From contig JAHRHZ010000062.1 of the NCBI GenBank assembly GCA_024137785.1, positions 25,807,014 to 25,871,013 of the forward strand: a DNA stretch of 64,000 bases. Reading direction: 5' to 3'. Each line of letters begins with the position of its first letter. Position 1 is the stretch's first letter. This DNA is from Ginglymostoma cirratum (lineage: Eukaryota). The position numbers were made by a program, and so were the translations under genes. The notes under the pieces are model-generated. The model was not told the origin of the DNA, made no database searches, and worked only from the letters and a program-made list of their open reading frames with translations. This document shows, piece by piece, positions 1-64,000 of this stretch.

Positions 1-846
1 GTCCCATTCTTCTTTGGACGCCATGCATTTACCTGTGGCAACTATTCTTTGAACAATTCTACCAGTTGGTGGTTCAAGTAGTCCTGGCATGCATTTGTAA
101 AATATCTTAAAATGGTCAAATCATTGTCCAAACCATTTACTTGGGTGTAAGGTTTGATGAGTGGAATTCTCAGGTGAAAATAAAAGCAGTTCTTGAATTT
201 CAGAAAGAAGGAATTTTACCTGCCCAAATGATTTCAACTGTGAAACTGCATCTGTTTAATCATGATGTTCTGGCATTTCCAAGGTGCAATTTTTTCGAAG
301 GACTGGGTGAGAAGTCAGCATACAACCGTCCAACAGAGAGAGAATGTGCTGATGATGGACCTCAGATTTGGGAGGTCATCCACCAGCTCCAACGTGGTAA
401 GTAAACCTACCTTGGTGCAACTTGGAAACCTGTATTGCTGATGGCTAATGCTATCATTTTGCCAGGAGACCAATCTGTTCCCAATCGACTCCCATCATGA
501 GTGGCACGCAGATGGCTTTTGCAGCAAGAACATGGCCAGCGGTCAGGGAGAAATTGTACAAATTTTCAATTGAGTCCATTGATCTTGAATGGCAATAATT
601 TCTAGTCCAAGTGCGTTTATCTTTCAAAGCTAAACACAGCTCTAGGAAATCTCTGCACTTTCGCCAAATATATCAAATCATAAAAGGTTATTGCAAAGTG
701 CAAAATACTTGACCATTGCACGATTGAATAGCTTCCAGTGTTTAAGGGCTTGACGAAGGTCTAAAGGACTGCGGGTGTTGCAAAGCAGAAACAAAAACAG
801 AAGATGCTCGAAAGGGTCACCGGACCTGAAATGTTAACATGGATTT

Positions 847-1522
847 AGACAATAGACAATAGACAATAGGTGCAGGAGTAGGCCATTCGGCCCTTCGAGC
901 CAGCACAACCATTCATTATGATCATGGCTGATCATCCACAATCAGTATCCTGTTCCTGCCTTTTCCCCATAACCCTTGATTCCATTATCAATAACAGCTC
1001 TATCCATCTCTTTCTTGAAAGTATCCAGAGACTTGGCCTCCAGTGCCTTCTGGGGCTGAGCATTCCATATGTCCGCCACTCTCTAGGTGAAGACGTTTTT
1101 CCTCAGCTCTGTTCTAAATGGCCCACCCCTTATTTTTAAACTGTGTCCTCTGGTTCTGTACTCACCCATCAGCAGAAACATGCTCCTTGCCTCCAGAGTG
1201 TCCAATCCCTTAATAATCTTGTACGTCTCAATCAGATCCCCTCTCATCCTTCTAAACTCAAGTGTATACAAGCCCAGTCGCTCCAATCTTTCAACATATG
1301 GTAGACCCGCCATTCCGGGCATTAGCCTCGTGAACCTACGCTGCACTCCCTCAATAGCGAGAATGTCCTTCCTCAAATTTGCAGACGAAAACTGCACACA
1401 GTATTCCAGGTGCGGTCTCACCAGAGCCCTGTACAGCTGCAGAAGGACCTCTTTGCTCCTGTACTCAATTCCTCTTGTTATGAAGGCCAGCATGCCATTA
1501 GCTTTCTTCACTGCCTGCTGTA
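847..1522 (-). mobile_element. 5'-truncated CR1 LINE (3' end of ORF2 plus tail)
   Basis: LYRALVRPHLEYCVQF...RMRGDLIETYKI; (AGACAAT)n tail. Absent from the paralogous site near 4545. Confidence 0.95.
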
Positions 1523-2351
1523 TTCTCTGATTTCTCTTCACTCATGTTACCAGATCTGGTGAGCTTCTCCCAGAAACTTCTCTTTTCGTTTAAGGGCTTG
1601 ATCTTGTGTGTGCAAATTCTGTTCAGTGAGTGATTTTGGAGTTAATGACAGAAGCTTATATTTGAGAGCTGATTGTTGGGAATTAGATGGTGGGGATGTG
1701 GTGAATGGGCTGAATGGTATAGTTGGCATGGATGCCCTCTCCACATGAATTGAGTTACATGGACAACTTGAGTGAGATTGGTAATGTTCTTCCTGAACAG
1801 ATGCTATGGTCTTGGAACAACATTCTGAAATTCAGCTGATCTCTTTCTATTAGCTTCTAAAAACCTGTGTGAATACTACGTGCTCCCCTCAGAACACAGC
1901 ACATTGCTCCTTTTTAATTTCTCCACCTGGATCTCTCATTCTGTGCCTAGTGAAAAGCTTAGTGATTTCTCTGTCACACATTTTAACCATTGGTCGAAAT
2001 GTCAGAGCACATGATTATTTCAGGAATGTGTGCACCAATGTTTGCAGTAACAATGTAAGGCCACTTAGGAGCTAGAGATCATCTTTAAGTAACTCGTGCT
2101 TCTCATTATATAAGGTCCTACTCCTGCAAGGAGCTAATGAACAAATTGGAGTTCGTTGACTTCACTGAAGTCAAAGAATGTAGCAGGTAGTGAAAATCCA
2201 CAACATGCCATTAAACACGTACTCTCATCTCAATTTACCTTAATTGAAAAGGGCTTTGCCGAATTGCATGGACAGAGTTTTGCATTAGTTCTGGTCTCAC
2301 AGCCAAAAATTACTTATTAATTGGTAACATTTTTAAATAATGATAACGCAC

Positions 2352-2432
2352 CGTTCTGTTTTGATTGATGCTGTGCACCTTCTTCGGAATTCGTAGCAGA
2401 ATTTTGTTGCGTTTCAGTTGCTGCCAGTAGTT
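2352..2432 (-). other. 81-nt phase 1-1 exon-like unit, splice sites intact (ELLAATETQQNSATNSEEGAQHQSKQN)
   Basis: TATAG acceptor, GTGCGT donor, open frame; homologous to four other copies. Confidence 0.55.
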
Positions 2433-3349
2433 CTATATCAAAATAAAAATAGAAGATGTGCAAAATAAGCTCTGGAATATAAGGGAGTAGAAAATGCCCT
2501 AACAGTGCTTTTGTGCAAGAATGAAGTTCACCTGTTAATTTGAGCTCAGTACAATGAATGCAATAATTGGGTGATATAAGTGTCCTGAAATGAAATTTCT
2601 CCATATCGTATCGTGGTCAAATTATTATACAAATCATGTTGTTTTCTGGAGGGACAGAACAGTGGATTTCTCAGGTTAAATTGCAATCAGTTGTTGATGT
2701 TGACAAATCTGAAATCTTGCCCGACTGTGATGCTTTCTATGAAAATACATCTTTTCAACTGTGATGTTCTGAAGTTTCAACAACCAAATTTGCTCAAGGA
2801 CAGGAATGCAACTTCATCACACAACAATCTGACTCTGACACAGAGAGAAAGGTGCGGAATTATGTCTATAATAGTTGTAGCAATTCTGCAAAGGACCAAA
2901 AGGAGTAATATTGTCTGAACTGTACTTCATTCCTGCATTTTTTGAACAACAGGATGGTCGTTAATCAGGTCAGAGCAGAACCTCATTTTCAAAAGAATTT
3001 GTCCAATCTGTTCAGTAACAATATGAGGCCACTGTACGAGTTGGAGATTGTGTTTTGGTAACTTTTACTTCTTGCAGTATAAGATCCTGCTGATGCATGA
3101 AGCCAATGGGCAGAATGCATTTCATTGACAGAAAAGTGAGGTCCGGTGTGTCAGCAGGGAGCAAAAATGCACAGTGTGTCTTATCATGAAAGAGCAACGA
3201 TAAAAACATACAGAAATGTCAATAATAAGTTTCCAGGGCTTGATCAAATTCAATCGTTATAGTTTTGCATTAGATCAGGTACTTCACTGAGATAATTATC
3301 TATAATTGTTGCCGATAACTGTTCACACTTTTAAAACATAACATCTCAA

Positions 3350-3430
3350 CTTGCTTGTTCGGATCATCCTCCTCAGCTTGCTTTGTATTCATGGCATTAC
3401 TTTGTGTATTCTCAGTGTCATCCACGGAAC
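3350..3430 (-). pseudogene. 81-nt exon-like unit, donor lost (GSVDDTENTQSNAMNTKQAEEDDPNKQ)
   Basis: GTAG acceptor and open frame, but the donor position reads TTGAGA. Confidence 0.5.
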
Positions 3431-5978
3431 CTACATCCTCACAAAAGTACAAGGTGGACAGCATAAGCCCAGTTACATAAGGAAGTAGAAACTGCAGCGT
3501 TAATGCTTTTGTGTGATCATAAATTCCACACATGTTCATTTGAGCTCAGGCCAACAATATCTATGGACCAGTGAGACTTATTTTCAGATGGGTGCTGCAT
3601 TAATGTTCTCTCAGTTATTGCAGAGCTGCTGGTCACTGTGTGTATCACGTCCCATTCTTCTTTGGACACCATGCATTTACCTGTGGCAACTATTCTTTGA
3701 ACAATTCTGTAACTTGGTGATGCAAATGGTCCTGGCATGCATTTGTAAAGTATCTTGAAGTGGTCAAATCATTGTACAAACCATGTACTTGGGTGTAAAG
3801 ATTGATGAGTGGAATTCTCAGGCAAAAATGAAAGCAGTTTTTGAATTTGAGAAAGAAGTAATTTTACCTTGCTCAAATGATTTCAACTGTGAAACTGCAT
3901 CTGTTTAATCATGATGTTCTGGCATTTCCAATGTTGGATTTGCTCAAGGACTGTGATGAGACGTCAACACACAACCATTCGAAAACAGACAGAATGTGCT
4001 GATGATGGTCATAAGATGTGCACCAGTAGTGCAAAGGACCAAAAGGGGAGATGCCTCCTGAAGTGTGTTTCGCTTTGAATATTCTGGAGAATAGGGAGGT
4101 CATCCACCAGCTCCAACGTGGTAAGTAAACCTGCCTTGGTGCAACGTAGGAACCAGTATTGCTGATGGCTAACGCTGTCATTTTGCAAGGAGACCAACCT
4201 GTTCCCAATTGACTCCCATCATGAGTGGCATGAAGAAGGCTTTTGCAATAGGAATTTAACCGTGTTTCACGGAGGAATTGTACATAATTCCAATTGAGTC
4301 CATTGATCTTAAATGGCACTGCTTTCTGTACCAAATTCATTGATCTTTTAAAGTTAACCACAGCTCTGGGAAATCTCTGTACTTTGACCGATTATGACGA
4401 ATCATAAAATATTAATGCACAGTTTAAAAACTTCCAGTGTTTAATCACATCATAAACATCAAAAGCACTGCAGGTGCTGCAAAGCAGAAACAAGAACAGA
4501 AGATGCTCAAAAGGGCCACCAGACCGAAAACGTTAACTCTGATTTCACTTCACCAATGCTACCACACCTGCTGAGCTTCTCCAGCAATTTCTCTTTTTAT
4601 TTAAGGACTTAATGTTGTGTGTGCAAGTTCTATTCAGTGAGTGATTCAGAAGGTAATGGCACAAGGTTTTATTTGAGGACTGATTGTTGGGAATGAAATG
4701 ATGGGGATGTGGTGAATGAGCTAAATGGTGTAGTTGGCGTGGAAGCTCTCTCTGCATGAACTCAGTCACAAGGACAAATTGAGTGAGATTGTTGAAGTTC
4801 TTCCTTACCAGCGTTCATGGTCTTGGAACAACATTCTGAAATTCACCTGCTCTCTTTCTATTCGCTTCTAAACACCTGTGTGAATACCACTTGCTCCCCT
4901 CAGAACACAGCATATTGCTCCTGTTTTAATTTCACCACCTGGATCTCTAATTCTGCACCTCGTGAAAAGCTTAGTGCATTCTATGTCACACATGTTAACC
5001 ATTGGTCGAAATGCCCAAGCACCAGTTTATTTCAGGAATGTGTGTGTGTGTACCCTATTTTGCAGTAACAATGTAAGTCAACTTAGGAGCTGGAGATTGT
5101 CTTTAAGTAACTTGTGCTACTCTCAATATAAGGACCTACTCCTGCAAGAAGCAAATGTACAAGTTGGATGTCGTTAAAGCTCACTGAAGTCAAATAATGT
5201 AGCAGGTACCGAAAATGCATAATGCGCCATTAAATACATACTGTCATCTTAATTTACCTTAGTTTAAAAGGCCTTTGTCAAATTCCATTGTCAAAGTTTT
5301 GCATTAGTTCTGGGCTTTGCCCAAATAATTACTTTTAATTATTGCACCAAAGCTGGTTAGTTACTGAATTGTACCTGTGGGGGACCTCCCTATTCTCTGG
5401 AATATTCAACCATAAACATTCTTCAGAAAGCATTACCCCTTTTTGTCCTTTGCACTATTGGTGCAATTCTTGTGTCCCTCATTCAGCACATTCTCACTAT
5501 GTCAGATTGTTGTGTCTTGAATGTCCCATCCCAGTTATTGAGCAAACTCCATCTTGGAAACTCCAGAACATCATTATTGGAAAGATACATTTTCATAGTT
5601 GACATCATTTGGGTAAGTTATAATTCCTGGTAACTCAAATTCAAGAACTGATGTCATTTTCATTTGAAAACTCCACTGAGCTATATTGCAGAAAAATATT
5701 TGATTTGTTCAATGATTTGATTACTTTGAGACATTTTGCAACTGCAATGCAGGACCATTTGAATCACCAAGTTATAGAATTCTTCAAAAAATAGTTACAT
5801 CGTATTGACTGAGGTAAAAGAAGAATGGGATGTAATATGCATTCAGCTCTGCAAAGTTAGATAGAATATTAACGCAGCACTAATCTGAAAACTGGTGTAA
5901 TTTGTCTTGAGGTAAATTTGTAAAGATCTCATGTTACTGGGTTTACACTGAATATCTTGTATCTTTATGATGATGTAG

Positions 5979-6059
5979 AATCACAAGAGGTCCCTGAAAT
6001 TCAACAAAGTCATGCTTGGGATACAGAACAAGATACAGAGAATCAATCAATAGAGAAAC
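5979..6059 (+). other. 81-nt exon-like unit, splice sites intact, inside the inverted block (ESQEVPEIQQSHAWDTEQDTENQSIEK)
   Basis: GATGTAG acceptor, perfect GTAAGT donor, open frame. Confidence 0.55.
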
Positions 6060-7459
6060 GTAAGTTGCTATGATTTAAAAGTGTGGCCAATTAAGAAGAA
6101 ATCGTCTGGGTGCATTACCTGATCTAATGCAATACTCTCACACTGGAATTGGGTCATTGCCTGGTAAATTGGTACAGGTCTGACAGTATGTGTTTAATCC
6201 TTGTCTTTGGATCACAGGCTGTGCTGTACCATTTGCTACCTGCTGACTTACTTGATTTCAGGATGCTGCCAATGATATCCATGTTGTTCACTGGATGCAT
6301 GCATTAGCAGAACCTTTTATTGTGAGAGGCTAAAGTTACTTAAAGGCAATCTCCAGCTCTGATAGTAGGAGTTGTTACTGCAAACATTAGTGCACTCGGT
6401 TGCAAAATAAACTTATGCTCTGATACTTTGAACAAAAGTTAAACTGTGTGAGGTAGCATCCACTAAATTTTTCAGGAGGCTCAGAACTAGAGAACTAGGG
6501 TCCGCTATGAAAGAAGAAAGCCCTTGGTCCAGAAATCAGTGCCATTGAAAATGCATGAACTCAATTGGATATATGAATAGATTCTATCTAGCCCATGAAC
6601 GGGCTCTTTAATAGCCAAAGCCATCCTGAAGGCAGTGACAGCATCAGCATTCTGGGCAACCTCAGCCCATCAAGATCACTACGGTCGAATGGGGGAAAGG
6701 TTGGTCTCCTTGTGAAATGGCAGCCTCAGCCATGAGCAACACTGGGTCCAACATTGCACCAAAGTAGGTTTACTTATAATGTTGCAGCTGGGGGATGAGC
6801 TCTCTACTCATCAGAATATTCAAACCCAAAGCATCCTTTGGAAAGCATCTCCTATTTGGTTCGTTTGCACTATTGGTGCGAACCTAATGTCCACCATTCA
6901 GCACTTTCCCAATGTCAGATCGTTCTGTGCTGATCTCCATTCTTAGTTCTAAGGCAAATTCCATCATGGAACCACCAGTGCACATGATTGAAAAGATACA
7001 ATTTTGCAGTTGAAATCATTTGGGGAAAGTAAAATTTCTGTCTTCTCAAATTCAAGACCTGATTGCATTTTTGTCAGAAAACTCCAATGATCAATCCTTA
7101 CAACTAACTGTATGATTTGTACAATGATTTGACCACTTCAAGACATTTCACATTTGCATGCCAGGACCATTTGAATCACTGTGACATATAATTCTTCAAA
7201 GAATAATTGGCTGAGGTAAATGTATGGCATCAATAGAAGCATAGGACATATGACACTGTGAGCAGCAGCTCTGCAGTACCTCAGAGAACATTAACGCAGC
7301 ACTCATAAGAAAATTTGCCTCATTTGTGCATAGATATAGTTGGACTGAGCTCAAATGAACATGTGTGAAATACATGAACACACAAAAGCATGATCACTGC
7401 AGTTTCTACTCGCTTATGTAGCTGAGTTTACACTATCTTGTATTTTTGTGATGATATAG

Positions 7460-7541
7460 AAACACTGATCGTTGCTAAGCATGAACAAAGCATTGCTGCA
7501 GATACAAAAAAAAGACACAGAGGATCACTCAAAAGGGAAAG
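7460..7541 (+). pseudogene. Degenerate exon-like unit (extra A in a homopolymer, no GT donor)
   Basis: TATAG acceptor, 82 nt, donor position reads ATAGAT. Confidence 0.5.
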
Positions 7542-8447
7542 ATAGATGCAATTATTTAAAACTAAGTGCAATTAAAAATAATTATCTGTGTGGAATAGGT
7601 GATCTAATGCAAAACTGTAATGATTGAATCTGTTGAAGCCCTGGAAAATTGGAATGGTGATGACAGTATGATTTAATTCTTGCGTTTGCATGACAGACAC
7701 ACTGCACATTTTTCCTGGCTGCTGTCTCAGCTGTCTTCACTTTTCTGTCAATGAAATGCATTCTGTTAATTGAATTCAAGTATCAGCAGGGCCTTATATT
7801 GCCAGAAGAATAAGTTACCAAAACACAATCTGCATCTCATGCAGTGGCCTCGTATTGTTACTGCACAGACTGGAGAAATCCTTTTGAAAATACAATTCTG
7901 CTCTGACCTGATTAACAACCGTCACATTATTCAAAAAATGCAGGACACAAGTACAGTTCAGAGAATATTTCCCCTTTTGGTCCTTTGCACAATTGCTACA
8001 ACTGTTACGGACATCATTCCTCACTTTTCTCCCTGTGTCAGAGTCAGATTGTTGTGTGATGCACTTGCATTCCAGTGCTTGAGCAAATTTGGTTTAGTAA
8101 CATCCAGAACATCAATGTTGAAAAGATACAATTTCATAGATAACATCACAGTCGGGCAAGATGATGTTTCAGATTTGTCAACATCAAGAACTGATTACAT
8201 TTTAACCTGAGAAATCCATTATTCTGTCCCTTCAGAAAACAACATGGTTTGTACAATGATTTGCCCACTTTCCGATATTGTGCAAGTTCATTCCAGGTCA
8301 TTTGAATCACCAAATTATTGCATTCATTGTACTGATCTGAAATTAACATGCGTGAATGTCATTCTTGCACAAAAGCACTATTAGCGCAGTTTCTACTCTC
8401 TTATATTACTGGGCCTACTCTGCACTTGTATTTTTATTTTGACGTGG

Positions 8448-8528
8448 AATCACCGGTAACAACTGAATCTCATCAAAAAGCTACTACGAATAAAGAAGAA
8501 GATGCAGAGAATCAATCAAAACAGAACG
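8448..8528 (+). pseudogene. 81-nt exon-like unit, acceptor lost (ESPVTTESHQKATTNKEEDAENQSKQN)
   Basis: Acceptor position reads GG; donor GTGCGT is identical to the 2352 copy. Confidence 0.5.
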
Positions 8529-8572
8529 GTGCGTTATCATGATTTAAAAATGTGACCAAGTAATTAAAAGTA

Positions 8573-8805
8573 TGGGAGGTGTGTGAGGGGATAGGGTGCT
8601 GGCGGGTGTAGGGTGATGANNNNNNNNNNTGGGAGGTGTGTGAGGGGATAGGGTGCTGGCGGGTGTAGGGTGATGATGGGAGGTGTGTGAGGGGATAGGG
8701 TGCTGGTGGGTATGGGGTGATCATAGGAGGTGTGTGAGGAGGTAACATGCTGGTGGGAATGGGGTGATGATGGGAGGTATGTGAGGAGGTAGAGTGCTGA
8801 GGAAT
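8573..8805. repeat. G-rich 47-bp minisatellite containing a 10-N gap
   Basis: Unit TGGGAGGTGTGTGAGGGGATAGGGTGCTGGCGGGTGTAGGGTGATGA starting at 8573, 8630, 8677, 8724 and 8771. Confidence 0.9.
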
Positions 8806-10511
8806 GAAATGGTAGGCTGGCAGATATGTGGATAAGAGATTAGGATAGGTTGAGGGGTTGAGTCGGGCGTTGTGGTATCAAGTTAGAATCATAAAGTCTT
8901 CAAGATCTACAGCACAGGAAAAAAGCCTTTGGCCCATTGAGTATGTGCTGTTCAAAAAGAAAACATCTGACCATTCTAACACCTTTTCAGGCATTTGCCT
9001 ATAGACTTGTTGTTCTTGGCATCACAACAGCATATTTAAATCATTCTTCAATCTGATGAGGGTTTCTGCCTTTTCCACCCTTCTCGGCAGTGAGTTTCAT
9101 ATTCCCACCACCCTCTGAATTAAAAATAAATTTCCTCACATCCCCTCTGGACCTGCTGCTCCTGACCTTAAATCTGTCCCCTGTTCATTGATCCTCCCAG
9201 CAAGGAGTTCTTTACTACCTTAGAACAGGGCATCATATTGGGGCAGATCCAGTTTCAGATCCAGTGGCTGGGGTTGGGGGCTGCTGGTGTTGGAACGCGA
9301 GCTTACTGATTTGTTGCAGACAAGCGTGAGGTCCTGTGGGGTCACATCTGCTGTTCGGGGACATTGGGATTGGAAATTAGATCCTGATCAAGTGTTTCAG
9401 GGCTTGGAAGGGGTAGTTTGTTGTGTCACCCCAGGAAACGGCTGAGGGGTCAGTGGAAATAGAATAGGTTTTGATCCTCAAACTTTTCCGGGGTAGCTAC
9501 TCAGCTCAGTTGAGTCTGATTCCTCCAAAATCATCAACTTTAAATATATTCTGTAGAATGTTCCAGGTGCAGGAGAATTGCCAAATGAAATTTTCAGTTT
9601 CATGGGAAATGTCCTCAGTCAGTTGGTTCAGGATTTCTATACAGTTCTGACTTGAAACCCCAATCTACACTTTCCAAGGATATCTCTCCTTTAGCTCACA
9701 GACAAGATTTCTCAATGACACTGTTAATATTTCCATAAACAGTTGAAATCACAATGTGCAGATTCAATTCCTGAATGGATGAATCATGATTTTTTCACCA
9801 CTTTAAATCATACAGAATTCATTTTATCACATTTATTGCCTCCATCATCTTTTGAACATGATTTTCCTTTCTTAGCAGGGTTTTGAATGTGCAATTACTG
9901 AGGTAATGTATGACTTGCCAGATCTCTGTCTTTTCCTGACAGTCGATTCCTGTCCAGAAATGTCCACAGTGGGAGTCATTTAAGTGTATGTATGTATTTT
10001 ATGAAATGCCCGGAGTTCTAGGCCTGTCTATTAAAGCGTCAATCACAAAGCTGAGCAAATATCTTGACTCAAGTGTGGAATAATTGTGATGCAATGATGC
10101 ATTCCTACGGTTGTCATCACATTTGGAATTTCCTTGAACACTGAAATTTATTGCAAGAAATTCCACATATCCTTCCGCAAAAGTAGAATTATTTGAGCAA
10201 TGATTGAACACCACAAAGGTAATTTTGGAGTAAATTCCATGGTATCTTGAAGAACCAAATATTGAAGAACCACTTCTGCCAATGTATGAAACTTGCTGCT
10301 TCAGGAATATTCAGGCCAGCACAATTAGAAGTCTACCTACAGTTAATGTCAATGGTGGATAACAATTCCGCATTGTCTGTAAGTTCATTAATGCAACATT
10401 TAACTGGAAATAGTAGCACCGATATGCGGACAAAAGTGTATTATGTTCAAACATATGAATATGTGTTCTTCTAATTTAAGCCAAAAGCACGCTCACTGAA
10501 TTACTGCACCT

Positions 10512-10594
10512 TTACAGCATCTGTTTACATGGTTTATTGTCATTTTGTTCATGAAGATTCACTGATAACTTCTCCAAAGGATGGAAGCAAAATT
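10512..10594 (-). CDS. Candidate terminal coding exon (EFCFHPLEKLSVNLHEQNDNKPCKQML*)
   Basis: Good acceptor (TTCAATTCTTACCTCCAG), open in phase 1 to TAA; AATAAA downstream on the minus strand at 10147-10152. No homology support. Confidence 0.4.
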
Positions 10595-10639
10595 CTGGAG
10601 GTAAGAATTGAATGATGACCATGAAATCATTGCCAATTA

Positions 10640-10830
10640 TTAGGGGAAAACCTTATCTGGTTCACTCATGTCTTTTAGGGAAGGAAATCTGCTATCCTCA
10701 TCTGGTCTGGCCTACATGTGACTCCAGACCCACAGCAGTGTAAGTGACTCTCAACTGCTCTCTGGGGAATTAGGAATGGGTAATAAATCCTGGCCTAGTC
10801 AATGATTTCTACATCCCATGAATAAACAAA
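10640..10830 (+). mobile_element. Partial SINE (same family as 59720-60007)
   Basis: GGTTCACTCATGTCTTTTAGGGAAGGAAATCTG...GACTCCAGACCCACAGC...ATGAATAAA shared with the other copies. Confidence 0.8.
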
Positions 10831-11303
10831 ACAATGGTGCTAGCAATAGGGAAGATCATCATTGAAATTAAACCTTCTCTTACGTCAGCAAGTATTGTAT
10901 TCTTTGGGTTAAACAAACAGCAGCTACTTCCAGCTGGGTGAGATGGTAGCGTTGACATGTGTGTGAGGTTATGGGTTCAGGTGGGCGAGGCAGTTGGGTG
11001 CAAGAGTGAGAGTTTGGTGACCAGATAAACAGACAGGTGTTTAAGGTATGTCAAACGTTTAGATCAATATCGGCTGGATTCAGCAGCGGCAATTGGTTTT
11101 TGGACCAGGTGGAGTTGAGTCATGGGGGAGTGTTTGGGAGATAAGATCCAGGCAGTGTTGGGACAGAGGTGGTAACGGTCAGAGTTAGAGGATATTTGGA
11201 TCGTAAACCTTGGATAAATTAAATAGATATCCACAGGTTAGAGTAGATATTAATTATCTTCCTTTCCTTGAGCAACTTTTAACTTGAGTGTGTCCAAACC
11301 TAC

Positions 11304-11399
11304 CCTCAGTTTCTACTCCAATCAGATTTTGTGACTCATCCGAAAGTTCCACTTGATTGTCAATCCCGACTTTACCTTTTGAGAGAGTGTCCTGTGATT
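11304..11399 (-). CDS. NCR3LG1: Cytoplasmic exon B (ESQDTLSKGKVGIDNQVELSDESQNLIGVETE)
   Basis: 96-nt open phase 1-1 exon, GTAG acceptor and GTAGGT donor; same length and phase as exon A, 344 bp away. Confidence 0.65.
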
Positions 11400-11647
11400 C
11401 TACATAAGCACAAAAATACACAAGAAATGTTGTAAACATGTATTATGATGGAAACTATAGCAACAATATCTTTGTCATTGAAAAATGCCTACATATTTAT
11501 TTCAGCTCAATGGTCATAGCTGGGAAGTAGTTAGGTGTTCAGTAGTAAGTCAAGGGGTCAATTGAATAGTTACATACAGGTTAGAGTAGGTTGTTAATTG
11601 GCTAACATTCCTTGAGTAACATTTAACATGAGTGAGTCCAAGCCTAC

Positions 11648-11743
11648 CTTCAGGTTCTGCCCCCATCAGATTTTGACGCTCATCAGAATGTTTCACTTGA
11701 TTGATACTACCGGCTTCAGCCTTTGAGAGGGGGTTCTGTAATT
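11648..11743 (-). CDS. NCR3LG1: Cytoplasmic exon A (ELQNPLSKAEAGSINQVKHSDERQNLMGAEPE)
   Basis: 96-nt open phase 1-1 exon, GTAG acceptor and GTAGGC donor; tandem paralog of exon B. Confidence 0.65.
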
Positions 11744-13718
11744 CTACGTAAGCACAAAAATACACAAGAAATGTTGTATACATACAGTATGTATTTAGTT
11801 GAGCTTAGTGGTCATAGCTGGGAGGTAGTTACATGTTCAGTGGTAAGTCAAGGGGCAAATTAAATAGTTGACCACAGATCAGAATAGGTTGTCTAACTTG
11901 CTCTGAGTAACTTTTAAGCTTAAGTAACAATAAACACTCCTGAAATAACAACTTTAAGGGACTTTTCTGGAGTGGTCACTCTCTTTTAACACACAGTAAA
12001 GATTTCTAAATGACACAGCTATTATTTCCATGAATATCTGAAGTCGTATTTTGCGGTTTCAATGCCTGAGTGACAAACAATGCTTTTATTTCCACTTTAA
12101 ATAGTACAAAAACATTTCATCACATTTGTTGCCTCTACCATCTGTTTCATCCATTAGCATTTTCTTTTCTGAGCACTTCTCTAGCAATGGCTTATTTGTG
12201 CATCCTTTTCTCTGGTACTGCTATCTTATGTGCTGCCTGGGTTTGACACTGCAGTCAAGCAAAGGAAAGATATTTCATTTGTAAAGATTACAGGCTTTTC
12301 TGACTCAAGTCTTCCAAACAAAGCAAGACATCATGGCAACACCCCTGTTCTTAGACATTGGCACTTACTTGGCTATGTTATCATCTGAGTGACGGATCAC
12401 AAGGATGGTTGCATCAGCCCATGCCATGCAAGGACCTGATAATTTACAGACCATATGTTGCCTAATCTGGTCTACTATCTCCAACACAATGGTACAGTTA
12501 GTATCAACTTTCTCCTTTCCTTCTGTTGCAGCATCAGTACTTGACTTGTGGGAACAAACATTTATCTTGTTGGGTCTCAGCAAAGCATAAAAGATGATTT
12601 TTTTTACATCACACGTATCAGAAAACTGATTGACATTTTAATCATATTATTGAAATCACTCAATAATGTATAGAGTTTTGGTGAAGTCATTTTATCTATG
12701 AATATTACCTTCTTGTTAATTATTAACACAAAAATAAATTAGGAAGAAAGAAAGACTTGCATTTTTATAACAACCTCAGTATGTCTAAAGATGCTTTAAA
12801 GGCAATGAAGTATTTTCAAAGTGTGATCTTATTAGCAATGTTGGAAGTATGGCATTTAGCTTCATTACAACAAGCTTCCACAAACATTAACACAATATCC
12901 ATCTGCAAAGTTGGTTAAGCAATAATCATTGTCCATAGCATCAGGGGAAATTCTGCATTTACAATCCCCTACCCTGACACAAGTACCCTCCTAATATGAC
13001 CCAACTGCCTCCAACCAGCCAACTGCATCCCTAACACACCCCCACCTGTTCGACAATTCCTCCAATGTGGCCCAACCCTGACTCATTCACAACCTGAGTA
13101 CCCATTCACCAACCTAACCACTTACCCACACAACCAACCTCATGCAACTAACCATCCACTTACGCAATCACTCACTCACCCAGTCAACCAATTACCCACC
13201 CATCTATTCACTCACTCATTTAATAATGTTAAAAGACTGGACCTATAAAGTTGCCATGTGATAATTGGTGTATAAACAGGGCCTGTCCTGTGCTCTCCCT
13301 ATTCCATTCTGACAGTTACCCAAGGAACGCTGTGCAATTCAGTGAATGTCAGGATTGTAACATCCCAAAAGCAATGTGCAGCAGCATTAAGTTGGGGAGT
13401 TTCCGAGTATAGCAGTAATCCACTCATCATTGTTAGTGCTCAGAGATTCAGGCCTGTGATTCAAACATAGATCACATTGCTTCATCATCATTGTCTCCAA
13501 ATTCTAGAGCACCCTAGCCAGGAGCAATGTGGGAATACCTTCATCATGCAGAGCACAGAGAGTCAACCTGAAAGCCCATCAGCACATTTTCAGGGGCAAC
13601 AAGGGGTGGATTGTAAATGATGGCCTTGCTAACAACTTCCATTGACCAAAAATGAACAAAAGAAAACAAATTAATAAAATATTGTTTCATTTGTTTGTAA
13701 ATTTACGGATTTTCTTAC

Positions 13719-13817
13719 CTTTTGACCTTTGTCTCCAAAGGTAAATTCCAACAAGTATCATAGGTAATAAAACAGCACAAATTATAGCCAAGCCGAGGGC
13801 TAAGTAATCACGGGATT
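13719..13817 (-). CDS. NCR3LG1: B7-H6/NCR3LG1-like gene, transmembrane exon (ESRDYLALGLAIICAVLLPMILVGIYLWRQRSK)
   Basis: 99-nt phase 1-1 exon, TTTTCAG acceptor and GTAAGA donor. About 23 hydrophobic residues followed by a basic stop-transfer segment. Not in the ORF track; found by hand. Confidence 0.88.
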
Positions 13818-14064
13818 CTGAAAATTATAAAATACAAGAATAAATAGCTATTTAAATTAAATCAAAACTTCAGGTAAACTGATAATGATCCATGATGTTT
13901 AACAAATTGCTCAAGCTGCTTTCATTTTAACATTCAGGTCCTCAGAACAGCAAAGCTTAGGAAATGAACAAGTGGTATCATACATAAAAAGGAGAAATTC
14001 AATGCCAATACTATAAGTGATTCCATCCCTCAGATATTCACGAGGGAACACCAGAACATATCTC

Positions 14065-15145
14065 AACAAAAGGTGCCACACACGAGGCTGCTAAATAAGA
14101 GCCCATGGTGTTAGTGAGAAAAGTATTGGTATGAATAGAGGATTGGCTGACTGGCAGGAGGCAGAGAATGGGGATAAAGGGGCTATTTTCAGGATGGCAT
14201 GTGGTGAGTATGGAGTTTCATAGGAATCAGTATTGGGTCTGCAAAATTCATGTTACACATTATCTGTACGAACGAACTGAGGGCATTGTTGCTTATCCTG
14301 CAGATAAGATAGGTGGAGGGACAGGTAGTATTGAGGAAGCAGAGATGCCGCAGAAGGACTTGCTCAGGCTGGGAGATGTGGAAAATAAGTGGCAAATGGA
14401 ATGCAATGTCGGAAAGTGTGAGGTTCTACACTTTGGTAGGAAGAGTAGAGGTGTAGAGGTGTGAGGAAAGGATTTGAAAATCTGAAGCACAAAGTGGCTT
14501 GGGAGGCACAGTTCAAATTTCTCTTAAAAGGTTCAGTTGGCAGTTAGGAAAGCAAATGCAATGTTCATATTCATTTCAAGAGGGCTAGAAAACAAGAGTA
14601 GAATATGTACTGCTGAGACTATATATGGCTCTGGTCAGACTGCATTGGAATACTGTGAACAGTTTTGGGCCCTGTATCTAAGGAAAGAGGTGCTGGGTCA
14701 GAGGAGGTTTACAAGAATAATCCCGGGGATGAAAGGTTTGTCATATGAGGAGCGGTTGAGGACTCCGGGTCTAGACTCGGACTTTAGGAGGATGAGTGGA
14801 ATTTGATTGAAATGTAACAATTCCTGAGAGGCCTGGATAGAGTGGAAGCGGAGATGTTTCCACTCAAAGAAGAGACTAAGTCCTGAGGGCACAGCCTCAG
14901 ATGATGGATGACCCTTTAAAACTGAGATGAGGAAGAATCTGTGGAAATTGTTGCGACAAAAGACTGTTTAAACTGTGTCATTGAGTGTAGAGAGATAGAT
15001 CGGTCCTTGATCAGTAAGCAGGTCAAGGATTTATAGGGAACAGGCAGGAGAATGGGGCTGAGAAACGTCTCAGCCATGATCTAATCGCAGAGCAGTCTCG
15101 ATTGGCTGAATGGCCCAATTCTGCTCCAGTATCTTATTGTCTAAG
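14065..15145 (+). mobile_element. Degenerate CR1 LINE 3' portion
   Basis: Frameshifted RT and C-terminal motifs (WQMECNVGKCEVLHFG, LEYCEQFW). Confidence 0.9.
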
Positions 15146-15546
15146 ATCTTTCAAACAATATCATTCCTATATATGATCGGGAAACCTTGAAATAAAAACA
15201 AGTGCTTCAAAAAATCATCAAAGCTTGAGGATATTTATCTCATCCTGCTATGAGAGATGATGGAAAGGATTCATGAGAAAATTATAATCATTATGAAAGA
15301 GTTTGTGGAATTAGGACAGCAATCAGAATTTTGAAATTGCAAACTGTAATACAGTGCCAAAAACCAAAGCAGTTGAGAAACTGATAAAACATAACTGTTT
15401 GAGCCATCAATCTCATTACTACGTGTAAAATTATGTGTAAAATGATTAATCAAAATGATCATTATCAAGATTCCTGGGGATTATTATTGACCAGACACTC
15501 AACTGGACTAGCCATATAAACATTGTGGCTACGAGAGCAGGTCAGA

Positions 15547-16432
15547 AGCATTATCTTGTAAGTTTCTATTAGATCTCCCCTCAACCTTCTAAACTCTAAT
15601 GAATACAATCCCAGGATCCTCAGCCGTTGATCATATGTTGGGCCTACCATTCCAGGGATCATCCGTGTGAATCTCCGCTGGACACGCTCCAGTGCCAGTA
15701 TGTCCTTCCTGAGGTGTGAGGCCCAAAATTGGACACAGAATTCTAAATGGGGCCTAACTAGAGCTTTATAAAGTCTCAGAAGCACATCACTGCTTTTATA
15801 TTCCAACCCTCTTGAGATAAATGACAACATTCCATTCACTTTCTTAATCACAGACTCAACCTGCAAGTTAACCTTTAGAGAATCCTGTACTAGCACTCCC
15901 AGATCCCTTTGTACTTCGGCTTTATGAATTTTCTCACCGTTCAGAAAATAGTCCATGCCTGTATTCTTTTTTCCAAGGTGCAAGAGCTCACATTTGCTCA
16001 CGTTGAATTTCAGCAGCCATTTCCTGGACCACTCTCCTAAACTGTCTAAATCATTCTGCAGCCTCCCCACCTCCTCCATACTACCTGCCTGTCCACCCAA
16101 CTTCGTATCATCGGCAAACTTCGCCAGAATGCCCCCAGTCCCTTCATCCAGATCATTAATATATAAAGTGAACAGCTGCGGCCCCAAAACTGAACCCTGC
16201 GGGACACCACTTGTCACCGGTTACCATTCCGAAAAAGAGCCTTTTATCCCAACTCTCTGCCTTCTGTCAGACAGCCAATCCTCAATCCATGCCAGTAACT
16301 CACCTCGAACACCATGGGCCCTCACCTTACTCAGCAGCCTCCCGTGAGGCACCTTATCAAAGGCCTTTTGGAAGTCTAGATAGATAACATCCACTGGGTT
16401 TCCCTGGTCTAACCTACTTGTTACCTCTTCAA
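15547..16432 (-). mobile_element. CR1 LINE RT fragment
   Basis: [23 protein letters not shown] and FADD, with one in-frame stop. Confidence 0.95.
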
Positions 16433-16704
16433 AGAAAAGAAGTCTTGTTTTGCTTATTTCAAGGTTCACCTATAGTTACATCAAGTGGGCATCTAGTCGT
16501 CAATGTTGTACAGCTGATCACCCTATTTTTCATTGTGAACAGAGTAGTGGCAGTCTATATAATGTGTTTGCTGACACATGTATTCGCTGCATCAAATGAT
16601 AGGATCATCAATATAATCTGCAAGAACAGAAAGAATATATACTATGTTGTGGCGATTTCTGACCTGGAAGCAGTAACAATAATGAAACAGTGTAATGGTA
16701 ATTT

Positions 16705-16800
16705 GAGATAAGACGTTGTGGAGCTGGATGAACACAGCAGGCCGAGCAGCATCAGAGGAGCAGGAAAGTTGACGTTTCGGGTCGAGACCCTTCTTCAGAA
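16705..16800 (-). mobile_element. Penelope-like terminal fragment with a hammerhead-like core
   Basis: Minus strand reads TT-CTGAAGA-A-GGGTCTCGACCC-GAAA-CGTC-AA; flanked by near-direct repeats TA(A/T)TGGTAATT. Confidence 0.75.
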
Positions 16801-17349
16801 TATTGGTAATTGGTGTTTCACATGTTTGAAAGAAAATCTTAAGATTTTGTATACCTTATAAAGAGATCAATTATAATCTCATTGTATAAGAAGGAATATT
16901 GTTCCATGTCACTTGCTGATCCTTGACTGGGAAGCAAATAATATACAGAAGCTGGCTGACCAGAATGGAGACCTAGAGGAATAAGGGAGCCAGTATAGAT
17001 ATGCAGAATGAGAAAGAGAAGCAGAAGCGCCAGAAGAGAACTTGAGAAGATTATGGAACGATCAGTCATACACCAGACAGTGAAGAGTGGTGGAGTGAAG
17101 ACCTGTTCCTGTTCAGCCAGGTACTGCTGCTGCCTGGAGAGAATCAACTAAGTGCCTGAAAGAAAGGGAGTGGAATTTGATTTAGAAGAGTTGTGAAGCT
17201 AAAAATGAGACCTACAAATAATGTGGGCTGCCATCTCAATAACTGGGATCTTCATTGTAATATCTGCTATTCCATGTCTAAGTTATAGATTTTATTCACA
17301 ATGTTTTGCCTATTATGTCAAATCGTATTCGATGGTCAAGTACAAGTGA

Positions 17350-18015
17350 AGGAAGGCAATATACTTCCAAGTCAGGATGGTGTGTGGCTTGGAGGGGAAG
17401 TTGGAGCTAGTGGTATTCCCAAAAATCTGCCACCCTTGTCCTTCCAGAGACAAGTAGTCAAGCGTCTAGAAGGTACTGTCTAAAGATTTTTGGTGACTTG
17501 CAGCAGTTCATCTTGTAGATAGCACACACTGCTGCTAATGAGTGTCAGTGATGGGGTGAGTGGATACGTGTGGATGTGGTGTCAATCAAGTAGTCTGCTT
17601 TGTCCTGGATGGTGTCATACTTCTTGAGTGTTAGAGCTGCACCATCCAGGCAAGTGGGAAGTATTCCATCACACTCCTGACCTGTGCTTTGTAGATGGTA
17701 GACAGGCTTTGGGGAGACAGGTGGTGAGTTACTCAATGCAGTATTCCTCACGTCTAACCTGCTTTTGTAGCATTGCCGTTATGTGGTGAGTTCAGTCAAT
17801 GGTGAACCCAGGACGTTGGTAGTGGAGGATTCAGTCATGGTAACATCATAGAATATCAAGGGGCAGTAATTAGATAATAATTGCATGGCATTTGTGTAGT
17901 ATGAATGTTTCTTGCAACTTGTCAGTCCATGCCTAGATATTGTTCAGATTTTGTTGCATTTCAACATCTGAGGTGTCATATATGGTGCTAACCATTGTTC
18001 AATCATTGGCAAATA
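17350..18015 (-). mobile_element. Degenerate CR1-group LINE (family of 41665-44965)
   Basis: Colinear nucleotide similarity to 41870-42670. Confidence 0.8.
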
Positions 18016-18019
18016 TCGC

Positions 18020-19170
18020 TGAATCCTCATACTGTGACCCCTGGTTCTGGGCATACCCACCATCAGGAATATCCTCCCTGCATCTACCCCGTCCAGTCCT
18101 GTTAGAATTTTATAAGTCTCTATGAGACCTCCCTCATTTTTTTTTTTCCTTTATTCATTCATGGAATGCAGGCATCGCTGGTGAGGCAGCATTTATTGCC
18201 CATCCCTAATTACTCACAGGGCAGTTGAGAATCAACTACATTGTTGTGGGTCTGGAGTCACATGTAGGCCAGACCAGGTAAGGATGGGAGTTTCTTTCCC
18301 CTAAAGGACTTCAGTGAACCAGATGGGTTTTTCCCAACAATTGACAATGGATTCACAGTCATCATTAGACTTTTAATCCTGCCATGGCAGGATTTGAACC
18401 CACGTCCCCAGAATTTTATCTGGGTCTCTGGATTAACAGTTCAGCAATATTACCACTAGGCCATTGCCTCTCCTATATGTTTGTACTCTAGCAAAAACAA
18501 TCCCAACCTAGTCAATCTCTCCTGATATGTCAGACCCATCATCCCTGGAATCAGCCTGGCAATCCTTAGTTGCACTCCCTTGAGAGCAAGAGCATCCTTT
18601 CTCAGAAAAGGAAACCAAAATTGCACACAATATTCCAGGTATGGTCTCACCAAGTCCGTGTACAACTGCGACAACACATCCCTGCTCCTGTCCTCAAAAC
18701 CTCTTGCAATGAAGGCCAACACACCTTTTGCCTTCTTTACCACCTGCTGCACCTGCATGCTTACCTTCAGCAACAAGGTGCACAAGGAGACCCAGGTCCC
18801 GCTGCACACTCCCTTCTCCCAATTTACAGCCATTCAGGTAGTAATCTGCCGCCTTGTTTTTACTCCTGAAGTGAACAACCTCACATTTATCCAAATTATA
18901 CTGCATCTGCCATTGATTTGCCCACTCACCCAACTTGTTGACATCATGCTAAAGGATCTCTGCATCCTCGTCACAGTTCACCTTCCCACCCAATTTGGTA
19001 TTATCTGCAAACCTGGAGATGTTATGTTTTGTTCCCTCATCCAAATCATTACTATATATTGTGACTAGTCGGGGTCCCAGCACCGATCCCTGTGGCATTC
19101 CACTAGTTACTGCTTGCCAATTTGAAAACGACCCATTAATTCTTACTCTTTGTTTCCTCTCTGCCAGCCA
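18020..19170 (-). mobile_element. CR1 LINE fragment interrupted by a SINE
   Basis: [32 protein letters not shown]. Confidence 0.9.
18138..18472 (-). mobile_element. tRNA-headed SINE
   Basis: The reverse complement has TAGTGGTAATATTGC (A-box-like), GGGTTCAAATCC (B-box) and a TGAATAAA/poly-A tail. Confidence 0.85.
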
Positions 19171-19184
19171 GGTTCCTTTCCCAG

Positions 19185-19410
19185 TCTTAATAAAAACCAA
19201 AGGAACCGTGGATGCTGTAAATCAAAAACAAAGTTGCTGGAAAAGCTCAGCAGGTCTGACAGCATCTGGGAAGAAAAAATCAGAGTTAACGTTTTGGGTT
19301 AACGTTTCTGAACTGAGAAAGGGTCACTGGACCTGAAATGTTAACTCTGATTTTTTCCTTTACAGATGCTGCCAGACCTGCAAAGTTTTTCCAGCAACTT
19401 TGTTTTTGTT
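19185..19410. mobile_element. Palindromic Penelope-like terminal remnant
   Basis: Inverted arms (ACAAAGTTGCTGGAAAA ... TTTTCCAGCAACTTTGT); flanking near-direct repeat GTTCCT(T/A)TCCCAGT. Confidence 0.75.
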
Positions 19411-19429
19411 CCTATCCCAGTGTTGATGG

Positions 19430-19690
19430 CCCAGTCTCGAGTTGCTCAGCTCATCAAGACCACAACAACCCTTCGAAGAGTATCCTACCCAAATCCACCC
19501 TATCTCTGTAATCCTGCATTTTCCCATCGCTAATCCACCTAACCTGTACATCCCTGGACACTATGGACGATTTAGCATGGCCAATCCACCCTAACCTGAA
19601 CATCTGTGAACTATAGAAGGAAATGTGAGCATCCAGAGGAAACCCACACAAAGACAGGAAGAATGTGCAAACTCCATTGCCTGAGGGTGC
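19430..19690 (-). mobile_element. V-SINE (HE1-like) fragment
   Basis: The reverse complement contains TGGAGTTTGCACATTCTTCCTGTCTTTGTGTGGGTTTCCTCTGGATGCTC, resembling the V-SINE central domain. Confidence 0.75.
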
Positions 19691-20010
19691 CACCTCAGGC
19701 TTTCACGGATGTCAGTAGACTCAGATTTTTTTTATTGAATTCAAATATCTGCTGTGACAGGATTTGAACAAAGGTCCCCAGAATGTTTGCCAAGTTTCTG
19801 GATTAATAATCTTTCAACACTATCATAAAGTCATTAACCCACCCCTGATTATGTAGCATTTTGAATTTGTTGTTAATATTGAGATGTTAGTGCAATACCA
19901 GCCACTTTCCCTTTCCCATTCCAAAATGTTGCTTTCCCTGGCATGTAACCACCTGCCCATCCTGCTCCCCGTCACTTCTCTGACTCACCCTTTTCCTTCC
20001 TTCTACTCAC

Positions 20011-20364
20011 CGTTCAGAGTTCTGTTTGTATCGTCCGACTCAACTAGTACCGTGAGTACACATTCCATTGTCAGTCCATTAGGAAATGTTAAATGCTCCA
20101 CGACACATCTGTACCTGTCACCATCATCCTTTACTGTTGGTTTAATGTTCAGTTGACTGGATGTATAAAATGTTTTATCACTATTGATGCCAAAATTCTT
20201 TATGTAACTTAATAATGAAATATTTTCTGTTCTCTGTTTTGATACTTTGATCCAGCTGATCTTCAATGGTTGAGGATAAAATCCAGTCACGATACAGCTC
20301 ACAGACCCCTCTGAACCGTTCAAAATTGTAAGAGATTGTGTGGATAAACTAACATTTGGCTGAG
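20011..20364 (-). CDS. NCR3LG1: B7-H6/NCR3LG1-like gene, IgC1 exon
   Basis: 354-nt phase 1-1 exon (TTTCTTTCCACACAG acceptor, GTGAGT donor). C1-set motifs CIVTGFYPQPLKISW, NSDKTFYTSSQL and YRCVVEH, plus several N-X-S/T sequons. Confidence 0.92.
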
Positions 20365-21119
20365 CTGTGTGGAAAGAAAATATAAATTTCATTAGATGCT
20401 GCCTTGTGTCGGTCTTCAACAGAAAAGCAAGATGTTGGTAAGAGTGTACAGATAAGTTACAATAAAACTAGAAAATTAATTTGATCAAATACCTTCTTTT
20501 TCCCATTTAACGTTTCAAAACAGACCTCTTCAAATCTGAATACAATTAGCCTTTGTAATGCCAATAATATATTGAAAATTTCAACAAATAAATGAGCTCG
20601 AAATACAACTTAGGGATTGCAATCCTAAATGTTTCTGTTTAATTTTTTTCCTCTGGCATGTATTTTGAAATTAGACTAGAACAAAGAGACACATGGTCAT
20701 AATCTCATTTGAGAACTCTCATTGTTGATCATTTCTGATTCCTAACCCCATCCAGCAGCCAGTGCATATGGTGGAAAAAGAAAAGCAAATATACTGAATG
20801 CTGTTGAGTGAAACATGCTTTTCTGGAAAGGAGCAAATCCCCAGTCAGCATCAGAGAGGTGCATGCAGCGTGCGGGCCCTGTGACAGGCAGTCAGCAATC
20901 ACTGTGAGGATAGTGTGAAGTGAGGACCCTGGGACCAGGAAATGAGTACCATGGAGAGTAGCTGGTGAGATAGGACCCTTGCAGAGAGGCAGGAAGACCA
21001 GCATGTGGCACAGGTCTGGCCATTCCCAAAACTTATCTTTTTCATCACATGAGCCATCTTCCACTTCAGCTGGAGGTCTTAAATGAACCAAATCTGCAGG
21101 AACTCCTTGTACAAAACTC

Positions 21120-22198
21120 TGGATATGGGGGAAGAATGTACCCAACATCACCCTCATCCTGATGGCCACCTTTGTGTGTGGCTGCATCAAACACCGAGTA
21201 TCACTATGTGCTGAGGTTCTACCTGGCCCTGGTGTTGCGACGGATGGGACTAGCCTCATTGTCGTGGAATGCTCCCAGTACTTGGACCATTCTGTAACAC
21301 CTGCCTTTTGTGGAGAAATTTGCAAAGGGACACACCTTTGAGCACAAGTCCATCAGGAAATGGTAAGCACACAGCATCCTCGAGAGACTGAGGGAAAAGG
21401 AGAGGGTGGATCCTGTCGTATGGTTCCCTGTGCAGACTGCCAAAGTCATCTGGCAGGATGCCTCGTCACCAGAACTTGCCAACTAGCACCAAGACATCGC
21501 TTGGCTGGTGGTGAGAAGGGCACCACCTGTCAGATCCCTCACGTACTCCTTGTTGGCCTGTGCCACCGCATGCTGCCCTTGAAGCAGCTGCGGGAAATTT
21601 GACACTGTCACACATCTCCTGTTGGAATCTGACTTTGCGAAGGAAATCTAGAGAGAGATGCAATGGTTTTTGTTAAGGTTCGTCCTGAGCAGCTCTGTGA
21701 CACAGGACCCTCTGCTCTATGGTCTGACCCCCAGGACGCATCTCAAGGCAAACATCGATTGCTCCTGAAGGACCATCAACTCTGTGAAAGATGCTCTTTG
21801 CTCTACCCGAAACTTGTAGGTCTTCCAGAACAAGGAGTTGACCCAGACTGAGTGTTGCAGACTGGCAGAGTCTAAGGTGCAGGACTACATGTTGAGGGAC
21901 ACAGTAAAGCCTGGGGCAAATGCTGTCAATGTGCAGTGGGGAAATACCACTGTGTGAAGTCTTTCTGCTGAAAGTAAGGGGGAGTTCATTCAGTTATCGG
22001 ACCCTCCTAGTGCCTTAATGCAACTAAATATAATCTTGTATATGCAAGAGATGCCTTTGGTTTGTTGGGATAGAGTCAAACTCAAATATTTATTTGTTTA
22101 CTTGATATGTTAATACAGAACCAAACCGCATTTGTGACAATGTATATATACAAAGAGACTTTTTATGAATAAAAAGTATTTTTAAAATTAAAAATAAA
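21120..22198 (+). mobile_element. Tx1-clade retrotransposon 3' fragment with A-rich tail
   Basis: Colinear with 33420-34230 (ATGGCCACCTTTGTGTGTGG...); ends ATGAATAAAAAG...AAAATAAA. Confidence 0.9.
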
Positions 22199-22329
22199 GA
22201 GGCAAAAAGACCTGCATTGGATGTTAGTGGGACTCGTGGTGCAGAAAGTATAAATTTTTTGAGGCTATGCTGAATTAGGTGTAATAGTAAAATGAAAGAA
22301 AGGGTCTATATTCTTTTGAGATTAGGTAT

Positions 22330-23760
22330 GTCTGAAAAAAGCCCAATCAGTGATTTACACGTCCTGAACTATGTGGAAAATCCTAGATATTTCTGATAGT
22401 CTGGATGATAAGGTGAGCAGGAGGTGCCTGCAGTTGGAGTTCTGGATTTTGGAGATTGAGTGGCAACCTGGGCATACCATGGTGCAACCACCCTCACCCA
22501 CCTCCACCTCCACAACAGCCCACCGAGGTTATTGGAGGGTGATGGAGGGTCACAATATAGATTGAGGGATCAATTATAGCAGCAAGGAGGGATGATAGTG
22601 AGGAAAGATCATCAAATGACACCATGTGGGTAGAAGTTAAAAATTAGTTAGAAAATTAGTGCAGAGACAGAGGCCATTTGGCTCTTTGATTCTGCTCTGC
22701 ATTCAATTTGATCATGGCCTATCATCCAATCCATTACCCTGTTCCCACTTTCTCCCCACACCCTTTGATCCCTTAAATGCTAAGTACTGTACCTAACTAC
22801 TTCTTGAAAACATTCAGTGTCTTAGAGTCAACCACTTTCCATGGAAGAGAATTCTATAGGCTCCCGTATCTCAGTCAGAGCAGTGGGACACATTCAAGCT
22901 AGGAAAAAGCAAGATTTTCTCATAAAGACAAAGGAGGGACCAAGAGTGGAGAACTGTGGATGCCAAAGAGCATGAAGGTTGGGATTAAGAACCTAAAGGA
23001 AATTCTGAAAGCAAAGACTGGACATGAGAAAACATCAGTGGGCAGAATAAGGAAAAACCCAAAAGGATTTAAGAAAAATATATTAAAAAAATAAAAATAT
23101 ATATAAAAATATATATAAAGAGCCAGAGAATAATAAGGGAAAGAGTAGGGCCCATTGGGAACCATAGAAAGGTAATCTACTGTGAACTGGAAGATGTGAG
23201 CACAGTCCTTAGTGAGTACTTTATATTGGTCTTCACAATAAATAGTAAATGCAAGTATACACATCAGGGTGGTAGACTGTGAAATGTAAGTTAACAGAGA
23301 AAGAAGAAGTATCAATGTGTTTAGCAGCCTCAAAAGTGGATAAATCTATGGGGCTGGATGAAATGTATCCCACACTTTTGATGGAGGCAAGGAAGGAGAT
23401 ATCAGGGGCCTCAGCAGTAATTTTAATTATAATTTCAACTTAAATGTATAGGGTTTGATGATGAAGTCTGCAGATGATACAGAAATTGGTTGGGTGAGAA
23501 AGAATGAGCAGAATAGCTGTTAACCATACATTTATGCAGTATTTGGATGTTCACTTAATTTGCCGTAGCTTTCAAGGTCATGAGCCAAAAGCTGGAAAAT
23601 GGCATCAGTTTATTCAGAGATAACAAAGTGCTATCTTTCTGAAGAAGTGTCCCGACCCGAAACATCAGATTTCCTGTTGCTCTGATGCTGCCTAGCCTGC
23701 TGTGTTCCCCCACTTTGTTATGTCTGACTCCAGCATCTGCAGTTCTTGCTAGCTCAGTGA
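22330..23760. mobile_element. Mosaic of highly decayed CR1 pieces and a Penelope-like terminal fragment (23620-23755)
   Basis: CR1 ORF2-like nucleotide motifs (GGAAAAACCCAAAAGG, GGATAAATCTATGGGGCTGGATGAAATGTATCC) and a CCCGAAAC-type terminus. Confidence 0.65.
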
Positions 23761-24321
23761 TTTATATCAGTCTATTCAGATCCTCGTTGACTGGCATTGA
23801 CATGATGGGCCAAATGACCTCATTCTGTGCTGTAAATGTCTGTGTTATATGTGGATCAAGTCCAATCAAAAATATATGTGAGATCTTTTTAAAAAGCGTT
23901 CCTTACAAAAGGAACTCTTGAATAATGTGCTATTGTTTCTAGAGAACAATGACATCATTCCCCTAAACACAGATCTCTAATTGTATCAATATGCTGCCTT
24001 ATGCTCAATAAGGGCACCTGAGATATCTTCAGAGTGATGTAAACACAGGCTGAACACATCTAGGTTTTGTGACCCAGCTACAACACCCCATGATCGATGG
24101 GAGTCAGTAGCAGACAGTCATGTTTGACACAATCACTGCTTTGCCATATCACTTCACAAGATTAATTTCAGCAGAAATATTGTTTAGGCGTATAAACAGG
24201 TTGGCAAAGTTATGATTAAGAGCAGGATTTAAGTTGTGAAAGTCATCCATATGTTTGACTTGCACATTTTCTTGCATAATTTAACACAGGAGGAAGACAG
24301 ATACGTTTCTGCGATGCTTAC

Positions 24322-24660
24322 CTGATACTTGGATTTCTGAGGTCCGTTCTGCACTTTCAGGTGTTATGAACACGGTGCAAGTGTAATTTCCTTCATCTGC
24401 AATCTGTACTCGTGGAAGGAAAAGTGAGGCATCTCCCTTCAGTACATTGCTATCATTAATTAATGCTCCTGGTCGCATTGCATCATGTTGATCTCTCGAG
24501 AAAAAATACACATCTGTTTCTCCATTGAGCTTCCATTGAACTCCTACCCTTTTTGGGTCAATGGGACCACCAGTATAGCCTGTTACCTTGCATGTCAGGT
24601 GAATATTTTCATTTAATGATACTATCAGTGGGCTTTGAAATATCTTGAGATCCATTGTGT
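24322..24660 (-). CDS. NCR3LG1: B7-H6/NCR3LG1-like gene, IgV exon
   Basis: 339-nt phase 1-1 exon with a polypyrimidine/AAAG acceptor and GTAAGC donor. V-set motifs LTC...VQW...GDASLFLPRVQIADEGNYTC. DLK, LNEN, VYFF..D...AMRPGA, GDASL.LP and C.V..TP..A match my recollection of human B7-H6 (DLK, LNDN, VFEF.GD...AFRPGA, GDASLRLP, CEVVVTP). Confidence 0.9.
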
Positions 24661-24879
24661 CTTTAAAAGAAGAAAAAAAAATTATGGAATCATCTCATGT
24701 ATACTACCACAATGTCTTAATAACGACACATATGTGTATTTCTTAAAAGTTTAAAATAACAAGTTACATCGCTCTGCCATGTTGAATTTAAAGCAATTGT
24801 GGAAATTCTAAAGCTTTCGCAGCAAGATTTTCTGAGGCCAGAACAGATCAGCAAGTATGCTACATAAAACAACTTCACT

Positions 24880-25560
24880 GGTCCAGGTTTTCTGAGGGGT
24901 AGTGAATCTAAGGAATTCTTACCTGCAGGGGGCTGTCAAGGCTGAGTTTGTTGGCAGAATTTTAATCTGAAAGGGAGGCCTTGCTAAAACTACACAAGAT
25001 GCATGAAATACTATAAACAGTTCTGCTCCCTTTATCCACAGAAACATATATTGGCATAGGAGGCAGTCCAGAGAAGGTTCACGAGTTCGATTCCCTGGTG
25101 TGAAGGGATTTTCCTACGAGGAGAGGTCGGGTAGGTTGGGACTGGGCTCATTACAGTGTAGAAAAATAAGAGGAGACTATATTGAAACATACAAGGTTCT
25201 TGGGGGGGCGCCTAACAGAGGAGATGCTGAGAGGTTGTTTTCCCCAGTCAGAGAGTCTAGGACCAGGGGACAAAATTTAAGCGTAAGAGGTTTGCCTTTT
25301 AAAGCAGATGAAGGGGATATTTTTCTGTTAAAATGTAATCGATCTGTGGAACTTTTTATTGTAGATGGCTGTTGAAATTGGGTCATTGAGCATATTCAAA
25401 CCTGAGGCACAGATTTTTAATCAGTGGGGGAATCAATGATTACTGATTAAGGCGGAAATGTGGAGTTGAGGATTATCAAATGAGCCGTGATGTTATTGAA
25501 TGGTGGAGAAGACATGATGGGATGAAGGGCCAACTTCTGTTCGTATGTCTTATTGTCCCA
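24880..25560 (+). mobile_element. Degenerate CR1 3' portion
   Basis: KGFSYEER...RGDYIETYKVL...RTRGQ. Confidence 0.85.
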
Positions 25561-27524
25561 TAGATAACCAGATAAGCATTTTGCAGCACTGATGAGAGTT
25601 GTATAGGGGGACCCTGTGGAATCCCCATTGGAGGAGACTCCAAAAGGAATTGTTGACGAAATTGAGGATCCGGAGGGCCAAACTCCCTACACTTGGAACC
25701 TCGGAAAGTATCCATTTAAATCAGAGAATTTGGAAAGTTGTGCTGAAGTCAAGTAATTAGTTACTGAAGAAATGTTAGACTATTCAATACATAGCCTGAG
25801 TAACTATTAATTTGACCCTCAATTTATCTCAAACATTCCCAACTGAACCTCCGTCTGACGCTATATTTCCCCAAACCAGACGGCTACTTTCCCTCTGAGG
25901 TTTGACCCCCACTTCCTCCACCTGTGGAACTGATAAACACCAATCCCACCCCACCACCCCCTCCTCCAACCCCTCTCTGGACTAGCCACTCCTGCCCTGT
26001 CTTCAGATCTGACTCCTACTTGGCCCTCCCAGGACTACCCCTTACTTCTGACAGAGTCAATACTCTCCTTCCCCCACTGCTGGACCTGAACCACTTGTAT
26101 CAGGATCCAATCCCCCTGACTCAGGACCCGATACCCCTTCACCAAGACTACGCCTGACTGCACCATTTACCATTTTGCAGTTGTTCACAGCTTAACAAAA
26201 TGGGTTTTTTTGCATCATATAAGTACAGGATTCTCAACTTTGCTCCCTGAATGGCTGCCTGTGAGAGCAAAATTCTGCTGTACGGAGAAAGCATGTTTAG
26301 TTTAAACAGGAAGGCACCGCTTGGTTGTATTACTGTTTTTATGTAAGTGCCAGTTAACCAGAGTCCATTAAGGTGCAAAACCAAGAAACTCACATTGGAG
26401 GCGCTAATGACTCAGGTACTCAAATTAACAACTAGGTATTTCATAGACAAGTTGTGATCGAATACCAGAAGGTGATAGAAACTCTTCAAAAGAAGTTCTA
26501 ACAGAAGAGATCAGTTCCATGGGAGTTTTCTCATTTGGTGATCCAATGCATACAAAGCAACATGTAGACGCATGATCTTTGATTTTATCTCTTATTGAAA
26601 ATATAATTTATAACACGCTTTTATTACCTTGAGATTCCGATGTAGTCATAAATTTTGGTATGTTGCTTAACATTTGCTTTTGCTGTTATTTCTTACGTCA
26701 TTGTAATCAAACACAGTTTTTGGCAAACTGATTAGAATCTCCTGAAAATTTCAAAGAACTTGCACAAGTGTAAAATGAAATTCACAACTTATTAAAATTT
26801 AGTTTTCACATGTCTGGTGTCCTTTGTACATGGCAAGTCTCCATACAATTCAAGGGCATATTTCTAGTCACCTTTGCTCCCCTCAGCTCCACCTGATTGT
26901 TCTTTTATTGCAGTTAAATGCTCTCCTCTAATCTGTCTCTAATCTGGAGTGTATTTAAATTCTCTCTCTCCGTCACTATCGCATCACCTCATTTGAATAT
27001 TGCCTTCTACACATAGTAGTAACAAAACTAGAATCAATGTAGAGTCCATTCCAGACCAATACATATTGCCATCTTCAATCTACAATCTAAAACTGTTGAA
27101 GATGTTTTTCCTGGTGAGTGATAGGAGCAATGAGAAATTCAACTACTTCCAATGTACGCTGGAGTCTGAATGTAGCCTCAAATTCAAATTTGTTCTCAGA
27201 GATCATCAACCAGCTTCACATAGCTTACTCTGGCAAAGACAACAGCTCAAGAAGCAGTTAGAAGCCACCACACAGTTTTACTTAATCATTTCCCAGCATT
27301 GTAGAAGGTTTTAATTTTTTTTTTAACGAGTTTATTTAGAAATAGCAAAGAGCAGAAATAACTCTGCCAAAAAACTATTATGTAGGTGCATTCCTGACCT
27401 GATTGTTTACCTGATTACAAAGCAAAGGTATTTCTATTTTCAAAATAAAATTAACTGCAGGATCTACTAAATTATCTTTCTGCAAGACTCACTGGAATGT
27501 AAGCTTACAAATTATTAGCATAAT

Positions 27525-27785
27525 AGGTTAAAGGTGAGAGGGGAAAGATTTAAAAAGAACCTGGCAGGTAACCTTTTCACTCAGACGGTTGTGTGTTCAT
27601 GGAACGAGCTGCCAGATGAAGTGTTGGAGGTGGGTACAATGACAACATTTAAAAAGCATCTGGATGGATATATGAATAGGAAGGGTTTAGTGGATATGGA
27701 CCAAATGCTGGTCAATGGGATTTCTGGTCAGCATGGAAAAATAGGACAAAGGGTCTGTTTCCATGTTGTATGACTCAATGATTCC
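27525..27785 (+). mobile_element. CR1 3' end fragment
   Basis: RGERFKK...FTQTVV.SWNELP...FKKHLD. Confidence 0.85.
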
Positions 27786-29055
27786 ATAAATACTGGAAAG
27801 TTCAAAAACTGCATCTAATAAAATTATGCTAATGTTTAATTTCAGAGTATGACCTTTACTAGTAATTCAGCACTCCCTTTCCATGATGGTCCTGGCTGGT
27901 ATTTTGTGGAAACAGGAATAAACCAAGCTGTGAATCCAGTTGTTGGTATGTACTATCCTGCCACACTTTCTGTTCAAAATACAATGTAATGGTTACTACA
28001 GTCCATTTGTGTCTTTTTCGTGCAACGGAGAGTGGATTTTACAATTAAGCTGAAAAAGCTGGAGATATTCATCAGATAATGAGAAATAGATTAACAACAA
28101 AACCAAATACATAGTCTCCACCCTACTTTCCCCAAGGATTTGATTCAATTCTCCTAGTTTCTTCAACTCTCTAACATCTGTTCTAATAACACCTTGTTCC
28201 ACTGCCTCAATATGCATCCATTTTTCCTCAACCAAAGTATTCATTCAATTTTCTACACTCAGCTCCCGCTTACATTTCCCATCGGAATCACAGTAGGACT
28301 CCCATGTTCCTACACTGCAACCCACCAGACTTCATATTGAACAAATTATCCTACATCTGTTTCACCACATCTTGTATAATACCATCATTACACAGACCTT
28401 CTCTTCCCTGCTTCTTTTAATATTCGCTACAGTTTCTTCCCTGGGGAGGAATGTGCAGTGGGGCAAAAATACAGGAAAATAGTTTACTTGTACTACTTTC
28501 AATTTAATTACTTTAGTTACTAATGTAATTCAGTGTAAGACATAGAGAAATCACTTCAACCTTTTGATAAGACACTTTGCAATCTTCTGAATTCAACACT
28601 GAATTCAGTAATTGTCCCCACTTTTCAGAGAATAGCCATTGATGATGATTTTGCTATTCTCCTTTACACATTTTCTAGACCAATGTATTTAATGCCTTGT
28701 CCGATAATCATTTCCTTTTGTGCTACTGCACTACGAACCCTTTAATCTTTAAATCAATCTTTCCACAGCGTCAGTGACTTACACTGTGGTTTCTCTATTA
28801 CAATTTCTCCCCGATTCCCTGCCTACATATTTGCTTAAAATCGGTAACATTGCTCATTTTTTCACAGTCAATCTGAAAACATAACTATGCTTCCTTGTCC
28901 TACTGATGCTGCCACTTTGGAATTGCATCGATTTTATGTTTTTACTTGCAGGTATTGACTGCAACGGAAGCAAACACTCTCCAGTCATTTTTATTACCAA
29001 AGACATATCGTCATTGTAAAAATGCTAAAATAAACTTGGATCAGTAATACTTCAC

Positions 29056-29110
29056 CTGATGTTGAAATGAATGATATAATACTGCAAAGAGTCCAAATTT
29101 TCATCTTCAT
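29056..29110 (-). CDS. NCR3LG1: B7-H6/NCR3LG1-like gene, exon 1 (signal peptide MKMKIWTLCSIISFISTS)
   Basis: Manual reverse-strand translation: ATG, basic N-terminus and hydrophobic core, 55 nt ending in phase 1 at G|GTGAAG. It joins the IgV exon in frame (G+AC = Asp, giving ...TS-DTMDLK). Confidence 0.8.
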
Positions 29111-29164
29111 TTTGAGAACTTACAGCTTCGAAAGCATTTTCCAACAATACCCAAGAACTACTGA

Positions 29165-29275
29165 TCCCGGAACTTGCTGCCGAATAAATGTTTTACTTTC
29201 GTTATTATTCATCCAATGCATCATAATCTAATAATAAAATTTGTTTCGGGGCAAAATTCGAGCATAACCAATTAG
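29165..29275 (-). promoter_or_regulatory. Putative proximal promoter of the B7-H6-like gene (IRF-E/ISRE-like, CCAAT and ETS-like motifs)
   Basis: CGAAAGTAAAAC on the minus strand at 29190-29201 (one mismatch from GAAAGTGAAAC), CCGGAA near 29167 and two CCAAT pentamers, all within about 170 bp of the ATG. Motif matches only. Confidence 0.35.
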
Positions 29276-29445
29276 TCATTCAGTCATACTTAAAGGAGCA
29301 GCATTTAAATTTAAAAAGAAGATTGGAAGCAAGACCATTTTTTTCAAACTTACAGTGTGTGAAAAGTAATTTACTTTAAGTCATACACCATTTACCATTT
29401 TGCCGTTGTTCACAGCTTAACAAAATATTACTTTTTCCATACTAT

Positions 29446-29475
29446 ATCGCTTCTCGGCCTTTAGGCTCAGACCAA
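29446..29475 (+). pseudogene. U2 snRNA 5' fragment (nt 1-30)
   Basis: ATCGCTTCTCGGCCTTTAGGCTCAGACCAA versus vertebrate U2 ATCGCTTCTCGGCCTTTTGGCTAAGATCAA (27/30). The match starts exactly at U2 +1; no further U2 sequence seen. Confidence 0.85.
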
Positions 29476-32400
29476 TTGGCTGCGATCAGTTGCTGGGGCT
29501 TTTTGCCTCGGCGACGGGGAAATTTGAGTGGGGAGAAACAAAGAAAAAAAATGTGGATGTTTACTGTGTGCAGGATTTCCTCTGCAGTGGATATTTTGAC
29601 GTGACTTTCAAGTGTGTCAAGCAATGTGAGTGCCTCCTGAAGGCTTTCAAGGAGGAAAAGAGGTGAGGGTCCCCTCTCTGTCCTGAATGCCGTGCCACTG
29701 TTTGTGCTGCCTGTGCAGAGGAGCCGGATGGTCACCATCCATATGTACAACCCGCATGTGCCAGCAGCAGATGTTCTGACATTCCTGTGAAGGTAATGTG
29801 AAAGTGGAGAGCGGCAGCAGTGCTGTGACGGACCCCTTAGGGATCTGAACCAGCCATTGGCACGTCAAGGTAACCCTGAGGGCAGGTGTGGATCGGAACA
29901 TCCTCCACCCACCGTCCAGCTTTGCGATTGGTGGGAGCTAAGACTACCTGATGTAGATGGGGCATCCCAAGGTGTGTCATATCTGCCGGAGGGCAGGGCA
30001 TGTGGCGGCAGACTGTAAGGTGACCCTGTGCAGGAACTGTATGGAGGAGGGACACCTGACAAAGAACTGTCAAAAGACAAAGGAGTGTAACATTTGTGGA
30101 GAAGCGGGCCACCTCTATAAGACGTGCCCACGATGGGGGGGCCACATATGCTCAGATGGCAAGCAGGGGCAATGTGTGGGCCAAACCGGCCCAAAGGACA
30201 GTAAGGTGCCACCCTCCAGCAGGGAAATTGAACAGGCGGACATACAGAAGGAGAGACAAGTTGCAGAACAGAGACATGAAGCCAGCGCAGCGGCACAACA
30301 GACCCATCACCCTCCTGAGAATCCAGAGTCAATGGAGGAGGAGATGAAGAAGAAGTCGGGGGAGTGGAAAACGGTGAAGAGAAACTGGAAAAGAAAACCT
30401 CGCCTGGCCCCCCCACACCATAACAACAGAACAGGAAGGGCCAGCTACAGGATGGCCACAGAAGCTTCTCCGATGAAGAGGACTCACAGATGGAGGGCCA
30501 TCAACAAAAAAGAAGGATCATGGCTTCCAGGGAGAAGGAGAGGAGCACTACCCTGCTCGAAAACAGTGGATATCAGGAGCCCCCTGGCAAAACTCAGCCC
30601 TCCACTGCAAGGCACATGGGGGGTCCCTCCATATCACAGATCCAGGCAACCAGATGCAGCGACGCTTCGAGCAAGGAGCAGGGGATGACAGCACCCCCAG
30701 TTGGACTCAGAACTGGACATTCCCAGCTTCGTCCTCACCCCGATAATGCCAGACAGGGGAAATGGCCTGAATGATGACCTGGACAGCTGCCTCAGCCCTG
30801 TGAGGATCCAACTATTTGCCCACACAACGGGGATGCAGGGACTGCCGCAATGATCAGATCTCGGGAAAAAGCACTTTGTGCTCTAACCATTGTATCAACC
30901 TAAAATGGATTTAAACACTGTAAGAGTTAATGTGCATAGCATTAAATCTACCACGTGATGCGTCTCCACATTGGCTTACCTGGCCAACATCAAAGCCGAC
31001 CTCCTGTTTCTCCAGGAGTGCGGGATCCTACACCTCAGCAGCTACAGGAAATGGTTGAGCTTGTCAGCCCATGGGTCTTCGTTTTGCTCGGGGGGCAATA
31101 ATTGTCATTCCTCTGGCTTGGGTATTCTGCTGCGAGGAAGCAACTTCACCATCTCCGAGGTTAAGGAGGTGGTTGGTGGGCACCTCCTCCTGGCAGACAT
31201 TATGAACAGGAATAGTCCCCTGAGACTAATTAATGTGTACGCCCCAGTGATAAAGAGTGAGTGGTTGGCCGTCCTACAGTAGCTCCCACTGCTGCTGGCT
31301 AAGTCCAGGCTGGCTGGTCATTCTGACCGGAGACTTCAACTGCATCATCAATGGGGATGTTCGATCTGGAGTAGGGGGAGGGGTGCGATAGTAAACTGGA
31401 CGCCACATCCAGATTCCTGACGGAAACGGTAAAAGACACCAAGCTGCACGACATCTTCATTAGCCCTGCAGATGGAGCACGGCGCAGATACACCTGGTGG
31501 TGACCAGATGGGTCTATCCGCTCAAGGGTAGATTTCCAGTTTGCGTTCTCGGTCAGATCCATTGACATCAAGCCAGTGTTCTTCTCTGACAACTGCCTCC
31601 TGCTGGCCAGCTGTCACGTACAAGGGCAGGGAAGGAAATGTGGAAGCTAAATATGAAACTGTTGACCCCAGAAAACATTGAGGAGCTCAAAGGGGATTAC
31701 ACAGGTTGGAGAACCATGAAACCACTCTTTGAGTCTCCGGGGGACTGGTGAGAAACGGTCAAAGGGAACTTCAAGAATTTCTTCATCCTCAAAGGTGTTC
31801 AAAAGGTGAGAGACAGGCAGGGAAAACTGTCACAACTCCAGAAAAGGATGCAGAACCTGCTCCTATTGCAGACGATGGGAGTCGATGTTACGGAGGATCT
31901 CCCATTGCCTCGGAGGCCTCCAAGACAATGTTCTGGTCCAGGGTCTGCCCTGTGGAGCAGGATGAGACATGCTCACGTTTCCTCTTCTGGAACGTGCACA
32001 AGGAGAGCTCTGTGCTCATGAGCCTGAAGGAAGAAGATGGCTCGGTAACATCTTCTCAGTCTAGATCCTGAGGATCAGCAAATCCTTTTATATCAGACTG
32101 TATGACATGAAGCCCATAGACAGCATGGCCTCCCAGTCATTCCTGTCATCTATCATGTAGGTCTTAGATGTTAGTACTCAGGAGAGGCTGGACCAGTCGC
32201 TATCTCTGGATGAGCTGACCAAGGCCCTCGAGTCCTTAGAAAGGAATAAAACTCCTGGGAGTGATGGCTTACCGGCCGTGTTACATTACGCTCTGTGAAA
32301 CTTGATTGGCCAGAACCTGCTGGAGGTGTATGACAGTATGCTTTAGGCAGGTACTTTGTGTGAATCCATGAGGAAAGGCATCATCACCCTCATCCACAAG

Positions 32401-34230
32401 CAGAAGGGGGAGAGGGAGGAAATTAGAAATTGGTGACCTATTTCACTGTTGAATGTAAATTACTAAATCCTGTCCAAGGTCATCGCCAACTGGATCAGGT
32501 CTGCTCTGGGATCGGTGAATTACCCTGACCAAACCTGTGCCTTACCGGGCAAGAAGATCGCTGAGAGCCTCGCGCTCCTCAGGGATACCGTCACCGACGT
32601 GTAGGACGGGGGGTGGAAACCTGCCTCGTCATCCTGGACCAGGAGAAGGCCTTTGACAGGATATCACACACCTACATGAGAGATGTTCTCTCCAAATTGG
32701 GGTTTGGGGAGGGAATCTGCAATTGGATCCAACTGTTCTACACCAATATTGTTAGTGCAATCTCAATCAATGGGTGGGAATCAGAAAGCCTCCCAATCAG
32801 ATCTGGAGTCAGGCAGGGCTGCCCACTCTCTCCTGCCTGGTTTGTGTGCTGCATAGACCCCTTTGCCGAGTCCATCAGGAAGGATGTGAGCCTGACAGGG
32901 GTGGCTATTCCAGGCAGCGGAGGCCTGCAAGTCAAAGCCTCCCTGTACATGGATGCCGTTTTCGACTCGGATCCGCTGTCATTGAGCAGACTCTTGAGCA
33001 TCTGCGATCAGTTTGAAATGGCCTCGGGTGCCAAGGTTAATAGGGGCAAGAGCAAGGCCATGCTCTTTGGGAATTGGGCCAACAGATCCTTCATTCCCTT
33101 CACCATCAGAACACACTACCGGAAGGTGCTGGGTGTTTGGTTCGGAGGGGCTGGGGTGTGCACCAAAACTTGGGAAGAGCGTGTCACCAAAGTGAGGCAG
33201 AAACTAGGCAGATGGGAGAGGACTGGTCCCTCTCCATTGCAGGAAAAAGTCTGGTCATCAGGTGTGAGGTACTCACAGTGTTGTTGTATGTGGTGCAGGT
33301 CTGGCTCATCCCCCGAACCTGCACCATTGCAGTCACCTGGGCCATCTTCCATTTCATTTAGAATCGAAGAAGGATTGAGTCCGCAGGGACATTATGTCTA
33401 AAGAACTGGACAAATAGGGGAGAAACATACCTAATGCTCCCTCACCCTGATGGCCACCTTTGTGTGTGGTTGCATCAAGCTGTGCGTAGACCCTTGGCGT
33501 GCAAACACCAAGTGTCACTACTTACTGAGGTTCTACATGTTACGAAGGATTGGTCTGGCCTCATTGCCACAGAATGCTCCAAGTAGTTGGACTGTCCCGT
33601 ATCACCTGTCATTCATGGAGAAATTTGCAAAGAAAAATACCTTTGACCACAAGTCAATCAGGCAGTGGTCAGCACATAGTGTCCTTAAGACCCCTCAGGA
33701 AATGGATGGGGTGGATTGTATTGAGTGGTTCCTTGTGCAGACTGTCAAAGTCATTTGGCAGAACACCTCATCACCAATGCTTTCAAACAAGCACCAGGAC
33801 ATCGCTTGGCTAGTGATGAGAAGGGCTGTGCCCGTGCGATCCTTCACACATGCTCGGACTCTCTGCACCACCACACACTGCCCTCGAAGTGGCTGCGGAG
33901 GGTTCGAGACTGTCAAACACCTCCTTCTGGGATGCGCCTATCCAACAGAGGTCTGGAGGGAAATGCAATGATTTTTGTTGTGGGTCATCCCAAACAGCTC
34001 CGTGTCATGGGACTCTGAGCTCGACGGTCCGTTTCCCAGGACACACACCAAGACCAACATCACCTGTGGCTAGAGGACCATCAATGTGGTGAAAGACATG
34101 CTTTGATCTTCGCAAAGCCTGCTGGTGTTCCACTTGAAAGAGTTGACACCAACTGAGTGTTGCAGATTGGTACATTGCAAGGTCCAGGACTCCATGCTGA
34201 GGGACGCAATAAAGCTTAGGGCAGCTGTTA
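29476..34230 (+). mobile_element. Near full-length decayed Tx1/L1-clade non-LTR retrotransposon (Keno-like)
   Basis: ORF1: ZCCHC3-like segments (YCVQDF..FDVTF, VTIHMYNPHVP) and three CCHC knuckles. ORF2 from about 30905: APE (LFLQE, LINVYAP, GDFN), RT (LDQEKAFDRISH, SGVRQGCPLS, LYMD) and a C-terminal C-x-C/ET..HLL..C zinc motif. Many stops and frameshifts; 3' UTR missing. Confidence 0.92.
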
Positions 34231-34399
34231 AATCTTTAATCAGTTAGAAAGGAGAAGCAGGTTTCAATTGATTAATATGCAAATCCCAGAATTTCTTTCA
34301 AGTTACTGCTCCGAGATAACTAAAGGTTTCATCAATATACCGGCGGGGACATCTCAGGTCAGACAATTCATTGATTGGGGGAGGCTTTTTGCAGATAAA

Positions 34400-35750
34400 G
34401 GGGCAGTTGGGAAGTGGTAGACCTTTAAAAATGAGCTAACAAGAGTTCAGAGACAGTATATTCCTGTTCATGTAAAGGGCAAGGCTGGTAGATGTAGGGA
34501 ATGTTGGATGACTAGAGAAATTAAGGCTCTTGTCAAGAAAACAGGAGGCATCTGTCAGGTGTAGGTAGCTTGAATCAAGTGAATCCTAGAGGAGTACAAG
34601 AGCAATAGGAGTATACTTCAGTGGGAAATTAGGAGGGCAAAAGGGGGATGTGAGATAGTCTTGACAAATAGAGTTAAGGAGAATCCAAAGAGATTCTGAA
34701 AGCATATTAAAAGCAAAAGAGTAACTGAAGACAGAATAGGACTCTTAAAAGACCAACGTGGCTGTCTATGTGTGAAACCACAAGAGATGGGTGAGAGACT
34801 GAATGAAGAATTTACTAAGTTTGTAGATGACATCAAAATTGGTGGTGTAGTGGATAGTGAAGAAGGTTATTTCAGAGTACAACAGGACTTTGATCAGATG
34901 GACCAATGGATCAAGGAATGGCAGATGGAGTTTAATTCAGATAAATGTGAGGTGTTACATTTTGGTAAGGCAAATCAGGGCAGGACTTATACATTTAATG
35001 GTAGGGCCCTGGCAGGTGTTTTCAAACAAAGAGACCTAGGAGTAAAGGTGCGTAGTTCCTTGAAAGCAGAATCACAGGCAGACAGGGCGGTAAAGAAGGT
35101 ATTTGGCACATTTGCCTTCATTAGCCAGTACATTGAGTATAGGAGTTGGAATGTCATGTTGCAGCTGTACATGACATCAGTGAGGCCACTTTTAGAATAC
35201 TGTGTATGATTCTGGTTTCCCTTCTATAGAGAGGATGTTGTTAAACTTGAGAGGGTGCAGGAAAGATTTATAAGGATGTAGCCAGAACTAGAGAGTTTGA
35301 GTGATAGGGAGAGGCCGAATTGGCTTGGACTGTTTTCCCTGGAACATTGGAGGCTGACTGGTGAGCTTATAGAGATTTATAAAAGCACGAGGGGTCTGGA
35401 GAGCATGAATAGCCAAGGTCTTTTTCCTAGGGTTGGGGAGTCTAAAATTAGAGAGCATAGGTTTAAGGTGAGAGGGGAAAGATTTAAAAAGGACCTGAGG
35501 GTAACTTTTTACTCAGAGGGTGGTGCATGTATGGAACGAGCTGCCAGAGAAGGTGATGGAGGCTGTTACAATTACAACATTTAAAAGGTATGTGGATGGG
35601 TATATGTACAGGAATGGTTTACAGGAAATAGGACAAATGCTGGCAAATGGGACTAAGTCAGATTTGGTCGTCTAATCAGTGCAGACAAGTTGGACCAAAG
35701 GGTCTGTTTCCATGCTGTTTGACTGTATGTCTCTGTGACTATGACTCTAC
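34400..35750 (+). mobile_element. CR1 LINE with an internal deletion
   Basis: FVDDIKIGG, WQMEFNSDKCEVLHFG, VRPLLEYCV and a (TGACTA/TGACTC)-type tail. Confidence 0.9.
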
Positions 35751-36069
35751 AAAAGCAATTGCCCTTTATGTTGAGTAACCTACAAAACCTTATTCAGTGT
35801 CTACTCTTTCCCATTCTGAATTCAGTTGATCACTGTTGACTACAGCTGGGGTCAACAGATATTCTTCAAAAGGAAGAACCTAACTAGGATACCTCATACA
35901 TCAGCTGTTGTATTATACTCTAAGAGTGAAAGATCAAAGAGTTAGGGTGCTAGTTGTGTAAGCTTTGACTGGCTGTTCCTCATTCTTGAATTTATGTTCT
36001 TACCTCAGCACAAAGTTGTATGAAATCTGGTGCCTTCCTAACAACACAGGCATCTATCCTGTAAAGAGG

Positions 36070-37430
36070 AAAAATGTCCTAGTATGTCCTGTGCACAAAA
36101 AGGGAAATACTAAATGTTACACTATCGGTCTACCCTGAAGTATCAGCAAATCAATAGAATGGGTTGCCATGAATTCCATCAACCGTGACTTGCATAGGAA
36201 TAGCATGTTCATTTATGCTCAGCTTAGTTTCTACCAAAGCCACACAGCTCCTGAATTCACTTCAGCCTTATCAAAACATGGATAGAAATGCTGATTTCCA
36301 GAAATAGGGCAAATACGACTGTCCTTTACATCAAGATAGCATTTGACCAAGCATGATATCAAGGAGCCTCAGCAAAATTGGAGTCAATGGAAATCAGGGG
36401 GAAAGCTCTCTAATGGCTAGAATCATACTTTGCACAAAGGAAGATAGCTGTGATTGTTGAAGAACAATCATCTCATCCAAGGAAATCACAGCAGATTTCC
36501 TCAGAGTAGTCTCCTAGGCCCAACCATTTTCAGTTACTTCAACAATGACCTTCACTGCACCATCAGGTCAGAAGTGGAAATGTTTGTACTGTTTACACAA
36601 TGCTCAGCACCAATTGCAACAACTCTGAAATAGAAGCAGTTAGTCCACGTCCAAATGTAGCAAGACCAGGACAATACCCAGGCCTGTGCTGGAAACTGGC
36701 ATGAAATATACATGTCCTTTAAATGCAAGAAAATGACCATCTCCAACAAGCAAAAGTTTAACAATTGCACTTGACATTCAATAGCATTACTATCACAGAA
36801 CACTTCAGTATCAACATATGAGAGAAACTGAATATGGCCAGTGTAAGTACTGTGGTTAAAAGAGCAGGGCAAAGACCAGAACTTCTGTGGCAATTAACCC
36901 ACCTCCTGACTCCCCAGTGCCTACCCAACATCTACAAGACGCATCAGGAGTGTGATGGAGTATTTGCCTAGATAGGTGCAGCTCCAGCACCACTCAAGAA
37001 ACTCAAAACTACGCAGGAAAAAGCAATCTATTTGATTGGCAACCTATCCAGGACCCTCAATATTTACTCCCTTCACCTCTGATGTGCAGTGACAGCAGTG
37101 TGCACCATCTACAAGATGCAGTGCAGTAACTTATTATGGTTTCTTCGACTGCAACTTCTAAACCTGTGACTCTTACCACCTGTCAGGATAAGGGCAGCAG
37201 ATACACAGAAACACCACCAGCTACAAGTTTCCCTCTAGGCACACAATGTCCTATCGCCCGTTCTTCATTGCCAATGGATTAAATCCTGAAACTTCTTTTC
37301 TAACAGCACTGGGCGTGCTCATATGTTCTAACGACAACACATGTTCGAGGAATCGGCTCCCCACCACTTTCACGAAGGCAGTTAGTAATGAACAATAAAT
37401 GTCACCCATATTCTATGCTCAAATAAAAGC
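36070..37430 (+). mobile_element. Degenerate CR1-group LINE (family of 41665-44965)
   Basis: Reverse-complement similarity to 41670-43160, including the tail. Confidence 0.8.
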
Positions 37431-38449
37431 ATAATTTCCCTTCAAAAACTGTGTTTTTTTAAAATCTTTTTTTTCATTTCCGCAGGTTTGATCTTAAAGC
37501 CTTCACAAGGATAGAGCAATTTGAGCATTGCCTATCAGAATATTACTGATAGGTTTCTCTGAATTACTTATTTTGTGGATCCAGAAACAAACTTGCGGTA
37601 TTTTTGCAAGTCTTTTCTTCTAATTTTGTACTTCTTTGTGAAATTCACTGTCAGATAAATAAAAATACTGATGACGATAGGATTCATTGCGCATAAAAAA
37701 TTTGAAAATTCTTCCCTAACTATCACTTTTGGTAGATACTTTTTTAACCTACTTCATCATCCTCAACAACATATCAGCACTCAAATAAAATCCCTAATTG
37801 ATTTCAGTGTCAACACTTCAGATGGATATTTTTGAACTATTCCCAGGAGATTCCATGAATAGATGGGAATGGTGAGGACTTAATTTATTTCCAGATTTTT
37901 TTCTTTCTTTTGTTAAACATAAACAAGACCTTTATCCTGAAATGGGTGATGAATTTTGTCTTGTGGCTTCTTCATGTTGTAGCACTGCTGGTGACAGCAG
38001 TCCAGGCTGCAATGGCACCAGTAGCAGGAGTAGCTTTGGGCATGCTCAATATTATCTAAAGAAATGCTTATTCCTGGCTCCTGGAAGGTGGCAGCGATAC
38101 AAGCAGTATGTATGACGTATATGTAAAACTAGTCACCAGTTGTTTCTGTATTGACCATCAGCATATAAACCATCAGTTTATGTTATTTATCTTACTGAGC
38201 CGAGAAATGGCTAGAAAATGTGATACAAAGCAAGCTACAAAATAGCAATCATGTGAATAGGGAAGCATCAGGCTTTGGAAATCTGAAGCACAAGGGACTT
38301 GTGAGTCCTAGTTCAGGATTCTCTTAAGGTTAACATTCCCAGTCCTATGAGTTGAAATGCCAATGGTTGCCATGGAGCAGAGACCAAGTGCTAACGAATG
38401 TGGGGCCATTTTGATCAATTGCAATTTGTTTTAATTATGGACAGACAGC

Positions 38450-39850
38450 GAAGAGTTGGGTGACCACTAGGAAGCGTCGCCAGGCACTACAGGAGTCCTA
38501 TGAGGCATTCCCCTCTCAAACAGATATACCGTTTTGGATACTGTTAAAGAGAATATCTTCTCATGGGAAAGCAACAACAACAGCCAGATCAGTAGCACCA
38601 CAGTTGGCACTGTTGTACAGCAGGGAGTGTCAAAGTGTAGGTGAGCAATAGTGTTTAGACACTCTATAGTCAGGGTCACAGATAGGTGCCACACCAAAGG
38701 CTGCTACATAAGATAAAGTTGCACAGTTTTACAGGTAATGTATTGGCATAGATAGAGGATTGGTTGACCAGTAGAAAGCAAAGTGTAGGGGCAAATGGGT
38801 GTTTTTCTGGTTGGTAGTCAGTGGCTGGTGGTGTGCCTCAGGGATCAGTGTTGGGACCACAATTGTTTACAATTTACATAGATGATTTGGAGTTGGGGAC
38901 TAAGTGTGGTGTGTCAAAATTTGTAGATGACACTAAGGTGAGTGGTAGAGAAAAGTGTGCAGAAGAAACTGAAAGTCTGCAAAGGGATATAGATAGTCTA
39001 AGTGAGTGGGCAAAGATCTGGCAGATGGAGTACAATGTTGATAAGTGTGAGGTCACTGATTTTGGTAGGAATAACAGCAAAATGGACTATGTTTTAAATG
39101 GTAAAAAATTGCAGCACGCTGCTGTGCAGAGGGACTTGGGTGTCCTTGTGCATGAATCGCTAAAAGTAGGATTGCAGGTGCAGCAGGTAATTAAAAAGGC
39201 AAATGGAATTTTGTCTGCCATTGCTAGAGGGATGGAGTTTAAAAACAGGGAGGCTATGCTGCAGCTGTATAGGGTCCTGGTGAGGCCACACCTGGAGTAC
39301 TGTGTGCAGTTTTGGTCTCCATACTTGAGAAGAGATATACTAGCACTGGAGGGGGTGCAGAGGAGATTCACTCAGTTGATTCCAGAGTTGAGAGGTTTGG
39401 ATTATGAGGAGAGACTGAGTAGACTGGGATTATACTCATTGGAATTCAGAAGAATGAGGGGAGATCTTATAGAAATATATAAGATTATGAAGGGAATAGA
39501 TACGGTAGAGGCAGGGAGGTTGTTTCTGCTAGCAGGTGAAACTAGGACTAGGGGGCATCGCCTCAAAATGAAGCAGATGTAGGACTGAGATCAGGAGGAA
39601 CTTCATCATCCAAAGGGTTGTAAATCTGTGGAATTCCCTGCCCAGCGAAGCGGTTGAAGCTACCCTGCTGAATGTTTTTAAGGCAAGGCTAGATAAATTT
39701 TTGAACAGTAAAGGAATTAAGGGTTATGGTAAGTGGGTGGGTAAGTGGAGCTGAGTCTCAAAAAGATCAGCCATGATCTTATTAAATGGCAGGGCAGACT
39801 CGAGGAGCCAGATGGCCTACTCCTGCTCCTAGTTCTTATGTTCTTATGCT
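38450..39850 (+). mobile_element. CR1 LINE: ORF1 remnant, RT to C-terminus, and (TTCTTATG)n tail
   Basis: [29 protein letters not shown]; upstream DSIVRVTDR resembles the CR1 ORF1 esterase motif. Confidence 0.93.
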
Positions 39851-39954
39851 ATAGTTATATGCTCCAAAGCAACAATTGCCCCAACATTTTGACTGTTGAT
39901 CCTATTAGGGATTTCCACCCACAGCATTGGGAAGCTCTACAATTACTCTTGGAC

Positions 39955-41080
39955 CATAAGACATTGGAGCAGAATTAGGCCATGCGGCCCATCAAGTCTA
40001 CTCCACCATTTGATCATAGCTGATATGTTTTCCTGCCTTCTCCCTATAATCTTTAATCACCTTACTAATCAAGAACTTTTTTTTATCCTTGTCTTAAAGT
40101 CAAGTAATGACTTGGCCTCCATAGCTTTCTGCAGCAATGAGTTCCACAGATTAACCACCCTTTGGCTGAAAAAAATAGCCATTACACAGACTTGGTTGAG
40201 ACAGGGAAAGCTTAACATTTGAGATTGAGGTGGTTCAGATGACATAGAGGTGGGTGAGTTCGTTACTGATTAAGGAAAATATCACATCATACTAAGGAAG
40301 GACACCTTGTAGGGCTTATCCAGTGAAACCATATGGTTAGAGCTCAGGAATAGGAAGGGTATAATCACGTTGATGAAATTTTATTACAGGCCTCCCAATA
40401 GCCAGTGGGCAAAAGAGGAACATATATGTGGACAGTTTATGAAAAAACTGTGAAAATAACAGGGTTGTTGTGATGGTTGATTTTGACTTCCCTTATATTA
40501 ACTGGGACTCGCTCAGTGTGAGTATATATATATATGTGTTCCTCTAATAGCATTTCTCCAAGTTAAATTAGTTGGTTTCATGGACCTGGTTTCAAAAGTC
40601 AAGAGGATTTTTGGTATGTGTCGAGAGTTAATGCATTTTACTGCAGTGGTTCTCCATTTCTTTGATCTTCTTGTGGTTGTTGGCTTAAGACTGCATTTTC
40701 ACATTGGTGACCCTGATTTCAATCCCCTTTCCACTTGTAATTCAGCTGGTTACTTACCCATTATTACTGATGACTGAAGAGACCAGAACCAGGCACCAGA
40801 GTTTAAAGATATGAGATGGGCCATTTAGGACTGAGATAAGGAGACATTTCTTTACCCAAAGAGTGGTGACCCAGTAGAATTCTCTGCCACTGAAAGTGGT
40901 TGAGGTAAAAACATTGAATGTTACCAAAGAAAGAGTTAGAGATAGTCCTTAGGGCTTAAGGGATCAATGGGTATGGGGAAAAAAAATCAGGAACAGGATG
41001 TTGTATTGAATGATCAGCCATGATCATATTGAATATCAGATCAGGTTGGAAGGGCCTTCTCCTGCTTCCTATTTTCTGCA
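39955..41080. mobile_element. Three short CR1 fragments (3' end on -, endonuclease piece on +, 3' end on +)
   Basis: Recognisable CR1 tail and APE nucleotide motifs (ATATGGTTAGAGCTCAGG, TATTACAGGCCTCCCAA). Confidence 0.7.
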
Positions 41081-41664
41081 TTTACATGTTACATCCCATC
41101 ATTCCCACACAATTACTGCCAGCCAGAATTCAAACCTGCGGTCATTTGTCTCTGTGGCAGTCCTCTTTTTAAGAAAACAGACCTTTTGGAATTAAGGGTT
41201 AAAAATACCACAGTATTTTAAGCCTACAGACTGATCATTGTAACATCAGGAGGCCTGTTCTTGTGGCGTTGACTGAGGGATAATACTTGACCTGGACCCC
41301 TGAGAAACCTGGGAAATACAAAGAAATGCTGGCACTATCAGCAAGCTGTGGAGGGAGAAAAGCATTGACTTTCCCAAATTGAATGTGATTATTCTACAGT
41401 AGTGCAGAGATAACCCCATGTTCTTCAAGCGCATGCCATGGAAATTTACATCCACACAAGAATTAGGCCTTTTTTTTGTCCAATGACAGAGATTTTATGT
41501 CACGTCTCTTGGGCAGGTGGCTGGAGCTCCAGTGCACTACCACTGCACATCAGAACTATATGAGGCCATTGTTTAATATCAAATTGGAAAGAGAAAACCT
41601 GCAGCAGTGTAGCATTCTTGCAGAGCATCAGCCTTAATGATGTGCTGAAGTCCTAGGGTGCAAC

Positions 41665-44600
41665 ATTTTTTTTTATTCATTTGTGGGATGTGGGCATCAT
41701 TGGCTGGCCAGCATTTCTTGCCCATCCCTAGTTGCCCTTGAGAAGGTGGTAGTGAGCTGCCTTCTTGACCTACTGCAGTCCACCTGCTGTGAGTTGACCC
41801 AAAATGCCATTAGGGAGGGAATTCCAGGCACTTGACCAGTGACAGTGAGGGAATGCTGACATATTTCTGAGCCAGGATGGTGTGTGGCTTGCAGGGGAAC
41901 TTGAAGGTTGTGGTGTTCCTGTATATCTGCTGCCCTTGTCCTTTGAGGTGGAAGTGATTGTGGGTTTGGAAGGAACTGTCTGAGAATCTTTGGTGAATTT
42001 CTGCAGTGCACCTTGTAGGTAGTATGTACACACTTCTGCTATTGAGCATCGGTGGTGGAGGGAATGGATGCTTATGGATGTGGTGCCACTCAAGCGGGTT
42101 GTTTTGTCCCAGATGGTGTCAAGCTTCTTGAATGTTGTTGGGGCTGCACTCATCCAGGCAAGTGGGAAATATTCCATCACACTCCTGACTTGTGCCTTGT
42201 AGATGGTGGACAGGGAGTCAGGAGGTGTGTTACTCAACGCAGTATTCCCAGCTGACCTGCTCTTGCAGCTACAGTTGAGTTTCTGGTCAATGATAACTCC
42301 CAGAATGTTGATAGTAGGTGATTCAGTGATGGTAACACTGTTGAATGTCAAGGGATGGTTGTTAGATAGTTAGTAAAATCCAAAAGAACTGCGGATGCTG
42401 TAAATCAGGAACAAAAACAAAGTTGCTGGTAAAGCTCAGTAGGTCTGGCAGCATCTATGAAGGAGAAAACAGAGTTAACGTTTCGGGTCCAGTGACCCTT
42501 CCTCAGAACGGTTGGATAGTTATTGCCTGGCATTTGTGCTGAATGAATGTTTCTTGCCACTTATCAGGCCAAGCATGGATATTGTCCCGATCTTGTTGCA
42601 TTTGGACAGGGACTGCTTCAGTACCTCAGGAGTCGCCAATGGTGCTGAACATTGTGCAATCATAGCAAACATCCCCACTTATGATGGAAGGAAGGTGATT
42701 GATGAAGTAGCTGAAGATGGATGGGCTTAGGACACTATCCTGAGGAACTCTTGCAGAGATGTCCTGGAGTTCAGATGACTGACCAACAACAACCACGACC
42801 ATCTCCCTATATGTCAGAAATGACTCTAACCACCAGAGAGTTTGCCCCTAGATTCCCATTGATTCCAGTTTTCTGAGGGCTCCTTGATGCCAAACCTGGT
42901 TGAAGGCTGTCACTCTCACCTCACCTCTGGAATTCAGCTGTTTTGTCCATGTTTGAACCAAGGGTGTAATGAGGTCAGCAGCTGAGTTGCCCTGGCGGAA
43001 TCCAAACTGGGTGTCACTGAGCAGGTTATTGCTGAGCAGGTGCTGCTTTTTAGCACTGTTGATGACATCTTCCATCACATTACTGATGATTGAGAGCAGG
43101 CTGATGAGGTGGTATTTGGCCAGGTTTGATTTGTCCTGCTTTTTTGTGTACAGGACATGCTTGGGCAATTTTCTACATTGTCGGGTAGATACCAGAGTTG
43201 TAACAGTACTGGAACAGCTTGGCTAGTGGAGTGGCAAGTTCTGGAGCACAGGTCTTCAGTGCTATTGCTGGAATGTTGTCAGGGCCCATAACCTTTACAA
43301 TATCCACTGTCTCCAAACATTTCTTGACATCACGTGGAATGAATCAAATTGGCTGAAGACGGCTATGTGTAAGTCTGGGGACCACTGGAGGAGGCTGAGA
43401 TGGATCATCTTCTCAGCATTTCTGGCTGAGAAGATTGCTGCGAATACTTCAGCCTTATCCTTTGCACTGATGCTCTGGGCTCTTCCATCATTGAGGATGG
43501 GGATATTTATGGACCCTCCTCCTCCAGTCAGTTGTTCACTTGTCCACCACCCTTCATGACTGGATGTGGTAAGACTGCAAAACTTAGATCTGATCCATGG
43601 GTTGTGGGATCGCTTAGCTCTGTCTATCGCTTGCTGCTTCTGCTGTTTGGTGTACAAGTAGTCCTGTTTGGTGGCTCCACCAGGTTGACACCTCATTTTC
43701 AGGTATGCCTGGTGCTGCTCCTGGCATGCCCTTCTGCACTCTCCATTGTGCCAGGGTTGATGCCCTGGCTTGATGGTAATGATTGAGTGGTGGATATGCT
43801 GGGCCATGAGTTTGCGAGTTGTGGTGGAGTACAATTCTGCTGCTTCTGATGGCCCACTGTGCCTCATGGATGCCCAGTCTCGAGTTGCTAGACCTGTTCG
43901 AAGCCTGCCCCATTTAGCATGGTAATAGTGCCACACAACATGATGGAGGTTATGGAGGTGGGACTCTGTCTCCACAAGGACTGTGCAGTGGTCGCTCTTA
44001 ATGATACTGTCATGGACAGATGCAGTTGCAGCTAGCAGATTGGATGAGGTCAAGTATGTTTTTCCATATTGTTGGTTCCCTCATCACCTGCCGCAGACCC
44101 AGTCTAGCAGCTATGTCCTTTAGGACCTGACCAGCTCAATCAGTGATACTGCTGCTGAGCCATTCTTGGTGGTGGACATTGAAATCCCCCACCCAGAGTA
44201 CACTTTGAGCCCTTGCCATCCTCAGTGGTTCCTCTAAGTGGTGTTCAACATGAAGGAGTACTGATTCATCAACTGAGGGAGTACTTGGTAATCAGCCGGA
44301 GGTTTCTTTGACCATGTTTAACCTGAAGCCATGAGACTTTCTAAGATCCAGAGTCAATGTTGAGGATTCCCAGGCAACTCCCTCCCGACTGTATACCACT
44401 GTGCCGCCACCTTTGCTGGGTCTGTCCTGCTTTTGAGGAAGGACGTATCCAGGGATGGTGATGGTGGTGTCTAGGACATTGTCTGATAGGGATGATTCTG
44501 TGACTATGTCAGGCTGTTGCTTGACTAGTCTGTGAGACAGCTCTCCCAATTTTAGCACTAGCCCCCAGATGTTAGTGAGGAGGACTTTGCAGGGTCGACA

Positions 44601-44965
44601 GGGCTGTTTCTGCCGTTGTTTATTCCGGTGCTTACGTTGATGCTAGGTGATCTATCTGGTTTCATTTCATTGAGACTTTGTAGCGATTGGCACAACTGAA
44701 TGGCTTGCTAGGCCATTTCAGAGGGCAGTTGAGAGTCAATGACACTGCTGTGTAGGCTACACCAGGTGAAGATGGCAGATTTCCTTCCCTGAAGGGCATT
44801 CGTGAATCTGATGGGTTTTCCGACAATAGACATTGCTTTATGGTCACCAGTAGATTTCTAATTCCAGATTTCTTTTAATTTAAATTCCACTCTAGTGGGA
44901 TTCAAACCCGAGTGCCCAGAACAGTACCTGGTCTCTGGATTAATAGTCTAGCAATAATACCACTT
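41665..44965 (-). mobile_element. Apparently full-length decayed CR1-group LINE: tRNA-like head, APE and RT, no ORF1 seen
   Basis: LTNIWGL..KLGEL...QPDIV, GYVL..QDRP..GGG, ISLLSIIS, QFGFRQG, VWHQG, IYKAQVRSVMEY; tail ATGAATAAAAAAAA. Confidence 0.88.
42375..42510 (-). mobile_element. Penelope-like terminal fragment with an intact minimal hammerhead (42474-42509), nested in the LINE
   Basis: GTT-CTGAGGA-A-GGGTC-ACTG-GACCC-GAAA-CGTT-AAC; flanking repeat GTT(A/G)GATAGTTA. Confidence 0.8.
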
Positions 44966-46103
44966 GGTAACCTCTTCTGATAAGTTATTGCAGAAAATTC
45001 GGAGGCATGGGATTGAGGGTGATTTAGCGGTTTGGATCAGAAATTGGCTAGCTGTAAGAAGGCAGAGGGTGGTGGTTGATGGGAAATGTTCATCCTGGAG
45101 TTCAGTTACTAGTGGTGTACCGCAAGGATCTGTTTTGGGGCCACCGCTGTTTGTCAATTATATAAATGACCTGGATAAGGGCGTAGAAGGATGGGTTAGC
45201 AAATTTGCGGATGACACTAAAGAACGGTGGAGTTGTGGATAGTGCGGAAGGATGTTGCAGGTTACAGAGGGACATAGATAAGCTGCAGAGCTGGGCTGAG
45301 AGGTGGAAAATGGAGTTTAATGTGGAAAAGTGTGAGGTGATTCACTTTGGGGGAGTAACAGGAATACAGAGTACAGGGCTAATGGTAAGATTCTTGGTAG
45401 TGTGGACGAGCAGAGAGATCTCGGTGTCCATGTGCATGGATCCCTGAAAGTTGCCACCCACGTTGATAGGGTTGTTCAGAAGACGTACGGTGTGTTTGGT
45501 TTTATTGGTAGAGGGATTGAGTTTCGGAGCCATGAGGTCATGTTGCAGCTGTACAAAACTCTGGTGCGGCCGCACTTGGAGTATTGCGTACAGTTCTGGT
45601 CGCCGCATTATAAGAAGGATGTGGAAGCATTGGAAAGGGTGCAGAGGAGATTTACCAGGATGTTGCCTGGTATGGATGGAAGGTCTTATGAGGAAAGGCT
45701 GAGGGACTTGAGGCTGTTTTCGTTAGAGAGAAGAAGGTTAAGAGGTGACTTAATAGAGACATACAAGATGATCAGAGGATTAGATAGGGTGGACAGTGAA
45801 AGCCTTTTTCCTCAGATGGTTACGGCTAGCACGAGGGAACATAGCTTTAAATTGAGGGGTGATAGATATAGGACAGATGTCAGATGTAGGTTCTTTACTC
45901 AGAGAGTAGTAAGGGCGTGGAATGCCCTGCCTGCAACAGTAGTAGACTCGCCAACCTTAAGGGCATTTACATAGTCATTGGATAAACATACGGATGATAA
46001 TGGAATAATGTAGGTTTGATGGGCTTCTGATTGGTTTCACAGGTCGGCGCAACATCGAGGGCCAAAGGGCCTGTACTGTGCTGTTATGTTCTATGTTCTA
46101 TGT
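44966..46103 (+). mobile_element. Young 5'-truncated CR1 LINE
   Basis: [31 protein letters not shown]; (TTCTATG)n tail; CpGs retained. Confidence 0.95.
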
Positions 46104-46796
46104 TTCCATCCTGTACACCTCTATGACTCTATGATCTCTCTTATTGGACAGAAAAATCTGCATCTATGATGTACTCCACCTACAGCTGCTTATGTTCAGT
46201 ACTCAATATCATTTTCTTCAATAATATTTCTCATCCTCATCAGCTTAATAAACAAGAAAATGTGTATTTCCAACAACTGTTATCTTTACGTTCATAGCAG
46301 GTGGCCTTAAAGGTCACATTGTCTAGGCACACTAGTACAGAACAATATCTGCTCATTTGTAGTATCTGCCTTCTCAGCATTACAGTTGCAAGGACTGATG
46401 GTTTCATTTTGAAGTACCTACGACAAACTGGTAAGTCCCCTGAAATCTAAAGGTTTGAACCTAACTTTATGTAGTTTCAATATTAAATACTGGTTAAGAA
46501 AATTCATAAGAAGTTGTAAAAAATTCAAAAACCTTACAAGTAAGTACTTAGACCAGCTCTTTGAGTCGCTCTCTGTTGGAGTGAGACCCAGAAAAACAGA
46601 AAAGGGTCCATGTCAAGGTGCCTCCCCAGTGCTCACCAACCTCGAGGCAAGTTATCCAGGGTTGGTGAGCAGACAATCTTAAGATCGAAGATCCACACTA
46701 AGGGTTTTGTTTCTCCCCCAACTCCGACACTAATGGAACTTGACAACCGGCACATGGGCCACCCACAGAGTCGAGAGCCAACCCTATGTAAAGGGG

Positions 46797-47432
46797 GTAG
46801 CAAGGTGTCGAGCTGACTGAACACAGCAGGCCGAGCAGCATCATAGGAGCAGGAAGGTTGATGTTTCGGGCCTAGACCCTTTATCAGATGAAGGGTCTAG
46901 GCCCGAAACGTCNNNNNNNNNNNNNNNNNNNNNNNNNNNNNNNNNNNNNNNNNNNNNNNNNNNNNNNNNNNNNNNNNNNNNNNNNNNNNNNNNNNNNNNN
47001 NNNNNNNNNNNNNNNNNNNNNNNNNNNNNNNNNNNNNNNNNNNNNNNNNNNNNNNNNNNNNNNNNNNNNNNNNNNNNNNNNNNNNNNNNNNNNNNNNNNN
47101 NNNNNNNNNNNNNNNNNNNNNNNNNNNNNNNNNNNNNNNNNNNNNNNNNNNNNNNNNNNNNNNNNNNNNNNNNNNNNNNNNNNNNNNNNNNNNNNNNNNN
47201 NNNNNNNNNNNNNNNNNNNNNNNNNNNNNNNNNNNNNNNNNNNNNNNNNNNNNNNNNNNNNNNNNNNNNNNNNNNNNNNNNNNNNNNNNNNNNNNNNNNN
47301 NNNNNNNNNNNNAAGGGTCTAGGCCCGAAACGTCAGCCTTCCTGCTCCTATGATGCTGCTCGGCCTGCTGGGTTCATTCAGGTCTATACCTTGTTATCTT
47401 GGAATCTCCAGCATCTGCAGTTCCTATTATCT
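46797..47432. mobile_element. Penelope-like element spanning an assembly gap
   Basis: Inverted arm then direct terminal repeats (AAGGGTCTAGGCCCGAAACGTC) on both sides of the gap; TSD-like CCTATGTAAA(G/A)GGG at 46783-46796 and 47433-47446. Confidence 0.8.
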
Positions 47433-47658
47433 CCTATGTAAAAGGGTTCTGTCCTGAGTGCCTCTGTTCGCACCACTGTCTCTGCAATTGCCCACCTTTC
47501 CTAGCAGAGCTGCTGTCTAGCTCAGCTTGTAGGCCCCCTCATTGAATCTCTTGTGTCTCTCCCACCCACATTCCCTAATGGAGAGCTGCGGTGGAATGCA
47601 CAAGCCTGGGATTTACAAATGCTCTTCGTATTAAAAGAAATCTAAATATATGACTGAG

Positions 47659-47769
47659 ATAAGAAGGTGTAGAGCTGGATGAACACAGCAGGCCAAGCAG
47701 CATCAGAGGAGCAGGAAAGCTGACGTTTCGGGTCTGTCAGATTTTCCAGCATCAGCAGTTCCTACTACC
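47659..47769. mobile_element. Short Penelope-like remnant with an 18-bp TSD
   Basis: TCTAAATATATGACTGAG at 47641-47658 and 47770-47787. Confidence 0.8.
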
Positions 47770-49517
47770 TCTAAATATATGACTGAGGCTTCTTTTTCTT
47801 TATACCAGGGATAAATTTCCAGCACCTAATCTCCTGGATTTCTTGACATTTCTTAGTATCGTCAATTATTTTCTCTTCTATTGGTTTCTAGGTCTCTTGC
47901 CGTTCATCTCCAGCTTGTGTTTCTTTTCTCCTATTCTACTTTCAATTTCTCTTTGACTGTTTTCATTCTCCAGATTTTGAAATTCCTTCCACCCTGCTAT
48001 CCACTTGCTACGTTTCATTCTCTATTTCTCTTCATGTAATGTCTTTTTACCATCTACCCACCCGCCCAGACACACACTACAACCTACTCTGGCTTGTTTG
48101 TTTCTTGAGGAATATGAAAGAGTAGATGGGGAATGAAAGGATTACTAAGAGATGAGATTAAGATAAAGATGGGGATGAAAGCAGAAGGAAAAGGAGTGTA
48201 GAAGGGGAAAGAGTGTTGAAATATCAGGCGGGAAAGAAAGAAGCAGAAGAATTCCTTATTTCGCTTTAAATTATGTTGTTCTACCTTTATTTACTAAAAG
48301 ATTCAAAGAAGCTAAGATCCTTGGAATAAAATGGAAATTGAAGTGGCTGACTTTGGCTCATTTGACTTTGGAACAGATTAACCTTCAGCCATCAAAATGG
48401 AACGAATATCCACAGAGATCATCAGGGCTTTATCAGACTTTTGATTTGTGCACCTGAAAAACATAGGGATCAAAGATCAGAAGGGGTGTCCTTTAAAGTC
48501 TCAACAAGTTTACTAACGGTTCTTGTTATCATTGTGAATGCATGCTTTGGGAAATTTGATTTGTGTTTTAGTTCTTTTGTGCTATAGCAATGTTAATATA
48601 AATGCAAATCAGTTCAAAAATTCAATAATAAATTATGTCTTACAATGTATCAACTAAAGAAACAATTTACAAGTAATTGTTAGTGACATCTGTGTCCAGA
48701 GAGCACATTTCCAATCTTTGAATATATTCAATCTGTATTTTCCATCACAGGTCTTCATGTGAAGAGTATTCTTTTAGATATTGGAAAGTTTTCAGTCAGT
48801 AGTCAGTCTGCCATTCGTGTGCATGCATTTTGGACGCTCCCCAACACTTTTGTGTATGCTGTCTTGATATTTCTGTTCTATTCAGCTGCTCACAGAGACC
48901 ATCTCAGTACCCCTATGTAATTTCTGGGCTATTCCCATCATTTTCTGAGTGGTTGTATAAGCCGCTAACCCGTTGAAGTTGCTTCTCATAACATGTTGCT
49001 GTAAACAGTCTCACCTACCATTCCTCCAGTACTCTTCGTGATATTTTGAATTGATGCCTAACATGCTCTCATATAATATATCTCAAATCTTTCTTCGCTG
49101 CTTTCATAGGATCTTGCTTGAGTATGAAAAAATGTACAACTGCACATTCTTTCACAGCAAAAAATCTTGTCCTCACTAGGCTAACTGTTGCTGGCCTAGC
49201 CAGCAATGCCCGTATGCTATGAACAAATAAAAAGAAACATTTTGAGAAACACTCTCCTTTTCATATTGCAAAACCTACTTGTTGTGACTTATGCAGTCTT
49301 TCAAAATGGATTATGGATAATAAACAGAAACAAAACAGAACAGAAAGGATCTGTTGATTAAAACCAAATGGACATCAATGTTAATACATCTAAAGCGCAA
49401 GACATATTTCATAGATAGTAGAGATAACAAGCGTGGGGCTGGATGAACACAGCAGGTCAAGCAGCATCATAGGAGCAGGAAAACTTGACGTTTTGGGCCT
49501 AAACCCTTCATCATCCA

Positions 49518-49551
49518 TTTCTGATGAAGGGTTTAGGCCCGAAACGTCAAG
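49518..49551 (+). ncRNA. Minimal type I hammerhead ribozyme motif, copy 1
   Basis: CTGATGA-A-[GGGT-TTAG-GCCC]-GAAA-CGTC; conserved core, palindromic ACGT stem III, predicted cleavage after 49548. Stem I is weak. Confidence 0.7.
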
Positions 49552-50292
49552 TTTTCCTGCTGCTATGATGCTGCTTGACCTGCTGTGTTCATCCAGCCCC
49601 ATGCTTGTTATCTCGGATTCTCCAGCATCTGCAGTACCTTTTATCTCTGATACAATTTTAACCCCACTGCGAAGCCTCTTCTAAGGATGCCTACCCTGAA
49701 GAAGTTACCCTCCTCCCTCCAGACAAACCTCAGGGAATCTCTCTCCCACTGCAACTCTCTCATCACCTCTTCGGCCTTGAAACTGCTCGACCACGTCCTG
49801 AAGCAAACCAGGTACCACAGCCACATCACCTTTCTTAGTACCTGCCTACGGAACCAGATCATCCCCAATGGACTACAATCCACATTCAAGCCTTCCCAAT
49901 TTGGACCCAACCGTGACAAGATCTACATGGAGAACATTGAGACCCTCCAGAAGCGCTTCTCCCTGCGACTCCTGAAACACACACTTGCAGCAATGCGCAG
50001 GCACCTCCAGGCACTACAATCAAGACTCCCCCAGCTCAGAGCCTCCCTCTCCCAGACCTGCAAAGGACCTCTCCTGTTTTTTATTCTCCGTAGGATCCAC
50101 AGCCTGAATTCACAATTCTACTCAGCTTTATTGGACACCAAAAACCGTAAGCACTGTAAACTCACTGATGCCCACCACCCAAAACGGGCTTCCCCCACTC
50201 CCCAAATCCCCACCCGTACCCAGGACCTCCCCCACAATGTACCCGCCGCCATTGGCCACGAGGCTACTGTCGGAAAACCCACTGAAAAAGCA

Positions 50293-50326
50293 TTTCTGAT
50301 GAAGGGTTTAGGCCCGAAACGTCAAG
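50293..50326 (+). ncRNA. Minimal type I hammerhead ribozyme motif, copy 2
   Basis: Identical to copy 1; predicted cleavage after 50323. Confidence 0.7.
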
Positions 50327-50964
50327 TTTTCCTGCTCCTATGATGCTGCTTGACCTGCTGTGTTCATCCAGCCCCATGCTTGTTATCTCGGATTCTCCAG
50401 CATCTGCAGTACCTTTTATCTCTCTTTCATAGATAGTAGTCTTTTTTTCTGAAGGGTCTAGGCCTGAAACGTCAGCCTTCCTGCTCCTCTGATGCTGCTT
50501 GGCCTGCTGTGTTCATTCAGCTCTACACCTCGTTATCTCAAGACATGTTTCATCATACTTGAAACATAATTCTCCCTTAAATATTTGAAGTGATGGACAT
50601 CTGCAAGAAGTTCTTCATGCTTCCAAGTAGCATTAAACAACACGCCCATATGACAGACTCTGAATCTCTAAGTCATGACTTTGTTGCAGCAGATACAGAA
50701 AGGTATAAAATATTCAGAACTATCTTTGGCAGAATTATTTTCTGTGATAATGAGACATGTTGAAAGAACAGAAATAAAGGCATTGGGCACAAAAACAAAG
50801 AATTTGTATTAGGTCTTTCATTGGTAAGGTCTCAGCTGAGGTATCTTAGCTAGTGTTGGTGATATAGAGAGGAACTTTACTCAAACAGTAACCCGGAAGG
50901 ACTAGAGATTAATTTTCACTGTTGTAAAGAGAACAAAACAATATTTAAATGACATGTTCAAAAA

Positions 50965-51465
50965 TATTAAGCTGGAGAGGGTTCAGAAAAGATTTGCCAG
51001 CATGTTGCAGTGTGGAAGGTTTGAGTTATAAAGAAAGGCTAGATAGACTGGGATGTTTTTCACTGGAGTGTAGTAGGTTGAGAGGTGACCTTATAGAAGT
51101 TTATAAAATCCTTAGGGGTATAGATAAGGCTAAGGGTAGATGTCTTTTCCCGAGGATGGGGGATTTCAAGACTAGGGGGCACATTTTTAAGGTGAGAGGA
51201 GAAAGGTTTAAAAAAGACATGAGGAGCAAAGTTTGTACACAGAGGAAGAGGGTTTTGCATGTGGAATGAGCTATCTGAGGAAATGGTGGATGTGCGCACA
51301 ATTACAATGTTTAAAAGACATTTGGATAAGTTCATGAATAGGAAAGTTTTGGAGGGAAATGAGCCGTGAGCAGGCAGGACTAGTTTAGTTTGGGATTATG
51401 TTCGGCATAAATTGGTTGGATCGAAGGGTTTGTTTCCATGCTGTATGACTGTATTACTATGACTG
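50965..51465 (+). mobile_element. CR1 3' fragment
   Basis: GLSYKERLDRLG...RLRGDLIEVYKI. Confidence 0.9.
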
Positions 51466-51899
51466 GGGTGGGGGGGTGAAATTGCAATCAGCAAGAAACT
51501 GTTCGTATTGGTACCAGGACCAATTACCAAAGGTCAAATATTAAACCAATTTGCAAAAGGACCAGAAAAGAGATGGTGAAAAAAAATGCAATAAATTAGG
51601 ATAAACCGTTGTACATTACCTGGATGAGTAGTAGAATTAAGTTAAATAGCAAATTTTCAAAAGGAACAGCAACAGTATTTGTGGGAAAAAATACAGTGTC
51701 ATGAGTGAAGACCTGGTGAGTGTACTAATTGGATACCTCACAAAAGTTACTGGTACATGTGCAATTGATCAAGTGGCCACTTTCTCTCCTGTGGTTCAAT
51801 ATTGTGCTGTGCTGGACTGCCAAAGATAGAACGACATTGAAACGATCAGAACATCATGATACCAACAGTTATCATTTCGAGTCCAGAACTGAAGGTGAA

Positions 51900-52480
51900 T
51901 AAAAAAACGAAAGAACTGCGGTTGCTGTAAATCAGGAACAAAAACAGAAGTTGCTGGAAGCTGAGCAGGCCTGGCAGCATCTGTGAAGAAAAAAAATCAG
52001 TGTTAACGTTTCGGGTCCAGTGACCCTTCCTTCAAACTGATTGTAGCTGGGAAAACGTCGGTTTATTTGCAGAAAATAGGGAGGGGTGTTGGGGTAGGGA
52101 GTAAAAGATAGGATAGAGGTTGAAGAGAGAGAAGAGCAGTTGGATAGAGAAAGCAGTTGATAATGAACTGGCTAGGAGAGTGAATAGTTGCTAATGGGGA
52201 CTGTTAGTGACTAACAATAGGTAATGTGCAATGTCAGGCTATGTGATAACAAGGCCTGGTGTGTGGGGTAGGGGGCTAGGAAATGGGAGAGTTTAGGCCC
52301 TAAAATTATTGAGTTTAATATTGAGTCCAGAGGGCTACAGGGTCCCCAAGTGCAAAATGAGGTGTTGTTTTTCCACCTTGCACTGAGCTTTGTTGGAACA
52401 CTGCAGCATGCCAAAGACAGAGGTATTGGCCAGGGAACAGGGTGGTGTGTTAAAGTGTTAAACTGGAAAAGGATCACTGG
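51900..52480 (-). mobile_element. Penelope-like element 3' end
   Basis: The end of a GIY-YIG-type ORF, a pyrimidine-rich 3' UTR and the terminal motif; antisense to the architecture of 53680-54100. Confidence 0.75.
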
Positions 52481-52754
52481 ACGTGAAATGATAATTCTGT
52501 TTCCTCATCTGAGACATGTCCAGATCACACTTTGTTGATACTTTGCAATTGAACTTCAGCAAAAATCACTGGTATTGCAATTAGTCCCAGTCGTCAAATC
52601 AACTATGTTCAACCATTGAATATCACTGTGAACAAGGCCTTTGAGGATCATGGAACACTGAATGGCTGGATGATTAGATGAAAGAAGACATTGACCAAGG
52701 GAAGCAGCATTCAGGCCTGGAATAAAATGAGAATGGAGGTTGTTGGCAAATAAT

Positions 52755-54100
52755 TCAAGAACTGTTGGATATCCAGTGCACCTGTTGATAGTAGAAGGAT
52801 ATCAGAGATGTTCTGGAGTTAGAAGGCCTGATCCTGGGAGCAGATGCAACAGAGGAAGAGGAATTGGGAGTATGGGATAGCATTTTTGCAGGAGGTTGGG
52901 TGAGAGGAGGTATAGTCGAGGTATTTGTGGGAGTCAGTGGGTTTGTAAAGGATGTCGGCGGTGAGTCTCTTTCCGGAGATAGAGACAGACATGTCCAGGA
53001 TCCCAGATATCCTCCTGCTTTAGGGACCATAATTTCCCCTCTTCTGTAATTAAGGATGCCCTAAACCGCACTTCCTCCATTTCCCATGCTTCTGCCCTCA
53101 AATCCCCCTCCCCCCAACAATCATTAAAATACAGTCCCCTGAGTCCTCATGTACCACCCCAACAACTTCCGAATCCAACGCATCATCCACTGACATTTTC
53201 CGCCACCTACAATCAGACCCCCACCACCAAAAAGATATTTCCCTCCCCACCCCTGCCTGCTTTCCACAGGTACCATTTACTCCACAGCTCCCTTGTCAGC
53301 TCTACACTCTTCACCAACTCTACACTCCTCGTCAATTTCTCCACCATACCCGGTACCTTTCCCTACAACCGCAAGAGATGCAACACCTGCTCCTACACCT
53401 GCTCCCTCACTTCCGTCCAAGGCCCCAGACAATCCTTCCAGATCCGGCAGAGATTCACCAACACTTCAGCCAACCTGATCTATTGCATCCATTGCTCCTG
53501 ATGTGGTTTCCTGTATATTGGGGTGACCAAATGCAGACTCAAGGACTGGTTCGTGGAGCATCTGCACTCTTCATGCATCAACTAATTTGACTTTCCGGTT
53601 GCCATCGGTTTTAATTCCCCTTCCTACTCTCCTGATGACATGTCCATATTTGGTCTCCTCCACTGTCAGAGAGAGGGCAAATGTAAACTGGAGAAACAAC
53701 ACCCATTTCGCCTTGGGAGCTTACAGCCCAATGGCATCAACATTGACTTCACTAGCTTCAAAATCCCTCCATCCCCAGCCTTACCCCATGTCCAGCCTTT
53801 CCCCTTCCTCTCACCTCCCTGACCTGACCTAACCTGTCCATGTTCCTACTCACCTGTCTGCTCCACCCTTCTCATGGACCAATCACAATAATCCCCAACC
53901 TGCATCCACCTATCACCATCTCTCCCACTCTTCCCCCAGCCCCATCCCTCTCCCTCTATTTAATTCTGGGCTCCGCCCCCTCCCCCCTCACCCCCACCCC
54001 CCCAACCCTGCCGTTCTGACAAAGGGTCTTGGACTGAAATGTTGACTTCCTGCTCCTTAAATGCTGTTTGACCTGCTGTGCTTTTCCAGCTTCAAGTCTA
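52755..54100 (+). mobile_element. Penelope-like element 3' half with GIY-YIG endonuclease and an inverted 5' segment (about 52755-53000)
   Basis: RCNTC...NLIYCIHC..C...YIG.T...L..WFVEH on the plus strand; YKPTDSHKYLDYTSSHP on the minus strand; degenerate hammerhead near 54013-54045. Confidence 0.88.
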
Positions 54101-55834
54101 TAGACACTGTAAATAGACTGTTGTACCTAAAAACACTTTCAAAGTAGTTCACATCTTTAAGAGTGGCACAATGATATTGATCACCAGAAAAGCATTTGAC
54201 AGGGACAGTGTGAAATAGATGGGTCAGAGGAAGCCCCAGTGATGGACTAAGTACGGGTGGGCACTAAGCTTGTTGAGTCTTAAGCCTGAAGTATCAAAGA
54301 GCTGACTTGACAGCAAAGCCATACAATCGTAGTATGAGTGTTTAACTATGATATGAATGGGTGTTAAAGTTATAAGAATTAATTGTACAACGGGACATTT
54401 AAGCAAGCACAAGAGCAATCTGCCCACACTGGGGAACTAAAACCTTTCATTAATTTATTTCTGTTCAGGTCTCTCAAACTGATTGACAAATCCTTCATGA
54501 ATCCTTCAACAGCACATACAACGCTTCCCCACTCATCACTAAACCAACACTGCGACCTTCAGTTTACTGAGGACAATGGTATAAGATATTTAAATTATTT
54601 TCAGAGTCAAGTAAAGGTAACATTGCACTTGTTATTTCACCAAGTAAAATGTTGTCCTGCTGTTTCTGTTTACATATGTCTCTACAAATAGTCTGTCATA
54701 AACAACAATCCTGAGTTTAGGGAATGTGTGGAATCATACTTCAAAACCGGCTAGCAGCTGTCAGTAAACGTTCTGAAAGTGATTGCACCGGGCGTGGATC
54801 ATGAGAGTGATTTCTTCATCAACAAACATAAACAAGTGGCCAGTAAGTACCAGTTCAATAAGCAGTGCCATCTGATTTTTGTTTATGTGTCTATAAATCT
54901 TTCCACAATTTAAATATTTATGTATATTAAAGAAGTTTTGTTAACTCCATGTGGCCAATTGGTGTTGTTATAGAAAGTCAGTGAATTCATCCTGACGACA
55001 TAAGGGCAATAGTTATCTCACATTCCCTTAAGAAATCTGTTGGATGCTAACAGTCTGACATAAAATTTAAATTATTAACGCATTTGTCATTATTTAAAAA
55101 GAAATTAAGTGGTGCCATTTTTCTCTTTACTCATTAATGGTTAAAAATACACATTGTTAACAAAGCCTTCCTTCTCTTTGTGATCACGTTGCCAATTAGA
55201 TTACAAAATGTAACAAGTAGCAGCTGTGATAGATCCCTGCTCCAGCAGGACATTATTTCATGATTACTTGACACAGCCACTATCTCTCAATGAATCCTGA
55301 GCAAACTGCAAGTTAAATCTCACAGACCCCTATACTGGCACTCTCTTCTGAAAGTGTTCTCCTTGGCTTATCATCAGCTGATGCTTCATCCTGTGCCATT
55401 TTCCTCAGAAAACTTTGTTAGTAGTGGGTTGCTATTCATTTCCACACTCAGGGGCATAGCGAGAAGCTCCCAAGTCTATCTCAGTCAGGAAAGGTATCTT
55501 ACACTATTTGCAGTGTTCTGAACTAAGTACTAGTCATCTGGCAATTGAGCTCATAGCCTTCTGTGTCAACATTAGATGGTGACAAAACTGATATGAAATT
55601 TGCTGAGCTGAAACTGCGTCAGAGATGGTTATGCCTGTCCATTGAAACCAGTCAGTAGGTTTTCAAATTCAACCAGATTACATGCTCACTTCATGCTCCT
55701 GAGACCAGACCATTTGTGCTTTTCAAATTTGCTCAACTATGCAGCTTGCAAAAAGCCCCACATAAAGCTGGTGTGTTCACTTTTTAAATATACAAGTCAG
55801 GCCCTGTATGTCGAACATGACTTAGAGCCACGCA

Positions 55835-56835
55835 GTCAGAGAGATGTACAGCACAGAAACAGACACTTCGGTCCAAATCGTCCATGCTGACAGATATCCT
55901 AAATGAATCTAGTCCAGCATGGTCCATATCCTTCTAAACCCTTCCTATTATATACTCATCCAGATGCCCTTTTCATGTTGTAATTGTAGCAGCCTCCACC
56001 ACTTCCTCTGGCAGCTCATTCCATACATGCACCACCCTCGACATGAAAAAGTTGCCCCTTAGGTCCCTTTTAAATTTCTCCCCTCTCACCTTAAACTATG
56101 CCGTCTAGTTTTATATACCATACCCTGGGTAAAGAAAAATCATGTCTATTTACCCTATCCATGCCCCTCATGATGTTATAAACCTCTATAAGGTCACCCC
56201 TAAGCCTCTGATTCTCTACAGAAAATGGCCCCAGCCTATTCAGCCTCTCCGTATAGCTTAAACCCTCCAACCTTGGCAACATCCTTATAAATCTTTTCTG
56301 AACCCTTTCAAGTTTCACAACATTGTTCCCACAGCACAGAGACCAGATTGCACACAATACTCCAAAAGTGCCTAGCCAATGTCCTGCACAGCCGCAACAT
56401 GACTTCCCAACTCCTGCACTCAATATCAAATGCCTTCTTCACTATCCTATCTACCTGTGACTCCACTTTCCAGGAAGTATGAACCAGCACTCCAAGGTCT
56501 TTCTGTTCAGCAACACTTCCCAGGACCTTACCATGAAATGTATAAGTCCTACTCTGATGAGCCTTACCAAAATGCAGCACCTCACATTTATCTAAACTAA
56601 ATGCCATCTGCCACTCCTCGGCCCATTGGCCCATATGATCAAGATACTGTTGTACTCTGAGGTAACCTTCTTTGCTGTCCACTACACCTCCAATTTTGGC
56701 ATCATCTGCAAGCTTACTAATCATTCCTCCTATGTTCACATCCAAAATTATTTATAAAAATGATGAAAAACAGTGGACAGAGCGCCGATCCTTGTGACAC
56801 ACCGCTGACTCCAGTCTGAAAAGCAACCATCCACC
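55835..56835 (-). mobile_element. CR1 LINE 3' portion
   Basis: LADDAKIGG, WQMAFSLDKCEVLHFG, RLRGDLIEVY. Confidence 0.92.
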
Positions 56836-58365
56836 CTTTAATCTGATCCTGAGCTGTAGTTGACAGTGACTTTACCATCAAATGACAGTGAAAAGATTAT
56901 TCCGACCCAGAAGGGTTTTTTGGTATCTTTTGCCTTGATTGTAAATTCAGGAGGAAATCATAGACCTTCCCACAATTCAGTCGATGGATCCTCCAAGCAA
57001 TATGATTTTCCACCACAGGAGGGAGGATTACCAGGATTTTGATGAGGCCCAGCAGCTTAAAAAGAACTCAAATATTCCTCATAGCGGCAAGTTACTTTTT
57101 AACTTGCACTGCTACTTGCTACAAACAGATGAGGAATGGTGATTCGAATCCTCTCTTTTTAATCCCTGTTGATCAGTTGGAACAAATATTTTCATTTCCT
57201 TTTAGTGTGTAGCTTTCTCCGCGTCAATAAAATTGTTGTTAAGTCAATCAGAATGAAGGAGCCTATTCTTGGACTTAGGAAAAAGGGATTTTATCACTCA
57301 CCAACCCTGAAACTCTCTCAGCATCACACACAGACAATAAGTTTCTTTAAGAACTGAGTGGAACTGATACACACAGGAAGAATAAATAATCATTCCAATC
57401 CTGGATTATCAGGAATGTCTAAAGTAATAGATTTACTTCTATACTTCTTTCACATTTTCTCTTCACTCATACCATAGAAATCTATTAGTTGAACAGAACA
57501 GTATGGAGATTATCCTTCACAAAGTCTTTCATCTGATATTTGCAGAAATGGAAAAAATTGAAAAAAAATGGAACAAATAAATAATTTATTCATTATGTTC
57601 ATGATAAAATATTTTGAAATTCCTTAAAGACAATCAAATGTTATGACCCTTCGAGTTCTGTGTTATTCATCAGTGCAGAACTCCTCCGTGAAAGATCATC
57701 AGATATGAAATGGAGAGTATTGCGATTATGGAACATACACTTTACTCTCGCAAGATAAGAATGGATGGTTATAGGTAAATGTAAATAATTGCGATATGAT
57801 TTCAGATTTGATTGTTTCTATACAAGAGATAAGATATTAAAGCATCTTATCGAACCTCATGAACACACATGAATAATGCGTTTTTCTATGCTATTGTTTT
57901 TGCATTTACTCAATTTACCAAATATTTCTAAGGTTCAAAATTCTACTTTTATGAATAATTCTTTGAGCACATCTTACATCAAACATTTATGCAGTAACTT
58001 TTTGTTTTCTGTTTGCATTGAATTTGCTTCTGAGAAACAGGTACTGATATAGCAGTGGCAGCTAAGCGTGTGTCCAGGTGAATGTGAGAGACCAGCAAGA
58101 ACTCAGATTCTATTCTTCGTCTGTGCTGAGTTAACTGACTGACTGGTCATAAGTGTAGAATTTAAGCTTGGAACACTGAATGAAAAAATGATAATGTTTT
58201 CTGCCCTTGATCATATCCAGTTACATGCATGTGTATGTTAGATCATGACTGAACAAAACAAAATATTGAATATTTTCAGTCATTTCCTGCAACAGGGCTC
58301 ACTTAAGTTCCGATACCTGAGAGGTTGCCGCTTTGAGGAAGTAACCAGAGGGCTCTCAGTAAGTT

Positions 58366-58564
58366 ATAACACAGTGCGGAGCTGGAGGAACACAGCCGGC
58401 TAGGCAGCATCAGAGGAGCAGGAAAGTTGACGTTTTAGGTCGGGACCCTTCTAGTCCCAATCTGAAATGTCAACTTTCCGACTCCTCTGATGCTGCCTGG
58501 CCTGCTATGTTCCTCCAGCTCCACACTGTGTTATCTCTGACTCCAGCATCGGTAGTTCTTACTA
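58366..58564. mobile_element. Palindromic Penelope-like remnant with a 14-bp TSD
   Basis: Inverted arms of about 80 bp; GCTCTCAGTAAGTT at 58352-58365 and 58565-58578. Confidence 0.8.
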
Positions 58565-59719
58565 GCTCTCAGTAAGTTGGAAGCTTCAAGAGAAATGGTC
58601 AATTGAAAAGGAAACATGGAATGCTTGGGATTAGGCTAAGAAACACTAGTGTTTCACTGGTTTATACTAGTTTTCTGTACTTTAGGTTATGCACAGGTCT
58701 GGTCAGTACGTTGCTGCTCCCTACATCCAAAATACCATTCTCATCGATATTGCTGACCTTATGCAGAGGTGGACATCTGACAAATTATCCAGAGTGAGAT
58801 GGTACTTGGTAAAGTTTAGTCATTTGACATTTAAACATTATTGATTTTATTTCCTTTAGTGTGGAAAGCTGCAGGTGAAATCTTTGGGAGGCTACATTTC
58901 TCTGTAGATAATTCATAAATTCATGAACACATTCACATGGAAGCCCATAAGTATTTCAAAGCTTAACTGTCTATCCTCAAGAGAACATTTTTTTAACAAA
59001 AACAGAAAAATATGATTCTTAATGGAAAATGTTACAACTTTTGTTGGAGTATTTTTGTCTTGTAATTATATTCTGTGCCTACTATTTGGAATGACGGGAG
59101 CGATTTATTTGAAAGCAAGCTGAAACATTGTTTGCTGGGTTTATGTCACAACGTCAGTGGCTGGGTAATATCTGAGTGTAGAGAATCTCAGAATCATAAA
59201 ATCAAATAGGACAGAGAATGCCCTACAGCCTATTGAGACCTGCACCAATAAAAGACTAGTCTGAATTTACACTAGTCCCACTTTGTAGCACTGAGCCCAT
59301 AGTCTTGAATGTTATGACATTTCAAGTGCTCATCCAAGTTGTTTTGAAATGGTTGAGGTCCCTTGCTTCAACCACCAACACCACCACCATAAACCCCGCC
59401 ACCACCACCAGCCACCCCCACCCCCCACCCCCCACCCCAAACCAGGCAGTGTATGCCACATACCCATCACCCTCTGGTAGAAACCATTTCCCTCAAATCC
59501 CCTCTAAACCTCCTGTCTTGCACCTTAAAAAGTATGTCCCGTTGTTATTGCCCCTTCAACTGGGCGGAACAGTTGCCATCAACCAAACCTGTCCATGCTC
59601 CTCATAATCTTAAACATCTGAAACAGGTGTCCTCTCAAGATTCTTGGCTCCACAACTAACCTGTGCTTATTCCGCCTTCAGAGCTAAACTCTTCCATCCC
59701 AAGCAACTTCCTGGTGCGT

Positions 59720-60007
59720 CAGGGAGGCGATGGCCTACTGGTATTATTGCTGGACTGTTAATCCAGAGACCCAGATGATGGTCTGGGAACCTGGGTTCAA
59801 ATCCTGCCAGGGCAGATGGTGGAATTAAGAGTGACCATAAATCGATTGTCAGAAAAACCCATTTGGTCTACTAATGTCCTTTAGGGAAGGAAGCTGTTAT
59901 CCTTGTGACTCCAGACCCACAGCAATGTGGTTGACTCTTAACTGTCCTCTGGGCAATAAATGCTGCCTGGCCAGCAATACCCTCATCTTGTGAATGAATG
60001 AATAAAA
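59720..60007 (+). mobile_element. tRNA-headed SINE
   Basis: GGGAGGCGATGGCCTACTGGTA (A-box-like), GGGTTCAAATCC (B-box), (TGAA)n-TAAAA tail. Confidence 0.85.
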
Positions 60008-60470
60008 TTAATCTCCTTTGCACCCTCTCCAGCACAATCACATCCTTCCTATAGTGCAGTGACTAAAATGGTGCCCATACTCCAGCTGTAACCTCATCAA
60101 AATTTTGTATAGTTCCAGCGTAACCTCCTTGTTCTCAATCAATACCATGACTAATAAAGACAAGTGTCCCATATGCCTGCTTATCGATCCCATAAACCTG
60201 ACCTGCTATCTTCAGAGATCTGTGGAAAAGCATCCTCAGATCCCTCTGTTCCCGAGCTTCCTAGTGTCCTGTCTACTGATCAGCCTATCTCATGAATCCA
60301 TCTGTATTTTCTGATAACCTAAGACCTCTTCCACACTGTTAACCACCAGGCCAATCTTCTTGTCATCCACAAATCTATTTATCATGCCCCAGCCCCACAT
60401 TTCCTTCTCTATCATTTATGTATATCACAAACAATAAGTTTCCCAGCCCTCACCCCTGTGGTACAACACT

Positions 60471-60981
60471 GTGAGATGGTACTTGGTAAAGTTTAGTCAT
60501 TTGACATTTAAACATTATTGATTTTATTTCTTTTAGTGTAGAAAGCTGCAGGTGAAATCTTTGGGAGGCTACATTTCTCTGTCGATAATTCATAAGTTCA
60601 TGAACACATTCACATGGAAGCCCATAAGTATTTCAAAGCTTAATTGTCTATCCTCAAGAGAACATTTTTTAACAAAAACAGAAAAATATGATTCTTAATG
60701 GAAAATGTTACAACTTTTGTTGGAGTATTTTTGTCTTGTAATTATATTCTGTGCCTAATATTTGGAATGACGGGAGCGATTTATTTGAAAGCAAGCTGAA
60801 ACATTGTCTGCTGGGTTTATGTCACAACGTCAGTGGCTGGGTAATATCTGAGTGTAGAGAACCTCAGAATCATAAAATCAAATAGGACAGAGAATGCCCT
60901 ACAGCCTATTGAGACCTGCACCAATAAAAGACTAGTCTGAATTTACACTAGTCCTACTTTGTAGCACTGAGCCCATAGTCT
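60471..60981 (+). repeat. Near-identical direct copy of 58794-59305
   Basis: Both run GTGAGATGGTACTTGG...GAGCCCATAGTCT, with only a few differences. Confidence 0.95.
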
Positions 60982-61539
60982 CCAGTCACACAAACAGCCT
61001 TCTACCATTGCTTTCTGTCGTCTACCACTAAGCCAGTGTTAGATCCAACTTGCCAAGTTTTCTTGATTTCGCATAGGATTTTATCTTTATCAACCTACAA
61101 TGTGCGACATTGTCAAAGGCTTTGCTGAAATCCATATGAATGACATCAGCTGCAATTTAAAATTCAATCAAATTTATTAGGCATGACTTCACTCTGACAA
61201 AATTATGCTGACTATCCCTGGTCAAATCTCATCTGTCCAAGTGAAGATTAGTTCTCTCCTTCCAAATTTTCTCCAAAAGTTTCCCAACCGCTGATGTGAG
61301 ATTCATTGGTCTGTAATTCCATGGTTTCTCTCCACCACCTTTCTCGAAAAGTGGAACCATATTGGCTGTTCTCCAGTCCTTTGGCAGCTTCTCTGTGTCA
61401 TGAGAGGAATTACAAATTTGGGTCATTGGCCGAGGTACACAGACGTAGTGTCCCTTGGATAAATATTTGGGTGAAATGCTGCAACCGGTCTTGAACAGGT
61501 TTTCTGTTTATACTTCTGCAACAATCACGTAGAATTTGC

Positions 61540-62480
61540 ACATCAACGGCAATGTGGTGCCAGTGTGTTCATTTGACTTTGTTAGTCTGTTCACCCATGT
61601 ACCACTCAGTGAAGACACAGAGATCTGCCCTGCAGCAGTCTATCCTGGCAATCTAAACCAGCCATCGTGTTGTGAAGTAGTATTCTTTGAATGTTCCTCC
61701 CACTCCTTGCTTCTGTCCGATGTGGATGATACTTGGTTATGTTTTAATCCACAGCTGCATGTATTAACACACTCCATCCTGCACTCATCTTCACATTTGG
61801 AATGGGTCAGTCAAATGAGCTGCCTTTCTTTGATGTCCTAGATTAGAAATTAGCCAGGGGTTTCCCTGCTACTGTTTGTTGCAAACCTGCTTTCTCTGGT
61901 CAATATAAGTATTGGAATTCCTACAGTTCTGCATGATTGGTCTCATCATCAACCTTGTAAATAAGTCATGAGCCAATATGTTCACCATGTAAGCATAACG
62001 CTGAAATAGTGCACAGTATAGTTTTCAGTATTGAAACAAAATCCAGGATAGCAACTACATTGAGTGATTGGATCAATTCTTGCTGTATATTGCACAACAG
62101 ATGGAAGGCCTTAATGCAGTAACTCTTGATTCTGAAAAATGCTGGAATGGTAACGTATCGCAAACATTTGAACAGCAGCTGTTTCACATTGCTACTATGA
62201 TGTAGGAACACAAGCAGTAGATTCCATTATCAGGATGTTGGAATCAACCCAGAAAGACATGTGCCTATCTCACAAGAAATCAACCTACAGTTGATGTGAT
62301 TCTGCAGTTGGAAGCAGTTGCTGAATAATCCTGAGTGTGCAAAGAATTACTCTACTGATCAATTTAGTATTGGCAAGCAGGCTCATGGTCTAGTATGTGT
62401 ACACTCAAAACTACATACCTCACTATACAGGCCCCTGTGTTTTGCTAGTCAGAAAGAATGTACATATACACTGTGCGTAT
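61540..62480 (+). mobile_element. Highly decayed Penelope-like element
   Basis: CSFDFVSLFTHVPL resembles the PLE RT motif; a downstream LPFLDV-like segment. Confidence 0.6.
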
Positions 62481-62769
62481 TTCAACTCAACTAAATAAAT
62501 AACTGTGATTCATTGATTTCTTTCCTCATGCTTTGGTCACAGTCAACCTGCCTGGTTTGCAATTTGGCTGTTCAGAGTCAATCATCATTAACTGTTTCAT
62601 CCTGTAGGAAATGCTTTCATCAAACAGAAGCCACTTGCTAACTAATTAGCACTCCCTTTTTACTGTATAATTAATACCTTTTCCCTTTTATTTGATATTA
62701 TTGTGAATTATTCTGTTGAGTGCAAGGTGAAAAGCTTCAGAAAAATTTACTTCCAGCAGTACTCAAGTT

Positions 62770-63047
62770 CTATGTCACCAAATAGCCTATGTTATTGTAA
62801 CTTTGTACAAATGTGGAGTGTAGCAACAGAATAAGTTTCCAACAGGCCACAAGGCATCGGGTACAGTGTAGAAGTGGTGTTTGTACAAGTAGGAGATACC
62901 TTTGGTTTGTTTTCTGGGTAGAGTCAAATTCCAACGTTTGCTTAGTTTCTTCATGTGCTACTGTACATAACAAAAATGCTTCAGTGACTGTGTTTGTATA
63001 TAAAGATATTTTTATGAATAAAGTATTATCAAAATTAAAAAAAAATA
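62770..63047 (+). mobile_element. Tx1-like 3' UTR fragment with poly-A
   Basis: Ends TTTTATGAATAAAGTAT...AAAATTAAAAAAAAA, like 22160-22198. Confidence 0.55.
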
Positions 63048-64000
63048 AGCTGAGCGAAAGACAACAGAGTACCACAATGACACAAGTTATCTGCATTTTA
63101 TTGAATTCCTTTGCTGTTTATCTTCAACAGAAGATGTGTAACTCATTCTTTGATTGGTTACCAGCTGCAATTCCCCATTCCTGGTTTGGTTTCAGAAACA
63201 AAGTTGCTGGAAAAGCTCTGCAGGTCTGGCAGCATCTGTGAAGGGAAAAACAGAGTTAATGTTTCAGGTCTGCTGACCCTTCCTACGTTGCTGATAAGAC
63301 TACAGTCAGGTGATTCTGCTTTACAACTGTAATGGCTGCCCATATTTGAAAAAGACAAAATGGCCGACAAGGCTTAAACAGAATTAACCAGCCTGCTCCA
63401 GCATTAAGACACAGAATGGCCGACAAGGGATAAACAGAATTAAACAGCCTGCTCCAGGATTAAGTGAAACATTTTGGTATCTTTGAATAGGGCTACTCCA
63501 AGGTGAATGGGAAGCCATATAGAAACATCTGAGACAGTTTGAAAAGAGGATGCCTAAGTTTAGACACAAGTTCATTAAAATATGACAAGTGATTGATTCC
63601 AGCCTTATTAATGAAAGGATGTTGTCACATTAGATTAACAGTGCCTGTTAGAACAAGGGGTATAAATCTCAGTCCTTGAGATAATCATCCTAACTCATGG
63701 TGCTGCTGTGAAAACAACTAAAGTTATTTTGTAGTAATCAGTTGTTTTTTTGAAGTTATTCACAATATTAAGAAATTAAGTACTAGTTAAAGATTCTTCA
63801 GATAGTCAGAGATGTTGTGATTTCAATATAATTACAGTCACACATGTATAACCAAAGAATAATAGAAACATTAGGGAGAAACATTCAAACATAGTTGTAA
63901 AAGTTAATTAGTCTTGGGTAACGCTTTCCTTATCTCTACAAAGATGCCTGAATGAAATAGATTGTTCACAACTTATTAGTTAAAAGGTACTAACAGTAAA

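Follow-up and report, generated by a model that had tools for sequence, protein, structure and literature searches.

The window, the whole 64,000-nt stretch of nurse-shark (Ginglymostoma cirratum) DNA that was analysed, carries a B7-H6-like gene on its minus strand. The exons recognised upstream of the repeated region were as follows.

29056-29110, minus strand: leader exon of 55 nt in phase 1, with the ATG at 29110 and the donor GTGAAG; the peptide resembles the shark-relative leaders P0005, P0006 and P0153
24322-24660, minus strand: IgV exon, 339 nt, phase 1-1; Pfam V-set, E 3e-8; 75% identity with bamboo-shark P0151
20011-20364, minus strand: IgC1 exon, 354 nt, phase 1-1; Pfam C1-set, E 3e-14; 70% identity with P0151
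13719-13817, minus strand: transmembrane (TM) exon, 99 nt, phase 1-1, found by hydrophobicity scan and sequence; 53% identity with P0151 residues 230-267
11648-11743, minus strand: tail exon X1, 96 nt; AG/GT intact; its 32-residue module has a motif of the ExxxL[LIM] type; 57% identity with the bamboo-shark 32-residue module
11304-11399, minus strand: tail exon X2, 96 nt; AG/GT intact

Pfam placed an N-terminal V-set domain before a C1-set domain, which is the domain order of B7-H6 (NCR3LG1)-like proteins, and the leader exon together with a single TM exon followed by basic stop-transfer residues gave the features of a type I topology. All internal exons were in phase 1-1. Judged by sequence similarity, the closest named relatives of the gene are B7H6/NCR3LG1; relatives at 55-63% identity in basking shark, Mobula and Scyliorhinus carry the name NCR3LG1-like. 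Binding of NKp30 is a trait of the B7-H6 (NCR3LG1)-like proteins and is putative for this gene. An in-frame stop follows 16 codons after the X2 donor. The bamboo-shark terminal exon had no homologue in the 64-kb window, which suggests that the 3' end of the gene lies further left.

Positions 1-8572 contained five diverged units of 1-2 kb, each with an exon-shaped core.

1-2351, minus strand: intronic part of unit A, with its homologue at 3649-5340 and a LINE inside; the array extends past the left edge
2352-2432, minus strand: core A, 81 nt with an open phase-1 frame; good polypyrimidine tract, splice sites AG and GTGCGT
3350-3430, minus strand: core B, 81 nt with an open phase-1 frame; acceptor AG kept, donor changed from GT to TT
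5979-6059, plus strand: core C, 81 nt with an open phase-1 frame; both splice sites intact (AG and GTAAGT); antisense to the gene
7460-7541, plus strand: core D, 82 nt, with an extra A in an A-run that breaks the frame; donor AT; antisense; a dead pseudo-exon
8448-8528, plus strand: core E, antisense like C and D; 81 nt with an open phase-1 frame; donor GTGCGT, with the acceptor changed by mutation to GG

The preliminary description of this region had reported exon-shaped 81-nt cores in units of 1-2 kb, four of five with exact length and an open frame, and this was confirmed for A, B, C and E, whose other reading frames were mostly closed; D measured 82 nt. Its count of splice sites also held, with AG/GT kept in A and C and defective in B, D and E. 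The strand of the cores required a correction, since three of the five lie on the plus strand, antisense to the gene, because the segment 5342-8572 (3.2 kb) is inverted. Core-to-core spacings were 1000, 1481 and 988 nt. The unit of core A occupied more than 2432 nt up to the left edge, including a LINE reverse-transcriptase fragment of about 650 nt (at about 867-1541) that interrupts its intron. As had been proposed, the array continues past the left edge: positions 1-370 matched 3649-4020 at 88%, so a further core is expected about 200 nt beyond it. When the window was searched with nhmmer, no unit copies were found elsewhere in the 64 kb. The cores were 53-79% identical to one another and the units 21-47% diverged; core B was unusually diverged from its positional twin D.

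The units and both 96-nt tail exons had in common about 120 nt of upstream intron and the acceptor. After the five units themselves, the next matches of an HMM built from the core units were the acceptors of X2 and X1 (E 0.0016 and 0.034). In the reverse test, the best non-self matches of an HMM built from the X units were the upstream 120 nt of all five units. These reciprocal matches upheld the earlier remark that the acceptor context of the cores is that of the 96-nt exons, and the link, as a sequence relationship, is real and exceeds chance. The units and the 96-nt exons probably descend from one ancestral unit.

The closest protein found was XP_043561701.1 from the bamboo shark Chiloscyllium plagiosum, which has been auto-named 'ribosome-binding protein 1-like'. 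Identities of 75% in V, 70% in C1, 53% in TM and 48-57% between X1/X2 and its 32-residue module indicate that the two genes are likely orthologous. The tail of XP_043561701 consisted of one 32-residue module followed by about 13 tandem 27-residue acidic/polar modules. This protein and its isoforms X16 and X20 shared with the window gene the IgV-IgC1-TM order, a 32-residue module of the ExxxLL type and 27-residue acidic/polar modules, and the array in the window occupies the corresponding position, 3' of the TM exon and of the exon(s) for the 32-residue module. The predicted isoforms X16, X18 and X20 differed from one another by whole modules. The residue at the module junction alternated between G, R and E depending on the preceding module, as the product of a phase-1 split codon would, so the modules appear to act as phase-1 cassettes across the isoforms; these proteins are automated gene models, from which one exon for each module is predicted. 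With 21% D+E and about 60% S/T/N/Q/G/K/P at a 27-residue period, the composition of the bamboo-shark tail argues for disorder.

When the cores were scored in register against the bamboo-shark modules with BLOSUM62, the p values against shuffles were 0.013 for A, 0.0045 for B, 0.0005 for C, 0.003 for E and 0.08 for D, and the scores also exceeded those of nearly all null windows. The best matches of cores A and E in a small database were P0003/P0151. A local search with an HMM of the bamboo-shark modules did not find the cores. The in-register similarity supports homology of the cores to the 27-residue tail-exon modules, and with it the modular-tail reading of the preliminary description, which has to be restricted in that C, D and E are antisense and that core A is the only core in the window that the gene could splice. 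The two loci also differed in several respects. The bamboo-shark modules were near-identical, as in a recently homogenised or expanded array of 10-13 modules, whereas the cores in the window have diverged to the extent given above. Unlike the bamboo-shark tail, the array in the window has three inverted and three splice-defective cores, and two exons encode 32-residue modules compared to one such module in the bamboo-shark isoforms.

Taken as a whole, the best explanation, which we consider probable, is that positions 1-8572 are the 3' part of the minus-strand B7-H6-like gene and hold an old tandem array of exon units, the counterpart of the bamboo-shark modular tail. Each unit would comprise an 81-nt symmetric exon in a 1-2 kb intron and would encode a 27-residue acidic/polar module that is probably disordered. 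All units are symmetric in phase 1, so any subset could be joined without breaking the frame and the length of the tail could vary; the predicted bamboo-shark isoforms seem to take in or omit modules freely. The anatomy, the homology, the inversion and the splice defects are established by the sequence comparisons, and for the nurse shark we infer both cassette splicing and the disorder of the modules. Most of the visible array at this locus is disabled, and we give close to an even chance that the nurse shark continues to splice core A and the units past the left edge. The available nurse-shark RNA consisted of two small contig-only runs, and nothing from either fell on the cores.

The comparison of cores with introns that had been suggested as a test gave a divided answer. 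Conservation was no higher in the cores (52nd percentile relative to the introns) and their dN/dS was 0.5-2.3. Under simulated neutral evolution, only 2-8% of runs left all four 81-nt cores free of stops, and the same four cores contained no indels, compared to flanks in which each pair showed 0.7-1.6 gap events for every 81 bp. The retention of length and frame is thus weakly to moderately non-random (p about 0.02-0.08 for stops and about 0.1 for indels), a modest effect. It is conceivable, and to be taken seriously although we lean away from it, that the array is wholly a dead relic of a former modular tail and that the protein ends after X2, at a read-through stop or with a terminal exon elsewhere. 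The equal conservation and the dN/dS values agree with such a relic, as do the splice defects in three of five cores, the inversion of three of five, the divergence of the units (21-47%) compared to the near-identical bamboo-shark modules and the in-frame stop soon after the X2 donor. A similar read-through truncation is known from chicken BG tails (PMC5938342). However, the acceptor of core A is still good and its donor usable, its length and frame are preserved, and the stop-free survival of the four 81-nt cores would be improbable under pure neutrality. Furthermore, the array extends past the window to where intact units and a terminal exon may lie, and the missing homologue of the bamboo-shark terminal exon again points to a 3' end further left.

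The homology between blocks changed strand at 5340/5341, and three features marked the ends of the inverted segment.

5330-5341, plus strand: left junction repeat, 12 bp, reverse complement of 8561-8572
8561-8572, plus strand: right junction repeat, 12 bp, with its reverse complement at 5330-5341
8573-8799, no strand assigned: G-rich 47-nt minisatellite with a 10-N gap at 8620-8629, abutting the right inversion breakpoint

When 5342-8572 was un-inverted in silico, a single seamless array resulted, in which the downstream intron of E met position 5340 and the alternation of long and short units was restored. The present arrangement includes an inverted duplicate of 1.9 kb with arms that were 79% identical and had 11 gap events in 1868 bp. 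With this count, and with the gap frequency in the flanks of the cores, the introns had been overstated as indel-rich. In the favoured explanation, the array would have grown as a two-unit higher-order repeat of one long and one short unit. The ancestral order would have been X2-C-D-E-B-A before the 3.2-kb inversion, with its 12-bp inverted junction repeats, flipped C, D and E, and point mutations would have destroyed a splice site in each of B, D and E. The exon birth and death proposed earlier fits a history in which units were duplicated both in tandem and at a higher order, one segment was inverted and three splice sites were lost. Repetitive arrays are difficult to assemble and the right junction is 48 nt away from the 10-N gap, so the inversion might instead be an assembly error, with a real array that is colinear as X2-C-D-E-B-A on the minus strand and has C and A as spliceable cores. 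We regard this as unlikely, because each junction is embedded in unbroken sequence and no N occurs between the two, arms of only 79% identity are not those of a fold-back artefact, and the 12-bp inverted junction repeats resemble a true microhomology-mediated event.

The preliminary description had also allowed that the exons belong to an adjacent paralogue. For the plus-strand cores this would mean that C, D and E supply tail exons to a second gene that starts left of the window, so that two tail-to-tail genes have interleaved tails, and core C with its perfect AG and GTAAGT on the plus strand is what such a gene would have. We consider it very improbable, given that un-inversion is seamless at 5340 and brings back the long/short alternation, that the minus-strand array reaches the left edge and would force a plus-strand gene to read through antisense units, that D and E are defective, and that the window showed neither a V nor a C exon for a second gene. 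Least probable, to the point of being hardly credible, is an ordinary non-genic repeat (a transposon remnant or large-unit satellite) with 81-nt frames open by chance, for although the units are equally conserved inside and outside the core and of low-complexity composition, copies are absent from the rest of the 64 kb, the intron and acceptor are homologous to those of the gene's own 96-nt exons, and length, phase and position equal those of the relative's tail modules with an in-register similarity beyond composition.

B7-H6 and NKp30 are among the oldest natural-killer ligand-receptor pairs, and sharks have expanded B7-H6-like clusters. Human B7-H6 (NCR3LG1) shares the IgV-IgC ectodomain and the single TM with the window gene; its tail contains signalling motifs as well as a Gag-like C-terminal portion and is not known to include a tandem micro-exon array. 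By analogy of design, the closest known counterpart is found in chicken BG, with its tail of 21-nt exons. Many small phase-1 exons, in which the first codon is split, follow one another in tandem to encode this tail; the number of exons differs among genes and haplotypes, and tail length is altered by alternative splicing and intron read-through (PMC5938342, PMC4046983). Chicken BG (of the butyrophilin/B7 family) and the window gene both encode Ig-superfamily type I membrane proteins of the extended B7/BTN family, and both have tandem small phase-1 tail exons. In contrast to the 21-nt heptad exons of BG, those in the window measure 81 and 96 nt. The modules are also unlike BG in being proline-, glycine- and polar-rich, acidic and disordered-looking, the introns of the units differ in being 1-2 kb long, and BG has an IgV domain only whereas the window gene has IgV and IgC1. 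As far as we are aware, the meaning of tail-length variation in chicken BG is still unresolved. If some shark B7-H6-like tails are built of freely combinable micro-exons, they would show a kinship of design with chicken BG and offer a second, independent system for studying how variable disordered tails contribute to functions of immune ligands such as sorting, signalling or spacing.

Repetitive tails were also present in other cartilaginous-fish relatives, several of them with several predicted isoforms. The shark gene models stand in public databases under misleading auto-names such as 'ribosome-binding protein 1-like' and 'retinitis pigmentosa 1-like 1', and no description of them was found in the literature. 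It is a speculative extension, and a rather doubtful one, that cartilaginous fishes have an undescribed class of B7-H6-like ligands with symmetric micro-exon tails (periods of 7, 27, 30 and 43 residues, depending on the gene), which would diversify rapidly by duplication, inversion and splice-site death, yield dozens of isoforms and parallel chicken BG independently; the 1.9-kb inverted duplicate in the nurse shark might in addition form a long hairpin within the pre-mRNA, controlling the use of downstream cassettes. The nurse shark itself has another member of the same ectodomain family, P0159 (UniRef 'Natural killer cell cytotoxicity receptor 3 ligand (B7H6)', Ginglymostoma cirratum), in which the region after the TM is a string of Ig-like domains without micro-exon modules. 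Compared with the bamboo-shark relative P0003, rather than with the window exons, P0159 was 43% identical over V-C1-TM.

The first 8572 nt of the window consist of repeats; BLAST separates them into ~1-2 kb units, some on each strand. Judged from its sequence, this region appears to be a genuine array of exon units that forms the tail of the B7-H6-like gene and is modular in the same way as its counterpart in the bamboo shark. The array is in a degraded state, with three units inverted and three carrying dead splice sites. The gene itself lies on the minus strand, starting at ~29.1 kb and extending leftward as far as the edge of the window, with these exons:

29110-29056, minus strand, leader exon
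24660-24322, minus strand, IgV exon (Pfam V-set)
20364-20011, minus strand, IgC1 exon (Pfam C1-set)
13817-13719, minus strand, transmembrane exon
11743-11648, minus strand, 96-nt tail exon X1
11399-11304, minus strand, 96-nt tail exon X2

AG/GT sites were present in all of these exons, and the internal exons were all symmetric in phase 1. Read-through from X2 would meet a stop after 16 codons of intron. A nucleotide HMM built from the cores with their flanks found exactly five copies within the 64 kb, and each unit contained one exon-shaped core:

2352-2432, minus strand, core A: 81 nt, acceptor AG, donor GTGCGT
3350-3430, minus strand, core B: 81 nt, acceptor AG, donor TT (lost)
5979-6059, plus strand, core C: 81 nt, acceptor AG, donor GTAAGT
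7460-7541, plus strand, core D: 82 nt, acceptor AG, donor AT (lost)
8448-8528, plus strand, core E: 81 nt, acceptor GG (lost), donor GTGCGT

The four 81-nt cores were open in phase 1, with the other frames mostly closed, and they encode acidic/polar 27-residue peptides. The preliminary description of 1-8572 as an array of five ~1-2 kb units with cores was therefore correct by both BLAST and HMM, and its account of an 81-nt length and an open frame in four of five cores, of intact AG/GT sites in two copies (A and C) and of splice defects in three (B, D and E) was confirmed on the sequence. Its placement of the cores held overall, except that C, D and E are antisense to the gene and the coordinates of B were slightly shifted. 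Unit A is thus predicted to be the only one of the five that the gene could still splice, and no other good phase-1 exon was found on the minus strand of 1-11303. The chances that core A is used today are about even. Two ~60-Mb contig-only RNA runs under the same species label contained almost none of the words of the window, and within 2300-8299 their coverage was confined to a short interspersed repeat at 4511-4602, which is evidence neither of silence nor of use. Copies of this repeat were seen near 19218-19410 and 42410-42500, and it stood in many different contexts in the run contigs. The intron of unit A also holds an inserted LINE reverse-transcriptase fragment (867-1541), with similar ones at ~15.5-16.2 kb and 39-41 kb.

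Behind the five units in the ranking of the core-unit HMM came the acceptor region of X2 (E 0.0016) and then that of X1 (E 0.034), both on the correct strand. Conversely, an HMM of the X1/X2 units matched best, apart from its own source units, in the 120-nt stretches that precede each of the five cores (E 2.6e-4 to 0.8). Because the matches are reciprocal, the 81-nt and 96-nt units share a common ancestor, and they bear out the acceptor context that had been described as common to the cores and the 96-nt exons. An acidic dileucine-type motif, E-x-x-x-L-[LIM], was kept in X1, X2 and the 32-residue module of the bamboo shark, whereas the 27-residue modules showed no comparably fixed motif. Intron sequence upstream of X1 recurs downstream of X2 as a 74 % direct repeat (9684-9877 versus 11979-12175). 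This repeat may be what is left of a third 96-nt unit, although no exon to go with it was found. Rfam gave no matches over 1-12000.

Long and short units alternate. Positions 1-2322 matched 3649-5340 in three blocks with 77-88 % identity, 2316-4210 matched 8564-6688 in inverted orientation with 79 % identity, and the strand of homology changes at 5340/5341. A 12-bp sequence that ends the downstream intron of E (8561-8572) is found as its reverse complement at 5330-5341, and from there onward the minus strand carries on the homology to the downstream intron of A. With 5342-8572 turned back, the array would be colinear, in the order X2-C-D-E-B-A, and would form a higher-order repeat of two units: (C,D), (E,B) and (A, next unit). 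Since 1-370 matches 3649-4020, the next core is expected ~200 nt beyond the left edge; the array runs off that edge, as had been proposed, and more units lie there. A G-rich 47-nt minisatellite at 8573-8799 begins exactly at the right inversion breakpoint and contains a 10-N gap (8620-8629), with 3.6 copies scored in 8630-8799 and partial copies before the gap. It may be the fragile site behind the rearrangement. The presumed pre-mRNA includes the 1.9-kb inverted duplicate (2316-4210 versus 6688-8564, 79 % identical), which could form a long imperfect hairpin with a loop of ~2.5 kb.

Homology searches were run exon by exon, without a spliced gene model. Against a representative library, the closest relative of the IgV exon was P0003, Chiloscyllium plagiosum XP_043561701.1, which carries the automatic name 'ribosome-binding protein 1-like isoform X18'. 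Its isoform P0151 was 75 % identical to the window in the V exon, 70 % in C1, 53 % in the transmembrane exon and 48-57 % in the 32-residue module. Word searches with the Ig ectodomain (candidates of 355-1129 and 150-478 residues) turned up no annotated protein of the window's own gene. In the bamboo-shark protein the 32-residue module is followed by ~13 modules in tandem, almost every one of them exactly 27 residues long, and isoforms X16, X18 and X20 differ from one another in entire modules. One and the same module begins with G, R or E, according to the module before it, which at the protein level looks like the signature of a codon split in phase 1. No homologue of the bamboo-shark terminal exon, whose product is an acidic end of 30 residues, was found in the window. 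A protein HMM of 12 nearly identical bamboo-shark modules gave only chance-level matches in the six-frame window and missed the cores. The cores were then scored against the modules in register and ungapped, with shuffles and null windows as controls. Of the null 26-residue windows taken from elsewhere in the window, only 0-0.03 % scored as high as cores A, C and E. Cores A, B, C and E scored above their own shuffles (p 0.013, 0.0045, 0.0005 and 0.003), and core D did not. Against a small database of all the proteins collected for the analysis, A and E matched the XP_043561701.1 protein best. Thus, the proposal of a modular tail with exon birth and death was upheld in its homology to the bamboo-shark modules, although most of the visible units are disabled here.

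A peak of conservation over the cores or their splice flanks was sought and not found: the core lay at the 52nd percentile among 81-column windows of the five-way alignment, and core-to-core dN/dS was 0.5-2.3. Within the 1.9-kb duplicate, no window was more diverged than the B/D core, at 47 % identity (median 80 %). As positional twins (3350-3430 and 7460-7541), B and D have flanks that are 79-83 % identical and cores that are 47-54 % identical. Core D resembles C; core B is unlike all other cores, yet its score against the bamboo-shark modules is good. The B/D divergence may stem from locally accelerated change or from patchy gene conversion. When neutral evolution was simulated with the core divergences as observed, 2-8 % of runs left all four 81-nt cores stop-free, so frame retention is modestly non-random. 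With MAFFT, gap events were absent from the four 81-nt cores, and the flanks had 0.7-1.6 of them per 81 bp and pair; by our own estimate, this difference has a p of roughly 0.1 on the tree. The introns had been called indel-rich, which was overstated, as the 1868 bp of the closest pair contained only 11 gap events. The comparison of cores with introns at most modestly favored retention of frame and length and gave no signal of sequence conservation. Such a picture would be expected if disordered-tail exons had been constrained in length and frame alone for part of their history, and recent decay could account for it as well.

The closest design to the shark array is the tail of chicken BG, with its 21-nt exons (PMC5938342). 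In comparison, the shark exons are larger, and their product is likely disordered, whereas that of BG is a coiled coil. Full-text literature searches on shark B7H6 tails found no description of modular shark tails. Repetitive low-complexity tails were also present in a neighboring bamboo-shark gene with ten predicted isoforms and in relatives from zebra shark, horn shark (several predicted isoforms listed), skates, rays and elephant shark. The period was 7, 27, 30 or 43 residues where clearly detected, and no Pfam family matched these tails. P0030, a B7-H6-like relative from Callorhinchus milii, has a proline-rich repeat tail with a 7/14-residue period, which adds a third kind of modular tail to the family. 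After the transmembrane segment, P0154, P0153, P0052, P0040, P0059 and P0159, proteins from catshark, smooth-hound, zebra shark, manta and skate together with nurse-shark B7H6 (P0159), carry at least one copy of a ~125-residue globular domain without a clean Pfam match. In several of them this domain alternates with acidic repeat modules.

Follow-up and report, generated by a model that had tools for sequence, protein, structure and literature searches.

In a 64,000-nucleotide stretch of the nurse shark genome (Ginglymostoma cirratum; below, the window), two short exons, A and B, would encode part of the cytoplasmic tail of a B7-H6-like protein, and each carries a candidate acidic dileucine motif. 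The question raised by this locus is whether these exons are used and, if so, whether their motifs act as sorting signals that limit the display of a putative NKp30 ligand. NK-activating ligands must be scarce on healthy cells. Our reading, to which we give a probability of about 0.65, is that A and B are spliced, in-frame copies of a tail exon whose motifs likely bind the sigma pocket of the AP-2, AP-1 or AP-3 adaptors and likely keep the protein scarce at the surface.

A B7-H6-like gene on the minus strand

The gene lies on the minus strand of the window and consists of a leader, a V-type and a C1-type immunoglobulin (Ig) exon, a transmembrane (TM) exon and short tail exons. The coding part of the leader exon (29056..29110) was located by tblastn with the leader of the basking-shark ortholog (62% identity, E 2e-4), its donor being taken from the sequence. 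Its place ahead of the V exon is a prediction from tblastn and sequence. The V exon (24322..24660) matches Pfam V-set and has boundaries set from the sequence. The C1 exon (20011..20364) matches Pfam C1-set; its 3' end is seen as a loose end on contigs of the TM exon, and its acceptor was read from the sequence. The TM exon (13719..13817, 99 nt) was found by tblastn with the bamboo-shark ortholog. It is followed by exon A (11648..11743) and its tandem copy, exon B (11304..11399). Both are 96 nt long and phase 1-1, with AG acceptors and GT donors. By eye, the translations of 29957-33968 and of many shorter ORFs look like degraded pieces of LINE-type reverse transcriptase and zinc-knuckle-like ORFs, which fill the introns and the upstream region.

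The gene, suggested from the letters alone to encode a putative NKp30 ligand, is B7-H6-like. It encodes a leader, V and C1 domains and a single TM segment, and a PDB search with the V exon returned human B7-H6 as the best match (E 1.7e-13), with CD276 next at 2.4e-12. For the two-domain basking-shark ortholog, which is named NCR3LG1-like, the B7-H6 match reached 4.9e-29 as against 1.7e-15, a gap of 13 orders of magnitude. The C1 exon alone found Ig constant domains first, and no B7-H6 occurred among the best 60 of its 244 matches. In a FastTree analysis of 94 ectodomains the gene was sister to its Chiloscyllium ortholog (support 100), inside a clade with Cetorhinus, Scyliorhinus and Mustelus (99). 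Three further V-exon matches were located on the same contig. At least three paralogs, this gene included, stand in tandem. The cytoplasmic tail of human B7-H6 is retrovirus-derived and is not known to be related to the shark tail.

Human B7-H6 (NCR3LG1; PDB 3pv6, 4zso, 6yjp) shares with the shark gene the leader, V, C1 and one TM segment, as well as the FG-loop Thr-Pro (Thr127, Pro128), which makes up 44% of the NKp30 contacts according to the available part of PMC3135353. It differs in that its Lys130 forms a salt bridge, whereas the shark gene has Ser at the equivalent position and belongs to a tandem paralog cluster. By homology, this paralog may serve as an NKp30 ligand.

Exons A and B are spliced into the tail

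The run search listed 13 runs, seven of which contain the V exon, none of these seven being recorded as RNA. Seven of the 13 runs, from four studies, were compared; six consist of contigs, from which rare forms have been dropped, and X10 consists of raw reads at about 2-fold depth. X10 has too few exon reads for joints, and contigs are lacking over both TM and A in X6 and over B in X5; these gaps carry no evidence either way.

Within these data the exons are used, as the first-pass annotation had predicted. The joint from TM to exon A (13719>11743) was found with GT..AG ends in five of the seven runs (X1, X2, X4, X5 and X7; three studies) and that from A to B (11648>11399), again with GT..AG ends, in four (X1, X2, X4 and X7; three studies). 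Upstream, contigs of the TM exon carry the end of the C1 exon as a loose end. Downstream, exon B continues at 11304 into letters identical to 2432-2403 in X4 (depth 44.6) and X6 (5.1), both from one study. This loose end maps exactly to the start of exon C (2352..2432, 81 nt, polar and acidic), the only candidate in the splice-site scan. A 59-base contig of X7 at 13749 has the middle of the TM exon joined to the C1 end, out of order and off the splice sites, and is probably a library artefact.

The motifs lie on the minus strand exactly where they had been placed: motif 1, SDERQNLM, starts at 11687 in exon A (11664..11687) and motif 2, SDESQNLI, at 11343 in exon B (11320..11343). ESQNLI fits the canonical [DE]xxxL[LI] and ERQNLM its LM variant, with an acid at -4 and Leu at 0 in both. 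The element SDE-R/S-QNL-M/I, described as common to the two exons, is present in the genome sequence, but in all covering reads and contigs (4/4 runs) a T>G difference at 11672 turns the Asn of motif 1 into His, and the expressed motif reads ERQHLM. The site is a wildcard position of the consensus. The Asn of the assembly at 11672 is either a rare allele or an assembly error.

Translation across the junction of B and C yields a third motif, ETEELL, composed of the last residues of B and the start of exon C. In the protein predicted from the in-frame C1>TM>A>B>C contig joints the first Leu of motifs 1, 2 and 3 is tail residue 31, 63 and 71, respectively. No tyrosine follows the TM segment in the reference tail through exon C, as had been claimed; however, a read-through haplotype (see below) has one, which lies outside any YxxPhi context. 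A candidate terminal exon near 9550, with Tyr-Ile as its last residues, was dropped, there being no joint and no coverage.

Exon C resembles the 27-residue repeat exons of bamboo sharks, although the likeness is weak. An exon-C-like unit at 3350..3430 on the gene's own (minus) strand, which has TT instead of a GT donor, is skipped in the B>C contigs, and an inverted block with three exon-C-like units on the opposite strand (5341..8564, plus strand) is located inside the B-C intron. The array of tail exons, long in bamboo sharks, seems to have become shorter in this gene. Among 20 neighbouring genome stretches examined for exons after C, 11 are all N and one is mostly N; a loose end of X4 runs 12 bases beyond the exon.

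Tail variants and the exon B donor

It had further been proposed that surface display is tuned by including 0, 1 or 2 motif exons. The data do not support this: forms joining TM to B, TM to C or A to C were absent from the seven runs, in mainly contig data from which rare forms drop out. No TM>B joint occurred among the joints listed, and none of the 12 loose ends in one run set was at 13719 or 11648, the 67 loose-end rows of the other set lying outside this view.

The variants that were found arise within or just after exon B. In one X2 contig (depth 4.3, with 24 bases on the short side) an internal donor 24 nt into exon B, after 11376, is joined to 10594. This opens an alternative terminal exon D (10512..10594; covered to 10547, with frame and stop from translation), by which motifs 2 and 3 are removed and motif 1 is left. 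A SINE-like repeat at 10660-10760 attracts most reads. Contigs of X4 (12.8) and X7 (12.8, including the A>B joint) pass the B donor and continue to an in-frame stop at 11254. The extension (11254..11303) adds a short basic C-terminus; motifs 1 and 2 are kept, and motif 3 and exon C are lost.

The read-through contigs of both runs carry 11299 C>T, which is G>A at position +5 of the B donor, together with five linked variants. An intronic contig of X5 also carries the linked variants, those of X1 give no genotype, and the B>C contigs have the reference base at the linked site 11309. Read-through thus tracks the +5 donor allele in both of the runs that cover this base with intronic contigs. From these few contigs, mostly of one study, we infer that the choice at the exon B donor between read-through and splicing to C is allelic, and tail variants probably arise mainly at this donor, following a splice-site allele.

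A and B could nevertheless be regulated cassette exons with which cells tune surface ligand by the number of motif exons. Several observations would suit such a scheme. Both exons being 96 nt and phase 1-1, any skip stays in frame; bamboo-shark models include many isoforms of the downstream repeat exons; in another bamboo-shark paralog (P0176) one of 11 models has two motif copies where nine have three; and the internal donor of exon B does drop motif 2 in one contig. However, neither TM>B joints nor loose ends at 13719 or 11648 appeared within the listed rows, and all seven retrieved isoform models of the bamboo-shark ortholog retain its one motif. A skip of B only would moreover recreate a motif at the A/C junction (EPEELL), and the read-through follows the donor allele. 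We regard regulated inclusion as improbable.

The duplication and what chance would produce

Exons A and B are located in a 344-bp tandem duplication that includes intron flanks. The statement that they differ widely in amino acid sequence was too strong, since the two agree at 17 of 31 residues and 73 of 96 bases. Over 31 codons dN is 0.26 and dS 0.46, with dN/dS 0.57. A search of the genome with DNA of the A/B region gave elsewhere only short intronic matches of 76-78%. A second duplication, of intron sequence around A and B, is found at 9684-9877 and 11979-12175, with a spacing of 2.3 kb and about 74% identity.

Could the motifs be incidental? An acidic low-complexity exon may have matched the consensus by chance, and a recent duplication would then have copied the match, the tail being a spacer without a sorting role. 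Shuffling yielded the motif in 6.7% of exon A and 8.7% of exon B sequences, a single-exon chance of 7-9%. In neutral simulations from a motif-bearing ancestor, run to the divergence of A and B, both copies retained the motif in 25-26% of stop-free runs, and in 15% when Ser was included. Because neutral drift keeps both motifs in about a quarter of cases, their sharing by A and B is in itself weak evidence of selection. The dN/dS over 31 codons also speaks for an incidental match, as does a tail region full of duplicated, inverted and broken units. Taken alone, the A/B pair is within chance; the family-wide signal described below is beyond it.

Positive selection on the exons is not claimed. 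Identity was lower in the exons than in their flanks (73/96 against 70/78; Fisher P 0.027), a difference which weakens with wider flanks (57/67, 43/48, 71/89).

The motif in orthologs

The closest relative is a Chiloscyllium plagiosum protein annotated as 'ribosome-binding protein 1-like' (XP_043561703.1 and isoforms). It is the ectodomain sister, with V and C1 75% identical, and has the same 32-codon motif exon, with polar exons of 27 residues after it. It has one motif exon, as opposed to two in the nurse shark, with a single copy (SDELQNLL) before a long array of repeat exons; its database name derives from these repeats and not from function. In C. punctatum (GCC19277.1) the motif, again in one exon copy, reads SDEHQALI. 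The B7-H6-like genes of C. plagiosum (P0001-P0008, P0044, P0169-P0177) owe their database names to the repeat tails ('ribosome-binding protein 1-like', 'retinitis pigmentosa 1-like 1', 'myb-like', 'midasin-like') and would escape a keyword search.

A, B and the two bamboo-shark copies all have Glu at -4 and Leu at 0 (4/4), and position +1 varies (M, I, L, I). The bamboo-shark motif exons match A or B at only 12-15 of 31 residues, and retention of the motif at this distance speaks against an incidental match. The four copies agree in nine of 31 columns; SDE-Q-L accounts for five of these, but the clustering around the motif is not significant (P 0.16).

Conservation among chondrichthyan orthologs, which had been proposed as a check, thus holds in bamboo sharks but not throughout, as Mustelus (EKQSFL) and Scyliorhinus (ESQSFL) have Phe at the first Leu position and keep Gln at -2. 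In CD3-gamma a Phe at this position was not tolerated and abolished uptake (PMC2138198, as far as available), and the substitution therefore counts against a strictly conserved signal and in favour of incidental motifs. In horn shark, zebra shark and manta paralogs a Leu pair with an acid at -5 is found. An acidic patch with a hydrophobic pair occurs in the first tail segment of eight other elasmobranch or chimaera proteins, a hand-picked set, which again argues against mere coincidence. In Heterodontus (P0032, XP_067902348.1) a juxtamembrane DSDRSLL and an intracellular Ig-like domain are repeated together, and the motif is present eight times in each of five isoform models.

The conserved element might also be a site of a different kind, namely a binding or phosphorylation site (SDE-x-Q, for an acidic kinase or a scaffold), with the Leu pair serving another partner. 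In the four copies Leu is no more invariant than S, D, E and Q, and Gln at -2 extends to Mustelus and Scyliorhinus. Across the family, however, it is D/E at -4 and Pro at -1 that are enriched and not S/T at -5 or -6 (7 and 4 of 48 sites), and we consider this explanation very improbable.

Family-wide enrichment and a motif in intracellular Ig domains

For the family-wide comparison the best 150 representatives were taken, of which 136 aligned over V and C1, 97 had a TM segment and 84 a tail of at least 100 residues; the rest were dropped. Among the 84 tails, 44 have [DE]xxxL[LIM] within their first 110 residues, compared with 14.0 ± 3.5 in shuffled tails (maximum 24 in 500), and 37 have the strict LL/LI form, compared with 12.2; these rows share ancestry and the counts are non-independent trials. 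A basic control motif occurred in eight of 84 tails, and deeper tail windows had the acidic motif in 17 of 73 and six of 59. Reversed, -3 and -5 spacings were found in 29, 26 and 22 of 84 tails, above shuffle means of about 14, and some of the signal therefore reflects acidity in general in the neighbourhood of Leu pairs. Position-specific enrichment speaks against incidental motifs: D/E occupied -4 in 48 of 124 LL/LI/LM sites, as against 27.2 ± 4.4 in local shuffles, a value reached by none of 5000. Pro was at -1 in 10 of the 48 acidic sites (background 6%). The motif is absent from 40 of the 84 tails. Weighing both sides, we think that incidental motifs are an unlikely explanation, though a good deal less so than a site for another partner.

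Among the named members are chimaera, skate, sharks, coelacanth, wrasse, newt, frogs, lizard and turtle. Amphibian B7H6 proteins are reported to have intracellular Ig domains. Relatives with such domains (basking shark XP_078405420.1, coelacanth, frogs, newt, lizard, turtle, wrasse and two neighbouring paralogs in the nurse shark) have the same ectodomain and a cytosolic acidic dileucine motif, but their motif is in the variable loop of the first intracellular Ig-like domain, whereas the RNA-supported tail of the nurse-shark gene has no such domain. The neighbouring paralogs carry DEGRLL and EQQKLI in this loop (L027:5921-6358 and L031:771-1196). In 28 of 48 anchored tails the motif follows an Ig-like anchor, in a loop of 20-50 residues; a loop count of 28/56 is biased, the rows having been chosen after the tails were viewed, and the unpicked count is the 44/84 given above.

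In an AlphaFold model of a basking-shark paralog the intracellular Ig-like domains have a mean pLDDT of 91. Residues 320-333 of the loop before the motif (331-336) are under 50, and the second Leu of the motif is in a short strand or bridge. In this paralog the Leu pair of the loop could, from the model, be structural. Foldseek with the same model matched the ectodomain to B7-H6 and otherwise returned generic Ig proteins. Scyliorhinus, Mustelus, zebra shark and P0078 have the juxtamembrane segment and no loop motif. The distribution of sequences suggests that the signal may have moved between Ig loop and juxtamembrane segment.

Proposed mechanism and significance

A sorting signal is likely to control surface display, because the exons are spliced in, the gene is B7-H6-like, and the motif is retained in bamboo sharks and enriched across the family. 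The acidic dileucine signal expressed by this paralog is probably functional, to judge by its sequence. The predicted motifs would bind the sigma-subunit pocket of AP-2, AP-1 or AP-3, and acidic dileucine motifs do bind mainly the sigma subunit of AP complexes (PMC2882754, PMC2173715, in the available parts). By analogy with known motifs, binding would lead to constitutive removal from the surface to endosomes or lysosomes. Motif 2, and perhaps motif 3, may be stronger than the LM motif 1. The duplication of A and B would then add redundancy or avidity and not a switch. In this subgroup the location of the motif on a separate juxtamembrane exon might have left the rest of the tail free to be replaced by acidic repeats.

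A wider account can be offered tentatively, and we hold it to be considerably less probable than the reading for exons A and B. It would see an ancient, family-wide dileucine brake on B7-H6-like NK ligands of non-mammalian vertebrates, which in one lineage of sharks and rays passed from an Ig loop to an exon of its own, persisted when the rest of the tail was replaced, and in this species is dosed at three, two or one motif by duplication and a segregating donor allele. If true, individuals would differ in the amount of ligand displayed on their cells. A signal kept from chimaeras to reptiles would also give a testable post-translational account of how B7-H6-like proteins are held back, and would illustrate well how a short motif can survive while the cytoplasmic tail around it is replaced wholesale. 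Such restraint fits the lysosomal route by which human B7-H6 can be removed by cytomegalovirus US18/US20 (PMC5561058, in the part available). The motif class and the mechanism are textbook; the gain lies in comparative immunology and not in a new kind of system. A literature search returned no paper on dileucine signals in the tails of B7-H6; these tails may already be described by Flajnik 2012 or by Ohta and Flajnik 2015, both of which were outside its reach.

Comparison with known dileucine signals

The closest known signals are those of CD3-gamma, LIMP-II and HIV/SIV Nef (PMC2138198, PMC2173715, PMC2882754; here and below, as covered by the available parts of these papers). They share with the shark tail an acid at -4, Leu at 0 and Leu, Ile or Met at +1 on the cytosolic side of a type I protein, as well as extra acids at -5 and downstream. 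ERQ(N/H)LM, ESQNLI and ETEELL all have the acid at -4 and Leu at 0; motifs 2 and 3 have Leu or Ile at +1, and motif 1 has methionine. LM pairs are known from Nef variants, and Met at +1 functions in CD3-gamma with lower efficiency (PMC2138198). A CD8 reporter is taken up with no more than EAAALL; uptake is aided by acids at -5 or downstream, and an acid at -5 works nearly as well in reporters (PMC2882754). About 15% of human type I tails match the motif (PMC2882754), a point against our reading. The shark tail is polar and low in complexity by inspection, and the loop before the motif in the paralog model is, as noted, of low pLDDT.

The analogy drawn earlier with the regulatory serine of CD3-gamma proved weak. 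In CD3-gamma the Ser is at -5, whereas A, B and both bamboo-shark copies have Asp at -5 and Ser at -6, and S126 is dispensable in monomeric chimeras (PMC2138198). In monomeric proteins the motif acts constitutively: surface levels are low and the protein is turned over in lysosomes, with no need of the serine (PMC2138198). The shark gene also lacks a Pro at -1. It differs from the known signals in number and origin as well: it has three motifs, two of them produced by exon duplication and one formed at a splice junction.
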